From: an uncultured bacterium
GTDB lineage: Bacteria > Zhuqueibacterota > QNDG01 > DTFT01
DNA: 64,000 nt
Assembly (NCBI GenBank): GCA_963736115.1
Contig: CAVTNR010000028.1
Span: 52,492-116,491, forward strand
Direction: 5' to 3'
Below are positions 1-64,000 of the stretch, one piece after another. Position numbers and translations under genes: made by a program. The notes under the pieces were generated by a model. That model was not told where the DNA came from. It ran no database searches and was given only the letters and a program-made list of their open reading frames with translations. The stretch's first letter is position 1; each line of letters begins with the position of its first letter.

Positions 1-868
1 CCGACAACTCAAGCAGAACCGCGTGCAGGAATCCGGGATCCGCTGTATCCTCATCGAAAGTCGTCTCGTTGCTCACGGAACGGACTTCGTGTTCGGTCGT
101 CACCGGAGAATCGTCCCTGCCGAACGCGGACTGGCGGAGCCAGTTCGCGCCTTCTCCGCAGATGCGAATCCAATCTTCCTCTCGGATGTCCTGCAGGTCT
201 CCGATGTTCAAAATGCCAAGCCGGCGAAGACGATCCCGGGTCTTCGGACCGACTCCCGGAATACGACCTACCGGAAGCGGACGAAGAAATACAGCGGTTT
301 CATCCGCCGGAATCCAAACCAGCCCGTCCGGTTTCCGGAGATCGGAGGCGATCTTGGCGGTTGTTTTGGAACAGCCGATGCCGACCGATGCCGTCAGACC
401 TTCCGATTCGCGGATCTCCCCTTTGATCGCTGAAGCTGCGTCCAGGGGGGATCCGGAAAGCCGGCCGGTTCCGGTCATGTCCAGGTAAGCTTCGTCCAGA
501 CCGGCTGGTTCGAGGAGAGGTGTGCGGGCCGACAGCAGGGCCATGATGCGGCCGCTGATTTCTTCATACCGGCTGAAACGCGGACGGACGAACGCGCCCT
601 CGGGGCAGAGACGGAAAGCCTTTGAAATCGGCATGGCGGAAGCAATTCCGAAACGCCTCGCTTCATAGGATGCGGCGGAAACAACGCCCCTGCCGTTCCC
701 GCCTTTGGGATCGGCTCCGACGATGACCGGTTTTCCCCTCAGGCCGGGGTCGTCCAACTGTTCCACGGACGCGAAAAAGGCGTCCATATCCACATGGAAG
801 ATGTGGCGCGGCTCGGGACGCGGCTCACGACGCGTCTCGCTTCCCGACTCGGGACGCGGCTCATCCAT
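1..868 (-). CDS. dinB: DNA polymerase IV (Y-family), partial; 3' end runs off the window
   Basis: Not in the ORF track. Manual translation from ATG 868 gives MDEPRPE...RHIFHVDMDAFFASVEQ...GVVSAASYEARRFGIASAMP...GLDEAYLD, the Y-family catalytic motifs. Confidence 0.93.
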   Translation of the reverse strand, partial: MDEPRPESGSETRREPRPEPRHIFHVDMDAFFASVEQLDDPGLRGKPVIVGADPKGGNGRGVVSAASYEARRFGIASAMPISKAFRLCPEGAFVRPRFSRYEEISGRIMALLSARTPLLEPAGLDEAYLDMTGTGRLSGSPLDAASAIKGEIRESEGLTASVGIGCSKTTAKIASDLRKPDGLVWIPADETAVFLRPLPVGRIPGVGPKTRDRLRRLGILNIGDLQDIREEDWIRICGEGANWLRQSAFGRDDSPVTTEHEVRSVSNETTFDEDTADPGFLHAVLLELS

Positions 869-894
869 GCCGCGGGGATTGATTATCGGTTCTT

Positions 895-1365
895 TCACTT
901 GTGATATTTCTCGTTCCGCAGGATGGAAAAGGCCCGGTACAGCTGTTCCAGAAAAATTAAACGCGACATCTCATGAGTGAAGGTCATCGGTGAAATGGAG
1001 AGTACGAAATCCGAGGCCCGGATCGCGGAATCGCTGAGTCCGGCAGGCCCCCCGATGACGAAACAGGCATCCGCGACGCTGCGGTTCTGTAGGAGTCGGA
1101 TCTTTTCGGCGAAATCTTCCGATGAAAGCATCCTGCCCCTGCGGTCGAGGGCCGTCAGGTAACTGCGGGCAGGGACCGTCTCAGCCATGCGGCGCCATTC
1201 CTGTTCCCGGATATCCTCAACCGGCCGGTTCTGTGTGCAGCGGATCTCCCGGACCGTGATGAGCCGCACGGACACGACTCGTTCCAGCCGGCCGAGAAAA
1301 TCCTTCTCCCCCTCCAGAATGTAGCCGGACCGCGTGCGGCCGGGAGTCACAATCGAAATACGCAC
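895..1365 (-). CDS. rlmH: 23S rRNA (pseudouridine1915-N3)-methyltransferase
   Basis: 156 aa SPOUT protein with FVIGGPAG, MTFTHEMSRLIFLEQLYRA and terminal YHK. Confidence 0.95.
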   Translation of the reverse strand: MRISIVTPGRTRSGYILEGEKDFLGRLERVVSVRLITVREIRCTQNRPVEDIREQEWRRMAETVPARSYLTALDRRGRMLSSEDFAEKIRLLQNRSVADACFVIGGPAGLSDSAIRASDFVLSISPMTFTHEMSRLIFLEQLYRAFSILRNEKYHK

Positions 1366-1441
1366 GGCTCACTCTCCCATCCGCGTTCAGTATACGGAAA
1401 ATGCGTTTGCGTTTCAAGCGAAAATGTGATAAAATGAGGAA

Positions 1442-1510
1442 CCCCGCCGCAAAAAGCGGGGCATCACGGGAAACCTGGATGATGGACGCTGCAAGCGGCG
1501 GAGAATATAA
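1442..1510. repeat. Degenerate two-hairpin REP/PATE-like element
   Basis: CCCCGCCGCAAAAAGCGGGG (1442-1461) and CGCTGCAAGCGGCG (1487-1500) resemble the CCCCGCCGCAAGCGGCGGGG hairpins of the repeats at 35.4, 42.2 and 54.2 kb. Confidence 0.5.
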
Positions 1511-1617
1511 CCAGTCGGAGCGGCCAGAAGCCCGATCTCCAATCATCCAGAAAAACTGAGTCCAGAATGACCAGGCTTCTGGCCGCCCGATTGACAGACT
1601 TATTGCAGGAGAATTCC

Positions 1618-2445
1618 ATGCCGAAAGTCGCATTTCAGGGGGAAAAAGGCGCGTTCAGTGAAGACGCCGCAATCCGCTTCTGGCGTTCCGGAGTGTCTCC
1701 CGTCCCCCACCGGACCTTTCGGGACGTTTTCGACTCCGTCTGGAAGGGACGATGCGAAGCGGGGATCATTCCGATCGAAAACGCGCAGACCGGGAGCATC
1801 CATCAGAACGTGGATCTGCTCCTCGAATACAGACTGTCCGTGACGGGCGAGATCATTTTGCGCATCCGGCATTGTCTCCTGGCCCTGCCCGGCGTCCGGA
1901 TGAAGGACGTCCGCCGCATCCTCTCCCATCCGCAGGCGCTCGAACAGTGTTCCGGTTTCCTGCGTTCAAAAAAAGGCATCGCCTCCGTTCCGACCCACGA
2001 TACGGCCGGATCCGCGAAGATGATCAGCGAGGAACGCCAGAAGGACAGCGCGGCCATCGCCAGCGCGCGGGCAGGTCAGGACTATGGCCTCGCCGTGCTG
2101 AAACGCGGCATTGAGAATCACGAGCAGAATTATACACGCTTTCTGGTCATTTCGAAAAAGGCCGGCTCTCCGACGCGCGGGGCCAAAACATCGGTTGTAT
2201 TCAGCCTCAAGGACATCCCCGGGGGGCTTTACAAAGCGCTCAGCGTTTTCGCGCTCAGAGACATCAACTTGCTGAAAATCGAATCCCGCCCCATGCGAAA
2301 AGGCCCTTGGAAATACTGGTTTTATCTGGACTTCGAAGGCGCCATGCTCGATTCGCACTGCTCCAGGGCCATCGATCATCTCGGCGAAATCACGACATAC
2401 CTGAAAGTACTGGGATCCTACCCGCTCGGACGTGTCATCGAATAA
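1618..2445 (+). CDS. pheA: Prephenate dehydratase with ACT domain
   Basis: VAFQGEKGAFSE, SHPQALEQC, NYTRF and KIESRP motifs; AGGAG RBS before ATG 1618. Confidence 0.95.
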   Translation: MPKVAFQGEKGAFSEDAAIRFWRSGVSPVPHRTFRDVFDSVWKGRCEAGIIPIENAQTGSIHQNVDLLLEYRLSVTGEIILRIRHCLLALPGVRMKDVRRILSHPQALEQCSGFLRSKKGIASVPTHDTAGSAKMISEERQKDSAAIASARAGQDYGLAVLKRGIENHEQNYTRFLVISKKAGSPTRGAKTSVVFSLKDIPGGLYKALSVFALRDINLLKIESRPMRKGPWKYWFYLDFEGAMLDSHCSRAIDHLGEITTYLKVLGSYPLGRVIE

Positions 2446-2457
2446 TGTTCAAAACAG

Positions 2458-2487
2458 AGAGGGGAACCGGACCGCCGGTTCCCCTCT
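2458..2487. terminator. Hairpin between convergent genes, likely a terminator
   Basis: 13-bp perfect stem AGAGGGGAACCGG-accg-CCGGTTCCCCTCT. Confidence 0.65.
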
Positions 2488-2518
2488 TTCCTGATCTATT
2501 TCCGCTGGACCATTCCGT

Positions 2519-2890
2519 TTATCCGATCATTTCCCGCAACTCCTCCAGCCCTTTCCGTATTTCAATCAACCTGTCCACGAGGCTGCGGCTGACCGCCGTC
2601 CGGCCCGGAGAAGAAACTTCTTCGATCCGGCCTTCCTCTCCGTCCGGTTCCCGGGTCTCCAGTCTTCTGGCGATGTCCAGATCGTCCAGACCGGCCGACA
2701 CCCAGTCGCGGATCTGCTCGACGGTATGGATGTCGGAAGGACGGTAGAGACGCTTGCCGGATTTGGACTTGGCCGGACGCAATTGGGGGAATTTCCGTTC
2801 CCAGGCCTTCAACGTATGGCTGGAAATCCCGGTCGCGTCGCAGATTTCCTTCATCGTGAAATAAAGGCGGCGTATTTCCGGAACGGTCAT
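2519..2890 (-). CDS. MerR-family HTH regulator
   Basis: YFTMKEICDATGISSHTLKAWE...SGKRLY MerR-type HTH. Confidence 0.85.
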   Translation of the reverse strand: MTVPEIRRLYFTMKEICDATGISSHTLKAWERKFPQLRPAKSKSGKRLYRPSDIHTVEQIRDWVSAGLDDLDIARRLETREPDGEEGRIEEVSSPGRTAVSRSLVDRLIEIRKGLEELREMIG

Positions 2891-2924
2891 AGTGGAATCC
2901 GCAGGAAGTGATCGGACCGGCCGC

Positions 2925-3716
2925 TCAGTCGGACGAAGGCTTGACCAGCGCCGTGCCGTGAGAACAGAAATTGATCACGCGAAGCTTGACATCCTCGAGA
3001 AAACCCAGCGGAGAACCGGTTAATTTGGACCTGAGGCTCAGCCTCCCATCGAAAAGATAATACGCCTTTCTCTCAAAAACAAGCGTTTTATCCCCCGGTT
3101 TCCGGAGCCAGAATCCGGCGGCCTTGTCGTATCCGGCCCGACGCATGGCGTCGAGAACACCGTCGTTGTACCGTCCGAAAGGGAAAGAAAGAAAACGGAC
3201 CGGCTGGTTCAAACCGTCCTCCAGGGTCCGCCTGGAATCCCTGAGTTCTGCGTCCATGCGTGAGGCGGAAACCCGGGTCAAGTCCGGGTGCCGCGCGGTA
3301 TGCGAACCGATTTCCCAGCCCGCGTCCCGGAGCTCACACAGGCGGGGCCAGTCCAGGTGCGTGAACCGGATCCATCCGAGATTCACATCCCAGGTGTTTT
3401 CGAGACCGACGTAATCCGTGATCACGAATACCGTCGCCCGGAAGCCGGCCGCGGCGAGAATGGGTAAAGCGTTCCGGTGAACGCTCTCATAAGAATCGTC
3501 GAATGTCAGAACGACCGGCTTCTCGGGAAGGCGCGCGGGATCCGCGCAATCCGCGAGGGAGACGGAAGCATACCCCCGGTCCCGCAATTCTGACACGACC
3601 CGGCTGAACCGCGACCGGCCGATCCGCGTCACACCCCATTCAAACCGGTCGTCCACTTTGTGGAAGGCGAGAACCGGAACGGGACGGATGGACGGAGGCG
3701 TCGCTCCGGACTTCAG
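2925..3716 (-). CDS. Polysaccharide deacetylase (NodB/CE4)
   Basis: VLTFDD, EIGSHTARH and SFPFG motifs; start uncertain, possibly CTG at 3716 overlapping the upstream TGA. Confidence 0.85.
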   Translation of the reverse strand: MKSGATPPSIRPVPVLAFHKVDDRFEWGVTRIGRSRFSRVVSELRDRGYASVSLADCADPARLPEKPVVLTFDDSYESVHRNALPILAAAGFRATVFVITDYVGLENTWDVNLGWIRFTHLDWPRLCELRDAGWEIGSHTARHPDLTRVSASRMDAELRDSRRTLEDGLNQPVRFLSFPFGRYNDGVLDAMRRAGYDKAAGFWLRKPGDKTLVFERKAYYLFDGRLSLRSKLTGSPLGFLEDVKLRVINFCSHGTALVKPSSD

Positions 3717-4951
3717 CCGATCTTCCTCGGTCTCACCAGGACCGTGTAGGGTTCCATGCCGTCCAGCACGGACTCTGCCGCAGCGCGGATGTCCCGCATC
3801 GAAACCGACCGGAAACACCGCATGACCCGCTCGATGGGGGTATAGGATTTTGTGTAGGCTTCCATTTTCGCCAGCCGGCTCATCCGGTGGCCGCAGTCCT
3901 CGTACGTCAGATGCAGATTCCCGATAATCTGAGATTTTACCCGTTCGAGAGCGGCCGCGGGCATCCCTTCCCGGACCAGAAGCCGTGTCTCGGTCCGGAT
4001 GGCCTCAAGCGCGCGTTCCAAGGTTTCCGGCGAAGTGCTCGCGTAAACGCCCCAGAGTCCTGAGTCGGACCAGAAATCCAGAAATGAATAAACGGAGTAG
4101 GAAAGTCCCTGCTCCTCCCGCAGTTTCTGAAAAAGGCGCGAGCTCATGCCGCCCCCGAAATACGTGTCCAGTATCAGCAGCGGAAATTTGCGGGCGTCGG
4201 TGTAGGACACGCCGGGTGCGCCGGTGCAGACATGCCCCTGGGAAATCGGAGCGCGCACCGTGCGGGTCCGGACCGAACCGATGCCGGGGGGAAGCCCCTT
4301 CGCCGGCCGTCCGGCGCCGAGATCCCGGAAACGACTGTCGATCAGACTGCAGAGACGGCGATGGTCCACGTTGCCGGCCGCCGACACAATGCAATTGGGG
4401 AAAGTGTACCGGGATTTCCGGTACGTCAGCATATCCTCGCGACGGATGCCGCGGAGGGTGGTCGGCGAACCCAGGATGGGCGCGCCGAGCGGATGCCGAG
4501 GGAAAACCGTTTCGACAAACCGCTCGTGAATCAGGTCCTCAGGCGTATCCTGCACATTGCGGATTTCTTCGAGAATGATGCCCTTTTCGCTCCGCAGATC
4601 CGAGGGTCGGAGAACAGGATGCTGAACGATGTCCGCGAGAACGTCCACGGCCTGTTCGAGATGCTCATCCAGGACGAGGGCGCAGAAGCAGGTAAATTCC
4701 TTCTCGGTGAAGGCGTTCAGGTGACCGCCCAGGGATTCCAGGCTCACGGCGATTTCATAGGAACTCCTCTGCCCGGTACCCTTGAACGCCATGTGCTCGA
4801 GCAGATGGCTGAGGCCGCCGGTCCGGGCGGCCTCGTGGCGCGAGCCTGAGGTGATCCAGACGCCGATGGAGACGGAACGGATCCAGGGCATGGACTCCGT
4901 GACGACGCGGAGTCCGCTGTCCAGCCGGGTCTTCCGGTACCGGACGCTCAT
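3713..4951 (-). CDS. M16 family zinc peptidase
   Basis: Inverted zinc motif HLLEH, NAFTEKE, GGGMSSRLFQ; usual position downstream of pnp. Confidence 0.92.
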   Translation of the reverse strand: MSVRYRKTRLDSGLRVVTESMPWIRSVSIGVWITSGSRHEAARTGGLSHLLEHMAFKGTGQRSSYEIAVSLESLGGHLNAFTEKEFTCFCALVLDEHLEQAVDVLADIVQHPVLRPSDLRSEKGIILEEIRNVQDTPEDLIHERFVETVFPRHPLGAPILGSPTTLRGIRREDMLTYRKSRYTFPNCIVSAAGNVDHRRLCSLIDSRFRDLGAGRPAKGLPPGIGSVRTRTVRAPISQGHVCTGAPGVSYTDARKFPLLILDTYFGGGMSSRLFQKLREEQGLSYSVYSFLDFWSDSGLWGVYASTSPETLERALEAIRTETRLLVREGMPAAALERVKSQIIGNLHLTYEDCGHRMSRLAKMEAYTKSYTPIERVMRCFRSVSMRDIRAAAESVLDGMEPYTVLVRPRKIG

Positions 4952-7107
4952 CGGCGCCGGGGCGGCCTGTCGTTTCCACCGTCGCGGGGCGGCCGGTCGT
5001 TTCCGCCTTCCCGAGGCGGCTCACCCGCGGGCTTCTCGAGGAGGACTTTGCGGCTCAGCTCGTATTTGCCTTCCGGGCTGACGCTGAGAAGCTTCACCTC
5101 CACCTCATCGCCGACCTTCATGTATTCCTCAACCCGGGCAACGCGGTGGTGGGCGATCTCCGAGATGTGCAGCAGTCCTTCCTTGCCGGGGAGAATTTCC
5201 ACGAACGCCCCGAAATTGGTCGTCTTGGTGACCCGGCCCTTGTAGATTGTGCCGGGTTCCGGTCTTTTCGTGAGTCCTTCGATGATTTCGCGCGCCATCC
5301 GGCATGCGGCGTCATCCGCCGATGCGATCTGAATCGTGCCGTCGTCCTCAATGTTGATCTCCGCGCCGGAACGTTCGCAGATCTCGCGTATCATCTTGCC
5401 GCCGGGGCCGATGACCGCGCCGATCTGGTCTACGTCGATCTTGATCCAGATGATGCGGGGCGCGTACGGCGAGAGTTCGGGCTTCGGCGCGGCGATCGTC
5501 CTGTCCATGATGTCCAGAATGTGGGTACGGCCGGCCTTCGCCTTCTCCAGTGCCTCGCGCATCAACGCGGAGGAAATCCCCTTGATCTTGATGTCCATCT
5601 GGAATGCGGTGACGCCCTTGCGGGTGCCGGTCACCTTGAAGTCCATGTCGCCGACGTGATCCTCGTCGCCCAGGATGTCGGTGAGCACCGCCACCTGGTC
5701 GCCTTCCTTGACGAGTCCCATGGCGATGCCTGCCACGCTCGACTTCACGGGAACGCCCGCGTCCATCAGCGCCAGCGAGCCCGCGCAGACCGTGGCCATC
5801 GAGGAGGACCCGTTGGATTCCAGAATGTCGGAAACGATCCGGAGCGTGTACGGAAAAGCCGATTCCGTGGGGATGACGGCCTTCAGCGCGCGTTCGGCCA
5901 GGTTACCGTGTCCGATTTCCCTGCGGCTCGGACCGCGAAAGGGTTTCACCTCTCCGACGCTGAAGGGCGGAAAATTATAATGGAGCATATAGGTCTTCCA
6001 GGACTCCCCCTCCAGCCCTTCGATTCTCTGCTCGTCCGTTTTCGTCCCCAGCGTGGCCACGGTCATGCTCTGGGTTTCGCCGCGGGTGAAGAGCGCCGAT
6101 CCGTGCGTGCGCGGAAGGACCGCGATCTCGCAGGCGATGGGACGGATTTCGTCGACGCCCCGTCCGTCGATGCGCTTTTTCTCGGAGAGAATTTTTTTCC
6201 GGATGATTTCCCGCTCGCACTCGTCGAAAATTTCCCCGACGATTGCTTCCGATTCCGGGAAGGCTTCAGCCGTGGACGTCCTGATTTCGTCGAGAATCGC
6301 ATGGACGGCGCGGCGCCGTTCGAGTTTCGAGACAGTCTGCAGGGCCGCGGGTAATTTTGCCATCGCCGTCCGGCGGACGGCTTCAACGAGCCCCTCCGGA
6401 ATCGCGCGCTCCGGCACCGGGCGTTTGGTCCTCCCCGCCTCGGCGACGAGTTCCTTCTGAAGCCGGACGATTTTCCGGCAGGCCTCATGGGCGAACTCGA
6501 GGGCCGCCACCATGTCGTCTTCGGAAATTTCGGCCGCCTCGCCCTCGACCATCGCGATGGCGTCCTCGGACGCCGCGACCACCACATTCATGTCGCTTTC
6601 GGTCAGCTGGGCGAAAGTGGGATTGAGGATGAGTTCCCGGTTCACGCGGCCGACCCGGACGGCGCCGATGGGTCCGTCAAAGGGGATGTCCGAGATGCAC
6701 ACGGCCGCCGATGCGCCGATGATTCCGAGCACGTCCGGGTCGTGCTCGCGGTCGGACGACAGAACCGACACGAACACCTGCACTTCGTACGGGAAAAATT
6801 TCGGGAACAGGGGCCGGATGGGCCGGTCGACCAGACGGGAACTGAGCGTCTCCTTTTCGGTGGGTCTGCCCTCCCGCTTGAAAAATCCGCCCGGTATTTT
6901 GCCCACGGCGAAGGCTTTTTCGCGGTATTCGACGGAAAGGGGGAAGAATCCCGCGTTTTCCTTCGGGGTCTGGGATCCCACGACCGTCGCCAGTACGACG
7001 GTGTCGCCGTAACGGACAACAACCGCGCCGTCTGCCTGCTTGGCCAGCCTGCCGGTTTCCAGCCCGAGCGTCTGCCCGGCCAGATCCAAGGTTTTATTCA
7101 ATGTCAT
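4948..7107 (-). CDS. pnp: Polyribonucleotide nucleotidyltransferase
   Basis: RREIGHG, ESNGSSSMA, DMDFKV, KH (VIGPGG) and S1 domains. Confidence 0.98.
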   Translation of the reverse strand: MTLNKTLDLAGQTLGLETGRLAKQADGAVVVRYGDTVVLATVVGSQTPKENAGFFPLSVEYREKAFAVGKIPGGFFKREGRPTEKETLSSRLVDRPIRPLFPKFFPYEVQVFVSVLSSDREHDPDVLGIIGASAAVCISDIPFDGPIGAVRVGRVNRELILNPTFAQLTESDMNVVVAASEDAIAMVEGEAAEISEDDMVAALEFAHEACRKIVRLQKELVAEAGRTKRPVPERAIPEGLVEAVRRTAMAKLPAALQTVSKLERRRAVHAILDEIRTSTAEAFPESEAIVGEIFDECEREIIRKKILSEKKRIDGRGVDEIRPIACEIAVLPRTHGSALFTRGETQSMTVATLGTKTDEQRIEGLEGESWKTYMLHYNFPPFSVGEVKPFRGPSRREIGHGNLAERALKAVIPTESAFPYTLRIVSDILESNGSSSMATVCAGSLALMDAGVPVKSSVAGIAMGLVKEGDQVAVLTDILGDEDHVGDMDFKVTGTRKGVTAFQMDIKIKGISSALMREALEKAKAGRTHILDIMDRTIAAPKPELSPYAPRIIWIKIDVDQIGAVIGPGGKMIREICERSGAEINIEDDGTIQIASADDAACRMAREIIEGLTKRPEPGTIYKGRVTKTTNFGAFVEILPGKEGLLHISEIAHHRVARVEEYMKVGDEVEVKLLSVSPEGKYELSRKVLLEKPAGEPPREGGNDRPPRDGGNDRPPRRR

Positions 7108-7134
7108 GATGTCTCCTGTATCCCTGACGATAGG

Positions 7135-8568
7135 TCAGGGCTTTTTATTGGATTTTCCCCCCGCGCCGGAGAGCCCGGATGGTTCCGGGTTTTCCGCGGA
7201 GTCTTTCTCTGCGGTCCATGCGTTGCGCGAAGGCGTGAGATGCTTGAAAATGTCGTTCCGGGCCGTTGCGACCCAGCGAGTCGAACGGTTGATGAGAAAC
7301 AGGGTGCGGATATCCCGGGCCTTTCCGAATCCGATCCGGGCCACCGATTCGCCTCCCTCCCCTTCCAGGATGACCTCGCGGCCGGCCGGTTCAAGCCCGT
7401 AGCGGGACAGTCCGTCCGGGTTCCGGGTGATCGTGGTCTCCGCCTTGAGAGAAGCCAGTGCGGTCAGCAGATCCTCGACCCGTTTTCCGTCCGCCCGTTC
7501 CGGCGCCGGCGGATCGAAAATCCATGTGCCTGAAGAATCCTTCCGGAAGGCCACCGATCCGGAGGACGGCGAGCGGATCTCGACGCGCTTCACTTTCCAT
7601 TCCTCGAAGGGCGCGACCTTCGTCTCGCGGAAATCATCCGCCCGTTTCAGAAGGGCGTTGACGAGTCCGGTGTCCACCAGCAGAACGGACGGCCTGGTCG
7701 AATCCGCGGCATAGACCTGCCCGGCCCGGCGGGTTCCGAACAGGAGCGTTTTCCGTACGGAATCAGGACCTGCGGTCACGGTGAGCCGGATTCCGGGCGG
7801 GTCGAGTCCGACCCTGGACCGGGACACCGGAGAATTGTCGACAAAGGACTTGACCTCGGCCCATCGGATGCGGTTGAGCAGTTCGTCGACGGGAGCCGTC
7901 GCGGCCGCGGCTTCGATCGGTTTCCGGATTTCCCAGCCGCCGTTCTGCTTTTCGATGACCAGGAGTCCGGCCGGACGCCGGATCTCCACGCGCAGTACCT
8001 CGTCTTTTTCGAATGACAGCACGGAACGGTCACGGAGTTCGAAAAGCGGACGGACAAGCGACGATCTCAGGGACGCATCCGTCAAAACGGCCCGGTCCTG
8101 CCCCGGACGCCGGACATAGATGAAGGCGCCTGTGGGATTGGCATCTCCGATCAGGAGGGTATCGGTTTTACCTTCATCCGGAACGACAAACACGGTCAAC
8201 TCGGGATACTCCAGCCCGTAGGCGGCCCAGTCCTCGATGCCTTCCATCACGCGTTCCGTTTTCGCCCGGCGGATCGCCGAAATGAGGTTCCCCACGACAG
8301 TGCAGTCGGCGGGCGAATCCACCGGCGAAAGAATGCGCCAGGATCCCCCTTGCCGCTCCACAATCAGCGTCTCGGATCCGGAGGCGGACGCCTCCGCCGG
8401 GCGTCGGATGGTGAGCCGCCGGATCCCGTCCGCGCCCGTGGAAATGAGACGGCCGGAACGCTCCGCCTGTTCGGAACGCCGGACGCCGCCCCGGATTTCC
8501 AGAAAATAAACCGCTGCCGCGGCAGCGACGCACACAATCAAGAGGATCAGCGTGGAACGCGCCTTCAT
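7135..8568 (-). CDS. Membrane-anchored DUF4340-like repeat protein
   Basis: N-terminal TM followed by three repeats of the W-x-I...YGLE-x-P...L-x-IG pattern; last gene of the Gld-like ABC cassette. Confidence 0.7.
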   Translation of the reverse strand: MKARSTLILLIVCVAAAAAVYFLEIRGGVRRSEQAERSGRLISTGADGIRRLTIRRPAEASASGSETLIVERQGGSWRILSPVDSPADCTVVGNLISAIRRAKTERVMEGIEDWAAYGLEYPELTVFVVPDEGKTDTLLIGDANPTGAFIYVRRPGQDRAVLTDASLRSSLVRPLFELRDRSVLSFEKDEVLRVEIRRPAGLLVIEKQNGGWEIRKPIEAAAATAPVDELLNRIRWAEVKSFVDNSPVSRSRVGLDPPGIRLTVTAGPDSVRKTLLFGTRRAGQVYAADSTRPSVLLVDTGLVNALLKRADDFRETKVAPFEEWKVKRVEIRSPSSGSVAFRKDSSGTWIFDPPAPERADGKRVEDLLTALASLKAETTITRNPDGLSRYGLEPAGREVILEGEGGESVARIGFGKARDIRTLFLINRSTRWVATARNDIFKHLTPSRNAWTAEKDSAENPEPSGLSGAGGKSNKKP

Positions 8569-10079
8569 CTGGACCGTCTCTCCCTGCGGATGTACATCCA
8601 GATACCCGCCAGTGCGGCCGCCAGCGGCATGGCCACTACGGTGAGCAGAAAAACGGCCCGGCCCTGCTTGGCGTTCAGGAATACTCGCCTGTCCTCCGGC
8701 TGCCGGGCCCGGATGGAGATCAGGTCCTTCTCCTCCGCGAGCCAGCTGACCGTATTGAGAAATAAATCGCCGTTGCCCTGGACCCGAAAGTACGAATTAT
8801 TCGCGAAGTCGGCGTCTCCGAACACCGCCAGACGCGACTGGATGCCGCCTGATTTTTTTGTCGAGACCGCGGCAATGGTGACCGGTCCCGCCAGATCCCG
8901 GCCCTTGTCGAAACGGACGTCCGGAGTCCCGAGCGTGGTTTCTCCCCAGCTGTTGGCCGATGTCCGGAGCAGAGGCTCGACTGTCCATTCCGGCCCGGGT
9001 TCCGTTTTCGGCGTCACGGAACGGCAGTACGGAAAGAAGGTCATCACCCGGAATTGATCCGTGACCGGATGCGGCGGATAGTCGGTGACCAACGGCACCT
9101 CCGGTCCCATGCCGAACAGCTGTCCCATGCCGCTGGCGTCGATGACGACGTCGCTGCCGATGGTCATGCCCCATGCGCCGGCGAACGCTTCGAATCCGGC
9201 GACTTCCGCGTCGATCATGAACAGCGCCTTGCCGCCGCGCTCCAGAAAGGCCTGGAGCGTATCCAGTTCGGACTGAAAATATGCCTTCTGAGGGCCGCAC
9301 GCGACCAGAACGGTGCAGTCGGAGGGAATCCGCTTCTCGGTCGCAAGGTTGAGTTTCCGCACCCGGTAGTGCTCGTCCTCGATCGCTTTCCGGGCGGAGG
9401 CATAACCCGTTTTTTCCGAGGAATCAATGTCGTTCTCTCCGTGTCCGTCCAGGAAGAGCACGGTCTTCCTTTCCTCCCGGGTGACACGGATGAGCGCGTT
9501 GGTGAGGGCCTGTTCGCCTTTTTCAGTGATCTTCTGGGACTGGCCGCCGCATTCCAGCACCAGCGTGCCGTCGGTCGTGACACCGTACAGTTTCGCCGTC
9601 GAGGGTTTCCTGTCCGGATCCACGAACTCGAATTTCAGGCGGGACGCGTAGAAACGGTAGGATTTGAGAATGTCTTCGACGGGCTTCTGGTCCTGGGCCT
9701 TGACAAAGGCGATGATCCGGACGTCCCGCTTCAGGTTCTTGAGAACGTTCCGGGTCTGGGGCGAGAGGCTGAACTGCCCGCCTTTCGAGAGATCGACTCT
9801 CAGGCTGTGGCGGTTGACCGTGAAATTCACCAGCCCGAGCAGGACGAGGACCATCAGCGAGACCGCGACGGCGTTGCCGCCGTACCGGAATGAACGGAGC
9901 GAGGAAAGCCGCCGGATGTCATCGAACCGCATCACCCCGTACAAAACGACGAGCGCAAGGCCGGCTCCCGATAGAATCCATGAAAGGGCGGTCCACACCT
10001 TCCCGGTCTGGAAATGGACCAGGGCCGCGGCAATCAGGATGCCGCCCAGGAACCCGGCGATTCCAGGCAGTCTCTTCAT
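8565..10079 (-). CDS. GldG-like ABC transporter auxiliary component
   Basis: DLSKGGQFSLS, FLDGHGE, VFGDADF, NGDLFLNTVSWL; N- and C-terminal TMs. Confidence 0.85.
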   Translation of the reverse strand: MKRLPGIAGFLGGILIAAALVHFQTGKVWTALSWILSGAGLALVVLYGVMRFDDIRRLSSLRSFRYGGNAVAVSLMVLVLLGLVNFTVNRHSLRVDLSKGGQFSLSPQTRNVLKNLKRDVRIIAFVKAQDQKPVEDILKSYRFYASRLKFEFVDPDRKPSTAKLYGVTTDGTLVLECGGQSQKITEKGEQALTNALIRVTREERKTVLFLDGHGENDIDSSEKTGYASARKAIEDEHYRVRKLNLATEKRIPSDCTVLVACGPQKAYFQSELDTLQAFLERGGKALFMIDAEVAGFEAFAGAWGMTIGSDVVIDASGMGQLFGMGPEVPLVTDYPPHPVTDQFRVMTFFPYCRSVTPKTEPGPEWTVEPLLRTSANSWGETTLGTPDVRFDKGRDLAGPVTIAAVSTKKSGGIQSRLAVFGDADFANNSYFRVQGNGDLFLNTVSWLAEEKDLISIRARQPEDRRVFLNAKQGRAVFLLTVVAMPLAAALAGIWMYIRRERRSR

Positions 10080-10861
10080 CGGGTCCTCCACCGTTTCGAT
10101 TCCAGCGAAAGATGCGTCAGGAACAGAAAGAATCCGATGAAGCTGAGGTACAGAACGATATCCTTCAGGTCGATCACGCCTTTCGCGAATTCGTCGAAAT
10201 GGGAAAGCAGGGACACGTAAGCCAGAATCGAGCCGACTCCGGGACCGGCGAATTCATCAGCCCATCCGACCACCCAGAACAGCAGCAGCAGGATGATCGT
10301 GAGAAACCCGGCCACGATCTGGTTTTCCGTCAGGGTGGAGAGAAAGATGCCGACCGCGACAAACGCCCCGCCCAGCAGCAGGAGTCCGATATAGCTCGTG
10401 AGTATCTGCCCGGGTTCGGGTTTTCCGCTGAAAAACAGAACGGCCACGTAGACAAGCGTCCCCGCGATGAGAGACGCGACCAGCACGAAAGCCGCCAGGG
10501 CTTTGCCCAGCACCGTCTCCCAGTTGCGGAGCGGCGAAGTCATCAGAAGCTCGATCGTCCCGTTCCGGAACTCCTCGGCGTATAGACGCATCGTGATGAG
10601 CGGCACCGTGAAGATCAGGACGACGGCCAGGTTGTGAAAGAAGGGCCTCAGCGCCATGAGATTGACGTTGATCGGCGGAGGCGCCATCCGGTAGTACTGC
10701 GCCTGCATTTCGGAACGCAGGGCCGTGTTCAGAAAACTCGTCAGGATCGCGTAGAAAAAGAATCCCGCGATCAGGAGGAAACCCGCCATCACGGCGTAGG
10801 CCAGCGGCGAGCTGAAATAGGAGCGGAGTTCGCGCCGGAAAACGATCCACGTGTTCCTCAT
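10076..10861 (-). CDS. ABC-2 permease (GldF-like)
   Basis: RELRSYFSSP, TMRLYAEE...GTIELLMTSP, STLTENQIVA. Confidence 0.88.
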   Translation of the reverse strand: MRNTWIVFRRELRSYFSSPLAYAVMAGFLLIAGFFFYAILTSFLNTALRSEMQAQYYRMAPPPINVNLMALRPFFHNLAVVLIFTVPLITMRLYAEEFRNGTIELLMTSPLRNWETVLGKALAAFVLVASLIAGTLVYVAVLFFSGKPEPGQILTSYIGLLLLGGAFVAVGIFLSTLTENQIVAGFLTIILLLLFWVVGWADEFAGPGVGSILAYVSLLSHFDEFAKGVIDLKDIVLYLSFIGFFLFLTHLSLESKRWRTR

Positions 10862-11808
10862 GCCGGCACCTCCTCTTCCCGGGTGGTCAGGTGGAGAAAA
10901 ACCTCCTCCAGGCTCATGCCCACGGGACGCATCTCCAGAAGACCCCACCCCTGTCCGACCACCAGCGCGGCGAGATCCCGCCGGACGTCCCTGCCGATTT
11001 CCGTCTCGATCAGGTATCCGCTCCGGCGGCTCTTCTCCGTTTTCCGCAGCGAAACGGCCGTGACGCCGCCAAGGGCGCGGACCTTCGCTTCGACCGACTC
11101 CTCAGGCCCCTCCACTTCCACGTAGATGTTGTCGGAACCCCGGAGGCGCCGCGTGAGGTTCTCCGTGGTGTCCGAGGCGACAATGTGGCCCTCGTTGATG
11201 ATGATCACCCGGCCGCAGGTCATGCTGACCTCGGGCAGGATGTGCGTGGAGAGGATGATGGTGTGATCCCCGCCGAGCCCCTTGATCAGCTCCCGGACCT
11301 CGATGATCTGCTTGGGATCCAGGCCCACGGTGGGCTCATCCAGGATGAGCACTTCCGGGTTGTGAATCAACGCCTGGGCGATGCCCACCCGCTGGCGGTA
11401 TCCCTTGGACAGGTGCTTGATGATGCGTCCCGCCTCGGTCCGGATGGAGGTTTTCTCCATGACCTCAGGTACCCGGGTTTTCAGCAGGCGCCGATCCATC
11501 CCCTTGATGCCGCCGACGAACTCCAGGTACTTCTCGACGGTCATCTCAGAGTACAGGGGCGGATTCTCCGGAAGGTACCCGATGCGGCGGCGGACCTCCA
11601 TCGACTGTTCGAACACGTCAAAGCCCGCGATGGAAGCCCGTCCGCTCGTGGCGGGCATGTAGCACGTCAGAATCCGCATGGTGGTCGTTTTGCCCGCGGC
11701 GTTGGGCCCGAGAAAACCCAGGATTTCGCCCCGGTCCACGGAGAAGGTGATATCCTGCACCGCGGTTTTGGTTCCGTAGACCTTCGTCAGATGGCGGATG
11801 TCAATCAA
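10858..11808 (-). CDS. ABC transporter ATP-binding protein (GldA-like)
   Basis: Walker A GPNAAGKTT, signature LSKGYRQR, Walker B LILDEPT. Confidence 0.93.
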   Translation of the reverse strand: MIDIRHLTKVYGTKTAVQDITFSVDRGEILGFLGPNAAGKTTTMRILTCYMPATSGRASIAGFDVFEQSMEVRRRIGYLPENPPLYSEMTVEKYLEFVGGIKGMDRRLLKTRVPEVMEKTSIRTEAGRIIKHLSKGYRQRVGIAQALIHNPEVLILDEPTVGLDPKQIIEVRELIKGLGGDHTIILSTHILPEVSMTCGRVIIINEGHIVASDTTENLTRRLRGSDNIYVEVEGPEESVEAKVRALGGVTAVSLRKTEKSRRSGYLIETEIGRDVRRDLAALVVGQGWGLLEMRPVGMSLEEVFLHLTTREEEVPA

Positions 11809-11829
11809 GGCCGGCTCTCCTTCCCGGAT

Positions 11830-12099
11830 CTACCTGCGGATGCCGAGCTTCTGGATCAGGGACCGATAGCCTTCCAGATCTTCCCGGATGAGGTAATCGA
11901 GAAGTTTGCGGCGCTTGCCGACCATCTTCAGAAGTCCGAGCCGGGACAGATGGTCCTTGGGATTGGTTTGGAAATGCCCGGTGAGCTGGTTGATGCGTTC
12001 GGTCAGCAGGGCGATCTGGACGGCCGTGGTTCCGGTGTCTTTCTCGCTTTTGCCGTACGTTTTGATGAGTTCTTCCCTTTTTTCCTTGGTCAGTGGCAT
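11830..12099 (-). CDS. rpsO: 30S ribosomal protein S15
   Basis: 89 aa; [33 protein letters not shown]. Confidence 0.98.
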
Positions 12100-12100
12100 G

Positions 12101-13037
12101 TCATCCTCCTTGCCGGTTCAACATTTGACGCGCGGCGTCCCGGTCTCTTCCCATCTGGCCAATCATGGTCCGGACCGAGTCGAATCGGATCTCGTCGCGC
12201 AGTTTTCGAAAAAAGTCAATGCGTACGGTTTCGCCGTACAGATCCCCCTCAAATTCCATCAGATGAGCCTCGATGGTCCGGTCGCCGCCGCCCACCGTCG
12301 GGTGGTTGCCGACGGCTACGACCGCCGGATGCCTGTCGTTTCCGATCCGGACGAAGGCCGCGTACACGCCGTCGCCCGGGACCAGTTTGTCCGTCCGCCC
12401 GGGGCGGACATTGGCCGTGGGAAAACCGAAACCCCGTCCAAGCCCCTTTCCGGGAACCACGCGGCCGACAACCGTATAGGTCCGCTCCAGGAGAACGGCC
12501 GCCTCCTCAACCCGTCCCTGTTCCAGCAGAGCCCGGATGCGGGTGCTGGAAACCGGCGCTCCGTCCAGAATCACGGGCGGCTCGACGCGAACGGCGAACC
12601 CCTTCTCCTGACCGAGCCGCGACAGCAGCGCCCCGTCCCCCGAGCGCCCGCGCCCGAATGCATGATTGTAGCCGGCGATCAGGCCGGCCACCCGCACATC
12701 AGGGATCAGGACCTCCCGGATGAAATCCTCAGGCGTCCGGCGCGCAAGTTCAGCGGTGAACGGCAGAACCGCCGCTTCATCCACGCCTTCCAGTTCCAGC
12801 CGCTCGATTTTCTCCTCACCCGGGGTCAGCAGGCCGACCGGGACGCCGGGATCGAGGACAGTCTTCGGATGGGGGTCGAAGGTCACGACCAGACTCACCG
12901 CGCCCTCCTGCCGTGCCGCTTGGGTCAGACTCTCGGAGGATGGCACGATGGCCGGAATGAACCCCGTCAAAAATGCCCAGGGTGACCCAGTGCCGGGCGC
13001 CTGAATCGGACGCCGGAAGTCGGTCCCGGGTCTTCAT
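12101..13037 (-). CDS. ribF: Bifunctional riboflavin kinase/FAD synthetase, one apparent frameshift near 12934
   Basis: [12 protein letters not shown] in one frame from ATG 13037; [19 protein letters not shown] and IEAHL in another frame. Confidence 0.92.
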
Positions 13038-14065
13038 CCCGGCCGGGGACGCGCCGCAGGCCCTTCGCCGGCGCCGGACGGACGGAACAGCGGCCCGAGG
13101 ACTTCCAGAATCCGGCTTTTGACTTCATTTTCCTCGCCCCGGATCATGCATCCGGAAGCCCGCATGTGTCCGCCGCCGCCGAACTGCTTGGCGACTTCGT
13201 TCACGTCCACGTACGACTTCGAGCGGAAGCTGACCTTGAAGAGACCGGGCTGCAGCTTGAGCATGAAGAATTCGACCTCGGTTCCTTCGACCGTGAGCAG
13301 GTGGTCGATGAAACCCTCCGTATCCGGTCGTTCCGGTGATTCGCTGGAATGGTGATTGAGGTGGATCGAGGCGACGGCTCCGTTGAAGTGGAATTCCAGG
13401 GTCGAGAGCGCCGAGGAGAGCGCCTTCAGGGTTTCGGGGGAATTCCGGAAGTAAATCCGTTCGGCGATGCGCCCGGGATCCGCGCCCTTCCGAACCATAT
13501 CCGAACAGATCTCCAGGGACCGGTGCGTGATGTTCGGAAAGAGAAAGCGCCCGGTGTCGCAGACGATTCCCGTGTACACCAGCGTGGCGATTTCAGGCGT
13601 CACAGGAAGACCGCACACGGCGGCGAGATAATAGACCAGTTCCACTGTGCTGCTTTCCTCGGCGTCGCAGATCCGGGCGTCCCCGAGGCACTCGCTCTCC
13701 GGATGGTGGTCGATATGAATGACGGCCGACTCGGGACGGATGAAACCGCTCACCCGTCCGATCCGCTGGAGGGTGGACGCGTCCAACACGGCGATCACGT
13801 CCGGTTCGAACGCGGGCTTGAACCCATCGAAGGTCCGGACCGATCCGATCCCCGGCAGGAAATCGAATTTGCGGGGCACGGCGTCGTCGATCACAATGCA
13901 GTGTGTCTTGTTGTACCGCTGGAGAATGGCGGAAAAAAGGAGTACCGAAGCGATCGAATCGCCGTCCGGATGGATATGGGTGGTGACCCAGAAGCGGTCG
14001 CGCCGTTCGATGAGAGTTTTGATGTCTCCGAGCTGGTCCCGGTGGGTGTCGATCTTATTCCGCAT
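13034..14065 (-). CDS. DHH/DHHA1 phosphoesterase (NrnA-like), read in frame with rbfA
   Basis: HIHPDGD, IDHH, DTGRF, SFRS and GGGGH motifs; own ATG at 14065. Confidence 0.9.
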   Translation of the reverse strand: MRNKIDTHRDQLGDIKTLIERRDRFWVTTHIHPDGDSIASVLLFSAILQRYNKTHCIVIDDAVPRKFDFLPGIGSVRTFDGFKPAFEPDVIAVLDASTLQRIGRVSGFIRPESAVIHIDHHPESECLGDARICDAEESSTVELVYYLAAVCGLPVTPEIATLVYTGIVCDTGRFLFPNITHRSLEICSDMVRKGADPGRIAERIYFRNSPETLKALSSALSTLEFHFNGAVASIHLNHHSSESPERPDTEGFIDHLLTVEGTEVEFFMLKLQPGLFKVSFRSKSYVDVNEVAKQFGGGGHMRASGCMIRGEENEVKSRILEVLGPLFRPSGAGEGPAARPRPG

Positions 14066-14452
14066 GGTTGGAAATCGTTGTTTCCCCGTTTTTTCCGTTT
14101 CTTCCTTTTTGAGCCTCTCGAGCAGGGCGTCGATCCGCGCGCCGTATTCGTTGCTTTCGTCCAGCACGAACCGCAGGACGGGCATGTACCGCAGGCGGAT
14201 CCTATCGCCCAGGAGGTTCTGTACGGCGGGCCGGGCGCGGTCGAGCGCGGCCAGCGCTTCCCGCTTCCGATCCGCGTCTCCCATCACGCTGACGAATACG
14301 CGCGCGGTCCGGATGTCCTTCGAAACCTCGGCCCCGGTCAGGGTCACGAATCCGATGCCCGGATCCCGGAGTTCGGTCTGAAGAATGCCGCTGATCTCCC
14401 GGACCAGCAGGTCGGCGATCTTCTGGCAGCGGATGGATGGGGATTCGGGCAT
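14066..14452 (-). CDS. rbfA: Ribosome-binding factor A; no stop before the DHH gene in this sequence
   Basis: ELRDPGIGFVTLTGAEVSKDIRTARVFVS...LRYMPVLRFVLDES. Confidence 0.92.
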
Positions 14453-14461
14453 CTCCGCCTC

Positions 14462-14743
14462 CTACCAGACTTCGACACGGCGGTCCACCACTTCGACCCG
14501 GGTCTCCGCGTCCGACGCGTTCATCAGCCGCTCGAAAAGCGAATCGATCCCTTCCGCTCAGCCGACACGCAGGCGAAGGCCAGGACGGAGTGCTGCCATT
14601 TTTCCTGATAATCCACTTCGGCCACCGAAACGTTGAATCCACTGCGGATTTTCTCTTCAGACTATGCAGAACGAACCGCTTGTCTTTCAGCGAGAAGGCC
14701 CCGGGAAGGAGCAGTCTCGACCTGCAGGGTCCCGAGTCATCAT
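14462..14743 (-). CDS. DUF503/YlxP family protein, frameshifted
   Basis: Stitched frames give ...LPGAFSLKDKRFVLHSLK...FNVSVAEVDYQEKWQHSVLAFACVS...; canonical position between infB and rbfA. Confidence 0.8.
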
Positions 14744-17362
14744 GCGCCGAGGGTCCGCGCCGTTTCCACGACCTGGATCGCCTCAAGTGTGTCGCCGACC
14801 TCGAGCGCCTCGTAATTCTCAAGCGTGAGCCGCATCTCGAATCCGCCGCCACTTCACGGACATCGTCCTTGAAACGCTTGAGGGAGGAGATGCGCGCGGT
14901 CTGAACCAGTCTGCCGTCCCGCTTGATCCGGACCGTGTTGTTCCGGGCGATTTTCCCTGAAATCACGAAGCATCCGGCGATCGAGGCCGATCTTGGAAGC
15001 CTTGAAAATGTTCCTGACCTCGAGAGCGCCGATCACTTCCTCCCGTTTCTCGGGCTCCAGCATGCCTTCGAGGGCCAGCTTGATGTCGTTGACCAGGTCG
15101 TAGATGATCGAATACAGGCGGCATATCCACGTCCTCCTTGGCGGCCAGATCCGGGCCTTGGACGTCGGCTCGACATGGAATCCGAGGACCACCGCCTGTG
15201 AAGCCTCGGCCAGCAGCACGTCGGATTCGGTGATTGCGCCGACGCCGCGGTGGATGATGCGGACGCCGACGCTTTCGTGCTTGATCTCCATCAGGGTGTC
15301 GGCGATGGCCTCAAGGGATCCGTCCACGTCGGCCTTGAGGACGATCATCAGCTCCTTGACCTCCCCGTCCGCGATGCGTTTCGATATCTGGTCGAGCGTC
15401 AGCCGGCGGACCTGGCGGAGACTCTGCTCCCGCTGGAGCTGCTGCCGCTTGAGCGCGATCTCGCGGGTCTCGGATTCGGAATCGAATACAACGAGCTCGA
15501 TCGCCGGCCTGGGGCATGCCCGTGAATCCGAGCACCTGTACCGGGGTCGCCGGAAGGGCCTCGCGGACCGGTCGGTATCGTTCATCGAACATGGCCCGGA
15601 CGCGCCCGTTGAACTGCCCGGCGAGGAAAACATCGCCGATCCGGAGCGTGCCTTCTGGACCAGCACGGTGGAAACGACGCCCTTGCCCCGGTCCAGCCGA
15701 CGCCTCGACGACCACGGCCTTCGGCTTGGCCTCGGGATTCGCCTTCAGTTCCAGGACCTCCGCCTCGAGCAGGATGAGGTCCAGCAGGCGCTCAATGCCC
15801 TGTCCGGTCTTGGCGGAGATTTCGGCGCACTGAGCCTTGCCGCCCCATTGTTCCACCAAAACGTTCGTGTTCCGACAGCTGCTTCCGGATCATGTCCGGA
15901 TTCGCCTGGGGACGGTCGATTTTATTGATGGCCACCACGATGGGGACGCCGGCCGCTTTCGCGTGGTTGATGGCCTCGATGGTCTGCGGCATGACGCTGT
16001 CGTCCGCTGCGACGACCAGGACCACGATATCGGTGATCTGGGCGCCCCTCGCGCGCATGGCCGTGAAGGCTTCGTGACCCGGCGTGTCCAGAAACGTGAT
16101 TTTCCGGCCCCGGAACTCGACCTCGTACGCGCCGATGTGCTGGGTGATGCCGCCCGACTCACCGGCGATGATGTTGCTCTCCCGGATATGGTCCAGAAGC
16201 GAGGTTTTGCCGTGGTCGACGTGTCCCATGATGGTCACCACCGGAGAACGCGGCTTCAGCAAGCTGGGATCGGCCTGCTCGGGCGTCTCGTCCTCCCGGT
16301 TTTCCACGACGTCCTCGCCGAAAGCCGAAAGGAACTTGACCTCGTAGTCGAATTCGTCGGCCAGCATGATGATCGTATCCCGGTCCAGCCGCTGGTTGAT
16401 CGAAACCATGAGCCCCAGCGAAAGGCAGGCCTTGATCACTTCGCTCGATTCAATGTCCATCAGGTTGGCGAGTTCCGCGACCGAGGCGAACTCCGTCGTC
16501 TGGATGACGTTCACCTCCGAAGTTTCGGCCTCCTCCCCGGTCTCCTTCTCCTTGCGGTGCTTCCGCCGGCGGGAGGTATCGCCCATTTTGGCGAGTGTCT
16601 CGCGGATCGAAGCTTCGATCGCCTTCTCGTCGATGGGCGTGCCGGCCTTCTTGCGTTTTTTCTTCTTCTTCCGGTGGCCCGTGCCGAATTGGGCCGCGGG
16701 GACCGCCGGGCCGTCTTTGCGGCCCTTGCGCGCCTTGGCATCGTCGTCGGCGAGAATGATGCGCGGCCCGCCTCCGGCTTCCTCTTCGGCCGTGGGACGG
16801 CGTTTCAGATGGCGTTTCGGCTTTCCGGCGCCGGTCTTGGGCTTCTCCTTCGCTCCGGGTTCCGGTTTAAGCTGAATCACGGGCAGCGGAATCCGCGCGG
16901 GGGCAGGAGCGGCCGCTTCCGGACCGGCGGGCTGAACAGCGGCCTCTTCAGCGGCTGTCTTCCGGCCGGCGGGAACGACTGTTTCAGCCTTGCGCCGATC
17001 GGCTTTGGCGGGCTTCTTCTCGGGTTCGGCGATGACCGGAAGATCGCCCTTCGAATATTCGAGAATTTCGTCGATTTCCTGCCGGATCGCCTGTTTCCGG
17101 GCTTCTTCCTCTTCTTCTTATCCTGTATCTTTTTCCGGAAATCAGGCTCTTTCGCGGTCTCCGTTTCCTCTTTTTCCTTCTGAAAATGACCGGTGAGCAG
17201 GGAGACCTGCTCGTCGGTGAGGGGCGCCATAATATTCCGCACCTTGAACTTGTGCAATTCAAGGAATTCGGTCACCGCCTCGTTGGAGATATTGAATTCC
17301 TTGGCGACCTGGTAGATGCGTTTTTTCTTGGACAAATCCGGCTGTTTTTCAGTTTCTTTCAA
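14740..17362 (-). CDS. infB: Translation initiation factor IF-2, multiple apparent frameshifts
   Basis: [12 protein letters not shown]-terminus, [35 protein letters not shown] and [12 protein letters not shown], spread over several frames. Confidence 0.95.
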
Positions 17363-18759
17363 CGGGCGTCTCCGGCAGGTTTGGATTCCTCTTCCGGCTG
17401 GGGTTCCGCGGCCGGTTCCGGTCCGGTTTCCCCGGATTCCGTCTCGATCGCGGCCTGCTCCGGCCGACCGGCTTCCGGACCCGGTTCGGTTTCAGGTCCG
17501 ATTCCCTTGTCCTTCAGCGGTTCATCCTCGTAATAGGAGGTCAGCACCTCGAAAATGCGGTCCGCTGTTTTGTCGCCGAATCCCTTCAGTTCCAGAATCG
17601 TCTCGCGTCCCGCATCGAGCACTTCCTCCGCGGATTCGAATCCGGCCGCGGCGAGCTTCTCGACGATGGTCTTGGTCAGTTCCGGGATGTCGGAGAGCAG
17701 GAGCTTCTCTTCCTTCGGCTGACTCTTGTCCCAGTCGGACTGCTTGACTGTTTCAACCGCATATCCCGTGAGCATGCAGGCCAGCTGGCGGTTCTGGCCC
17801 CCTTTTCCGATGGCGAGTGAAATCTGATCATCGGAGATCACCGCCGTGGCGCTTTTCTGTTCATTGTTGAGGAGGATGCGGACGGGTTTCGCGGGCGAAA
17901 GGGCGCGGCTGATAAAAATCTCCGGTTCGCTGCTCCAGTTGATGACGTCGATCTTCTCGTTGTTCAGTTCCTTGACGATGGACTGGATGCGGACGCCCTT
18001 GAGGCCCACACAGGCGCCGACGGCATCAATCCGCTTGTCGTTGGAATAAACCGCGACTTTCGCCCGATCTCCGGGAAACCGCGCGACGCCCTTGATTTCG
18101 ATCACGCCGTCGTAGATCTCCGGCACTTCCAGCTCGAAGAGCCGGATGAGGAACTTGGAATCGGTCCGCGAGACGATCACTTCGGGGCCGCGCGAGGTCT
18201 GGCTGACCTCCTTGATGACGGCCCGAACCGTGTCGCCCCGGTGATAATGTTCGTTGTGGATCTGCTCGGACCGGGGCAGCGTGACTTCCATGTGGTCCAC
18301 GGAGATCAGCACTTCGTCGCGGTTGTTCTGGCGGATGTCGCCGACCACCACCTCGCCCACGCGGTCCTTGAACTCGTTGAACAGCACTTCCTTTTCGGCT
18401 TCCCGGATCTTCTGCGTCAGGCTCTGCTTGGCCGACGTGATCAGGCGCCGGCCGAAGCTCATGGGATCGATCATCTCGGCGAACTCGTCTCCCAGGTCCA
18501 GGTCGGGCTCAATCTCCTTCGCCCGCTCCACGCCGATCTGCGTGACCGGATCGGTAACCTCTTCGACGATGTTCTTGACCTGGTAGATTTCGACTTCGCC
18601 TTTGTCCATATTGACGAAGACATTGAAATTGTCGGAAGTGCCGAATTTCCGCTTGATCATCGAAACGAAGATGGATTCGATGATGCCGCTGAGGGCCTCC
18701 CGTTTAATGTTCCGTTCCTTCGCGATCTGGGTTACGGCTTCAATGATTTCCGTGTTCAT
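17359..18759 (-). CDS. nusA: Transcription termination/antitermination factor NusA
   Basis: LFELEVPEIYDG, DAVGACVGLKGVRI, LAIGKGGQN. Confidence 0.97.
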   Translation of the reverse strand: MNTEIIEAVTQIAKERNIKREALSGIIESIFVSMIKRKFGTSDNFNVFVNMDKGEVEIYQVKNIVEEVTDPVTQIGVERAKEIEPDLDLGDEFAEMIDPMSFGRRLITSAKQSLTQKIREAEKEVLFNEFKDRVGEVVVGDIRQNNRDEVLISVDHMEVTLPRSEQIHNEHYHRGDTVRAVIKEVSQTSRGPEVIVSRTDSKFLIRLFELEVPEIYDGVIEIKGVARFPGDRAKVAVYSNDKRIDAVGACVGLKGVRIQSIVKELNNEKIDVINWSSEPEIFISRALSPAKPVRILLNNEQKSATAVISDDQISLAIGKGGQNRQLACMLTGYAVETVKQSDWDKSQPKEEKLLLSDIPELTKTIVEKLAAAGFESAEEVLDAGRETILELKGFGDKTADRIFEVLTSYYEDEPLKDKGIGPETEPGPEAGRPEQAAIETESGETGPEPAAEPQPEEESKPAGDAR

Positions 18760-18775
18760 GGAAGAAGACTCCTGT

Positions 18776-19240
18776 TCACCATTGCACCGCACGGCGGGCG
18801 CGGGACACCGCCGTCAGTGGAATGCGGACCGTTTGTCCGTCGATTTCAATTTCCACGGCGCCGTCAACCGCGGTACGGACGATTCCCTCGTCCCGGCGCG
18901 GAACGCCATCCCGTGTCCATTCGATCCGGATCTTCCGGCCGGTCTGCAGGCGGAAATCCTTCTCCGTTTTTAAAGGCCGGTCCAGGCCGGGCGAGGACAC
19001 CTCGATGCGCCAATCCTGGGCTTCGGGTCCGGCCAGCTCGATGCGGGACCGCAGGCTGCGGTGAATGACCGCGCAATCCTCGATCGTGATGCCGCCCGGC
19101 TTGTCCGCGACAACACAGAGAGTCGGCGCGCGTGCGGATCCCCGCAGAGACACATCCAACAGCTCGATACCCGACTGTACGGCCGCGGATTCCGCTTCAC
19201 GGATCAGGTCTGGGAGAAGTTCCGGTTTCATGGACTCCAT
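18776..19240 (-). CDS. rimP: Ribosome maturation factor RimP
   Basis: GITIEDC, IEVSSPGLDRPL; upstream of nusA. Confidence 0.95.
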   Translation of the reverse strand: MESMKPELLPDLIREAESAAVQSGIELLDVSLRGSARAPTLCVVADKPGGITIEDCAVIHRSLRSRIELAGPEAQDWRIEVSSPGLDRPLKTEKDFRLQTGRKIRIEWTRDGVPRRDEGIVRTAVDGAVEIEIDGQTVRIPLTAVSRARRAVQW

Positions 19241-19241
19241 T

Positions 19242-19270
19242 AAAAAAAGTGGGTTTGAGACCCACTTTTC
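19242..19270 (-). promoter_or_regulatory. rimP leader terminator-like hairpin
   Basis: Minus strand AAAAGTGGG-tctcaaa-CCCACTTTTTTT directly before the rimP ATG, matching the known rimP-leader architecture. Confidence 0.75.
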
Positions 19271-19348
19271 AGCATTCAATATAGTTAAATGTTTTAAAAA
19301 ATGCAAGAAAAAGATGGGTTTAAACGGGGGCGCGCCGCCTTCCGCCCG

Positions 19349-20017
19349 TTACATCGACAGCTTCATCCATTCCGTTTCCTGGGCCACCTGGCTTTCCGGA
19401 AACTTTTTTTCAATGGTTTCCAGGACGGCGCGTGCGGATTTCAGGTCTCCGGCCGCCAAATGGCACCGGGCCGCTTCCTTCAGGTAAAACGGCACGGCAA
19501 AGAGGTCGGCATTTTTTTCCGCCGCCTGAACGTAGAGCCGGGCCGCATCCGGCCAGCGCTTTTCAGATTCTGCGATCGCGGCCCGTCCGGCCAGGCTCGA
19601 TGCGCGGAAAACGGGATTCTTGCAGTGCTTGTCCGTTACCAACGCGAAACGCCCGTCCGCCTCCTTTAGGTCGCCGGATTCAAAAAGCGCATTGCCTGCG
19701 TAAAACGCCGCTTCTCCCGCGGCCCGTGTGCCCTCGAATTTCTTCGTGACATCGTCCATCTTCCGGATGAGGCTTCCGGGGTCGTTCATGTATAAAGACT
19801 GAAGCGCGTCTCCCAGGGCGGACTGCGCCTTGATTTCCTCGATCCGCCGGCTTCTGGCCATGAGCACGCCGATCACGGCCAGCGCCAGAACCGCGATCAG
19901 GACGGCGTTCACCGTTCGGCTGTTGTGGTCGTACAATTGTCTGGCCTGAAAATACCGGGTGACCAGTACGTCTTCCTTGATTTCCTTCTTGTGCAGCTTT
20001 TTCTTCGGTCTCAGCAT
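19349..20017 (-). CDS. TPR membrane protein (YfgM-like)
   Basis: KKEIKED N-terminus, one TM, TPR-like helices ending KFPES. Confidence 0.75.
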   Translation of the reverse strand: MLRPKKKLHKKEIKEDVLVTRYFQARQLYDHNSRTVNAVLIAVLALAVIGVLMARSRRIEEIKAQSALGDALQSLYMNDPGSLIRKMDDVTKKFEGTRAAGEAAFYAGNALFESGDLKEADGRFALVTDKHCKNPVFRASSLAGRAAIAESEKRWPDAARLYVQAAEKNADLFAVPFYLKEAARCHLAAGDLKSARAVLETIEKKFPESQVAQETEWMKLSM

Positions 20018-20047
20018 GAATCCGTGCTCCAGTTGAGGGGGGTGCGC

Positions 20048-20428
20048 CTATTCGGTGCTGTAGGAACCCTCCAGAACATCCTTGACGATTTTGGAAAGCG
20101 TGATCTGAAGGTCCGCGGGTTTGGTGAAAAACGGGTATCCATGTGCTTTCTGCTGTTCGAGTATTTCGGCTTCATCGGCATATCCGGTCATCAGAATGAT
20201 TTTCTGTTCCGGATTTCTTTTCCGGAGCGCGTTCGCCAATTCGAATCCGTTCATTTTCGGCATCTTAATGTCGCTGATCACCAGGTCCGGCTTGAACCGT
20301 TCCCATATGTCCAGAGCCTCTTCGCCGTTGAATGCGATCCGGACCTCGTATCCCTGCCGGTCGAGAAAGCGCGTATAGACCCGGGCGATGGTATCCACAT
20401 CATCAACGACCAGTATCTTTGCCTTCAT
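20048..20428 (-). CDS. Single-domain response regulator
   Basis: ILVVDD, DLVISDIKMPKMNG, MTG and KP receiver motifs. Confidence 0.93.
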   Translation of the reverse strand: MKAKILVVDDVDTIARVYTRFLDRQGYEVRIAFNGEEALDIWERFKPDLVISDIKMPKMNGFELANALRKRNPEQKIILMTGYADEAEILEQQKAHGYPFFTKPADLQITLSKIVKDVLEGSYSTE

Positions 20429-20486
20429 GCCAACCCCCTGTAACAGGTTCGATGGTCCCTCGAAGGATCGATTCCCTCTGACCGAG

Positions 20487-20559
20487 TACCCCAGGCAGGA
20501 GTTGAACCTGCGGCCAACGGTTTAGGAAACCGCTGCTCTATCCTCTGAGCTACTGGGGC
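20487..20559 (-). tRNA. tRNA-Arg(CCT)
   Basis: GCCCCAGTAGCTCAGAGGATAGAGCAGCGGTTTCCTAAACCGTTGGCCGCAGGTTCAACTCCTGCCTGGGGTA folds as a cloverleaf; anticodon CCT; CCA not encoded. Confidence 0.95.
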
Positions 20560-20713
20560 ATTTTCCATCTTTTCAATGTATAAAAATATTTCCGAAAAGG
20601 CAAGATTTTTTTGACGTTGCGTCTGCTCCCGGAACCGAATAAAGCCGTTGAATTTAGCGAAATTCTTTCGTACACTACGGCCGTTCTCCCTCGCATCTTT
20701 GAAGGAACTTCCC

Positions 20714-21952
20714 ATGCAGGCTCCCTCCGAATCCGTAACCGAACGAATTGATGCGCTTGAATCGGAATCCGTCTCTCTTCAACGCGTCCTGACCTCCATC
20801 CCTGCCGTCGCCCCGGAATCGGGGGGCGAAGGCGAGGAAATAAAGGCTGAATTCGTCCGAACGGTTCTACGGGCCCTGCCTTGCGACGAACTGATTGAAT
20901 CGCCCGCGCCGGACAACCGCGTTCCAGCCGGGATAAGGCCGAATCTCATTGCCACATTCCGCGGCTCCCGGACCGGCCGCACGGTCTGGATTCTCTCGCA
21001 CCTGGATGTGGTTCCGCCCGGCGCCCTCGCCCAGTGGGACGGAAATCCATTTCAGCTCTCGGTGCGGGACGGACGCTGTTACGGCCGGGGCGTCGAGGAT
21101 AATCACCAGGGCATCGTCTCCTCCCTTCTTTCGGTGCGGGCGCTTCTGGAACTGCGTCTCCAGCCCGTGTCGAACATCGGACTCGTCATCGTCTCGGACG
21201 AAGAGCTGGGTTCGGCCTACGGCCTGGGTCATGTGTTGAAGCGGCATCCCCGGCTTTTCCGGCCCGGAGACTGGATCGTGGTGCCGGACGCCGGGAATGC
21301 GGACGGGACCATGATCGAGGTGGCCGAAAAATCCATACTCTGGCTCCGCTTCCTCGTCCGGGGACGGCAATGCCACGGATCCGAGCCGAACCGGGGCGTC
21401 AACGCCCACCGGGCTTCCGCGAACCTGGTCGTCCGCATGGAAGAACTGCACCGGCTGTTCCCTTCCGCCGATCCGGTTTTTGAGCCGCCGATTTCGACTT
21501 TCGAGCCGACCCGGAAGGAGGAAAACGTTCCGAATATCAACACCATCCCCGGTTCGGACGTGGTGTTCTTCGACTGCCGCATCCTGCCTGAATACGAATT
21601 GAAGGAGGTCAAACGCGTGATCCGGCGGATCACGGACGGAATCGAGCGTGATTTCGGCGTCTCCGTTGAGATCACATTCCCGAATGATGCGCCCGCGCCT
21701 CCCGCGACTCCGGTCGACGCCCCCGTCGTGCTCGCCCTGAGCCGCGCGGTCCGCGAGGTGACGGGCCGGACCGCCCGGCCGACGGGCATCGGCGGAGGGA
21801 CGGTGGCATCCCTTTTCCGGCGGGCGGGCCTTCCGGCCGTCTGCTGGCAGACCATCGAGGATACGGCCCATATGCCGAACGAATCCTGCGTCATCGCCAA
21901 CATGCTCACGGACGCAAAGGTGTTCGCACGCCTCTTTCTCATGACCGAATGA
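20714..21952 (+). CDS. M20 family metallopeptidase (DapE/ArgE-like)
   Basis: SHLDVVP, GRGVEDN, DEE, GGGT and terminal AH zinc-ligand motifs. Confidence 0.9.
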   Translation: MQAPSESVTERIDALESESVSLQRVLTSIPAVAPESGGEGEEIKAEFVRTVLRALPCDELIESPAPDNRVPAGIRPNLIATFRGSRTGRTVWILSHLDVVPPGALAQWDGNPFQLSVRDGRCYGRGVEDNHQGIVSSLLSVRALLELRLQPVSNIGLVIVSDEELGSAYGLGHVLKRHPRLFRPGDWIVVPDAGNADGTMIEVAEKSILWLRFLVRGRQCHGSEPNRGVNAHRASANLVVRMEELHRLFPSADPVFEPPISTFEPTRKEENVPNINTIPGSDVVFFDCRILPEYELKEVKRVIRRITDGIERDFGVSVEITFPNDAPAPPATPVDAPVVLALSRAVREVTGRTARPTGIGGGTVASLFRRAGLPAVCWQTIEDTAHMPNESCVIANMLTDAKVFARLFLMTE

Positions 21953-22977
21953 CGGATCCGAACTGGCGCCGGCTCCTCGACGGACGCCTCGACTGGTCCC
22001 TGTTCCGGTCGCGTCATGCCATGGTACGTTTTCTCCGCGATGATTTCGACAACCGGGGATACCTGGAAACGGAAGCCCCCCTGCTTGTCCCCTGTCCCAC
22101 CCTCGATTCGAACATCCGATCCCTGACCGTGGAGGTCGCGTCCATCGACGGCCTTCGAAGACCGTTCTATCTGCACACCTCGCCCGAATATGCGATGAAA
22201 AAACTGCTGGCCGCCGGAGCGGAACGCCTCTATTTCCTGGGGAAAGTGTTCCGGGACGGTGAGACCACGGCCCTGCATAATCCGGAATTCACCATGCTTG
22301 AATGGTACCGGACGGGGGTCTCGATTCCGGACCTGCTGGACGAAACGGAGGATTTCATCCGCAGGCTCGCGGTGGAGATGACCGGATCGACGTCCGTGCC
22401 GTACGGGGGCCGGATCGTGGATATGTCTCCACCCTGGCCGCGCGTCCGCATGGCCGATCTTTTCCGCGCCTCCACCGGCGCGGATCTCGATCCCGAATCC
22501 GGCGCCGCCGGGCTCCGACGCGTGGCGTCCGACCTCGGCGTCTTCCATAATCCGGACGACGACTGGGAAACGATGTTCATGCGGATTTACATGGAAAAGA
22601 TGGAGCCGGGGCTCGGATTCGATAAACCGGTTTTCATCACCGATTACCCGTCCTGCCTGGCGATGAACGCTCGCCTGCGGGCGGACGACCCCCACTGGGC
22701 GGAGCGGTGCGAGCTGTTCATCGCCGGGCTGGAGCTGGCCAACGGCTATACGGAAATCACGGATCCGGCGGAACAGCAGCTGCGCTTCGAGTCAGACCTC
22801 AATAAAAAGCGGCTGGAAATCGGGCCAGAACCGCCGGTGGACCGTGAACTTTTGGAGGCCATGGAAGCGGGTCTCCCGCCATGCGCGGGAATGGCGCTGG
22901 GTGTGGATCGCCTGGTGATGCTCCTGCTGAACCGCCGGGACATCGCGGATGTGCTGATTTCCCCTTTTCCCCGATAA
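21949..22977 (+). CDS. epmA: EF-P lysine aminoacylase (LysRS paralog lacking the anticodon domain)
   Basis: YLHTSPEYAMKKLLAAG, HNPEFTMLEWYR, ELANGY, GMALGVDRL. Confidence 0.93.
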   Translation: MTDPNWRRLLDGRLDWSLFRSRHAMVRFLRDDFDNRGYLETEAPLLVPCPTLDSNIRSLTVEVASIDGLRRPFYLHTSPEYAMKKLLAAGAERLYFLGKVFRDGETTALHNPEFTMLEWYRTGVSIPDLLDETEDFIRRLAVEMTGSTSVPYGGRIVDMSPPWPRVRMADLFRASTGADLDPESGAAGLRRVASDLGVFHNPDDDWETMFMRIYMEKMEPGLGFDKPVFITDYPSCLAMNARLRADDPHWAERCELFIAGLELANGYTEITDPAEQQLRFESDLNKKRLEIGPEPPVDRELLEAMEAGLPPCAGMALGVDRLVMLLLNRRDIADVLISPFPR

Positions 22978-23111
22978 ACGCAGAACAGGGGCGTCGGACG
23001 GCCGACCGTCCCGCCTTTGCTTCTGAAAGGCTTCGTGGGCCGGCCCGTCCATCCGCCCCGTTCATCACATATTTATAACGAAAAAACGTTCAGCCCGATC
23101 CGTCCGCACTG

Positions 23112-23837
23112 CTAGATGAAGCGGTGCCGGATCACCGATGCGTACCGCCGGCTGATCACCAGGGGCTTGTCCATCCCCCGCAGATGCACGCGGAACGAAT
23201 AATTGAACCATTCCTCGATGCGTTCGACCTGATCCATCTGGATGATGGTGGACCGGTGGATACGGCAGAAAGCGTGCGCAGGCAGGCGCTGTTCCCACTC
23301 CCGGAGAGGTTTCGGAACAAGGCCCTTCTGTCCGTCCGTGGTGACCACTTCAGAATAATCCCCGGCGGAATGGATGCAGAGGATACTTCCCACTCGTAAA
23401 AATCTCAGGCGATTGTCGACCGAAAGAAACAGGCGATCCTCGGTCGACCATACTGCGGCCGGTTCGACGCCGGGCGGATCCGTCCGCTCCAGTCGGTCGA
23501 CAGCCCGCGTCAGCCGCTCCGGATTCACGGGCTTGAGCAGGTAATCCAGGGCGTTCACTTCGAACGCCCGGATCGCGTATTCGTCGAATGCCGTGACGAA
23601 CACGATTCTCCCCTGGTAATCGCACTGGTCCAGAAGATCGAAACCGGACTGCCCCGGCATCTGGATGTCCAGGAAGACCAGATCCGGATTCAACCGCTCG
23701 ATCGCCTCCAGGGCGGAAGGAACGTCCTGGGCTTCGCCCACCACCCGGACGTCCCGGTGCGACGCCAGAAGCGATATCAGGTCCTTCCGGGCGAGCCTTT
23801 CGTCATCCACCACCAGCGCTTTGGCCGTTTTCTTCAT
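23112..23837 (-). CDS. LytTR-family response regulator
   Basis: LVFLDIQMP, FVTAFDEYA, DYLLKP receiver plus FCRIHRS...ISRRY LytTR domain. Confidence 0.93.
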   Translation of the reverse strand: MKKTAKALVVDDERLARKDLISLLASHRDVRVVGEAQDVPSALEAIERLNPDLVFLDIQMPGQSGFDLLDQCDYQGRIVFVTAFDEYAIRAFEVNALDYLLKPVNPERLTRAVDRLERTDPPGVEPAAVWSTEDRLFLSVDNRLRFLRVGSILCIHSAGDYSEVVTTDGQKGLVPKPLREWEQRLPAHAFCRIHRSTIIQMDQVERIEEWFNYSFRVHLRGMDKPLVISRRYASVIRHRFI

Positions 23838-24924
23838 GTCGGTCATCCATCCCTTTATACAGTTCGACCCGCAATCGCGCTCCATCGTCGTCGCAGTCGA
23901 AACCGATCCGGTGCCGGCCGGGATAGGTGGTTTCGAGCATGCGGCGCACCCAGCGCACCTTCGCCTCCCCATTGTCCGCCTGCGGCGGCGCCCCGTTCCC
24001 CGCCCACCTTCCGGATTGCCGCACGGTCACCTGCAGGCCCTCGCCGGCCATTTGCGCCGAAACGGTTAGACGCAGGGGGAGCGTGCACGAAGTCATGCCC
24101 TGCCGGAGCGCGCTCTCGACAAGCGGATTCAGAAAAAACACCGGAACCGGGTAGTCAGCGGCCGCCGGATCCAGGTCCACAGCCGATACAAGTTTGTCCT
24201 CGTATCGCGCGGCCTCGATGGAGAGATAGCGTCGGACGGCGTCGACTTCGCGTGACAGCGTCACCGTGCCCGATCCGCCTCCTTCGAGCGAATGCCGGAG
24301 TAACTCTGAAAGATCGGTGACAAGGCGCTTTGCCTTCCGCCTGTCCTCTCCGATCAACGCCCGTATCGCGTTCAACGCATTGAAAAGAAAATGCGGGTTC
24401 ATCTGATAGCAGAGTGTCTGAAACTGGTGCGCCTGGAACGATTTCAAGGCCTCTTCGGCCTGCTTCCGTTCCTGGTTCCAGTCGGACCAGAGTTTGAGGG
24501 TCACGTACAGGGCGCTCCAGATCACGAATAAGACAAAGTCCATGAACATCGGATACAGAAAACGGATCGGTGGCCCCTGACGGACCCAGGCGGCAAAGGC
24601 TTCCGGACCCTCGACGATCGAGAGGGAGATGAAACGGACAGACCAGAACCACAGGGCGGCGGCCGCCGCGGATGCCGGGAGGATGAGAATTGAAAGCCGG
24701 ACGAGGGAGGTCCGCCTGACGTCGATTCTCCGGACCCAGAGACGGTAGGCGGACGAGATCAGGAAACCCAGCGCCATGGCGAGCGTCATCCGGACCAGGT
24801 TCGAGCTCTTGCCCCCGCGGAAGAGCAGCATGTGAAAGGCGTACACCGCGAAGTACAGAGACCAGCCGAAAGCCTGAAGGCTCCAGAAACCCGGAAGCGA
24901 GGCGCGTTTCGGAAGGACGCTCAT
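23803..24924 (-). CDS. LytS/YehU-like membrane sensor with degenerate ATPase domain
   Basis: About 4 TMs and H-box QMNPHFLFNALN; N-box reads LVESA and no G-box is visible. Confidence 0.82.
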   Translation of the reverse strand: MSVLPKRASLPGFWSLQAFGWSLYFAVYAFHMLLFRGGKSSNLVRMTLAMALGFLISSAYRLWVRRIDVRRTSLVRLSILILPASAAAAALWFWSVRFISLSIVEGPEAFAAWVRQGPPIRFLYPMFMDFVLFVIWSALYVTLKLWSDWNQERKQAEEALKSFQAHQFQTLCYQMNPHFLFNALNAIRALIGEDRRKAKRLVTDLSELLRHSLEGGGSGTVTLSREVDAVRRYLSIEAARYEDKLVSAVDLDPAAADYPVPVFFLNPLVESALRQGMTSCTLPLRLTVSAQMAGEGLQVTVRQSGRWAGNGAPPQADNGEAKVRWVRRMLETTYPGRHRIGFDCDDDGARLRVELYKGMDDRHEENGQSAGGG

Positions 24925-26099
24925 ACGACGGCCTCCGGCGCGCGATCCTGCGGCCGGCCGGACCAGAGATCGATCCGGATACGGACGCCTTCGCTCTCGG
25001 GGTCGATACGGAATCCGTGACAGCCGGGGAACAGCGCCTGCAGTCTCTGGCGGACGTTGGACAGACCCGTGCCGGTTCCACTTCCGATTCCGGAGCCCGG
25101 GACGATCCACCGGCCGGTGTTGTAGACTTCGATCGACAGCCGGTCGTCTTCCGTCATCGCGGAAACCCGGATGCGCAGGGGCATCCGGCTTGTCTTCATG
25201 CCGTACTTCACCGCGTTTTCCACAAGCGGATGCACCAGGAAGGGGATGACGGGGTATCCTTCCGCCCTGGGGTCCGAGAGGAATTCGACCTCGAGTTTAT
25301 CTTCGTACCTTTTCTTCTCGACGGCGAAATAGTGCCGGAGCGCCTCCAGTTCGTCCGCCAGCGGGATGTCGGACGCGTTTTTCGTGATGAGGGAATACCT
25401 CAGGAATTCCGCCAGTTCGGTCACCATGTCGCGGGCATGTTCCCCGTTCTCGTCAATCAGCGCGCGCACGGAATTCAGCGCATTGAACAGGAAATGCGGA
25501 TTGAGCTGTGTCCGGAGCATCTGGATCTGGGATTGATGGGCAAGCGATCCGATCCGCGCCGTCTTCTCCTGCTCATGGAAGAAGGCAAACCAGAAACAGA
25601 GGACGAAATACAGAACACTCCATCCGGCCAGCAGGAGCTCATAGTAGAAAAGGTAGGTGAGATAATTGGCCCAGGTGACCGATGCCGCCTTGTCCCCGGG
25701 TTCCCTGATGAAGACGTCCAGGAGAAGATCGATGCCGTACCAGTAATTCGCCGCGAGAAAAGTGACGGCCAGCACGAGAATGAGGACGGAACCCGGCCGG
25801 ACGGTTTCGATCCGGACCCGGCAGTAGACCCATCGCATCCAGAACCCGGCTGAGAAACCGACGCAGGCGATGAGCGTGCACCAGAAGAGGATCCTGGGCT
25901 GCCATCCGGCGGCCGAGGCATGGGCCAGGCTCAGAAAAACCAGATAGAAGAGCCAGTATGCCGGATTCAGTATCCAGAAAAACCGGTCCTTCTTCCGCAC
26001 CCGGTTGAACAGGGTGGAGAAGGCCGGGCCGATGCGGCCTTCCGGTCCGGCCTTTCCGGCCGTCCGGGAACCGATTCGCTTTTTATCCGATGCCGTCAT
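24921..26099 (-). CDS. LytS/YehU-like sensor histidine kinase
   Basis: About 4 TMs, QLNPHFLFNALN, LVENAVKYG, GTGTGLSNVRQRL. Confidence 0.9.
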   Translation of the reverse strand: MTASDKKRIGSRTAGKAGPEGRIGPAFSTLFNRVRKKDRFFWILNPAYWLFYLVFLSLAHASAAGWQPRILFWCTLIACVGFSAGFWMRWVYCRVRIETVRPGSVLILVLAVTFLAANYWYGIDLLLDVFIREPGDKAASVTWANYLTYLFYYELLLAGWSVLYFVLCFWFAFFHEQEKTARIGSLAHQSQIQMLRTQLNPHFLFNALNSVRALIDENGEHARDMVTELAEFLRYSLITKNASDIPLADELEALRHYFAVEKKRYEDKLEVEFLSDPRAEGYPVIPFLVHPLVENAVKYGMKTSRMPLRIRVSAMTEDDRLSIEVYNTGRWIVPGSGIGSGTGTGLSNVRQRLQALFPGCHGFRIDPESEGVRIRIDLWSGRPQDRAPEAVV

Positions 26100-26382
26100 C
26101 CTGTATAAGTGTACGTTAAATCCTGAAAAAGTGCCAAAAAATTCGGTTCGGCGGCGTCATTATTCTGCGAACGGTTCCGGAAACCGCCGAACGGCTTCGC
26201 CTTTTTGATCCTTCGTTCCTCCGCACGTTCAACCCCGCCCCCTTTCCCCCGTTTCAGCGACCGCCCGGATCCCGGAGCGTCCGCTCGCCGATTTCCCGTT
26301 TGGATTGGCCCCGCCGTTTGATATTCTATTCCCGAATATTCCACGGTGTCACGGTCTCAACCCCTTCGGGAAGGAGGAATGG

Positions 26383-29300
26383 ATGAAACGGAAGTGGATG
26401 GCACTCATCGCTCTCTGGATCTGGTCGGCGGGAACCGCAGCTTTCGGCCAGGAAGACGCAACGCTGTCCGGCCGGGTCACGGACGAGAACGGCCGCCCGC
26501 TGGTCGCCGCGAATGTCATGATCCGTTCGCTGCGGCTCGGCGCGGTCACGGACGTGGAGGGCTATTACCGGTTCGAGGTTCCGGGTTCGATCGGCAAGGC
26601 CGAAACCGCGGAGCTGGAGGTCAGCTATATCGGTTATAAAAAGTCGACTGCGCGGATCGATCTCGGTGAAACCCGCACGATCGTGCGGAATTTCACGCTC
26701 GTCTCGGACGTCCTGAAAATGGACGAGGTCGTGATCACGGGATTCGGCGTCGGGGTCGAGAAGGAGAAACTCGGCGTGACCATCGCGAAAGTCGGGGGAA
26801 GCGATGTGGTCAACAGCGACGAGGGTAATGTGGTGAGCGCGCTGCACGGCAAGGTGGCAAACGTTGAAGTCACCTCCCAGAGCGGGGAGCCCGGCGCCGC
26901 CTCCTACATCCGGATCCGTGGGGCGAATTCCATCACCGGCGGAACCCAGCCCCTGTTCGTCGTGGACGGATCGCCGGTCAGCAATGAATCTGTTTTCAGC
27001 GACAACACGCTGGGGCATGACGGCGTTTCGGAGAGCAACCGCGCTTCGGATCTCAATCCCGAGGACATCGAGTCCATCGAGATCCTCAAGGGCCCGGCGG
27101 CCTCGGCGATCTACGGGTCCCGCGCCGCGAACGGAGTCGTGATGGTGCAGACCAAGAAGGGCAAGGCGGGACGCGCCCGGCTCTCGTACAAGATGAGCTA
27201 TTCCTGGGACAAGGTCAATCGCACACAGCCGCTCCAGTCGGCCTGGGGCCAGGGCGTCGACGGACTGGCGGACCCGACGTCCCCATGGAGCTGGGGTCCG
27301 AAGCTGGATGCCGGTGTCCCCGTCTACGACCATGAGACGGATCTGTTCGAGACCGGTCACGTATTCGAGAACAATGTATCGGTTTCGGGCGGAAACGAGA
27401 GAACCGCGTATTACCTGTCCCTGGGCCGCTACGACCACGACGGCTATATCAAGGGGAATTCGGGTTACCGCCGGTACGCGGCGCGACTGAACGCGTCTCA
27501 GTTCATCAATGATCATCTGCGGTTGTCCGGCAACTTCAGTTTCAGCGACGCGAACGCGGACCGGATCCAGAGGGGATCCAACGTCAGCGGCCTCCTGCTC
27601 GGCGCGTGGCGGACGCCCCCGGATTTCGACAACAGCCGATATCTGTCGGCCGAAGGGTACCACCGTTCCTACCGGCTGCAGAATCCGGTTTCGGAGAATG
27701 GCACGCGGGGCTACGACAATCCCTTCTTCATCGTAAACCGGCAGATCAACGCATCGAAAGTGGGCCGCGCGTTCGGAAACATCAAACTCGATTACGATCC
27801 CGTCCGTTGGATCCACCTGAACTACACTCTGGGAAACGATTTTTCGAGCGACGAGCGTCGGACGCTCTTCCCCAAGGGAAGTTCGTCGTATCCGGACGGA
27901 CGCATCGCGCGCGAAATATTCAACATTCAGGAAACCGACGGCCATTTCACGGCCGAGGCCACCCGGAATTTCAGCCCCGCGGACATGCGGCTGAACGTTC
28001 TGCTCGGGCACCAGTGGAACCAGAGGCGGTTCGAGCAGTTTTCCGTGTTCGGCGAACAGATCGGCGCGTCCGGATTCGACCAGCTGGACAACGTATCCAC
28101 GTCTCTCCCGAACGAGTACCAGGAACTGGTCCGTGACGAGTCCTTCTTCGGCGTGACCTCCGTCGACCTGTTCAAGCAGCTTTACCTGTCGGCGGGTCTC
28201 CGGAACGACGGATCCTCGACGTTCGGACGCAGTAAAAAGCGGCACTGGTATCCCAAGGGAAGCGCGGCCTGGGAATTCACCAACCTGGGGATGTTTCAAA
28301 AAACCGAATCGCCCCTGGACTTCGGGAAAATCCGGTTCGCGTACGGCGAGGCCGGGCAGCAGCCCGATCCATACCTCACCATCACCGCCTATTCCACGGA
28401 CATCTACACGGACAGCTGGATCCAGCCGAACGGCGGGCTGACGCCTTTCGCCTACGGATTCCCCGGCTTCCATAGCACTTTCATCCGCGGAAACGACGAC
28501 ATCCTTCCGCAGCGATCCAAGGAATGGGAATCCGGAATCGACCTGGGCTTTTTCGGCGGCCGTCTCGGGCTCGGCGCCACGGTCTACGACAACCGGACGG
28601 AGGATGTCATCTATCAATTTCCCGTCGCCACCTCCACCGGCTTTCTGCAACAGTTGAAGAACGGCGGACTGATCTCGAACAAGGGACTCGAACTTAATCT
28701 CGACGTCCGGCCCGTCTCTACCGCGAATTTCCAGTGGGACCTCGGCCTGGTCTGGGCGAAGAATAAAAACCGCGTCGAGCGTCTGGACGGCGCCGATTTT
28801 ATATTCATCCAGGGATTCGAGACATCCTGCTACGCCCAGGAAGGGTACGCCATGAGCATCTTCCGTGGAGCCGATTTTGTCCGATTCGGACGCGGATGCA
28901 CGGTACCGGATGCGTCCGGCAATGCGGTCTCGATCGACGACGCTTTCACGGGATGGAAGAATGGCGACCTGTACGTCGCCGAGGACGGATTCCCGGTCCA
29001 GGATCCGGAAGACCGGGTGATCGGAGATCCCAACCCGGACTGGACCGGAAGCATCCGGAACAGCTTCCGGCTGTTCAACAAACTCACCGTTTCGGCCCTG
29101 GTCGACATCAAGCGGGGGGGCGACGTGTACAACGGGACCAAGGGCGCCCTGGTATACTTCGGAACCCATGAGAGCACCGACATCGAGAATCCGGACCTTC
29201 AGGGGAACCTCGCCCGCGGGAAACAGCACGTCTTTGAGGGCGTTGGGCCCGGAGCCGGGACCGCGGTCTTCCTGGACCAGGACACCTGGTACGCTTTCGG

Positions 29301-29592
29301 TCTCGGCAATTCGTTCAACGGTCCGGACGCGCAGTTCGTCGAGGACGGAAGCTTTGTGAAACTCCGCGAGGTCGCCGTCTCCTACAACCTGCGACATCCG
29401 GCCCTCACCCGCTGGACCGGCCTTTCGGACATCGATATCCGTCTCAGCGGGCGCAACCTGGTCACCTGGACGAAATACACGGGAATCGACCCGGAAACCA
29501 ACATCTCGGGCAACGAGAACTGGCGCGGTCTGGATTATTTCAACAATCCGCAGACGCGGTCCTACATGTGCACGCTGCGTCTTAACTATTGA
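26383..29592 (+). CDS. SusC/RagA-family TonB-dependent receptor
   Basis: Signal peptide, IRIRGANSI...PLFVVDG, DIESIEILKGPAASAIYGSRAANGV, terminal Y; AAGGAGG RBS. Confidence 0.96.
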   Translation: MKRKWMALIALWIWSAGTAAFGQEDATLSGRVTDENGRPLVAANVMIRSLRLGAVTDVEGYYRFEVPGSIGKAETAELEVSYIGYKKSTARIDLGETRTIVRNFTLVSDVLKMDEVVITGFGVGVEKEKLGVTIAKVGGSDVVNSDEGNVVSALHGKVANVEVTSQSGEPGAASYIRIRGANSITGGTQPLFVVDGSPVSNESVFSDNTLGHDGVSESNRASDLNPEDIESIEILKGPAASAIYGSRAANGVVMVQTKKGKAGRARLSYKMSYSWDKVNRTQPLQSAWGQGVDGLADPTSPWSWGPKLDAGVPVYDHETDLFETGHVFENNVSVSGGNERTAYYLSLGRYDHDGYIKGNSGYRRYAARLNASQFINDHLRLSGNFSFSDANADRIQRGSNVSGLLLGAWRTPPDFDNSRYLSAEGYHRSYRLQNPVSENGTRGYDNPFFIVNRQINASKVGRAFGNIKLDYDPVRWIHLNYTLGNDFSSDERRTLFPKGSSSYPDGRIAREIFNIQETDGHFTAEATRNFSPADMRLNVLLGHQWNQRRFEQFSVFGEQIGASGFDQLDNVSTSLPNEYQELVRDESFFGVTSVDLFKQLYLSAGLRNDGSSTFGRSKKRHWYPKGSAAWEFTNLGMFQKTESPLDFGKIRFAYGEAGQQPDPYLTITAYSTDIYTDSWIQPNGGLTPFAYGFPGFHSTFIRGNDDILPQRSKEWESGIDLGFFGGRLGLGATVYDNRTEDVIYQFPVATSTGFLQQLKNGGLISNKGLELNLDVRPVSTANFQWDLGLVWAKNKNRVERLDGADFIFIQGFETSCYAQEGYAMSIFRGADFVRFGRGCTVPDASGNAVSIDDAFTGWKNGDLYVAEDGFPVQDPEDRVIGDPNPDWTGSIRNSFRLFNKLTVSALVDIKRGGDVYNGTKGALVYFGTHESTDIENPDLQGNLARGKQHVFEGVGPGAGTAVFLDQDTWYAFGLGNSFNGPDAQFVEDGSFVKLREVAVSYNLRHPALTRWTGLSDIDIRLSGRNLVTWTKYTGIDPETNISGNENWRGLDYFNNPQTRSYMCTLRLNY

Positions 29593-29626
29593 TCCGGCGC
29601 TTCAATCCAAAAATGAGGGACGACCC

Positions 29627-31006
29627 ATGAAAAATTTCCGATGGATGGCGCCTCTGGCGCTCGTTCTGCTGGCCGGCTGTTCGAAGGATTTCCTGGAAGG
29701 GCCCGAGGTTCAGAAAGATCCGAACCGGGCCGTCGATGTCACCGTCGACCAGCTGTTCAACGCCGTTCAGGTCAAAACGTACTTCCTGCAGGAGGGATCC
29801 CTGTCCCGTACGCTCGGAATCTGGATGCAGTCCCTGGCCGGAACCGACCGGCAGACGGGATCGCTTTCGGAATACGAAGTCGTGGAAACCGATCATGCGG
29901 ATGAGATGGAGGAGGTTTTCATTCAGGGCGGCCTGGTGGACATCAAGGAACTCCGCGCCAGGACGGAGGCCGCGGGGAACCGGGTCTATGCCGGAATCGC
30001 CAAATTCCACGAGGCGTTCAACATCGGAATGGCCGCGAGCATCTGGGGTGATTTCCCCTATTCGGAGGCCTGTTCCAGGGTGGCCACGCCGAAGCTGGAC
30101 AGCCAGAACGACATCTATGCTGCGCTCCAGGCGCTTCTGGACGAGGCTATCGCCGATCTGGAAAGTGGCGAACGCGGGACTTCCCTCGCCTCCAGTCCGG
30201 TCAATGACGTGAATTACGGCGGGGACGCGCAGAAATGGGCCGCGGCCTGCCGGTCGCTGAAAGCGAGACTGTACATGCACTGGGCCGAAACGGATCCGGC
30301 CAATTACGATCGGGCCGCGGAACAGGCGGCCCGGGGCATCGTTTCGCCGGCCGATAACTTCCAGGCAAAGCATACGGCCAGCCTGAACGAGGAGTTCGGC
30401 TATTACACCTACCAGAACCAGCGGGACTCGTACATCCGGGCGGGCAAGCACATGGTGGACCTGCTGAAGGCGAAAAACGATCCCCGCCTGGCTCTCTATT
30501 TCGATCCCGACGCCGACGGGCAGTATACGGGCGCTGCTGCCGGGGAACGGAACGTGGGCGCATCGATGCTGAGCACCGCCGTTTTTCTCAATCCGGCCCA
30601 TTCATTCGATCTGCTGTCCTGGGAGGAAACCCGGTTGATTCAGGCGGAATGCGCCTTCCGCTCAGGCGACGAGACCGGCGCCTCGGCCCTCCTGAATGAA
30701 GTCCGGCGTGGCATCGAAACCCGCTGGTCCTTCGATGCCGGATCCCTGGGCGACGCATCCGGGCTGACGGGCGACGCCCTGTTCGACGCGGTAATGCATG
30801 AAAAGTATATCGCCCTGTTCCTGAACATCGAGGTCTATAACGACTGGAAACGGACGGCCCGTCCGGTTCTGGCCCCGTTCGGCGGCGGGGATCCGGTTGC
30901 GCGGATTCCGCACCGCCTCTACTACAGCAACGACGAGCGGAACGCCAATCCGAACATACCGGTTCCTTCCAGCCAGCCGCTCCGCAACGAAAACGATCCT
31001 TTCTGA
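29627..31006 (+). CDS. SusD/RagB-family lipoprotein
   Basis: Lipobox LAGC, WGDFPYSEA, EKYIALF...EVYNDWKRT; directly after susC. Confidence 0.93.
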   Translation: MKNFRWMAPLALVLLAGCSKDFLEGPEVQKDPNRAVDVTVDQLFNAVQVKTYFLQEGSLSRTLGIWMQSLAGTDRQTGSLSEYEVVETDHADEMEEVFIQGGLVDIKELRARTEAAGNRVYAGIAKFHEAFNIGMAASIWGDFPYSEACSRVATPKLDSQNDIYAALQALLDEAIADLESGERGTSLASSPVNDVNYGGDAQKWAAACRSLKARLYMHWAETDPANYDRAAEQAARGIVSPADNFQAKHTASLNEEFGYYTYQNQRDSYIRAGKHMVDLLKAKNDPRLALYFDPDADGQYTGAAAGERNVGASMLSTAVFLNPAHSFDLLSWEETRLIQAECAFRSGDETGASALLNEVRRGIETRWSFDAGSLGDASGLTGDALFDAVMHEKYIALFLNIEVYNDWKRTARPVLAPFGGGDPVARIPHRLYYSNDERNANPNIPVPSSQPLRNENDPF

Positions 31007-31057
31007 GGGAGGGAGTCCGCCTTCGGGCGGAAATCGCTTCTTCCTTGCCTCTTCTGC

Positions 31058-31087
31058 GGAAAAGCCCCGGCCGAGCGGGGCTTTTCC
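31058..31087 (+). terminator. Terminator-like hairpin after susD
   Basis: GGAAAAGCCCCG-gccgag-CGGGGCTTTTCC. Confidence 0.65.
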
Positions 31088-31126
31088 GTTTCCGTTCCGA
31101 GCCGCTACCGGACGGTTCCAGAAAAT

Positions 31127-31153
31127 AAAAAAAGCCCTCTCTCGAGGGCTTTT
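31127..31153 (-). terminator. Intrinsic terminator after tRNA-Arg(CCG)
   Basis: AAAAGCCCTC stem followed by a T7 run on the minus strand. Confidence 0.75.
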
Positions 31154-31154
31154 G

Positions 31155-31228
<74 letters not shown>

Positions 31229-31240
31229 GCAACGGACCGT

Positions 31241-31269
31241 ATTATAACACAAATTAACCGCTTTGTCAA
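31241..31269 (-). promoter_or_regulatory. Consensus sigma70 promoter of tRNA-Arg(CCG)
   Basis: TTGACA-17 nt-TATAAT with TG extension, ending 12 nt before the tRNA. Confidence 0.85.
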
Positions 31270-32744
31270 GTCTTTGCCGGGAAAAGTTTTACCAGCTCGG
31301 CCGGCGACGGTTTCGGGGTCAGCAGGCTGACCGCCACCAGGCTGAAAACGGACACGGCCAGGGCCGGAAAGATCGAGGGAATGCCCCATGGATCATCGCC
31401 CTGCATGACGCGGGGCCAAACCAGAGGGACACCAATCTCCAGGAACAACGCGGTCAGGGCGCCGGATACGATCGACGCAACTCCCCCCGCCCGCGTCGCC
31501 CGTTTCCAGGCCAGGGCCGCCAGAAGCGCCGGCGTAATTGACACTCCGTACATGGTGTAGGCAAAATAGCTGTACTTCAGGACGGAGATGTTCAGATGAA
31601 GGACAGTCGGGATGAAGATCAGCGCGAACGCCGCCAGCCCGAGGACCACCACCACTATTTTCTGGATCGCGACGTAGCGGGACGCGTCAGGCTTGGTCCT
31701 GCTGAACGGTTCCAGGATATCCCGCAGCACATTGGTGCTGGGCGACAGCAGGTAGTTCATGCCCGTCGAGATCACCACGGCGCAGGCGGCCGCGAGCAGC
31801 AGGAGCCCGACCGGCGCGGGCACCATGTGTTTCGCGGCCTGGAGCACCATGGAGGCCGGATCCCTGGAGGGATCGCCCCAGAACCGGGCGGCCGCGAACA
31901 CCGCGATGACCACGACCACGATCTCAACCACGATCGTGCCGACGATCCAGAGGGCGACCGCCTGACGCGCATCCTTCGGGGTTTTCGCGCTGTAGAATTT
32001 CTGGTACATGGACTGAATGCCCATGAGCAGCATTAAAGTGGCGAGAAAGTAGCCGAACGCCTTGAGTGCCGGATGGGCCCCGAAATCCGGACTGAACACC
32101 TGAAAATGCCCGGCCGGCAGGGCCGCTTTCGCCTGCGCCAGGCCTCCTGCGTTCGCGACGACGAATGGGACGGCCACGATGCAGGCGGTCACGATGAGGA
32201 TGCCGTTCGGCAGATCCGTGTACGCCACGGCCATCATGCCGGCCAGTGCCGTGAACGCGATCACGAAAAAGGCGGCGATGGCCTGCCCCCACTCCACGGA
32301 AATCCGGCCTTCGGTGGCCACGTTGAGGATGTACCCGCCCGCGCGGAACTGGTAGCTGACGATGGTGACGAATGCGATGATGAGCGCGACGGCCCCGAAC
32401 ACCCGGGCGAAACGGCCGTAGCGGATTTCAAGGATGTCGCCGATCGTGTACTGGCCGAAAGTGCGTATCTTGGCCGCGAGAAAATAAATGAGCGCGATGC
32501 CGAGCCAGGCGCCCGCGGGAAGCCAGAGCGAGCTGAATCCGGCCTTGTAGGCGTATTCGGCGCCCGCAATGAAGGTTCCGGATCCGATCCACGTGCAGAT
32601 CAGAGTGAAGACCATGACCCGGATGGAAAGGGACCGGCCCGCGACCATGAAATCGTCCTTCGTTTTCACGCGGCGGGAACGGACGATGTTGAATCCCATC
32701 AGAACGACGAGATAGGCCAGAATCACCCACAGAGTCCACGTCAT
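31266..32744 (-). CDS. Sodium:solute symporter (SSS family)
   Basis: DDFMVAGRSL, TWIGSG, AVAYTD; about 13 TMs. Confidence 0.92.
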   Translation of the reverse strand: MTWTLWVILAYLVVLMGFNIVRSRRVKTKDDFMVAGRSLSIRVMVFTLICTWIGSGTFIAGAEYAYKAGFSSLWLPAGAWLGIALIYFLAAKIRTFGQYTIGDILEIRYGRFARVFGAVALIIAFVTIVSYQFRAGGYILNVATEGRISVEWGQAIAAFFVIAFTALAGMMAVAYTDLPNGILIVTACIVAVPFVVANAGGLAQAKAALPAGHFQVFSPDFGAHPALKAFGYFLATLMLLMGIQSMYQKFYSAKTPKDARQAVALWIVGTIVVEIVVVVIAVFAAARFWGDPSRDPASMVLQAAKHMVPAPVGLLLLAAACAVVISTGMNYLLSPSTNVLRDILEPFSRTKPDASRYVAIQKIVVVVLGLAAFALIFIPTVLHLNISVLKYSYFAYTMYGVSITPALLAALAWKRATRAGGVASIVSGALTALFLEIGVPLVWPRVMQGDDPWGIPSIFPALAVSVFSLVAVSLLTPKPSPAELVKLFPAKT

Positions 32745-32753
32745 GCCGCCTCC

Positions 32754-33941
32754 TTATGCCTCGATCCGGATCAGTTCGTTCTGCTCCTCGCCCGCCACCA
32801 CCACCTCCCCGCCGAGCGTGATGAAAACGTCCACTTCGGTGCGCACCGCCATTTTTCCTTCAAGGTAAATGCCCGGCTCCACGGAGAAGCAGATGCCCGG
32901 GATCAGCCGGCGCTCCTCCTTGGTCTCCAGATTGTCGATGTGCACGCCATTGCCGTGGACATTCTCGCCGATCGAATGCCCGGTACGGTGGATGAATCGG
33001 GAGCCGTATCCCGCGTCCCGGACCACTTGCCGGCAGGCGTCGTCCACTTCCCATCCGTAACAAGGCCTGCCCTCGGCGAAACGTTTGCGGACGAAGGACA
33101 CGGCCGCGTTGCGGGCGTCCCGCGCGATGCCGAAAATCTTCTCGTACTCAGCCGGCGGTTCGGCGCCCACATAGCCGCACCAGGTGATGTCCGCGAAAAT
33201 CGCGCCGGGTTCATCCAACTTCGCCCAGAGGTCGATCAGCAGGGTGTCTCCCTTTTGGATCAGACGCGCGTTCGACGGCGTAGGCTCAAAATGGGGATTC
33301 GCAGGATGATCGTTCACGCCGACGATGGGGAATTCGTCCATGCAGGTCAGTTTTTCCTCGCCGAAACGCCGGACGATGAACTTCTGCAGTTCGAACTCAT
33401 TGATGAGTTTCCCCTCGCGGAGCGCCACCCGCACCTGGTCGAAAGCTTCGTCCTTGATCCGGTGGATGAGGCGGCTGGCTTCGAGATGCGACCGGTAGCC
33501 TTCTTCCGAGATGACGGCTTCGAACAGCTGGACCAGATCCGCGGAGGAAACCACTTCGTGCCCGAAACCGCGGACGAGTTCGACTGTTCCCGCGTCAACC
33601 AGGGAGACGTAGGGGATGTTGTTGAGCGGCGAATATTGCATGGCGATCCGCTTCGGCGCAGGATCGAGCATGCGACGCAGTTCTTCATGAAGCTCGGTCC
33701 AGGCCAGATAGGCTGTTTTGCGGCCGGGAAGACCGTCGAGTTTCGTGGGTTCCACGCGGTGTACGAGCCGGACCGGATCGCCTTTCGCCGGTATGAAATA
33801 GTACCACCGCCTGCTGGTAAATTTTCCGGAATCGAGCCCCAGAACGCTGTAGGCGATCGGATCCCGGTTGTGAAAATCGCAGAGCAGCCAGCCGTCGATT
33901 TTTAAATCGACCAGAACATCCTGAATAGCCTTGAGTTCCAT
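32754..33941 (-). CDS. M24 family (Xaa-Pro) peptidase
   Basis: LLIDLW, ADITW, HRTGHSIG, SVEPGIY, VRTE metal ligands. Confidence 0.9.
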   Translation of the reverse strand: MELKAIQDVLVDLKIDGWLLCDFHNRDPIAYSVLGLDSGKFTSRRWYYFIPAKGDPVRLVHRVEPTKLDGLPGRKTAYLAWTELHEELRRMLDPAPKRIAMQYSPLNNIPYVSLVDAGTVELVRGFGHEVVSSADLVQLFEAVISEEGYRSHLEASRLIHRIKDEAFDQVRVALREGKLINEFELQKFIVRRFGEEKLTCMDEFPIVGVNDHPANPHFEPTPSNARLIQKGDTLLIDLWAKLDEPGAIFADITWCGYVGAEPPAEYEKIFGIARDARNAAVSFVRKRFAEGRPCYGWEVDDACRQVVRDAGYGSRFIHRTGHSIGENVHGNGVHIDNLETKEERRLIPGICFSVEPGIYLEGKMAVRTEVDVFITLGGEVVVAGEEQNELIRIEA

Positions 33942-33944
33942 GTG

Positions 33945-34892
33945 TCAGTGCTCCTGTGGGCTTCCGCCGATTCCAAACCTCGAAACGGATGGCCCCGCAT
34001 CCACCGTGTACGGTGAAAAAGGACCGTGGATGAGAGCGATCAGCCGATTCCGCTCAGCCGGCCTGAGCCTGTTTCCGGACCGGAGCAGGAAATCCTCCGC
34101 AACAAACCGGTAATGACTGCGAAGAGAATCAAGATCGGATCTCACCTGATTTTCACCGGCAATCCCCCTGAATCCGTCCGCATGGAGCAGAAGCCGGTGC
34201 GTGGTCACATCCGCTTCCGAATAATCCCCGCGAAATGCCTGATATTGAAAGATAAAACCGTGTATTCTCAGATCCGGGAGCATCCGGCGGAGCAAATGAG
34301 GGGATAAATCCATTGACAGACACAGAGGACGGGATTTGACGTTGCTGCGCAGGATATACAAAAAGCAGGCCAGGACTTCCTTCGAATAACCACCTGCTGC
34401 GCATCCGGGAGGAGCAGGCTGATCTGAAGCGTTCCCCGCTTCAGGCGTCATGGATAATCCGTGCTCCCTGCGGACAGAATCCGTGAACCAGAGCCGGTCC
34501 AGGAATCCCATGGGCAGGACCGCGACGTCGCGCCTGTATCCGTGAACAGATTGCCAGAACAGCACACTATCCGTGTCCGCCAGGGACCCGGTGAAAAGAA
34601 CGGCTTTCTCAGGGCATGAATCCAGCAGAAGGCGGCCGTATTCGATCAGCCATTCCGGGAATCCGCCCCTGTCCCGGATTTTTCCGCAAACAACCGCTGT
34701 TTCCTTCCGGCTTCCATTCCGGAGCGCGATTTCCAGGTCCGCCGAGAAACGGGCATGAGGAATCCGGTAGTCCTCGGAAACGGGCGGGCGGTCCGATGCG
34801 GCCGTTCCGGACAAAGCCAGACCGGCCCAGATCGCAATTCCGGATAGAAACGCGAAGCGGGATTTAAACCGAATGGAAGATGGAGAGGTCAT
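33945..34892 (-). CDS. Hypothetical exported protein with a DUF2723-like soluble segment
   Basis: Signal-like N-terminus; EYGRLLLDSCPEKAVLFTG...WQSVHGYRRDVAVL. Confidence 0.55.
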   Translation of the reverse strand: MTSPSSIRFKSRFAFLSGIAIWAGLALSGTAASDRPPVSEDYRIPHARFSADLEIALRNGSRKETAVVCGKIRDRGGFPEWLIEYGRLLLDSCPEKAVLFTGSLADTDSVLFWQSVHGYRRDVAVLPMGFLDRLWFTDSVRREHGLSMTPEAGNASDQPAPPGCAAGGYSKEVLACFLYILRSNVKSRPLCLSMDLSPHLLRRMLPDLRIHGFIFQYQAFRGDYSEADVTTHRLLLHADGFRGIAGENQVRSDLDSLRSHYRFVAEDFLLRSGNRLRPAERNRLIALIHGPFSPYTVDAGPSVSRFGIGGSPQEH

Positions 34893-34906
34893 GATTCGGC
34901 ACCGGC

Positions 34907-35443
34907 TCAGGCCAGCTTGTATCCGATTTTCCGGAGCAGTTCCATGCGGTTCCGGACATCCTCGGGTTTTTCCGTTCCGAGCGGGGACTGGCCGTCGATC
35001 ACACCGAGAATACCCCTTCCCCGTTCGTTCTGCGCCACAATGACATCCGTGGGATTGGCCGTGGCGCAGAAGATCCGGCAGACCTCCGGAACCTGGCGCA
35101 GCACTGGAAGCACGCTCACCGGAAAGACATTCTCGAGGAAAACGATGAAGGCATGGCCCGCGCCGATGCGGAGCAGGTTGGTTTCCGCCAGGCGGGTCAT
35201 TTCAGGGCTCGTTCCGCTGATCCTCAGCAGGCGCGGGCCCGAAGCCTCGCAGAAAGCCAGGCCGAAACGGATGCCTGGAACCGCCTGCACCAGCGTCTCG
35301 TGCACATCCTCGACTGTCTTGATGAAATGGGACTGGCCCAGGATGAAATTGACGGATTCCGGCTTCTCGATGGTGACGCATTCCAGATTGAAGCTCCCCG
35401 CGGCAAGCCGCGGGGAATCTTCTATCTGTAGAGAAGAAATCAT
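34907..35443 (-). CDS. Adenosine-specific kinase family (DUF355); N-terminus now supplied by the inserted repeat
   Basis: NFILGQSHFIKTVED, FGLAFCEASG, IFCATANP, GRGILGVIDG, IGYK. Confidence 0.88.
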   Translation of the reverse strand: MISSLQIEDSPRLAAGSFNLECVTIEKPESVNFILGQSHFIKTVEDVHETLVQAVPGIRFGLAFCEASGPRLLRISGTSPEMTRLAETNLLRIGAGHAFIVFLENVFPVSVLPVLRQVPEVCRIFCATANPTDVIVAQNERGRGILGVIDGQSPLGTEKPEDVRNRMELLRKIGYKLA

Positions 35444-35589
35444 TTTATATTCGCTCGCTTTCCCCGCCGCCCGCTGCGCGGGACCAATTTATTATATTTT
35501 TAGAGTATTGAAGGCAAGCGGCGGGCCTTCAATGAGAAATTATCTTGTTGCTTGGTCCCGCGCAGCGGGGGAATGCGTTCGCTGACAGA
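35388..35589 (-). mobile_element. Non-autonomous two-hairpin element, copy 1 (202 bp, two nested 45-bp cassettes)
   Basis: Shares ends (TCTG.CAGCGA.CGCATTCCCC...GGGGAGCTTCAA) and core (CTCTACAGATAGAAGATT) with the copies at 42239 and 54153; inserted after GTGAA. Confidence 0.85.
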
Positions 35590-35590
35590 T

Positions 35591-37075
35591 TCACGCATGC
35601 GCTCCCTTGCCGGATGACGCGGCGCCTCCGGACACGGCCGGCCGTTCCAGCCATCCGGCGGCGCGGAACAGATCTTCTTCGCCGAAACGCTTTCCGGTCA
35701 GCTGAACGCCGACGGGAAGCCCGTTGCGGTCGCGGCCCGCAGGGACGGATATGGCCGGAAGTCCGGCCAGGGGCGCGGTGACCGTGAATATGTCGGACAG
35801 ATACATGGCCATCGGATCGTCCGTTTTTTCTCCGAGACGGAAAGCGGTTGTAGGCGTCGTCGGTCCCAGCACCACGTCGCAATTCCGGAACACGTCGTCG
35901 AAATCACGGACGATCATTGTCCTCGCCTTCAGGGCCTTGCGGTAATAGGCCTCGACATATCCGGCTGAAAGAACGTATGTCCCCAGCAGAATACGCCGCT
36001 TGACTTCGTTCCCGAAACCCGCATGGCGCGTCCGGACCATCATGGTGTCCAGTCCGTCCTCTTCTCCGGCCCGCAGTCCATAATGGGCGCCTTCGTACCG
36101 GGCGAGGTTCGAGGACGCCTCGGCCGTGCAGATCAGATAGTAAGTCGCGATGCCGTAGGCGGCATGCGGGAGAGAAACCGGCACGAGCCGGCCGCCCGCC
36201 TGTTCCAATCGTCCGGCCGCGGTCTCCACCGCGGCCCGGACGTCCGCGTCAACGCCGTCGTCCAGAAACTCCCTCGGCAATCCCACGCGGAGCCCCGTCA
36301 TTTCCCGGCCGATGGTCTCCGAGTAGCTGGGGACGGGCTCTCCGGAGCAGGTCGCGTCCAAAGGATCCGGTCCTGCCATGACTTCGAGTATGCGCGCCGT
36401 GTCCTCCACGGTCCGTGAAAGACTGCCGATCTGATCGAGCGAAGAGGCGAAAGCCACGAGTCCGTGCCTGGAGACGCGTCCGTAAGTCGGACGCAGTCCG
36501 ACCGTTCCCGTGTGCGCCGCGGGCTGGCGCACGGAACCGCCTGTATCCGTGCCCAACGCGGCCATGACGACGCCGGCCGCGACCGCGGCCGCGGATCCGC
36601 CGCTCGATCCTCCGGGCGTCCGCTCCGGATCCGCGGGGTTCCGGACCGGGCCGAATGCGGAATTCTCGTTGGAAGACCCCATGCCGAATTCGTCCATGTT
36701 GGTCCTGCCGACGACCACCGCTCCTTCCGATCTCAGACGCCGGACAGCCGTGGCCGTGTACGGCGAGACGTATCGCTCCAGCATCCGCGAGCCGCAGGTG
36801 GTTGGAAGGCCTTCCATGGCGATCAGGTCCTTGACCCCCAATATCAAGCCCGCCAGACGGCCGGGACAACCCGCGGCCACGGCCCGGTCCGCGGCGGCCG
36901 CGTCTTCCAGCGCCTGATCGCGGCATAGGGATGTGAATGCGTTCAATCCGGCGCCGTGTTCGGCCAGCCGGAGCGCATGCTCGGCCAGCGTCTCTATCCG
37001 GATTGTACCGGACAGAACGTCTTCGCGGACAGCGGAATAATCCCGGGGAAAATCAGGGGTCGGCTGTCGTGACAT
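35591..37075 (-). CDS. gatA: Asp/Glu-tRNA amidotransferase subunit A
   Basis: TNMDEFGMGSS, PGGSSGGSAA, GTDTGGSVRQPA, EVKRRILLGTYVLS. Confidence 0.96.
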   Translation of the reverse strand: MSRQPTPDFPRDYSAVREDVLSGTIRIETLAEHALRLAEHGAGLNAFTSLCRDQALEDAAAADRAVAAGCPGRLAGLILGVKDLIAMEGLPTTCGSRMLERYVSPYTATAVRRLRSEGAVVVGRTNMDEFGMGSSNENSAFGPVRNPADPERTPGGSSGGSAAAVAAGVVMAALGTDTGGSVRQPAAHTGTVGLRPTYGRVSRHGLVAFASSLDQIGSLSRTVEDTARILEVMAGPDPLDATCSGEPVPSYSETIGREMTGLRVGLPREFLDDGVDADVRAAVETAAGRLEQAGGRLVPVSLPHAAYGIATYYLICTAEASSNLARYEGAHYGLRAGEEDGLDTMMVRTRHAGFGNEVKRRILLGTYVLSAGYVEAYYRKALKARTMIVRDFDDVFRNCDVVLGPTTPTTAFRLGEKTDDPMAMYLSDIFTVTAPLAGLPAISVPAGRDRNGLPVGVQLTGKRFGEEDLFRAAGWLERPAVSGGAASSGKGAHA

Positions 37076-37079
37076 GCGT

Positions 37080-37259
37080 TCAGGGCTTGGCAGAATCGTC
37101 GTTTTTCCGGTCGTCCGGATCGGGATTCTTTGTGGCATCCTTGAATTCGCGGATGCCTTTACCCAGACCCCGCGCCAGCTCCGGGATCTTCTTCGATCCG
37201 AACAGGAGCAGCACCACCAGAAGTATGATCAGAAGTTCGGGCACGCCTAAACTGGGCAT
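37080..37259 (-). CDS. tatA: Twin-arginine translocase TatA
   Basis: [23 protein letters not shown]. Confidence 0.92.
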
Positions 37260-37312
37260 TGGGTCTCCTCTCAATGGCGGACTCCGACGGACGGACGCTT
37301 GCCGCCGCCGGT

Positions 37313-37519
37313 TCATCCTTTCAGTTTCTTTTTTTCATCAGCGTCGTTTTCGTCGATGATTTTACGCATTTCCTCTCGCGCGTTCGAAGTCATCCGCTGC
37401 AGGTCGCGGTATCCTTTTCCCAGCTTGCGCGCCACCTGGGGCAGTTCGCGGCTGCCGAACAACAGCAGGAAGATCAGCAGAATGAGAAGCAGTTCCCCCA
37501 TGCCCACGGGACCGAACAT
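37313..37519 (-). CDS. TatA/TatB-family subunit
   Basis: [11 protein letters not shown]...[17 protein letters not shown]. Confidence 0.85.
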
Positions 37520-37537
37520 GCGGTTTTCCTTTCCCGG

Positions 37538-38284
37538 TCAGGATTCCCTGCGGCTGTCCGCGATGAACAGACTGATAAAGGATTCCTCGCCCCGGGCGAT
37601 GGAAGCGGTCCACTGCAGAATGCCGGACGCGATGAAGATGCAGAACATCGGGAACAAGGTCCGCTCCGGAAAGGACAGAGCCAGGCACAGGCCGGCGAGA
37701 ACCAGGATCGACTTGATGCTCTGCCATCGGTCGATCCGGAAGTTCACTTTCGGCCAGTTATAGGGAATGGTACTCATCATCAGGAGGGGAACCGCCACCG
37801 CGATGAAAAACCAGGGAAGCAGCGGGTTGGAACCGAACCAAGCGTTCTGGAAAAGCCAGAAAGTCGTGACCGTCATGGCTGAGATGGGGATGGTGAGCCC
37901 CAGATATTCATGATCCTCGACTTCGGCGTTCATCACGTTGTACCGCGCCAGACGGTAGGCGCCCCCGAACAGGAAGAAGAAGCTCAGGGGGATGCCGATC
38001 ATCGGATGCAGGGGGACGAAAACGGCCTGGTGCAGAAAAACGGCCGGAGCCAGCCCGAACGAAACGATATCACAGAGCGAATCCAGCTGGAGGCCGAAAC
38101 GGCTCTCGGCGCCCGTCCATCGCGCCAGCCGTCCGTCAACCGCATCGATGATCGCGCAGATGACGACCAGCCAGGCGGCAACGTGAAAATTGCCCTCGAT
38201 GGACTGCAGGATGGAAAAGAATCCGCAGAACAGATTCAGAAAAGTGAAGGTGCTCGGAATCATGGCCGTGGTTCTAGGATGCAT
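37538..38284 (-). CDS. pssA: CDP-diacylglycerol--serine O-phosphatidyltransferase
   Basis: DAVDGRLAR...FGLQLDSLCDIVSFG CDP-alcohol motif; adjacent to psd. Confidence 0.92.
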   Translation of the reverse strand: MHPRTTAMIPSTFTFLNLFCGFFSILQSIEGNFHVAAWLVVICAIIDAVDGRLARWTGAESRFGLQLDSLCDIVSFGLAPAVFLHQAVFVPLHPMIGIPLSFFFLFGGAYRLARYNVMNAEVEDHEYLGLTIPISAMTVTTFWLFQNAWFGSNPLLPWFFIAVAVPLLMMSTIPYNWPKVNFRIDRWQSIKSILVLAGLCLALSFPERTLFPMFCIFIASGILQWTASIARGEESFISLFIADSRRES

Positions 38285-38939
38285 TCAGGAATTCTCCTAT
38301 GATGGTTTCTCCCCCCTTCACGCGTTCCCCGGTTTTCACCCGCAAGGTAACACCCGCGGGAAGAAACAGCTCCGTCCGGGAGCCGAATTTAATCATGCCG
38401 AAGCGCGCCCCCCGGTCGACGGCATCCCCCTCCCGGACGCGGCAGACAATGCGGCGGGCGATGATGCCGGCGATCTGGCGTACGAGAAAACGGCCGGCCG
38501 GGCTCTCGATACCGATCTCCATGCGCTCGTTGACCGCCGATGCTTCGGGCTCAAAGGCCTTGCGGAATTCGCCTTTCCGGTATGAACAATAGGTGACGCG
38601 GCCGTCCACGGGAACACGATTGACGTGCACGTCCCAGACTGAGAGAAAAATCGCCACCCGGACCGCCTTCCCGCCCATGAAGGACGCCTCCTCCACCTCG
38701 GAGATGTCCACAATCTGCCCGTCCGCGGGGGAGACGATTCGGTGGCTGCCTTCCGGAACGATCCGTTCCGGGTCGCGGAAAAAATACAACGTGAACACCA
38801 GGAGCAGGCCGAAGACCGCTCCCGCAACAATGAAAACCCTCCAGTGCGTGAACCGGAACAGCGCCCACATGAGGAGCGCACCAGCCGCCCACGCGGCCAG
38901 CGCGGGCAATGATTCCTTGAACAACCGTCCTCCTATCAT
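38274..38939 (-). CDS. psd: Phosphatidylserine decarboxylase proenzyme
   Basis: FFRDPER, SPADG, DVHVNRVP, KFGSR self-cleavage motif. Confidence 0.93.
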   Translation of the reverse strand: MIGGRLFKESLPALAAWAAGALLMWALFRFTHWRVFIVAGAVFGLLLVFTLYFFRDPERIVPEGSHRIVSPADGQIVDISEVEEASFMGGKAVRVAIFLSVWDVHVNRVPVDGRVTYCSYRKGEFRKAFEPEASAVNERMEIGIESPAGRFLVRQIAGIIARRIVCRVREGDAVDRGARFGMIKFGSRTELFLPAGVTLRVKTGERVKGGETIIGEFLNAS

Positions 38940-38995
38940 CAATGAGATTTTCTGAACAACGCCTCTGCGCGGGACGCTTCCCGGTCCGGAGTCTG

Positions 38996-39709
38996 TCACC
39001 GGACCTCGATGCGCCCGGCCAGATCTTCGAACACTTCGTCCGCGTCCCGTTTGCCGATCTGGAAATGGGACATGTCCAGCCGTCCGTCCGCATCCGCGTC
39101 CCAGAGCTGGCAGGTTTCCGGGCTGATTTCGTCGCCGAGCGCCAGGGTTTCGTTCCGCATGCCGAATTCCAGAACCATATCCGCGAGCCGTAAATTCCGG
39201 CGTCCGAAGAAATCCTTGAGCACCACATTGACCTTTCGGGCGAGCCGGTCCATCTCCTGAATCTGTTCCGGCCGGCCCAAGCCGAGGATCTGGATGTGGT
39301 CCGCCTGAACCATTGGATGATGCAGGGCCGGATTTTTCCAGGTCCACTCCAGCAGGGGCGTTTCGAAGGCCCTGCCCTTCTCGAATCCGTAACGTTTGCA
39401 CAGGCTTCCGGACGCCGCGTTCCAGACCCAGACCGTGAGCGGGATCATGTCCAGCCTTCGCACCGCCATTTCACCCGGCCTGGGAACGGAAACGAAATGG
39501 GTCGGGATATGATAATTCTCCAGAAATCGGAACAGATGGCCTGAGATGGTGCAGGCATGTTTGCCCAGGTTTTTCCCTTTGACGGGCTCTTTGCGGTCCC
39601 CGGCCGTGGTCTCGTTCTTGAACACCAGAAGGGCCGCGTCGTCCCGGTTCGTGGCGTACAGGCGCTTGGTCCTGCCTTCCTGCAGCATTTTCCCTTTTCG
39701 AATGTCCAA
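38996..39709 (-). CDS. purC: SAICAR synthase
   Basis: EGRTKRLY, IPTHF, LEFG, LGDEISPETC; adjacent to purB; several motif residues divergent. Confidence 0.85.
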   Translation of the reverse strand: MDIRKGKMLQEGRTKRLYATNRDDAALLVFKNETTAGDRKEPVKGKNLGKHACTISGHLFRFLENYHIPTHFVSVPRPGEMAVRRLDMIPLTVWVWNAASGSLCKRYGFEKGRAFETPLLEWTWKNPALHHPMVQADHIQILGLGRPEQIQEMDRLARKVNVVLKDFFGRRNLRLADMVLEFGMRNETLALGDEISPETCQLWDADADGRLDMSHFQIGKRDADEVFEDLAGRIEVR

Positions 39710-39761
39710 AGCGAACCTCCCTCGTTATAAATCCGCCGACAGGACGAATCGCGCCGTGTCG

Positions 39762-41060
39762 CTAGGGGATCAGGCCGGCCCTCCGGAAAATCCTGTCCAC
39801 ATGGCGAAGCTGGGCGCCGGGGTCGAAACAGGCCCCGATTTCAGCGGGCGTCAGCGTTTTCAGGATCTCCGGGTGACGGCCCGCGGCCGCCCTGAAGGAC
39901 GCGCCGCTGTTCCAGCATTCCATCGAGAGATCCTGAACGATCCGGTACGCTTCCTCCCTCACAAGGCCCTTCGCAACCAGCGCCAGAAGCAGGGTCTGGG
40001 AGAAAACCAGGCCGCCGGTTTTTTCCAGGTTCTCGAGCATGCGGCCGGGATGAACCACCAGCTTTTCGATCAAAGTCGACGTCTTGGAAATCATGTAATG
40101 CATCAGAATATTGGCGTCCGGAAAAACCACGCGCTCGACCGAGGAATGAGAGATGTCCCGCTCATGCCAGAGGGGCTGGTTTTCCATTCCGCAGAGCGCG
40201 TAGGAGCGCATCAGGCGGGCCAGGCCCGCGATTCGCTCGCAGACGATGGGATTCCGTTTGTGGGGCATGGCCGAGGACCCTTTCTGGCCCTTGGAGAAGT
40301 ATTCCTCGGCCTCGAGCACTTCGGTCCTCTGGAGATGCCGGATCTCGACCGCCATCTTTTCGAGCGTGCCTGCGAGCACGGCCAGGACGGCGAGGTACTC
40401 GGCATGGCGGTCCCGCTGGACGACCTGGTTCGACACGGGCGCTGGACGAAGCCCCAGCCGGCCGCAAGCCTCCTCCTCGACTTCCGGATCCAGATGGGCG
40501 AATGTCCCGACGGCGCCGGAAATCTTGCCGACGGATACGCTCTCGACCGCGGCTTCGAGCCGGCCGATCGACCGGCCGATTTCGTCGTACCACAGGGCGA
40601 GTTTGAGGCCGAAGGTGATGGGTTCCGCGTGCACGCCGTGCGTGCGGCCGATGCACACCGTGTCCTTGTGCTCCAGTGCCCTGCGGCCGATCCGTTCGCG
40701 GAGCCCCTCCAAGCCGCCAAGCAGGAGCCGTCCCGCCTCCCCGAGCTGAAGCGAAGTGGCCGTGTCCAGAACGTCCGACGAGGTCATGCCCATATGGATG
40801 AACCGGGATTCGGGTCCGACTTTCTCGGCCACGCTGGTGAGAAAAGCGATGACATCGTGCTGGACCGTTTCCTCGATTTCGGCGATCCGGATCGGGTCGA
40901 ATCCGGCCCTGGTCCGAATGACGTCCATCGCCCCGGCGGGGATCACGCCGCGGCCGGCCTGGACCTCGCACACCGCGAGCTCCACATCCAGCCATTTCCG
41001 GTAGCGGTTCTCCAGGCTCCAGACGGCGCCCATTTCGGGCAGGGTGTAGCGGTCGATCAC
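39762..41060 (-). CDS. purB: Adenylosuccinate lyase
   Basis: GRTHGVHAEP, GSSAMPHKRNP, HERDISHSSVER. Confidence 0.97.
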   Translation of the reverse strand: MIDRYTLPEMGAVWSLENRYRKWLDVELAVCEVQAGRGVIPAGAMDVIRTRAGFDPIRIAEIEETVQHDVIAFLTSVAEKVGPESRFIHMGMTSSDVLDTATSLQLGEAGRLLLGGLEGLRERIGRRALEHKDTVCIGRTHGVHAEPITFGLKLALWYDEIGRSIGRLEAAVESVSVGKISGAVGTFAHLDPEVEEEACGRLGLRPAPVSNQVVQRDRHAEYLAVLAVLAGTLEKMAVEIRHLQRTEVLEAEEYFSKGQKGSSAMPHKRNPIVCERIAGLARLMRSYALCGMENQPLWHERDISHSSVERVVFPDANILMHYMISKTSTLIEKLVVHPGRMLENLEKTGGLVFSQTLLLALVAKGLVREEAYRIVQDLSMECWNSGASFRAAAGRHPEILKTLTPAEIGACFDPGAQLRHVDRIFRRAGLIP

Positions 41061-41061
41061 G

Positions 41062-42423
41062 TCAGCGCTCCTCCGTCCCCGGTTTGGGGCTCAGTACCAG
41101 CCGATACAGCCTTCCGTTCCGGAAAATCCCCAAATCGACGGGCGTTACCGCGTCCGGGTCGAACAGCTCGGTGAAATTCCGGTAGGCGTCCGCGCCGCGA
41201 ACCGGCTTCTGGTTGATAGTGATTATGACATCCCCCGGCCGCAGATCCGAACGTCCGGCCGGGCTTCCGGTCCGTATGCTTTCGATGCGGACCCCGTCAC
41301 GGCTGGAGATGCCGAGGCGCATGGCTTCGGCCGCGCTCAGCTCCCTGATTCCGATGCCGGTCCACGACTCGCGCTCCACGCGTCCGGCCGTCTTCAGGGC
41401 GGGCAGAATGGCCTTGACGCGGTGTATGGGAATCGCGAATCCGATGCCGATCGAGGTCTTTTCGTAATTACTGCCCGAAATGATGAAGGCGTTGATGCCG
41501 ATGCACTCGCCCAGGCTGTTGACGAGCGGGCCGCCGCTGTTTCCGCCGTTGATGGCCGCGTCCGTCTGGATCATGTCCCCGTACGAGCGGCCGGCGATGC
41601 GCAGTTCGCCCTTGAAATTCATGCCGATCGCGCTGACGACGCCGACGGTGACCGTCGGCTTGGAATTGACGTCGAACAGGCCGAACGGATTGCCCAGGGC
41701 GATCACCCATTCGCCGATGAGAATATCCCGCGAATCGCCCAGTGGAATAAACGGGAAACGGGTCCCCTTGATTTTGAGAAGGGCGACGTCGAACAGAAAA
41801 TCCGCTCCGACGCGCTCGGCCGTGTACTGCTTCCCGTCCGTGGTCGTCACGATGATTTCAGATGCGTCGTGGACCACGTGTTCGTTCGTGAGAACGTAGC
41901 CGTCCCGTGAAATCAGGAAACCGGACCCGAGCCCCTGAACCCGCTGGGTCATCTCGCGGGGTTCGAAAAACATGCGAAAAAACGGATCATCGAACGGCGA
42001 CGTCTCGACCCGCTGAATCTGGGTCACGTTGATGCCAACCACGGCAGGGCTGACATCCGCGACAGCCCGGGTGATGGCGCTTTGCCGCGACTGGCTGACC
42101 GCGTCGTTGAGGTCCGCCCGGGTCTGCGCGTAGACGGCCTGCCCGGCTGCGGGCGGAAGGGCCTGCGGTCCGGACTTCCGGCCGCAGGCGAGGACCATCA
42201 GGGCAGCCACAGTCAGGAAACTTTTAAATGAGCGAATATTGAAGCTCCCCGCCGCAAGCGGCGGGGAATCTTCTATCTGTAGAGAAGAGACATCTGATAT
42301 TCGCTCGCTTACCCCGCGGCCCCGCTTCGCGGGACCAATCGATTCTATGCCTTCTGGTTGAAGGCAAGCCGCGGGGAATGCGCTCGCTGACAGATTCATA
42401 CTGCTTTTCCGATAATCGTTCAT
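41062..42423 (-). CDS. HtrA/DegP-like serine protease with one PDZ domain, probable lipoprotein, with in-frame repeat insertion
   Basis: GSGF, TNEHVV, DVALLK, QTDAAINGGNSGGPL; lipobox VLAC after a 52-aa repeat-derived insert. Confidence 0.9.
   Translation of the reverse strand: MNDYRKSSMNLSASAFPAACLQPEGIESIGPAKRGRGVSERISDVSSLQIEDSPPLAAGSFNIRSFKSFLTVAALMVLACGRKSGPQALPPAAGQAVYAQTRADLNDAVSQSRQSAITRAVADVSPAVVGINVTQIQRVETSPFDDPFFRMFFEPREMTQRVQGLGSGFLISRDGYVLTNEHVVHDASEIIVTTTDGKQYTAERVGADFLFDVALLKIKGTRFPFIPLGDSRDILIGEWVIALGNPFGLFDVNSKPTVTVGVVSAIGMNFKGELRIAGRSYGDMIQTDAAINGGNSGGPLVNSLGECIGINAFIISGSNYEKTSIGIGFAIPIHRVKAILPALKTAGRVERESWTGIGIRELSAAEAMRLGISSRDGVRIESIRTGSPAGRSDLRPGDVIITINQKPVRGADAYRNFTELFDPDAVTPVDLGIFRNGRLYRLVLSPKPGTEER
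42239..42394 (-). mobile_element. Non-autonomous two-hairpin element, copy 2 (156 bp, one nested 45-bp cassette)
   Basis: Same ends and core as copies 1 and 3; inserted after ATGAA; 156 = 111 + 45. Confidence 0.87.
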
Positions 42424-42428
42424 GTGAC

Positions 42429-43160
42429 TCAGTATTCCACGCGGACCAGAAACAGGCCTTGCGGCGGAGCCGTGGGCCCGGCCTTTTCGCGGTCTCCGGA
42501 TTCCAGAACAGCGCGGAAATCGGCCGGCGTCAGTGCGCCCCTGCCCACCTCGACCAGCGTGCCGATGAGAATCCGGACCATGTGGTGAAAGAACCGCACG
42601 GCGGCGATCTCGAACTTCACCGTGTCCGCCTCCGCCTCCCACCGCACCGAATGCACTTCCGATTCGTACCGCTCCTCTTTCGGGTCCCGCTTGCAGAAAG
42701 CCGTCCAGCGGTGGAGCCCCTTCAGACATTCGGAGGCGGCCGCCATGGCCTCCACATTGAAACGGCATCGGGGATGCCAGGCGTACTGTCTTCCCACGGC
42801 CAGTGGCGCACGCGAGAGCACGTACCGGTAAACGCGGCGGCTGGCGCGCCGCCTCGCGTCGAAACCGTCCTCCGCCGTTTCCACGGACCGGACGCGGATG
42901 TCAGCCGGCAGCATGGCGTTCAGGGCGCGTTGTACCGTTTCCAGAGGGTACTTGTCCTCAGCCCTGCAGCTCGCCACCTGTCCGAGCGCGTGCACGCCGG
43001 CGTCCGTCCTACCGGCGCCGGTGACGGGCACCGGACCGCCGAACAGGCGCCCCAGCGCCGCTTCCAATTCCGCCTGCACGGTGCGGTCTCCGGGCTGACG
43101 CTGCCAGCCGTGAAAATCCGACCCGTCGTATTCGAGCACCAGTTTATAGGTGCGGTTCAA
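42429..43160 (-). CDS. truA: tRNA pseudouridine38-40 synthase
   Basis: YDGSDFHGWQRQ, GAGRTDAGVHA, HMVR, TAPPQGL. Confidence 0.96.
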   Translation of the reverse strand: MNRTYKLVLEYDGSDFHGWQRQPGDRTVQAELEAALGRLFGGPVPVTGAGRTDAGVHALGQVASCRAEDKYPLETVQRALNAMLPADIRVRSVETAEDGFDARRRASRRVYRYVLSRAPLAVGRQYAWHPRCRFNVEAMAAASECLKGLHRWTAFCKRDPKEERYESEVHSVRWEAEADTVKFEIAAVRFFHHMVRILIGTLVEVGRGALTPADFRAVLESGDREKAGPTAPPQGLFLVRVEY

Positions 43161-43163
43161 GCC

Positions 43164-43997
43164 TCATCCCGCGGAGAAAAAAGACGGTCGCACGAGAAGC
43201 GCGTCCGCGGTGAGAGTAGCGGCCGCGATACAGAACGCTGCAGCGAGCGCCATCCGGTCAGGCCGCCTGAAAGCCAGCGGCCGGAACTGGGTGCGGCCGT
43301 CTCCGCCCTGATAGCACCGCGCATCCATGGCCATGGCCAGATCCCCGGCCTTCCTGAAACTGGACACAAAAAGCGGTATGACGACCGGGAAAACGCCGCG
43401 TATCCGGGTCTGAAGCGAACCGCCGGTCCGGGCTCCCCTGGACAACTGGGCCTTGCGGATGCGGTCGGCCTCGTCGATCAGAAGCGGTATGAACCGGATG
43501 GAGATCGAGATCATCAGCGCGATTTCGTGGGCCGGGATTCCGAAGCGCCGGAAAGGCTTCAGGAATCTTTCAATTGCATCCGTCAATTCCATCGGAGAAG
43601 CGGTGAGGGTCAGGCCGTTCGCGAAAATCAGGAGCACGGCGATGCGGAGAGAATAGAAAAGTCCGTGCGCCAATCCCTCGCGGGTCATGGTCCCGATTCC
43701 GCCCGGAAGCCGGAGCCACGCGGTCCCTTCGGTCGTGAATGCGTGTATCAGCAAAGTCAGGCCGAAAAGCCAGAGGAAGGACCGGATGTTCCGGAAAGCG
43801 ATAGCCGGAGAGAGCCCGGCCAGCCGGAAAACCGCGAGGCCTGCCAGTCCGAAACAACTCAGAACCAGGCCGTTACGCAGCAGCAGGCAGAGCGTCATGG
43901 CCGTTCCGAAAAGCAGAATTTTGGAACGCGGATCCAGGCTGTGAACCGGTGAATTCCGGGGCGCGTATTGTCCCAGAGTGATGTCCCGCAGGGCCAT
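43164..43997 (-). CDS. ecfT: ECF transporter transmembrane component T
   Basis: GQY...HSLDPRSK, RFIPLL, AQLSRG and AMDARCY motifs. Confidence 0.9.
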   Translation of the reverse strand: MALRDITLGQYAPRNSPVHSLDPRSKILLFGTAMTLCLLLRNGLVLSCFGLAGLAVFRLAGLSPAIAFRNIRSFLWLFGLTLLIHAFTTEGTAWLRLPGGIGTMTREGLAHGLFYSLRIAVLLIFANGLTLTASPMELTDAIERFLKPFRRFGIPAHEIALMISISIRFIPLLIDEADRIRKAQLSRGARTGGSLQTRIRGVFPVVIPLFVSSFRKAGDLAMAMDARCYQGGDGRTQFRPLAFRRPDRMALAAAFCIAAATLTADALLVRPSFFSAG

Positions 43998-44044
43998 GAG
44001 GGGCGCTTTTTCCTTAAATGACAGTTTTCGTGAAAGTTAACCTA

Positions 44045-44134
44045 ATAATATACGATTTTTTAATAGAAAGTCAACCGGATAATCCGGCCTGAAACGAGAA
44101 AACCCTTGACTTTTATAGGTTTTCCCGTTATGTT
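44045..44134. promoter_or_regulatory. Divergent sigma70-like promoters (ecfT / OPT)
   Basis: Plus strand TTGACT-17-TATGTT (44106-44134); minus strand TTGACT at 44074-44069 followed by TATATT/TATTAT; AT-rich gap. Confidence 0.6.
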
Positions 44135-44197
44135 AAAACGATTTTTCCCCCTTCCGAAACCCGTTTTTCACCCCCTGAACAGCGAGGAGAAGGCCCC

Positions 44198-46219
44198 ATG
44201 AAGGCGAAACCATCCGCACCCAAAACATCGCGACCCTTCGTACCGGAATCCTCCAAAATGCGCGAATTCTCTCTCCGTTCCATACTGATCGGCGTGGGTT
44301 TGGCCATGCTTCTGGGATCCGCGAACGCGTATCTCGGACTCAAGGCCGGAATGACGGTGGCCGCGACGTTTCCGGCCGCGGTCATCTCCATGTTCGCTCT
44401 GCGGCTCTTCCGCAACAAGGGAACGATTCTCGAGGAGAATCTCGCCAGAACCACGGGGGCCGTCGGCGAGGCGCTCGCGGCAGGCGCCATTTTCACCATA
44501 CCCGCGTTCGTCATATCCGGCGTGTGGGACAGCTTCAGCTACACCAAGAGCACTCTCCTCATGCTCGCGGGCGGCGTGCTGGGCGTACTGCTCGTGATCA
44601 TTCTCCGCAAAACCATGATCCGCGACACGTCCCTGCCCTATCCGGAGAGCAAGGCCTGCGCGGAAATCGTCAAGGCCGGACAGGGCGGCCAGACCGGCGC
44701 CGCCTACGTGTTCAGCTCCCTCGGCGTGGCCGCGCTCATTGAATTCTTCCGGAACGACAACGGCCTCAAGCTCATCCGGGACATGCTGACCTCCTTCATC
44801 CGTTTCCCGGCCTCCAAGATCAGCCTGCTGGATTCGAAAAGCCGCATTCTCCAGTCCGCGGACGCAACCAAGGCGGAATTCGGATACACCGGCGGCATGC
44901 TGCTCCAGTCTCCGGCCGCGTCTCCGGCTTTCCTGGGCGTCGGATACATCATCGGATTCCGGCTGGCGGCCATCAATTTCTCCGGCGGCGTTTTCGGATG
45001 GCTCTTCCTGATGCCCGTGGTACTGCTCATCATGGGAGGCGATCTTCAGCCTTTCGCGGATGTCGCGGGATGGACCGCGGTCGCGAAAGCCGCCTACAAC
45101 GCCACGGTCAAGCCGATCGCCGTGGGGGGCATGCTCGTGGGCGCGTTCTATACGCTCTTCAAAATGCGCAAGAACCTCGCAAGCGGCCTGAAGCATGGCA
45201 TTCAGGACATTCTCAAGGCGGGTAAGGGCGGGGAAAAGACATCGCGTATCGACAAGGATCTTCCGTTCGGCCTGGTTCTGATTTCCGTGGGCGTCCTGAT
45301 TTTCTGCATGGTCCTGCTCTACCAGAGCTTCAGCCACAACTGGGGATCCGCGGCCCTGGCCGCGATCGTCATGGGCTTCGCGGGATTCATGTTCGCGGCC
45401 GTGGCCGGCTACCTGGTCGGCATCATCGGCAGTTCCTCGAACCCCATCTCGGGCCTGACCCTGTCGACGCTCCTGATCGCCGCCCTGCTGATGGTGATGG
45501 TCGGGATGAAGGGCGATCCCGGCGTGGCCGCGGTTCTCGGCATCGCGTCCGTGGTCTGCTGTGTGGCCGGCGTGGCCGGCGACATGCTGCAGGACTGGAA
45601 GGTCGGGTACATGCTCGGCGGAACGCCCTGGAAAATGCAGGTCGGCGGCCTGATCGGCGTGGTCGCGGCCGCGCTGGTCATGGTGCTCCCGATCATGCTG
45701 CTCCACAAGGCGAACGGCATCGGCAGCGAGGCTCTGCCCGCGCCCCAGGCCGGGCTCATGTCCATGATGGCCAAGGGCATCGTCGGCGGTGAAATGGCCT
45801 GGCCCCTGATCATCGCGGGCATGCTGTTCGCGACCGCGATGATACTCATCAATTCCCCCTCCCCCATGCTCATTTCCGTGGGCATGTATCTGCCGTTCAA
45901 CACCACGGCCGCGATTTTCATCGGCGGTCTGTTCAAGTACCTCACCGACACGCTCGCGAAAAAACGCATCCGCAGCGATAAGGACCGCGAGACCGTGGAC
46001 AACACGGGACTCCTGGTCGCGTCCGGGCTGATCGCCGGAGAGGCGCTTGTCGGCATTCTGCTTGCCGCATTTGTCGTCCTCAACATCAAGCTCGGCATCT
46101 CGGAGTCGTTCCAGGGTTTCTGGTGGCTGGGCCTGCTGGTATTCGGCCTGCTGGGCGTCCTGATGATCGGCGCGCCGCTACGCGCGCTGAAATCCGGATC
46201 AGCCGGCAGAAAGCGGTAA
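44198..46219 (+). CDS. OPT-family oligopeptide transporter
   Basis: NAYLGLKAGMT, AGAIFTIPA, LPYPE, GSSSNPISG, LPAPQA. Confidence 0.94.
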   Translation: MKAKPSAPKTSRPFVPESSKMREFSLRSILIGVGLAMLLGSANAYLGLKAGMTVAATFPAAVISMFALRLFRNKGTILEENLARTTGAVGEALAAGAIFTIPAFVISGVWDSFSYTKSTLLMLAGGVLGVLLVIILRKTMIRDTSLPYPESKACAEIVKAGQGGQTGAAYVFSSLGVAALIEFFRNDNGLKLIRDMLTSFIRFPASKISLLDSKSRILQSADATKAEFGYTGGMLLQSPAASPAFLGVGYIIGFRLAAINFSGGVFGWLFLMPVVLLIMGGDLQPFADVAGWTAVAKAAYNATVKPIAVGGMLVGAFYTLFKMRKNLASGLKHGIQDILKAGKGGEKTSRIDKDLPFGLVLISVGVLIFCMVLLYQSFSHNWGSAALAAIVMGFAGFMFAAVAGYLVGIIGSSSNPISGLTLSTLLIAALLMVMVGMKGDPGVAAVLGIASVVCCVAGVAGDMLQDWKVGYMLGGTPWKMQVGGLIGVVAAALVMVLPIMLLHKANGIGSEALPAPQAGLMSMMAKGIVGGEMAWPLIIAGMLFATAMILINSPSPMLISVGMYLPFNTTAAIFIGGLFKYLTDTLAKKRIRSDKDRETVDNTGLLVASGLIAGEALVGILLAAFVVLNIKLGISESFQGFWWLGLLVFGLLGVLMIGAPLRALKSGSAGRKR

Positions 46220-46281
46220 AAGCGGAACACGGACGGGCTCACGGCCCGGCGGCCGGCCGCCGGGCCATCAGGGGTGAATCG

Positions 46282-47235
46282 ATGGTGTCGCTGAAGAATG
46301 CGGTGTGGTCCGCGATACGGGACTGCCTCTCTGTTTCGCGGGATGAACGCGTGCTGGTGCTCTGCGACGAAACGCGCGCGGAACTGGCCCGGGCTTTCCA
46401 CGAGGCGCTCCGGACCTCGACGACCGGGACCTGCCTGCTGACATTGCCTCCGGACCCGGAAACCTACGCTGAATCATCCAAGGGCCTGATCGCCCTGATG
46501 TCCGAGTTCGACGCGGTGATCCTGCTGACGCGGCGGTCCTGGCTCCACACCGATGCGAGGCGGCAGGCCAGCCGGCACGGCACCCGCTTTCTCTGCCTCC
46601 CGGGCGCGACTCCGGAAGCCCTTTGCCGCACGATGACCGGCAAGTACACCGCCATTGTCGAGAAGAGCCGTAAAATCGCGGACATCTTCACCATCGGAAA
46701 ACAGGGCGTCCTGACCACGCCCGCCGGGACCTCGCTTCAGTTCTCCATCGCGCGCATGCGGGGCCTGGCGGACACGGGAATCGCAGCTGAGCCCGGGTCG
46801 GTCGCATGCGCGCCCGGAGGCGAGGGCAGTGTGTCCCCGATTCCGGAAAGCGTCAACGGGCATGTCGTGATCGACGGATCGTTCCCGGACATCGGCCCGC
46901 TGACCCGTCCCATGTGCGTGACGGTACGGGCAGGATGCGTGCAGAGAATCTCGGGCGGCAAGGAAGCGGACAAGTTGAAAATGCTCATGCGCAAGCAGGG
47001 CAAACCCGGCCGCACGGTTGCGGAGATCGGCGTGGGCACGAATCCGTATGCCGTTCTGACCGGGGTCACACTGGAGGATGAAAAAGTGCTGGGCACCGCG
47101 CATGTGGCGTTCGGGGACAGCCAGACCTTCGACGGAAAGACCGCGGCGGCCTTTCACCTCGACGGCATTCTGCTGAAGCCCACGCTCGACGTGGACGGCA
47201 AGCGTATCGTGGAGAACGGGGTGATTAACGTATAA
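46282..47235 (+). CDS. Aminopeptidase (M29 / thermophilic leucyl aminopeptidase-like)
   Basis: TPAGTSL, AEIGVGTNP, EDEKVLGTAHVAFGD, HLD. Confidence 0.8.
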   Translation: MVSLKNAVWSAIRDCLSVSRDERVLVLCDETRAELARAFHEALRTSTTGTCLLTLPPDPETYAESSKGLIALMSEFDAVILLTRRSWLHTDARRQASRHGTRFLCLPGATPEALCRTMTGKYTAIVEKSRKIADIFTIGKQGVLTTPAGTSLQFSIARMRGLADTGIAAEPGSVACAPGGEGSVSPIPESVNGHVVIDGSFPDIGPLTRPMCVTVRAGCVQRISGGKEADKLKMLMRKQGKPGRTVAEIGVGTNPYAVLTGVTLEDEKVLGTAHVAFGDSQTFDGKTAAAFHLDGILLKPTLDVDGKRIVENGVINV

Positions 47236-47262
47236 CGGAGTTGATCTATTTCGATTTTCGTA

Positions 47263-47289
47263 GGGTGGGCCGCAGGCCCACCTTTTTTT
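47263..47289 (+). terminator. Intrinsic terminator
   Basis: GGTGGGCC-gca-GGCCCACC followed by a T7 run. Confidence 0.75.
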
Positions 47290-47327
47290 ATTCCCAACGG
47301 CAACAACCCGAAGGCCTTGAGCCCACA

Positions 47328-48614
47328 TTACAAAACCAGATCATCCAGAATCCCCGCCAGCCTCTCCGTCTGCCGTTCGCGGCTGAACTGTTCCGTCCAG
47401 GTGTCCGTCCGATATCCCCCGGTGCGTTTCCCCTTTCCCATCTTCCACTCATGGAACAGCCGGATCAGGCCGGATGCGATACCTTCCGTATCCCCCGGAC
47501 GGAAGACGAGCCCTCTCCCGCTTCTTTCGATGATCCCGGCAGCTTCGCCTGAGGGGAGAACCCCGAGTATGGGAAGACCGGAAGCGAGATATTCATACAG
47601 CTTTCCCGGAATGACGCCCGCACCCGAATCCGAAGGAAGAACCAACAGGAGCGCATCCGAACGGGACAGATACTTCAGGCTTTCCGCGTGCTGGACGTAT
47701 CCAGTCTGTTTCACGAGTCCTTCCAATCCATAACCGCGAATCATGCCGTTCAGATCCACGTCCGAAACCGATCCCACGAAGCGGATTTCCAGTACTTTCC
47801 GCAATGCGGGTTCCCTGAATATCGCCTTGCCCGCGCCCGCGAGAAGAGCGTCGGGAGGTTGAACGGAATTGACCGTGCCGCTGTACGTGATGCGGAACCG
47901 GTCCGATCTTTCGTGCCTGAAATCCCGGAAATCCTCGGGATCGAATCCGTTCGGATTCCAGATGAAATCCGCTTCCTTCCTGCGGCTCAGGGACCGCATG
48001 TCCTCGAGCACTCGGGATGAGACTCCGGTGATACGGTCCGCATGTTTGAGTACGAGACGAAGCAGAAATACATTCATTCCCCGGTGGGCCGGAGTGGGAA
48101 CCCGGTCGAAGTTCTCCCGGATCCAACTGTCCCTGAAATCCGCGACCCAGGGTATTTTGAGCCGACGCTTCAGCAGGAATCCTGCCAGATGGCTGGAATG
48201 CGGAGGCGAAGTCGTGAATACAGCCTCTATCCTGTTTTTTTCAGCCGCGTGGTTGCCCGCTCGTACCGCGAAAGGCACCCATCCGATTTTTGAATCCGGA
48301 ACGAAAATCCACGGCAGAACGGCACGGTTGATTGCGCGGGTCGCGTTGCCGGCCGAACCGGTGCCTGCTTTTAACGAACCCCGGGCGAGAAAAGCCAGGC
48401 GCAGCGGATCGAGGGATCCTGTCCGTATCACCCGTGCTTTTTCAATGTCCTTTTCCAACGACCGGTCATGACCGTGATACCGCACGTCCTTTATGGTCAA
48501 AACGATCGGGTGCCATCCAAACCCAGGCAGGTATTTGACAAACTTGACTGACCGCTGAACACCGCCCATGCCCATGGGCGGGAAATAATAGGAGAGGAAA
48601 AGGAGGTTGCGCAT
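47328..48614 (-). CDS. GT4-like glycosyltransferase
   Basis: YYFPPMGMGGVQR, TTSPPHS, ADFRDSW, PGKLYEYLASG. Confidence 0.88.
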   Translation of the reverse strand: MRNLLFLSYYFPPMGMGGVQRSVKFVKYLPGFGWHPIVLTIKDVRYHGHDRSLEKDIEKARVIRTGSLDPLRLAFLARGSLKAGTGSAGNATRAINRAVLPWIFVPDSKIGWVPFAVRAGNHAAEKNRIEAVFTTSPPHSSHLAGFLLKRRLKIPWVADFRDSWIRENFDRVPTPAHRGMNVFLLRLVLKHADRITGVSSRVLEDMRSLSRRKEADFIWNPNGFDPEDFRDFRHERSDRFRITYSGTVNSVQPPDALLAGAGKAIFREPALRKVLEIRFVGSVSDVDLNGMIRGYGLEGLVKQTGYVQHAESLKYLSRSDALLLVLPSDSGAGVIPGKLYEYLASGLPILGVLPSGEAAGIIERSGRGLVFRPGDTEGIASGLIRLFHEWKMGKGKRTGGYRTDTWTEQFSRERQTERLAGILDDLVL

Positions 48615-48668
48615 GGGGCGTGTCCGGGTTAATGAACTTAATTCACAAGGTTCCAATTGAACAATCCG

Positions 48669-50129
48669 TCATCCCTTCAATCGCTGCATCCACCTCCCGA
48701 AAGTCCGGATTTCACCCTGTTTGAAGAACCGGACAGCCAGAAGCATAGGCAGAGCGGCAAATAGAAGGCACACTCTCAGCCAGACTGAATGTCCGGCAGG
48801 CGTGAAGGTTCCCAGTATGTAGAGGAATGCCGTAATTGCGGCGATTTTTAGAATGCGGCCCCATTCATAAGGTATCGGATACAGTTTGCGGTTGACAGCC
48901 CACAACAGGCAGGCCATCACCGCGTAAGCCAGAGTGATGGACCAGGCCGCTCCATAAATGCCGAACAGGGGAATTAAAAGGATATTGCCTGCGACAGCGA
49001 CCAAAGCGCCTGTGCCTGTAATGAAAGGAAGCCATGCGGTCTTCTTCTTCAGGTATACGCCCACGATAAAGTTGGCGTACGCGCCGTAAAACACGTAGGC
49101 AAGCAAGATAGGCGGAACGATCGACAAGCCCGATTCGAACTCAGTCCCGATCAGTCTGAAGCCGAATAGCGAAATTCCCCCGATTTCCCTTATAAATAGA
49201 GAGAATAACAGGAAGAGAAATCCGGTCACAGCCGCGAAATAGGTCAGCACCCGACCGAACACAGCAGGCGCATCCTCCTGTTTCGCGGTTGAGAGGAAAA
49301 AGGGATGCCAGGCGAAACGGAAAGCAGCCACGACCAAAGACATGAACATGCCGAACTTGGCGCCCGCGCTGAACAGCCCGTTCGCCTCAGGACCGATCAT
49401 TCTGTCCACAAAGAACCGGCTGATCTGGTCCATGACCACTACGGCCAAAGTGGACGGAATATAGGGAATGCCGAAACGCATCAGTTCCGCGAGCACGGGT
49501 TTGGAGAAAACCGGCCTCAGCCAGCGGATGAACAGCCGGGCCGTTGAAATGAGGGTCAGAACCGAAGCAATCAGATTCGCCCAGAAAATACCCTCGATGC
49601 CCATACCCATTCGGACCACGAACACAATATTGAGGACCAGAGTGGCAACGATGTTGAACGAGTTCTGGAGCACGAATTCCAGGGGCTTTTCCTCAGCCCG
49701 CAGGGTCAGGAAAGGCAGCAGCCGGAGCGCGTCCGCGAGGCAAATGCCTGCGGAAAGCCGGATCAGGGTCGCGAAGCGATCCGAGCGGAACACGATGCCG
49801 GAGAAAAAGCCGGGATTCAGGAGGAGTATGCAGGAGAAAATCACGCCTGTGATGAAAATCATCCAGAACGCGGTGCTGAACACCCGCTCCTTCTCCCTGC
49901 GGTCCGCGCCGAGAATGAAGAAGCGGAGAAAGGCCACGTCCAGGCCGTAACTGAACAGCACCTGCAGTATGGCCAGAGTGGAGAAAAGGAGGGTGGCGCG
50001 GCCGTACTGGTCCGGCGGAAGGCAGTTCGTGTGTATGGGCAGAAGCAGAAAACTGATGGACCGGCTCACGATGTGGCCGATACCGTAAACCGCGGAATGA
50101 CGCGTGAGACGCTTGATGGATTGAAGCAT
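48669..50129 (-). CDS. Wzx-like oligosaccharide flippase
   Basis: KRLTRHSAVYG N-terminus, about 14 TMs, LLIPLFGIYGAAW. Confidence 0.88.
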   Translation of the reverse strand: MLQSIKRLTRHSAVYGIGHIVSRSISFLLLPIHTNCLPPDQYGRATLLFSTLAILQVLFSYGLDVAFLRFFILGADRREKERVFSTAFWMIFITGVIFSCILLLNPGFFSGIVFRSDRFATLIRLSAGICLADALRLLPFLTLRAEEKPLEFVLQNSFNIVATLVLNIVFVVRMGMGIEGIFWANLIASVLTLISTARLFIRWLRPVFSKPVLAELMRFGIPYIPSTLAVVVMDQISRFFVDRMIGPEANGLFSAGAKFGMFMSLVVAAFRFAWHPFFLSTAKQEDAPAVFGRVLTYFAAVTGFLFLLFSLFIREIGGISLFGFRLIGTEFESGLSIVPPILLAYVFYGAYANFIVGVYLKKKTAWLPFITGTGALVAVAGNILLIPLFGIYGAAWSITLAYAVMACLLWAVNRKLYPIPYEWGRILKIAAITAFLYILGTFTPAGHSVWLRVCLLFAALPMLLAVRFFKQGEIRTFGRWMQRLKG

Positions 50130-50174
50130 TTATTGAGAGTTCCTATATGGACGGGCCCGGTGCGGGTCGCCGCT

Positions 50175-52424
50175 TCAGCGGACCAGGACGAGTTTGCGGG
50201 ACGCGCGCAGTCCCTGTCCTGTCACGGTCAGGATGTAGACACCGCTGGCGACCGGCATTCCGGAATCGGCCGTTCCGTCCCACTGGAGAACAGTGCGGCC
50301 TGCCCGGAGTCCGATGTGCTGAATGCACCGGATCGTGCGGCCTGAGGCGTCCAGAATCCGGACAGCCATCGCTCCGCCTGTGCCCGGGGATAGGGGAACG
50401 TTGACGGCGAAGGACGTGCCTCCGTTGAAAGGATTCGGAAACGCATTTTCCAGGGTCCAGGAAGCGGGAATCGCGGGCTCCGGCCTGTCTCCGATTCCGG
50501 TCAGGCGCATGGCCTCAACCGCGTCCATTGCGCCGTATCCCCAGCGGTTGTGCCAGAAATCCGCCGCCATGTCCGGAGTCTTGCGGCAGGACGCGATCAG
50601 AATACCCTTGATTTCCGAACTGGTCAGGGTCGGATCCTTTTCGAACATCAATGCGATCAGGCCGGTGACATGCGGCGCGGACATGCTTGTTCCCTTTTCA
50701 GCCCAGTGCACGCTGTCGTCCGCTGTCAGATGATCCGCGGGCCGGCCGCTGATGTTCCGGGACAGGGAGGACAGGATATACTCGCCCGGCGCGGCGATTT
50801 CCGGCTTTCCGGTGGAGGAGGAACCCCGGGTGTTGGGACGCGCTCCTCCCCCGCTCGAAAAGGCGGAGATGGAACCGGGTGTGATGCCGGCGTCGGTATA
50901 CGGATTCGTGAACCCGAGGCAGGGCCACGTGTTCCGCGAGGTGAAAGACGCGACCGCGATTGCCAGCCGCGCATGGGCGGGTTCGACGAGGAGCGTGGTG
51001 GAGTCAACGCGGTCCGTCAGCACCGCGTTCATGGTGGACTCGTACAGCCATCCGTCGAACCGGCCGGGCTTGCCGGTGAAATCCAGCCTCCACAGGCCGG
51101 TCGCGAGCACATCGGTTACGGCAGGCCCGGACCGCTTGTCCGCGATGCGGATGCGCATTTCGAGGTCGTCATTGTCCGGATCCGGTCCTGCGGACGCGTT
51201 GTCCACGGTGATGATTCCCTCGGCCGTGTCCCAGGCGCGGATGGAGGTGTTCGGGGACACCGGTCCGTATGAAACGCCTGAGGGGGTCACCACTGAAATC
51301 GTGAGTCCCGTATACGGCGGGGACCAGATATCGAACCGCACCCCGTCCTCGGTTCCGGCTGTATTGGAGGGGACACTGAAGGTGACGCTCAGGCTGTTGG
51401 ATACCGGGGAGTCGAACTGTCCCTTGAAGTGAATCGGTTTGTCTCCGTCGTTTCCTGCCGCTGTCACGACCGCCCTTCCCCCTCCTCCGAGCAGGCTGTT
51501 GATGGACTGTTCCAGAGGCGAGGTTCCGTCATGCGGACCCTCCTGGCTGGATTTTCCGATGCTGAGATTCACGACCGCGGGTTTTCCGTGAAGTTCCGCC
51601 TTGACGAAGATATAGGAAACGGCCTGCGCCACCAGAGTCTCATCGATCGGCACGGTGCCGGTCCTGACCACGATCAGGTCCGCTTCAGGCGCCATGCCCG
51701 TATACCGGCCCGGCGTCTTTCCGTTGCCTGTTCCCCGGCCGTTCCCTGCAGCGATACCGGCCACATGCGTCCCATGACCGAATTCGTCCCTAACGCGGAT
51801 CCTTCCGGCCGGCGTGCCGTCGATTTCATCGTCGATGTCAACCTGGGTGTATTCGCTTCCGGTTCCGAACGTGGACGGATGCGGGCCCGCGGGATCAGTC
51901 TGATCCCATAGGTACAGGATGCGCGACCTGCCGTCCGGCCGGATGAAATCCGGATGCGACCAGTCTATTCCGGAGTCCACGATTCCGATGATCACGCCTG
52001 CGCCTGTCGGGCCTGTGTCAGCAGCCGGCCGGACGCGATCCATGCCGACGGCAGGCAGGCTTTCATCCAGCATAAGCCTGCATCCTGCAGGGGACTCCAT
52101 CCATCTCACGTTCGGATCCAACGCAAGACTACGGATGGCTGCCGGGTTCACATGTGCGATGGAGAGACCACCATGGCTGGATTCCACCCGGACGCCGGGG
52201 ATGGACAGGTTATCCGGATTGCGTGAGCGGATCCACAGGCGCAGGGGTTCCCCGGTTTTCAATCCGGAATCCGCCAAGGTCACCCCGCTCAGCATTTCCC
52301 GCAGACGCGGTCCGAGTTTGCGGCTGGTGCTGTCCCATGTTCCGGATACGGGTCCATCTGCCTGAAACAGAAGTGTCAGCAGAGCGATGACGCATAGAAT
52401 TATTGTATTACAGGAACGTTTCAT
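50175..52424 (-). CDS. Secreted S8 subtilase with internal insertion domain and C-terminal FlgD/sorting-like domain
   Basis: GIVDSG, HGTHVAG, AAGN, GTSMSAPHV; C-terminus NAFPNPFN...WDG...SGVY. Confidence 0.9.
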   Translation of the reverse strand: MKRSCNTIILCVIALLTLLFQADGPVSGTWDSTSRKLGPRLREMLSGVTLADSGLKTGEPLRLWIRSRNPDNLSIPGVRVESSHGGLSIAHVNPAAIRSLALDPNVRWMESPAGCRLMLDESLPAVGMDRVRPAADTGPTGAGVIIGIVDSGIDWSHPDFIRPDGRSRILYLWDQTDPAGPHPSTFGTGSEYTQVDIDDEIDGTPAGRIRVRDEFGHGTHVAGIAAGNGRGTGNGKTPGRYTGMAPEADLIVVRTGTVPIDETLVAQAVSYIFVKAELHGKPAVVNLSIGKSSQEGPHDGTSPLEQSINSLLGGGGRAVVTAAGNDGDKPIHFKGQFDSPVSNSLSVTFSVPSNTAGTEDGVRFDIWSPPYTGLTISVVTPSGVSYGPVSPNTSIRAWDTAEGIITVDNASAGPDPDNDDLEMRIRIADKRSGPAVTDVLATGLWRLDFTGKPGRFDGWLYESTMNAVLTDRVDSTTLLVEPAHARLAIAVASFTSRNTWPCLGFTNPYTDAGITPGSISAFSSGGGARPNTRGSSSTGKPEIAAPGEYILSSLSRNISGRPADHLTADDSVHWAEKGTSMSAPHVTGLIALMFEKDPTLTSSEIKGILIASCRKTPDMAADFWHNRWGYGAMDAVEAMRLTGIGDRPEPAIPASWTLENAFPNPFNGGTSFAVNVPLSPGTGGAMAVRILDASGRTIRCIQHIGLRAGRTVLQWDGTADSGMPVASGVYILTVTGQGLRASRKLVLVR

Positions 52425-52477
52425 GTGCCGTCAGTTTGATACAAGGTTTATAGTAGTACAAATCCACAACTCATCCA

Positions 52478-52503
52478 TGGATCCCCGCGTTCGCGGGGAT
52501 GAC
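52478..52503. repeat. REP/RPE-like palindrome
   Basis: TGGATCCCCGCGTTCGCGGGGATGAC; stem ATCCCCGCG/CGCGGGGAT. Confidence 0.6.
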
Positions 52504-52545
52504 ATTTATTATGATGAATGCATTACCCTATTCATCATTCTCTTT

Positions 52546-52618
52546 ATCCGCGTCAATCCGCCGAAGGTCCGCGCCTATCCGTGTTCCATTCTTTTTAATC
52601 CGTGCCAATCCGTGTTCC
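52546..52618. repeat. Short tandem ATCCG(T/C)G repeats
   Basis: ATCCGCGTCAATCCG, GTCCGCGCCTATCCGTGTTCC, AATCCGTGCCAATCCGTGTTCC with 10-nt periodicity. Confidence 0.6.
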
Positions 52619-53590
52619 GCTCCTATCTTTTATCTCCCTCGGATGAAACGTGGTGATGATCTCGCGCAGGAACTCGCGGTCCAGATGCGTGTAGATCTGG
52701 GTGGTCGAGATGTCCGAATGCCCCAGCAGTTCCTGCACGGACCGCAGGTCCGCGCCGCCCTCGAGCAGGTGGGTGGCGAAGGAATGCCGGAACGTGTGCG
52801 GGCTCACGGTCTTTTCCACGCCCGCTTCGGCCGTCCTGGCGCGTATGATTTTCCACACCGCGAAGCGCGTGAGCGGCCTGCCTCTGAGGCTCAGAAAGAG
52901 CCGGTCGCGGTTCAGTCCGGCTTTCAGCCGTCCGGAACGGACCGTGTCCCTGTAGCGCCGGGTGAAATGCAGAGCCGTGTCGCCGACCGGCACGATGCGC
53001 TCCTTGCTCCCCTTGCCCAGAACACGCACCAGCCGCTCCCGCTCGTCGAGATCGGCCAAAGTCACGGTGATCAGTTCGGTGACGCGCAAGCCCGTGGCGT
53101 ACAGAAACTCCAGAAGGCTCCGGTCGCGCACGTCCTTCGGGCTTTCGCCGCAGACGGCTTCGAGAATCCGGAAGACTTCGTGAATTTCGAGAACCGCCGG
53201 CAGCTTGCGGCCCTTGCGAGGAATGTCCACGGGCCCGGTCGGATCCGCGGACGCGGCCTGTTCGGACAGGCAGAACCGGTGGAACATGCGTATGGCCGTA
53301 AGGTTGCGGGCCACGCTGGACGCGGCCATCCCGAGATCCGACAGCATGGCGATCAGGGCCCTGACATGTTCAGTCCCGACTTCCGCGGCATTCAGAACGC
53401 CCCGCTCTCCCAGGAACCGGAAGTAACGCGTCAGGTCGTTCCGGTAGGCTTCGGCCGTGAGCGGAGACAACCCCCGATCCAAAGACAGATGCCCGAGGAA
53501 GCGCGATCCGAGCCGGTCCAGATCACCGGAAGCGGCCGGAGAGGAAGGGGTTGTGTTTGCGTTCAAAGCCGATCTCGGTTGTTTCTCCAT
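52595..53590 (-). CDS. xerD: Site-specific tyrosine recombinase XerD
   Basis: LYATGLRVTE, GKGSKER, SPHTFRHSFATHLL, QELLGHSDISTTQIYTH; start uncertain. Confidence 0.92.
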   Translation of the reverse strand: MEKQPRSALNANTTPSSPAASGDLDRLGSRFLGHLSLDRGLSPLTAEAYRNDLTRYFRFLGERGVLNAAEVGTEHVRALIAMLSDLGMAASSVARNLTAIRMFHRFCLSEQAASADPTGPVDIPRKGRKLPAVLEIHEVFRILEAVCGESPKDVRDRSLLEFLYATGLRVTELITVTLADLDERERLVRVLGKGSKERIVPVGDTALHFTRRYRDTVRSGRLKAGLNRDRLFLSLRGRPLTRFAVWKIIRARTAEAGVEKTVSPHTFRHSFATHLLEGGADLRSVQELLGHSDISTTQIYTHLDREFLREIITTFHPREIKDRSGTRIGTD

Positions 53591-54287
53591 GGCCCGGATA
53601 CACGCGGACATTGTCCTCCAGAATCAGCAGTCCGTTCCGTATGGACTGCATAAGCTCGCGCTCCGAGGAACCGGGAAAATCTGTTCTCCCGACCGATCCC
53701 CGGAACAGGGTGTCCCCCACCAGGACGAATCCCTCGCCAGCGAAACAGACTCCGCCGGGTGTGTGACCCGGTGTGTGGATCACGCGAAGCCCGTCCCCGG
53801 GCCCGAATGGAATTACGTCCCCGTCTTGCAGAAGGCCGTCTGCCGGTTCCGTCCGGATGTCAAGTCCGATGAACAGGGACATATTGGCTTCCGGCCGAAT
53901 CAGCAGTTCCGCGTCCGCCGGATGGATCCATACCGAGGCGGAACACCGTGACCGGAAATCGGGGACACCCGCGATATGATCAAAATGGCCGTGGGTCAGC
54001 AGAATGCGTTCTACAGCCAGACCTTCCTGAACCAGAAACCGCCCCACCGCTCCGCCGGGTTCGGCCGGATCGACCAGGATGCAGGTCTTCCGGCCCGGAT
54101 CGATCAGAACATAGGTGTTGGTGTCGAGCGGGCCGCAAGCGAAACGCTTGATTTGAAGCTCCCCGCCGCAAGCGGCGGGGAATCTTCTATCTGTAGAGAA
54201 AAGACATCTTATATTCGCTCGCTTACCCCGGGGCAAGCCCCGGGGAATGCGCTCGCTGTCAGATTCAATGGAAGCATCCGTATTCAG
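53523..54287 (-). CDS. MBL-fold metallo-hydrolase (glyoxalase II-like) with in-frame repeat insertion near the N-terminus
   Basis: THGHFDH, HTPGHTPG, GDTLF, GRTD, YPGHG; start uncertain, CTG 54287 proposed. Confidence 0.88.
   Translation of the reverse strand: MNTDASIESDSERIPRGLPRGKRANIRCLFSTDRRFPAACGGELQIKRFACGPLDTNTYVLIDPGRKTCILVDPAEPGGAVGRFLVQEGLAVERILLTHGHFDHIAGVPDFRSRCSASVWIHPADAELLIRPEANMSLFIGLDIRTEPADGLLQDGDVIPFGPGDGLRVIHTPGHTPGGVCFAGEGFVLVGDTLFRGSVGRTDFPGSSERELMQSIRNGLLILEDNVRVYPGHGETTEIGFERKHNPFLSGRFR
54153..54263 (-). mobile_element. Non-autonomous two-hairpin element, copy 3 (111 bp basic form)
   Basis: TCTGACAGCGAGCGCATT-CCCCGGGGCTTGCCCCGGGG-core-CCCCGCCGCTTGCGGCGGGG-AGCTTCAA, inserted after TTGAA. 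Confidence 0.87.
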
Positions 54288-54979
54288 GACTCCCCGGCCG
54301 GTAGGGACGGGACCGACAGCGGGCACGAGCGTACGCACACGCCGCAGATGTGCACGCCGATTCCCCTCTCCCTGGAAAATTCCGTCAGTTTTGCGTGGCA
54401 CAGGTCGAGCCTGTAGTCTCGGGGCTCCGGACCGAGCGCGCCTGCGGGACAAGCCCGAATGCAAAGATCGCATGATCCGCACCCGAAATCCCCGGGAATT
54501 CCGGGTTCGAGCGGAACGTCGATGAGCACGGTGGCGAAGCGCACGGCTGAACCGAACCGCCGGGTCACGGTCAGATTGCTCCTGCCCCGCCATCCAAGGC
54601 CGGCCCGCTCCGCGATCATCCGGTGCGACAGATGGCCGCGATTCGCGCTCCAGTCCACCATCTGGGATGCGGGTATCGGGAGCGCGCGGCGGCCCAGGGC
54701 CGTCAGCTTTGCGGCCATTCGGAACGCGATGCGGTCGAGCAAATTGTTGGCCTGCTGATAATGCCATTTATAGAGGAGGGTGGGACGGTCGAAGATGCCG
54801 GACAGGACGGCCGGGGACAGGGGAACCGCGATGGAAACCGCCCGGCAGAGGCCGTCGGTCTCGGCTGCGGAGAGGAGAAAACGGTTCTTCATCTCTGTAA
54901 TGTCCGCGATTCCGAACAGCATGGCGCCGTCGCGGAAAGCCGGCTCACGGAGAAATTCCGCGTCCACGACAGCGGACAT
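54284..54979 (-). CDS. Epoxyqueuosine reductase-like Fe-S protein
   Basis: SHRMIAERAGLGWRGRSNL...FGSAVRF, CGSCDLCIRACP, C...CGVCVRSCP. Confidence 0.75.
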   Translation of the reverse strand: MSAVVDAEFLREPAFRDGAMLFGIADITEMKNRFLLSAAETDGLCRAVSIAVPLSPAVLSGIFDRPTLLYKWHYQQANNLLDRIAFRMAAKLTALGRRALPIPASQMVDWSANRGHLSHRMIAERAGLGWRGRSNLTVTRRFGSAVRFATVLIDVPLEPGIPGDFGCGSCDLCIRACPAGALGPEPRDYRLDLCHAKLTEFSRERGIGVHICGVCVRSCPLSVPSLPAGES

Positions 54980-55419
54980 TATCCGCCCGATTTCGGAAGA
55001 AGAGTTTCAGTCAGTGAGAGCGCCACGCCGGAAAGCATGACTTCCGGGCCGAGACGCGTGAAATCGCCGGACAGGAGGTCCGTGTCCACATTGGCGAACA
55101 GGGAGCAGGCCGCCCCCTTCTCGATGATCAGGCCGGACAGTTTTCCATCGCTCTGACTGACGAAAGTCACTTCGCCCAGCATGTCGCTGGCGACGTAACC
55201 GGAGCAGAAATGAAGCTGCAGGTGCGAAGCCGCGGTGTACACGGAGATCAGGTTCCCCTTCCGCTTGCCGATGGGGATGTCCGAATAAATCTCAAAGGAG
55301 AGCTTTCTTCTTTCCTCCGCGTTTTGGAGCACCATCCGGTGACAGCGGTTTTCCGTTTGAAATTGTCCGCCGAGCACGGCTTCGATCCGCTTCAGATCGT
55401 CATTCTTGAATGTAAACAT
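54979..55419 (-). CDS. Hypothetical protein
   Basis: 146-aa ORF packed between rpe and the Fe-S gene in the same orientation, with normal composition. Confidence 0.7.
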   Translation of the reverse strand: MFTFKNDDLKRIEAVLGGQFQTENRCHRMVLQNAEERRKLSFEIYSDIPIGKRKGNLISVYTAASHLQLHFCSGYVASDMLGEVTFVSQSDGKLSGLIIEKGAACSLFANVDTDLLSGDFTRLGPEVMLSGVALSLTETLLPKSGG

Positions 55420-55445
55420 CGCGAAGGGCCTTTCCCTTTTTGAGC

Positions 55446-56138
55446 TCAAGGCGTTTCCGGAACGGGTCCGGACAGCGCCCCTTTGATGGCGTTCCGCAGC
55501 ATCCGGACGGCTTCGCCGCGGTCCGGATGTCCGAACACGGCCTGACCGGCGATCAGCACGTCGGCGCCGGCTCGGATCACGGATCCGGTCGTATCCGGAT
55601 CAATACCCCCGTCCACCTCTATCAGAGGCCGTTTCGGAAGCGATTCCAGCCGGTCGCGGAGGCTGCGTATCTTGCCGATCACGTCCTTCAGAATGGTCTG
55701 GCCGCCGAATCCCGGATGCACGGTCAGGACCAGCACTCGGTCCAGGTTTTCGATCACGGAATCCAGGGCGTCGATCGGCGTTTCCGGACGGAGCGCCAGG
55801 CCGACGCCCGCGCCCAGGCCGCGGATCCGTTCCACGGCCACGGCCAGATCCGTGCCGGTCTCCGGGTGAATCGTGAGCCCGTCAACCCCGGCGTCCCGGA
55901 ATTCCCCGGCGAACCGAAGCGGATCGCTGATCATCAGGTGCGCCCAGTACGGCAGGGTGGAGGCCGAACGGATGGAACGCACCACCAGCGGACCGATGGT
56001 CAGATTCGGAACGAAATGCCCGTCCATCACGTCGACGTGTATCCCATCCGCTCCCGCCCGCTCCGCATCCGCGATTTCCGACCCGAGACGCGAGAAATCC
56101 GCGGACAGAATCGAGGGATAGATTTCAACGCGGCGCAA
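55446..56138 (-). CDS. rpe: Ribulose-phosphate 3-epimerase
   Basis: PSILSADF, HVDVMDGHFVPNLT, PGFGGQ, EVDGG. Confidence 0.96.
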   Translation of the reverse strand: MRRVEIYPSILSADFSRLGSEIADAERAGADGIHVDVMDGHFVPNLTIGPLVVRSIRSASTLPYWAHLMISDPLRFAGEFRDAGVDGLTIHPETGTDLAVAVERIRGLGAGVGLALRPETPIDALDSVIENLDRVLVLTVHPGFGGQTILKDVIGKIRSLRDRLESLPKRPLIEVDGGIDPDTTGSVIRAGADVLIAGQAVFGHPDRGEAVRMLRNAIKGALSGPVPETP

Positions 56139-56141
56139 CGC

Positions 56142-56903
56142 TCACTCCACTCGGCTGATGGTCAGGCTCACGGCCTTGCCCTGGCTGACTTCGGTTCCGT
56201 CCTCCACGGACTGCGCGATCACGGTTCCCGGCACCAGATCGAGGGACACTTCACTCTCGATCCGGCCGGTTTCCAACCCGGCCTCCCAGAGCATTTTTCG
56301 GGCGGTGTCGATGTTCTTTCCCACGAGCTTCGGCACAACAAAACGGGACGGCAGGTTGCCCCGGCTCACCGTGATGTCCACGACCGTCTTGGCCTCCACT
56401 TCGGTGTCCTCAATGAGGCTTTGGCGGCAAACCACGCCCTGCGGGTAATAATCGTCAAACGCATACTGAATGTTTCCCAGAACGAGAGCGGCGTTGTTCA
56501 GGATGAAGGCGGCATCCCGCTCGGACACACCGACCAGCTGAGGAACGGCCACGGACCGTTCGCCCGAACTGACCGTGACGTAGATCCTGCGTCCGCGTTT
56601 CACCTTCGAATAGGGCGGGGGATTCTGAAAAATGACCGTGCCCTTCGGGTAATGGGAATCGGTCTTCTCCCGGTCCTTGATGAGTCGGAAGCCGTTCGAT
56701 TCCAGGATCTCGCGGGCGCTTTCGAACGAGTGCTCCGTGATATCCGGCAGTTCACGCTCGCGGCTGTACTGCGTGTACAGCGGCATGACGATCCAGTCCA
56801 TGAGCAGCATCCAGACGAGCAGGACGGTCAGCGTCACCAGCCATCCCTTGACCGCCTGTCCGTGGCGGACGCGCCATTCGCTGAATTTCGACATTCCATT
56901 CAC
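56142..56903 (-). CDS. PASTA domain membrane protein
   Basis: One TM plus three PASTA repeats (LPDITE, VPQLVG, VPKLVG). Confidence 0.88.
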   Translation of the reverse strand: MNGMSKFSEWRVRHGQAVKGWLVTLTVLLVWMLLMDWIVMPLYTQYSRERELPDITEHSFESAREILESNGFRLIKDREKTDSHYPKGTVIFQNPPPYSKVKRGRRIYVTVSSGERSVAVPQLVGVSERDAAFILNNAALVLGNIQYAFDDYYPQGVVCRQSLIEDTEVEAKTVVDITVSRGNLPSRFVVPKLVGKNIDTARKMLWEAGLETGRIESEVSLDLVPGTVIAQSVEDGTEVSQGKAVSLTISRVE

Positions 56904-58243
56904 TCCGTTTTAATCATGCGTACGGCGAAGGCGCCGTCCGATCCGTGCACATCGGTGCTGGTTTCCGCGCACCCGCCGGAAACCAGCGCTTCCGGAAGAA
57001 AACGCGCCGGGTCGTCGATGCGATAGGACGGGTGGCCGGCGCGGAAGGCGTCGACGGCGCCTCGGTTCTCCTCCTCCGTCACCGTGCAGGTGGAGTATAC
57101 CAGAACGCCGCCCGGTTTCAGAATCCGGTCGGCCGCTTCCAGGAGCCTGGCTTGAACCCCGGTCAGACGCGAAACGTCCTCGGGGGTGCGCCTCCATTTC
57201 AGCTCCGGCCTGCGCCTCACCACGCCCATTCCGGAGCAGGGCGCGTCCAGCAGTATCTTGTCAAAAAGTTTCCCCGCGGCCGCGCCCGCGTCCGTCGCGA
57301 CTGCGGACACCGAATGCAGTCCGAGCCGACGGACGCCGCGGCTGAGAAGCCGGAGCCGGCCGGGATGCACGTCCGTTGCCAGAATGAGCGCCTGATCCCC
57401 GGACCGTTCGGCCGCATGCGTCGTTTTGCCTCCCGGCGCGGCAGCCATGTCCAGTATCGTTTCCCCGGGCCGCGGATCAAGCAGACGCACGGCCATGCCC
57501 GCGCTGGGATCCTGCACCGTGACCCGGCCGTCCCGGAAAGCGGGCAGTTCCGTCAGGACGCCGGTCCTGCGCACGGTCAGGTACTCGTCCAGCCAGGGAA
57601 AAGGCTCCGCTTCGATGCCCTGGCCCGCGAGTTCCGACAGTACCGCTCCGCGTTCCGCGGCCAGTGTGTTCACACGCAATCCGAGGCCGGGCCTCTCATT
57701 GTCCGCCAGGCACATCCGCTCGGCGCGTTCCCGACCGAACCTGGCGATCCGGCTTTCCACAATCCACCGGGGATGGGACCAGAGCACGGAGAGGGCCGTC
57801 CATTCGTCCATGCCGGAAACGTCAACCGCGTCCTCTTTTCCGCGGATCACGGCTCTCAGCAGGGCATTGATCGTGGACTTCCACCGGCCGTGGAGAATTT
57901 CCGCGCCGAGGTTGACGGCTTCGTCCACGGCCGCGTAGGCCGGCACCTTGGTCAGAAAGAGAATCTGGTACACGGCCGTTTCGCATATGCGCCGGACGGC
58001 TTCCGGCGCGCCATTCCAATCCCCGCGAAAACGGATTTCCAGGATCCGGTCGATCCGCTTCCACCACCGTAAAGTGCCGAACACGATTTCAGTGCACAGC
58101 GCCTTGTCCCTCGCGTCGAGGGGATAACGCCGGAAGGCATTTTCGAGAATCCGGTCCGCGTAACCGTCCGTCCCGAAAACGCGGCTGAGCGTCCAGACGG
58201 CGAGCCTGCGGGGACCCGGCCGGCCGGTTAACGGGAAGGTCAC
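56900..58243 (-). CDS. rsmB: 16S rRNA m5C967 methyltransferase
   Basis: NusB-like N-terminus, DMAAAPGGKT, LLDAPCSG, YSTCT. Confidence 0.94.
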   Translation of the reverse strand: MTFPLTGRPGPRRLAVWTLSRVFGTDGYADRILENAFRRYPLDARDKALCTEIVFGTLRWWKRIDRILEIRFRGDWNGAPEAVRRICETAVYQILFLTKVPAYAAVDEAVNLGAEILHGRWKSTINALLRAVIRGKEDAVDVSGMDEWTALSVLWSHPRWIVESRIARFGRERAERMCLADNERPGLGLRVNTLAAERGAVLSELAGQGIEAEPFPWLDEYLTVRRTGVLTELPAFRDGRVTVQDPSAGMAVRLLDPRPGETILDMAAAPGGKTTHAAERSGDQALILATDVHPGRLRLLSRGVRRLGLHSVSAVATDAGAAAGKLFDKILLDAPCSGMGVVRRRPELKWRRTPEDVSRLTGVQARLLEAADRILKPGGVLVYSTCTVTEEENRGAVDAFRAGHPSYRIDDPARFLPEALVSGGCAETSTDVHGSDGAFAVRMIKTE

Positions 58244-59175
58244 GCGTCCGCCGTGCCGAACACGGTTCCCGGACGGATCCGGTGGCCGCGTAGAAATTCC
58301 GCGGCTTCCATGGGCCTTCCGCATTCGAGCTGAAGAGAGCGGATCTCAACGCCGCCCAGGCCGGCCGCGACGCGCAATGGGCCGCATCCGGCATCAACCA
58401 CGGTTCCGGCCGCGGCTCCGGCTCCGCCGTCCCAGGGACGGCCGTCGCAGAGCCTGAGCCGCCGGCCTTCCCAGATCGTGTGCGCGCCCGGATGAGGAGA
58501 CAGACCCCGTATTAGATTCGATATGTCTCTCCCGGACCGGGTCCAGTCGATGCGGCCGTGTTCCGGCAGGATTTTCGGAGCCGTGCTCGGTTCACCCTCC
58601 TGGCGCGTCCGGATCGCGGTTCCGGTTTCGATGCGGAGCACCGTCTCCGAGAGGCATTCCGCGCCGATCACGGAGAGTCGGTCATGCAATTCACCGGCTG
58701 TTTCCTCAGGACCGATGGAAGTGCGGCGCTGGAGAATCCAGTCGCCAGTGTCCATTTTCCGCTCGATGAAAAAAGTCGTCACGCCGGTTTCCGTTTCGCC
58801 GCGGATCACGGCCCACTGAATGGGCGCCGCGCCCCGAAACCGGGGAAGCAGGGACGCGTGCAGATTGACCGCGCCCGCCGGCGGCATCATCCACACCGCA
58901 TCGGGCAGGATGCGGAATGCCACAACAATGAAGCACTCGGCCTCCCAGCCCCGGAGCGCGTCCAGGAAATCCGGATCCTTCAAATCCTCCGGCTGAAGCA
59001 CGGGGAGTCCGGCGTCCCTGGCCGCGCATTTGACTGCCGGTTCACAGATGCGCAGTCCTCTTCCCCGCGGCCGGTCCGGCTGGGTCACCACTCCGGCGAT
59101 CCTATGACCGTCTTCGATCAGCCGTTTCAGCCCGGGAACCGCGAATTCCGGAGTTCCCATGTAGACCAGGCGCAT
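58240..59175 (-). CDS. fmt: Methionyl-tRNA formyltransferase
   Basis: MGTPEFA, VTQPDRPRGRG, NLHASLLPRFRGAAPI. Confidence 0.96.
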   Translation of the reverse strand: MRLVYMGTPEFAVPGLKRLIEDGHRIAGVVTQPDRPRGRGLRICEPAVKCAARDAGLPVLQPEDLKDPDFLDALRGWEAECFIVVAFRILPDAVWMMPPAGAVNLHASLLPRFRGAAPIQWAVIRGETETGVTTFFIERKMDTGDWILQRRTSIGPEETAGELHDRLSVIGAECLSETVLRIETGTAIRTRQEGEPSTAPKILPEHGRIDWTRSGRDISNLIRGLSPHPGAHTIWEGRRLRLCDGRPWDGGAGAAAGTVVDAGCGPLRVAAGLGGVEIRSLQLECGRPMEAAEFLRGHRIRPGTVFGTADA

Positions 59176-59195
59176 AGCCGCCCGTCCTCCTGCGA

Positions 59196-59519
59196 TCAGG
59201 CCTTTTTCAGCACCTGCGCGATAGCGGAACGGGTGACTTCGATTTTCACGTTATCGGCCACTTTCAGGATGATCAGGTTTTCCTTTTCCTCGAAAGCGGC
59301 GATGGTGCCGACCACGCCTCCGACGGTCAGAACACGGTCGCCCTTCTGCAGGCTGTCAATCATCTGTTTCATTTCCTTCTGCCGCTTGGCCTGGGGCCTG
59401 AGCAGGAGGAAATACATGATGACGATAATGGCGAGAAGAGGGAGAAAACTCAGCAGGGGATTCGCCTGTTTTGCGCCCTCCGCTGCCGGCGGCGCCATCA
59501 GGATCACTCTTTCGAACAC
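59196..59519 (-). CDS. yajC: Preprotein translocase subunit YajC
   Basis: YFLLLRPQAKRQK, LQKGDRVLTVGG; follows tgt; start approximate. Confidence 0.94.
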   Translation of the reverse strand: MFERVILMAPPAAEGAKQANPLLSFLPLLAIIVIMYFLLLRPQAKRQKEMKQMIDSLQKGDRVLTVGGVVGTIAAFEEKENLIILKVADNVKIEVTRSAIAQVLKKA

Positions 59520-59552
59520 GGGAACCTCCTTAAAGAACAATGGTTTGTACGG

Positions 59553-60686
59553 TTAATGCAGGTCACGGCCGTAATATACATCAAAAAACGCATTTTTCCA
59601 TGCTGAAAATCTGGATTGAAGAATGGCTTCCCGGGCTTCCCTGACCAAATGCATGAAAAAATACAGGTTATGAATTGTCGCGAGCCTTTGGCCTAGCATT
59701 TCGCCTGAATGGAGAAGGTGACGCATATACGCGCGGCTGAAATGCAAACAGGTATAACACCCGCATCCCGGATCGATCGGCCCGAAGTCCCTCTCGAAAG
59801 TCTTGTTCTTGATGATGAGTTTTCCGGTCGCCGTGTACACTGTGCCGTTGCGTCCGTTGCGCGTGGGGATGACGCAGTCGAACATGTCGATGCCCAAGCC
59901 GATGGCCTCGATGATATCCTCCGGTTTTCCCACGCCCATCAGGTATCTGGGCTTGTCCTGCGGAAAGATTCCGGTGCACAGTTCCGTCATTTCCGCGCGC
60001 ATGGCGCCGGGTTCGCCGACAGCCAGTCCTCCGACCGCGTATCCGTCGAAATCCATTTCCACGAGCCTGTCCGCGGATTCCCTCCGGATCGCGGGAACCA
60101 CGCCGCCCTGCGCGATGCCGAACTGGTATCCGGGCCAGCCCATGGTCTGTCTGACGTCCAGAAAACGGGACCTGCACCGCTGCGCCCATCTCAGCGTCCG
60201 CTCATGGGCTTTCATGATTATTTTTTCCTCGGCCGGAAAACCGACGCATTCATCCAGCACCATCTGGATGTCCGACCCGAGCGCGGTCTGGATGTCAACC
60301 GCTTTTTCAGGCGTGAATCGGTGCCTGGATCCGTCCAGATGGGACCGGAACGTGACCCCGTCGTCGTTGACCGTCCTGAGCTCGGCGAGGCTGAAAACCT
60401 GGAATCCGCCGCTGTCCGTGAGAATGGGATAAGGCCAGCCGATGAACCGGTGCAGGCCGCCCGCTTCGGCCACCAGGGCTTCTCCCGGACGCAGATATAA
60501 ATGATACGTGTTCGCCAGGAGCAGGCGGCTGCCGAGTGCTTCGATTTCATGCGGAGACACGGATTTCACCGTTCCCTGGGTGCCCACGGGCATGAAAACC
60601 GGGGTTTCCACGTCACCGTGCGCGGTTCGGATCAAGCCGGCGCGGCCGCGGGTCAGGGAATCAGTGCGGATCAATTGGAAAAACAA
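59553..60686 (-). CDS. tgt: tRNA-guanine transglycosylase
   Basis: TPVFMPVGT, LTDSGGFQ, GGLAVGE, DMFDCV, CxCxxC...H zinc site. Confidence 0.97.
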   Translation of the reverse strand: MFFQLIRTDSLTRGRAGLIRTAHGDVETPVFMPVGTQGTVKSVSPHEIEALGSRLLLANTYHLYLRPGEALVAEAGGLHRFIGWPYPILTDSGGFQVFSLAELRTVNDDGVTFRSHLDGSRHRFTPEKAVDIQTALGSDIQMVLDECVGFPAEEKIIMKAHERTLRWAQRCRSRFLDVRQTMGWPGYQFGIAQGGVVPAIRRESADRLVEMDFDGYAVGGLAVGEPGAMRAEMTELCTGIFPQDKPRYLMGVGKPEDIIEAIGLGIDMFDCVIPTRNGRNGTVYTATGKLIIKNKTFERDFGPIDPGCGCYTCLHFSRAYMRHLLHSGEMLGQRLATIHNLYFFMHLVREAREAILQSRFSAWKNAFFDVYYGRDLH

Positions 60687-61712
60687 TTGAACTCCTCGGA
60701 ACTGGGATCACATCCGGGGCCGGATGCCGTAAAGGAAAAAATAAATCGGAAACTGACGCGAACTTCCCGTCTACGGCCTTTTTGCCCGGGGTTGCTCTTC
60801 CGGCCTGCGTCTGACCTTCGTCCGAATCGAACACCGTCCGGACCATGTCCTTCACCGAGGTCAGGCCGATCGGACGGATTTCCGTTTTCCGTCTCAGGGA
60901 TTTCAGGCTGGACGCGGGCATGAGAATCCGGTCGAAGCCGAGACGGAGGGCCTCCTGGACGCGCGTCTCGATCTGGGGGACACCCCGGACTTCACCGGTC
61001 AGTCCCACTTCCCCGACCATGACGGTTTTCGGGGAGACCGGTCTGTCCCGCAGGCTGGACACCACGGCCGCCGCCACTGCGAGATCCGCCGCGGGCTCGA
61101 ACAGGCGGAACCCGCCTGCGGCGTTGACGAATACGTCCAGGGTTCCGAACTTGAGCCCGATGCGCTTTTCGAGCACGGCCAGGATGATGGCCAGGCGCCT
61201 CGAGTCGATGCCCGTGGCCGTACGCTGGGGAATGCCGTACGAGGTCGGGGTCACCAGCGCCTGCACTTCGACCAGGAGGGGCCGTGATCCCTCCAGACTG
61301 ACCGTGATCACCGTGCCGGACGCATCCGCGTTCCGTTCCGCGAGCAGATGCTCCGACGGGTTCCGGATCTCAATCATGCCCGCGTCCGTCATTTCGAACA
61401 AGCCGACTTCGTTCGTCGAGCCGAAGCGGTTTTTAACCGCCCGGAGACAGCCGGTAGAGATGCTGGCCGTCGCCTTCGAGCATGAGCAGTCCGTCCACGA
61501 GGTGTTCCAGGACGCGGGGGCCGGCCAGAGTGCCGTCTTTGGTCACGTGACCAACCAGGAACACGGGTACTCCGTTCCGCTTCGCGGCCGCGGTCAGGGT
61601 CTGGCCGGAATACCGGACCTGCCCGATGTGCCGGGCAGTCCGTCGAACTGCCCGGACACCACGGTTTGGATGGAATCCACGACCGCCAGATCGGGTTTGT
61701 CGCGTTCAAGCT
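60661..61712 (-). pseudogene. radA: DNA repair protein RadA, C-terminal part only, frameshifted (probably an assembly artefact)
   Basis: VVDSIQT, GHVTKDG, LEHLVD, KNRFG, EVQAL, GEVGLTGEVR; zinc finger and Walker A absent. Confidence 0.85.
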
Positions 61713-61865
61713 GACCTTCTGCCGTGGGGGGCCGGTGGCGCTGGGAGGAATTTGTCCCAGTTCGATGAGAAGGCTGTCGGCCAGGACTCCAACCAAGCCC
61801 AGCACTGCGACGATGATCTGGACCCTATGACTGTTGCCGTTCTCCAGTGTCATGCTCCGATATCG

Positions 61866-63191
61866 TCACGTTAGGCCCGACGGCCTTTTCCGGGGATGAA
61901 ATTCCCGTCGTCCGGTGGTCCGATCGATCACCGCTGCGTCGCGACGGTTCATCGGTAATGCTATACGCCCTCCCAAGCCGTGCCAGCGCAGCCGCCAACG
62001 CCTCCGACGTGTGGGCATGCACCCACAGCAGCGGCTCGCCGGCCTCGATATGAGTGCCGACTTTGCAGCGTTCCGCCAGCACCACGCCACCGCCGGATCG
62101 ACCGCGTCGCCTTTCTTTGCCCGACCGCCGCCCAGCTCCAGCACCGGTAGCCGACCTGACGCGGCGTCCAGGCGTGACAGCCGACACAGGCGCAATCAGC
62201 GGCGCGCGGGGCAGGCGAGCCGGCTCGTCGATGGCGCGCAGGTCGCCGCCCTCGGCCGCCACGAACTGCCGGGACTTAGTCCAGGCGGAGCCATCGGACA
62301 GCGTCGTCGCGGCCCTCCTCTGCCCGTCTTCCGGCGTGGCGACAGCTCCGGCGATCAGCAGCATCTCCGCGGCGACTCCTGGATGCAGTGCTCCGGGAAG
62401 TCGGCGGGACCTCGCCCCCAGCGTCTCGATCGCCTCGATCACCTCCAGGCTGTTGCCCACCGCCAAGCCGAGCGGCTGGTCATATCGCCGATCAATGCAG
62501 TGATCTTGCGGCCCAGCCGAACGCCGATCAGCTCCGCCAGCCTGATCGCTTCCTCGAACGTCTCCATGAACGCGCGGTGCCCGGCTTTGACGTCCAGCAC
62601 GATGGCGTCGGCGCCGGCTGCGAGCTTCTTCGACATGATCGAGCTGGCGATCAGCGGCAGGGAGGGCACCGTGCCTGTGACGTCGCGAGCAACCCGTAGA
62701 GCTTGCCGTCGGCCGGGGCCAATTCCTGGGCGTCCGTCCGGCCACCACCACGCCGACCTCTCGAAGCTGGCGCTTGAACTGGTCGAGGGTCAGGTTGACG
62801 TTGAATCCGGGGATCGCTTCCAGCTTGTCGAGCGTGTCGCCGGAGAAGGAAAACCCTTGCCCCGACATCTTGCCGACCGGCACGCCCAGGCTGGCGACCA
62901 TCGGCCCGACTGCGAGGTGGTTTTGTCGCCCACTCCGCCGGAGGAGTGCTTGTCCACGATGAACGGCGCGCAACGTTGTGCAGATCGAGCGTCGTGCCGG
63001 AGAAGGCCATCGCCTCAGTCAGATCGGCAGTTTCCTGCGGCGTCATGCCCTGAAAGTAGACCGCCATGCAGAACGCTGCGGCCTGGTAATCTGGCACGTC
63101 GCCGGCGACGTAGCCCTTGATGAAGAACTCGATTTCGCGCGAGTCAATTCGCTGCTGTCGCTTTTCGGGTGATGATATCGACGATGCGCAA
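61866..63191 (-). CDS. pdp: Pyrimidine-nucleoside (thymidine) phosphorylase, heavily frameshifted
   Basis: Fragments [25 protein letters not shown]...[41 protein letters not shown] across frames; 3' end approximate. Confidence 0.85.
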
Positions 63192-63285
63192 TGGCACATC
63201 CACCGTCCGCAGTGGGCAAGTTGTAGATGGCAAATTCGACACGAGTATAACACAACACAGGATAGCGCCGGCGGCCTCCGCTATT

Positions 63286-63315
63286 TTGACGCCGGCCTTT
63301 TTCCTGTGCTATACT
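63286..63315 (+). promoter_or_regulatory. sigma70-like promoter of the serS leader
   Basis: TTGACG-18 nt-TATACT with TG extension. Confidence 0.55.
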
Positions 63316-63332
63316 ACGCCCTGATTGATCGA

Positions 63333-63585
63333 ATGGCTTTGACGGAGACAAGTAGGTCGGCGTTGGCATCTCAGAGAGCTGCCGGTTGGTGCGAGGCGGT
63401 GGGCGTAGTGGACCGGATTCTCCCGAAGCCGCGACCCGGAACCCAGGTTGAGTCCTGGCACTATGGGTTGACGCGTGACACTTGTTAGCGGGCCTGGGTC
63501 TCCTACGATGAGACCTGTAGAGGTCGTGTCCGCAAGAGCACGGCGAACCAGGGTGAGCCAATCCAGCGCCCCTCGTCCCCTGGCC
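63333..63585 (+). ncRNA. T-box riboswitch-like leader upstream of serS
   Basis: TGACGGAGACAAGTAG (GA motif / loop E), AGAGAG bulge, GGTTGGTGCGAG distal loop, AACCAGGGTG...CGTCCCCTGG antiterminator arms; T-box core and specifier corrupted. Confidence 0.7.
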
Positions 63586-63617
63586 CGAGCGGGCTGTTTG
63601 GTGGCTCTTCGTGTTCC

Positions 63618-63693
63618 ACCATAGACGATGGACGATCGACGATGGAACCAGGGCCGGGCCGTCCATCGTCAATGGTCTATCGTCCATGGTCTG
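63618..63693. repeat. Inverted arrays of heptamer repeats
   Basis: ATAGACG-ATGGACG-ATCGACG-ATGGA facing GTCCATC-GTCAATG-GTCTATC-GTCCATG. Confidence 0.75.
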
Positions 63694-63711
63694 CTGACCG
63701 AGGAGGAAGCC

Positions 63712-64000
63712 ATGTTACATCAGAATGGCGCGAGCACCGGGACGAGGTGCTCAGGGCGATGGAGACGCTGGGCGCCGCTGCCGCGCCAGTAGTTGAGGTG
63801 CTGGCGCTAGATGAGCGCTGGCGTGCCATCCTGACGCGGGTCGAGGTGCTGCGGGCCGAGCGCAACGTGGATCGAAACAGATCGGCCAGTTGATGCGGAA
63901 GGGAAACGTGCCGAGGGTCAGGCGCTCCAGGCGCACATGGGCCAAATCGGCGACGAGATCAAGACGCTGGATGAGGAGTCCGTCCAGGTGGACGCGGCGC
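63712..64000 (+). CDS. serS: Seryl-tRNA synthetase N-terminus, partial and frameshifted
   Basis: AGGAGG RBS; REHRDEV...EVLALDERWRAILTRVEVLRAERN coiled-coil arm; T-box-like leader upstream. Confidence 0.8.

Follow-up and report, generated by a model that had tools for sequence, protein, structure and literature searches.

SDR1-8, reportedly described by Elhai et al. in 2008, are said to be very small dispersed elements of conserved structure that insert into other repeats and into themselves by means of an unknown enzyme. Rickettsia palindromic elements (RPEs) are small palindromic repeats of ~100-150 bp that can sit in frame within genes. IS91 inserts without duplication at the target CTTG/GTTC and has a hairpin near one end. 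In RAYT and IS200/IS605 systems the site to be cut is chosen by its complementarity to a tetranucleotide 5' of the hairpin; a change of GTAG to GTGG shifted the cut from CT to CC (PMC8266576). RAYT cleavage falls between C and T (PMC3333891). SDRs are 21-27 nt long and occur in Nostocaceae only (PMC5861425); SDR5 takes HIP1 as its insertion site, and the SDRs are unexplained (PMC5861425, PMC3116915). Elements of the IS110 family insert into REPs without long duplications and have sub-modules that can move alone (PMC12288879, PMC1525189).

Here we examine three 45-bp cassettes in a 64,000-nt stretch of DNA from an uncultured bacterium (the window, by which we mean the whole stretch that was analysed). 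They are members of an extensive, lineage-specific family of tiny mobile DNA elements whose targets are hairpins, both in other repeats and in each other.

Window cassettes and their 111-nt host repeat

An initial annotation of the window had described three 45-nt insertions relative to an empty copy of a 111-nt repeat. The alignment of the three host-repeat copies bears this out: copy 3 is empty, copy 2 is longer by 45 nt once and copy 1 by 45 nt twice (Table 1). The pattern GCCTTCAA-N17-22-TTGGTCCCGC matches the window three times, and none of 100 shuffled windows contained any match. The boundaries first proposed for the two minus-strand cassettes (35471-35515 and 42321-42365) were right within a 1-nt ambiguity, and those for the plus-strand cassette (35525-35569) within -2 to +1 nt. 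Directly after each pattern match stands NNN-GCGGG, which closes the small CCCGC/GCGGG hairpin that had been noted at the cassette end, in all three copies.

Table 1. Host-repeat copies and cassettes in the window, with the matches to the search pattern.
Feature	Coordinates (strand)	Length (nt)	Pattern match	Description
Host repeat copy 1 with two cassettes	35390..35591 (+)	202		Composite
Cassette 1	35470..35514 (-)	45	35478-35515 (minus)	Loop-type; CCTTCAA-TACTCTAAAAATATAATAAA-TTGGT-CCCGC GCA GCGGG
Cassette 2	35525..35569 (+)	45	35525-35561 (plus)	Foot-type; core TGAGAAATTATCTTGTTGC; boundaries ambiguous by -2 to +1 nt
Host repeat copy 2 with one cassette	42241..42396 (+)	156		Composite
Cassette 3	42320..42364 (-)	45	42329-42365 (minus)	Loop-type; core CCAGAAGGCATAGAATCGA
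Host repeat copy 3, no cassette	54155..54265 (+)	111		Paralogous empty reference from the three-copy alignment

Cassettes 1 and 3 share one insertion point in host hairpin 2: on the minus strand it separates the G of ..CTTG from the C of CGG.., and the initial annotation had noticed the shared position. Cassette 2 lies near the 3' foot of the host hairpin that holds cassette 1, head-to-head with it and 9 nt away, and the doublet folds into a single long hairpin (dG -36.8 kcal/mol, z -5.25). Cassette 3 (dG -12.2, z -4.68) has a 5' hairpin, GCCTTC/GAAGGC, in addition to its 3' hairpin. The three cores differ from one another and are AT-rich, as had been claimed (A+T 18/20, 13/19 and 10/19 by direct count; contig G+C 0.61). 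No core is unique. Each has identical or nearly identical counterparts elsewhere in the genome and in sister genomes: the core of cassette 1 has an identical copy at another locus of the same genome and is also present in G001 and G003, and an identical cassette 3 is found on contig C2 and in G001.

Both composites are missing as whole blocks from orthologous sites, that of copy 1 in the sister genomes G001 and G003 and that of copy 2 in G001 and G002. A metagenome contig joins position 35383 to 35586, with 6 nt assignable to either side. A lipoprotein-like ORF has its ATG at 42399-42397 on the minus strand, and the copy 2 composite follows this start codon immediately and in frame. The earlier remark that a 15-codon insertion preserves the reading frame thereby has some substance, the second example being a cassette in the coding region of the relative G026 that adds 15 residues in frame (45 nt) to an integrase gene.

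Ends, cores and insertion sites of the family

The genome that contains the window (G000) holds 159 cassette copies, compared with 2 in the reversed-genome control. Three sister genomes contain 17-36 exact-pattern copies each, and a pattern that includes the hairpin is found in 9 of the 31 genomes of the order, with 0 in the controls of either search. In three other genera the cassette lies within a conserved ~100-nt unit flanked by the direct repeat GGTTCTTTT.

Orthologous presence/absence sites define a unit of 43-48 nt, YCTTCAA-core-TTGRT-hairpin(A). The terminal hairpin comprises 5-6 G+C base pairs (CCSGC-NNN-GSCGG), frequently with a T-A closure, and its middle pair covaries (C-G in 44 copies, G-C in 12). 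The motif 5' of the hairpin is TTGG or TTGA(T) in all listed copies, not the GTAG of REPs, and the two ends have merely a short imperfect inverted motif in common (GYC..CAA / TTGRTC). Pairing between the initial Y and the R next to the hairpin is seen in 153/159 copies in G000 (C:G 113, T:A 40, other 6) and in 79/80 copies in relatives. It is kept in every one of the core length classes (17, 19 and 20 nt) and within four core clusters. Such strict pairing, together with the conserved ends, indicates selection on a recognised structure. By analogy, the Y:R rule resembles the rule that relates guide to cleavage site in IS200/IS605 and RAYT enzymes.

The AT-rich core between YCTTCAA and TTGRT is 15-24 nt long and defines the subfamilies. 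The 159 cores sort into 43 clusters, with 115 copies in just four of them, and identical cores recur in sister genomes. Near-full matches outside the 159 listed copies were found for 20 of 136 distinct cores (2 in the shuffled control), and nearly all of these are further degenerate cassettes; in phage and plasmid collections there was no match below E 0.07. Because the cores match nothing outside cassettes, we reject the capture of ~20-nt sequences, which the initial annotation had raised as its second possibility; the variable middles are sequences that mark subfamilies and not captured spacers. At orthologous sites the cores diverge more than the flanks, a pattern that replacement or exchange would explain no less well than simple insertion.

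Of the 159 copies, 41 stand head-to-head with an inverted partner at a spacing of 9-10 nt, 34 lie in the loops and 8 at the feet of CCCCGSSGC hairpins, 11 in the loops of other cassettes, 11 in REPs belonging to two RAYT families, and 54 elsewhere. Most cassettes are intergenic and within other repeats. The base before the unit is G in 145/159 copies, and the commonest left flank is CTTG (56/159); beyond a G the targets have little sequence in common. Targets without cassette-like homology include a REP loop (between ..CCTG and AAGG..), a tRNA D-loop (between ..GTTG and GTTA..) and unique sequence. Of 120 restored sites, 39% reach a folding energy of dG -8 kcal/mol or lower, compared with 1.9% of 2000 random 28-mers.

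Single units differ between G000 and G001 inside orthologous repeats common to both. In G001 a unit of 43 nt that G000 lacks, CCTTCAA..GCGGGA, lies between the G and C of an orthologous cassette's loop; a 45/46-nt unit, also present only in G001 of the two, lies within a long hairpin; and the units of a nested array number 3 in G001 but 2 in G000. A 48-nt unit sits between two G residues in the D-loop of a 5' fragment of tRNA-Val, the intact tRNA lying 140 nt downstream. Three clean presence/absence sites allow the junctions to be placed to within 0-1 nt and have no target duplication; at most 1 nt is common to both junctions (0 for T-type copies). Mobility of the cassettes is well supported, and they very probably constitute a family of independently mobile miniature elements. 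The proposal of a minimal hyper-parasitic element that targets hairpins is upheld by the presence/absence of units at orthologous sites, by the hairpin-like restored sites and by at least seven kinds of context, the host repeat being only one. Confinement to that repeat had been named as grounds for refuting the proposal, and the copies in REPs, the tRNA D-loop, unique sequence and other cassettes lie beyond it.

Explanations for cassette movement

For the observations as a whole, the explanation that we lean towards is a non-autonomous 43-48-nt element moved in trans in HUH/Y1 fashion; the HUH/Y1-like mechanism itself we offer tentatively, as plausible rather than probable. The cassette is mobile DNA that inserts immediately 3' of a G and leaves no target duplication. 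In a G+C hairpin it prefers either the foot or the point where the loop meets the 3' arm; such hairpins belong to the host 111-nt repeat, REPs, other cassettes or a tRNA D-loop. Insertion also occurs beside sequences resembling the cassette's own 5' end. These preferences give rise to nested, tandem and head-to-head (REPIN-like) arrays. The moving form may be single-stranded DNA, handled in trans by a nuclease-ligase of HUH/Y1 type akin to those of IS200/IS605 and RAYT systems, with the TGRT 5' of the hairpin as a putative guide that would pair with the cleavage site: its R would pair with the initial Y, the adjoining G with C, and its T with the terminal A (joined ends ..GGGA and YC..). The Y:R pairing in the copies is compatible with such a guide rule, in which position -1 would be a G.T pair.

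Several observations stand against this proposal. RAYT systems have a Watson-Crick pair at position -1, and the terminal A occurs in just 36/120 copies. An enzyme gene bounded by the cassette ends, as envisaged in the initial annotation, did not turn up: neither a RAYT nor any other Y1 gene among those inspected was flanked by cassettes, the RAYT loci being the three over the curated cut-off in G000 and 14 in relatives. Only one cassette lies near any of these, nested in that RAYT's own REP, and each RAYT has its own GTAG-type REP, distinct in sequence from the cassette. Not even the sister genomes have an orthologue of the C17-type RAYT, and the C19-type does not extend beyond the genus, whereas the cassettes reach other families. 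No classical TnpA was found, the sole Y1 genes being RAYT-type, and the window's contig has no match to a Y1 transposase. Foot-type copies and the 45/46-nt unit in the long hairpin of G001 sit in stems and not in loops. Cassette orientation has no bias with respect to local GC skew (62 vs 69, p = 0.6), although the skew is weak and the inverted pairs, a quarter of the copies, cancel. Nor does the proposal account for the direct repeat GGTTCTTTT that flanks the ~100-nt unit of the three other genera.

A bolder form of the single-strand proposal, which we regard as rather unlikely, is a self-guided minimal transposon whose TGRT guide would pair with the transposon's own joined ends. At 43 nt it would be smaller than any other known DNA element with defined ends, and it would be a hyperparasite of hairpin loops (REPs, MITEs, tRNA-like stems and itself), and its enzyme would be neither a repeat-flanked RAYT nor a member of a detected transposase family. 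If true, this would be a new class of hairpin-invading mobile DNA in one poorly known bacterial order.

The cassette could instead move as a double-stranded mini-circle by the action of a site-specific recombinase, either a bridge-RNA-dependent DEDD enzyme of the IS110 type, as for the REP-inserting ssr9 module of ISPpu9, or a serine/tyrosine recombinase. An IS110-family gene (PF01548) is indeed present in G000 and G001, but in just these 2 of 5 genomes; it is single-copy in G000, the DNA is unrelated between the genomes, and its flanks contain no cassette-like ends. IS110 biology leads one to expect a 2-nt core at both junctions, not the overlap of 0-1 nt (0 in T-type copies) that the cassettes have, and the targets are alike in little beyond G. 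We judge the mini-circle unlikely.

Movement might also need no dedicated enzyme, if template switching or microhomology-mediated repair operated at stalled forks between similar G+C hairpins. Many target arms resemble the cassette hairpin (CCGC/GCGG) and so provide short homologies at junctions, and the coding-region cassette of G026 is flanked by a 12-nt direct repeat resembling the cassette 5' end. The exact same ends, however, recur at the non-homologous REP loop, tRNA D-loop and unique sequence, and the strict Y:R pairing and conserved ends point to a recognised structure; template switching is distinctly unlikely on these grounds.

We hold it very unlikely that the cassettes are structural variants of host repeats, immobile alone and spread by host-repeat duplication or conversion. 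Such variants would account for the 34 of 53 host 111-nt repeats that carry at least one cassette, for the many cassette-host composites gained or lost as whole blocks between species, and for one 53-nt gap that takes out a cassette along with its small host hairpin. They would not account for the same ends in two REP families, the tRNA D-loop, unique sequence and a coding region, for the single units that come and go inside shared orthologous repeats, or for copies in genera without the 111-nt host context.

An RNA intermediate, as proposed for cyanobacterial small dispersed repeats, is highly improbable. In its favour, G.U-type pairs can be accommodated in the closing helix of TCAA and TTGR, and the family is reportedly similar in size and nesting to the SDRs of Elhai et al. 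2008, but the reverse transcriptase profile PF00078 was found in 0/5 genomes (3/14 controls), no Rfam family matches the cassette, and no promoter-like site is present in or beside the window copies. The reading with next to no probability is a dispersed repeat-spacer or guide unit, its flanks a scaffold and its core a captured 19-20 nt like a CRISPR spacer or TnpB/omega-RNA guide: the window cores do differ mutually, and a 17-20-nt core with a TTCAA motif recalls TnpB guides, but the core clusters, their recurrence and their lack of outside matches speak against it, and the suggested link to TnpB is not supported, PF07282 being found in 0/5 genomes but in 8/14 control genomes. A classical MITE of a DDE transposon does not fit: the clean sites lack a target duplication of fixed length, and in place of terminal inverted repeats the ends have only the short imperfect motif.

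The family sets a lower size limit of 43-48 nt for mobile DNA with defined ends, and a hairpin, a guide-like motif and a putative cleavage site are united in one piece of that length. REPs and MITEs are parasitised by a still smaller element, and its nested, tandem and inverted insertions form a natural series from which target choice can be read directly. The Y-R base-pair rule is testable and would allow HUH/Y1 cleavage logic to be probed on a minimal substrate. In practice, cassettes cause breaks in assemblies, give rise to long palindromes and can lengthen genes by 15 codons in frame; they should be masked in genome annotation of this lineage.

Comparison with described systems

The cassettes are like REPs, REPINs and BIMEs in being short and high-copy, with a G+C hairpin preceded by a conserved tetranucleotide, in inverted doublets that fold as one long hairpin, and in their mosaic arrays. 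As in REP/RAYT systems, there is covariation between a guide-like base and the base at the putative cleavage site, and RAYT genes are present in G000. The cassettes differ in their motif, TTGR(T) instead of GTAG, and in a 27-35-nt AT-rich 5' extension with a conserved end; they invade the REPs of the resident RAYTs but are not themselves those REPs, and they flank none of the RAYTs inspected. To our knowledge, nesting inside copies of itself is not a described feature of REPs.

Elements of the IS200/IS605 group have two subterminal hairpins with offset cleavage sites, whereas the cassette has one terminal hairpin with putative cleavage at its foot; its TCAA-like motif resembles that of IS608. 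Like these elements, the cassette inserts 3' of a short site without target duplication, but its unit is only 43-48 nt, and neither a classical TnpA nor TnpB was found. Both rely on hairpins, and the guide 5' of the hairpin foot in those elements (PMC8266576) has a proposed counterpart in the cassette. IS110 modules (ISPpu9/ssr9, ISPpu10) likewise insert specifically into extragenic palindromes and are small and selfish, relying on a transposase supplied in trans (PMC12288879, PMC1525189); they are hundreds of nucleotides long and need IS110 ends, and the IS110 genes here are sporadic and unrelated to the cassette.

With IS91 the cassette shares the absence of duplication, a hairpin near one end and, in its commonest left flank, the CTTG of the target. 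The IS91 transposase (NF033538 over the curated cut-off) occurs in 4/31 genomes of the order, of which only G026 carries cassettes, and in none of the four genomes of the genus; the PF04986 profile was silent in its controls. The in-frame composite behind a start codon and the integrase cassette are reminiscent of RPEs, from which the cassettes differ in being mostly intergenic and in other repeats; we know of no RPE nested in hairpin loops. The likeness to SDRs is one of behaviour only: the sequences are probably unrelated, and the cassette has exact boundaries, a target 3' of G and a defined Y:R pairing.

Cassettes and their host repeat in the window

We searched the window for the pattern GCCTTCAA-N17-22-TTGGTCCCGC, which gave three matches, as against none in 100 shuffles. 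Directly after each match comes NNN-GCGGG, completing a 5-bp hairpin. The window also contains three copies of a 111-nt host repeat, and alignment of these copies resolved two 45-nt blocks in the first, one in the second and none in the third. The initial annotation had described three 45-bp insertions with fixed flanks and a variable core; because one host copy is empty, one carries a single block and one carries two, that description is correct save for an ambiguity of 1-3 nt at the boundaries. The head-to-head doublet in the first copy folds as a single long hairpin (dG -36.8, z -5.25), as the inverted doublet of a REPIN likewise does. A promoter scan of 35300-35700 found none, and Rfam returned two tRNAs and nothing else from the window.

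Coordinates of the cassettes, host repeats and associated features
Feature	Sequence	Position	Strand	Remark
Cassette pattern match	window	35478-35515	-	pattern search of window
Cassette pattern match	window	35525-35561	+	pattern search of window
Cassette pattern match	window	42329-42365	-	pattern search of window
Host repeat, copy 1	window	35390-35591		two 45-nt blocks
Host repeat, copy 2	window	42241-42396		one 45-nt block; 156-nt composite
Host repeat, copy 3	window	54155-54265		empty; 111 nt
GatA-like amidase gene	window	35591-37138	-	
Lipoprotein-like ORF	window	41062-42399	-	
RAYT gene, own REPs	L003	1220-1262, 1790-1990		family GTAGGTCCGAAATGCCGAG.., 56 motif copies
RAYT gene, own REPs	L002	1320-1350, 1860-2060		family GGTAGCCGCAGCC.., 65 motif copies
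RAYT gene, own REPs	L001	1255-1385, 2225-2255		family GGGAGTGCCGCG.., 3 motif copies
IS110-family element	L165	G000:C14:86661-90077		355-aa transposase
Nested cassette array	L129 (G001:C13)	~32815-32990		three cassettes
Cassette in coding region	L188 (G026:C248)	~559-621	-	T:A type, antisense

The host repeat is mobile in its own right. The whole composite of host repeat and cassettes is absent at both window loci in the sister genomes, and one metagenome contig also has the empty site; the joints in other metagenome contigs may stem from paralogous repeats or from other organisms. The central motif of the host repeat occurs in 53 copies in the genome under study (G000), and at least one cassette lies nearby in 34. 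The repeat begins with TTGAAGCT and ends with AGATTCAA; together these make a short inverted motif akin to the TTCAA of the cassette.

Copy 1 is inserted in a spacer of ~8 nt that separates the stop codon of the GatA-like amidase gene from the next gene's start; the sites are empty in two sister genomes (L099 in G001, L098 in G003), and the junctions have up to 6 nt in common (CAGATT). The composite of copy 2 (111-nt host repeat plus 45-nt cassette) lies directly behind the ATG of the lipoprotein-like ORF, where the reading frame stays open and 52 residues are added ahead of a signal-peptide-like stretch (..FLTVAALMVLAC). The version of this gene in the sister genome G002 starts MKNRSFIL and has no insert.

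Abundance, ends and insertion sites

The window spans C28:52492-116491 of the G000 assembly (3.34 Mb, 31 contigs). The search for further cassettes that the initial annotation proposed returned 159 copies in this genome with one substitution allowed per flank, versus 2 in the reversed genome. A perfect 5-bp terminal hairpin is present in 120 of the 159 copies. Exact pattern counts were 52 in G000, 36, 17 and 24 in the three sister genomes of the same genus, and one each in the relatives G004, G028 and G030; the exact pattern was found in none of 34 other relatives, and backward controls gave 0 everywhere. A second pattern, which required the hairpin and left free both the opening base of the cassette (Y) and position four of TTGRT (R), matched in 9 of the 31 genomes of the order (G000, 103; G001, 65; G002, 54; G003, 47; G026, 15; G028, 5; G023, 4; G005, 4; G004, 1), again with controls at 0. 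A wider scan, with each species represented by a single genome, gave at least 96 pattern matches. Among the matches listed, 35 have the hairpin, the 28 hairpin-bearing ones assigned to loci are all in four MAG assemblies, and those in named genera are without the hairpin and look like chance.

When 40 cassette loci of G001 and G003 were aligned to G000 (27 alignable, 10 with a one-sided flank, 3 without orthologous flank), differences of single units emerged. In G001 a 43-nt CCTTCAA..GCGGGA separates the G from the C in the loop of an orthologous cassette; the hairpin AACGCTCCGGGAGGTT..AACCTCCCGGAGCGTT contains a 45/46-nt unit in G001 and is empty in G000; a REP loop shows a 48-nt gap; and one nested array counts three units in G001 versus two in G000, with stacked 3' arms that match in number. 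A tRNA-Val 5' fragment in G028 has its D-loop interrupted by a 48-nt unit (between ..AGTTG and GTTA..), and the intact gene lies 140 nt downstream. These clean differences place the ends at YCTTCAA...GSCGG(A), which makes the unit YCTTCAA-core-TTGRT-CCSGC-NNN-GSCGG; a terminal A often comes next (36 of 120 copies). The junctions have 0-1 nt of ambiguity and no duplication.

The 159 copies occupy diverse contexts: facing an inverted partner head-to-head across 9-10 nt (41), in the loops (34) or at the 3' feet (8) of CCCCGSSGC..GSSCGGGG hairpins, inside the terminal loops of other cassettes (11), in the REPs (short G+C hairpin repeats) of two families of REP-associated Y1 nucleases (RAYTs; 11), and elsewhere, unique sequence included (54). 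A G precedes the unit in 145 of 159 copies, the commonest left flanks being CTTG (56), CGGG (46) and GAAG (11). With the unit removed, 39% of 120 restored target sites fold at dG -8 kcal/mol or better versus 1.9% of 2000 random 28-mers; some insertions are in stems, not loops. Contexts beyond the host repeat, presence or absence of single units and hairpin-like target sites thus support one of two readings offered at the outset, that of a hyper-parasitic element that targets hairpins.

The array at L129 in G001 consists of three nested cassettes ending in seven stacked CGGGA-like 3' arms, which outnumber the 5' arms; the surplus may reflect slippage or leftovers of units since lost. At orthologous positions across the G000 contigs generally (for example L142 versus C8 at ~111165 and L124 versus C22 at ~134276) the cassette ends and hairpin are kept, the terminal hairpins with compensatory differences, and the cores are far more divergent than the flanking DNA. 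This divergence at fixed sites suggests replacement or exchange of cassettes.

End pairing, a proposed mechanism and the search for an enzyme

The two ends of the cassette covary. Among the 159 G000 copies Y:R is C:G 113 times, T:A 40 times and some other combination in 6; 95-100% are paired in each core class (17, 19 and 20 nt), and pairing is kept within four core clusters that contain both forms. Among the relatives' loci 79 of 80 copies are paired. Loci in G026, G023 and G028, picked by a pattern leaving Y free (locus L095 was not so picked), gave 21 T:A and 1 C:A. Covariation extends to the middle pair of the hairpin, which is C-G in 44 copies and G-C in 12, and to a 5' hairpin carried by one subfamily (GCCTTC/GAAGGC versus GTCTTC/GAAGAC).

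According to PMC8266576, IS200/IS605 elements and RAYTs choose the cleavage site by complementarity to a tetranucleotide 5' of the hairpin foot, and a change of GTAG to GTGG shifted cleavage from CT to CC; PMC3333891 places RAYT cleavage between C and T, with little else needed. By analogy, the guide bases of the cassette would be TGRT, directly 5' of CCSGC. R would pair with Y, which lies immediately 3' of the left junction, and the preceding G with the next C; in the joined ends (..GGGA followed by YC..) T could pair with the terminal A. From the end pairing, the duplication-free insertion and the bias towards extruded hairpins, we infer that cassettes may move by a single-strand HUH/Y1 reaction acting in trans. 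The left-end cleavage site may be re-used as target, which fits insertions beside sequences like the cassette's own left end (tandem arrays of period 46 and a coding-region case in G026). Several results weigh against this mechanism: orientation shows no bias relative to a GC skew that is itself weak, the terminal A occurs in only 36 of 120 copies, some insertions are in stems, and RAYT genes are flanked by REPs of their own.

In three other genera (G026, G023 and G028; L167-L186) the cassette is at the centre of a conserved ~100-nt unit with a flanking GGTTCTTTT repeat, laid out as ..GCAAAAAGGCCGRTTCTTTTG[cassette]GGTWCTTTTCTT-loop-AAGAAAAGWAC and preceded in G026 by a long G+C hairpin. This context is absent from G000, and Rfam found nothing credible in the relatives' units. 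The proposed mechanism cannot explain the GGTTCTTTT repeat, which counts against it.

The G026 locus L188 has a complete cassette within the 5' part of the coding sequence for a tyrosine recombinase. This gene lies upstream of a transposase of the IS91 family, which is split in two frames. The cassette adds 15 residues in frame (RFIED[PALRDQAILQRFIED]MQLKG) relative to the orthologue in G020, and on either side of it stands a 12-nt direct repeat similar to the cassette's 5' end.

Three RAYT genes in G000 exceed the NCBIfam cut-off, and the REP families of L003 and L002 are hosts for cassettes. The flanks of all three genes carry their own GTAG-type REP and no cassettes; 14 RAYT loci in relatives likewise have REPs of their own and no cassette flanks, save for one cassette, which is lodged inside the REP belonging to the RAYT there. 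One G000 RAYT is unique to G000 and another is common to the four genomes of the genus only (70-77% identity); neither phyletic profile follows cassette presence across the order. IS91, searched with NCBIfam NF033538, does not co-occur with cassettes, and Pfam PF04986 (Y2 transposase) was uninformative, being silent everywhere, controls included. No reverse transcriptase was found in G000-G004. Multi-copy ORFs yielded only outer-membrane-like, DnaK-like and spurious frames, and the genes between cassette clusters, listed without domain searches, included nothing recognisable. No long element bounded by cassette ends was found: right ends that stand alone are either chance matches or degenerate cassettes, and left ends that do so look like chance 9-mers in coding DNA. 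The genomes searched are 76-96% complete and repeats are often unassembled, so these negatives fall short of proof of absence.

IS110 was rejected as a candidate, its genes being sporadic and its locus ends and DNA unrelated to the cassette. L165 is a single AT-rich IS110-family element within the 60% G+C genome, and a stretch of ~70 nt upstream of its gene recurs on C12, C16 and C14.

Cores and comparison with known systems

The second reading offered at the outset, a repeat-spacer unit capturing ~20-nt cores in the manner of a TnpB guide, is rejected. Clustering at up to 4 mismatches sorts the 159 cores into 43 groups, the four largest with 47, 42, 18 and 8 copies, and all three window cores recur elsewhere. 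Near-full matches beyond the listed copies were obtained for 20 of 136 distinct cores versus 2 for shuffled cores; almost all of those listed have degenerate cassette ends alongside and are further cassettes. The window doublet had no significant match in the phage (best E 0.07) or plasmid collection (best E 0.2), and TnpB was not found in the five genomes G000-G004. Judged by the criterion that the initial annotation set, capture fails as an explanation.

We regard the cassettes as non-autonomous miniature repeats built on a hairpin; should their enzyme turn out to be new, there is a real prospect that they form a new class. Literature searches found no description of such a cassette, and the defining tests that could be run do not place the family within any of those compared. 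Closest to it in logic are REP/BIME-RAYT and IS200/IS605. Closest in behaviour are the small dispersed repeats of cyanobacteria, which Elhai and colleagues reportedly described in 2008 as tiny and nested in other repeats and in themselves.
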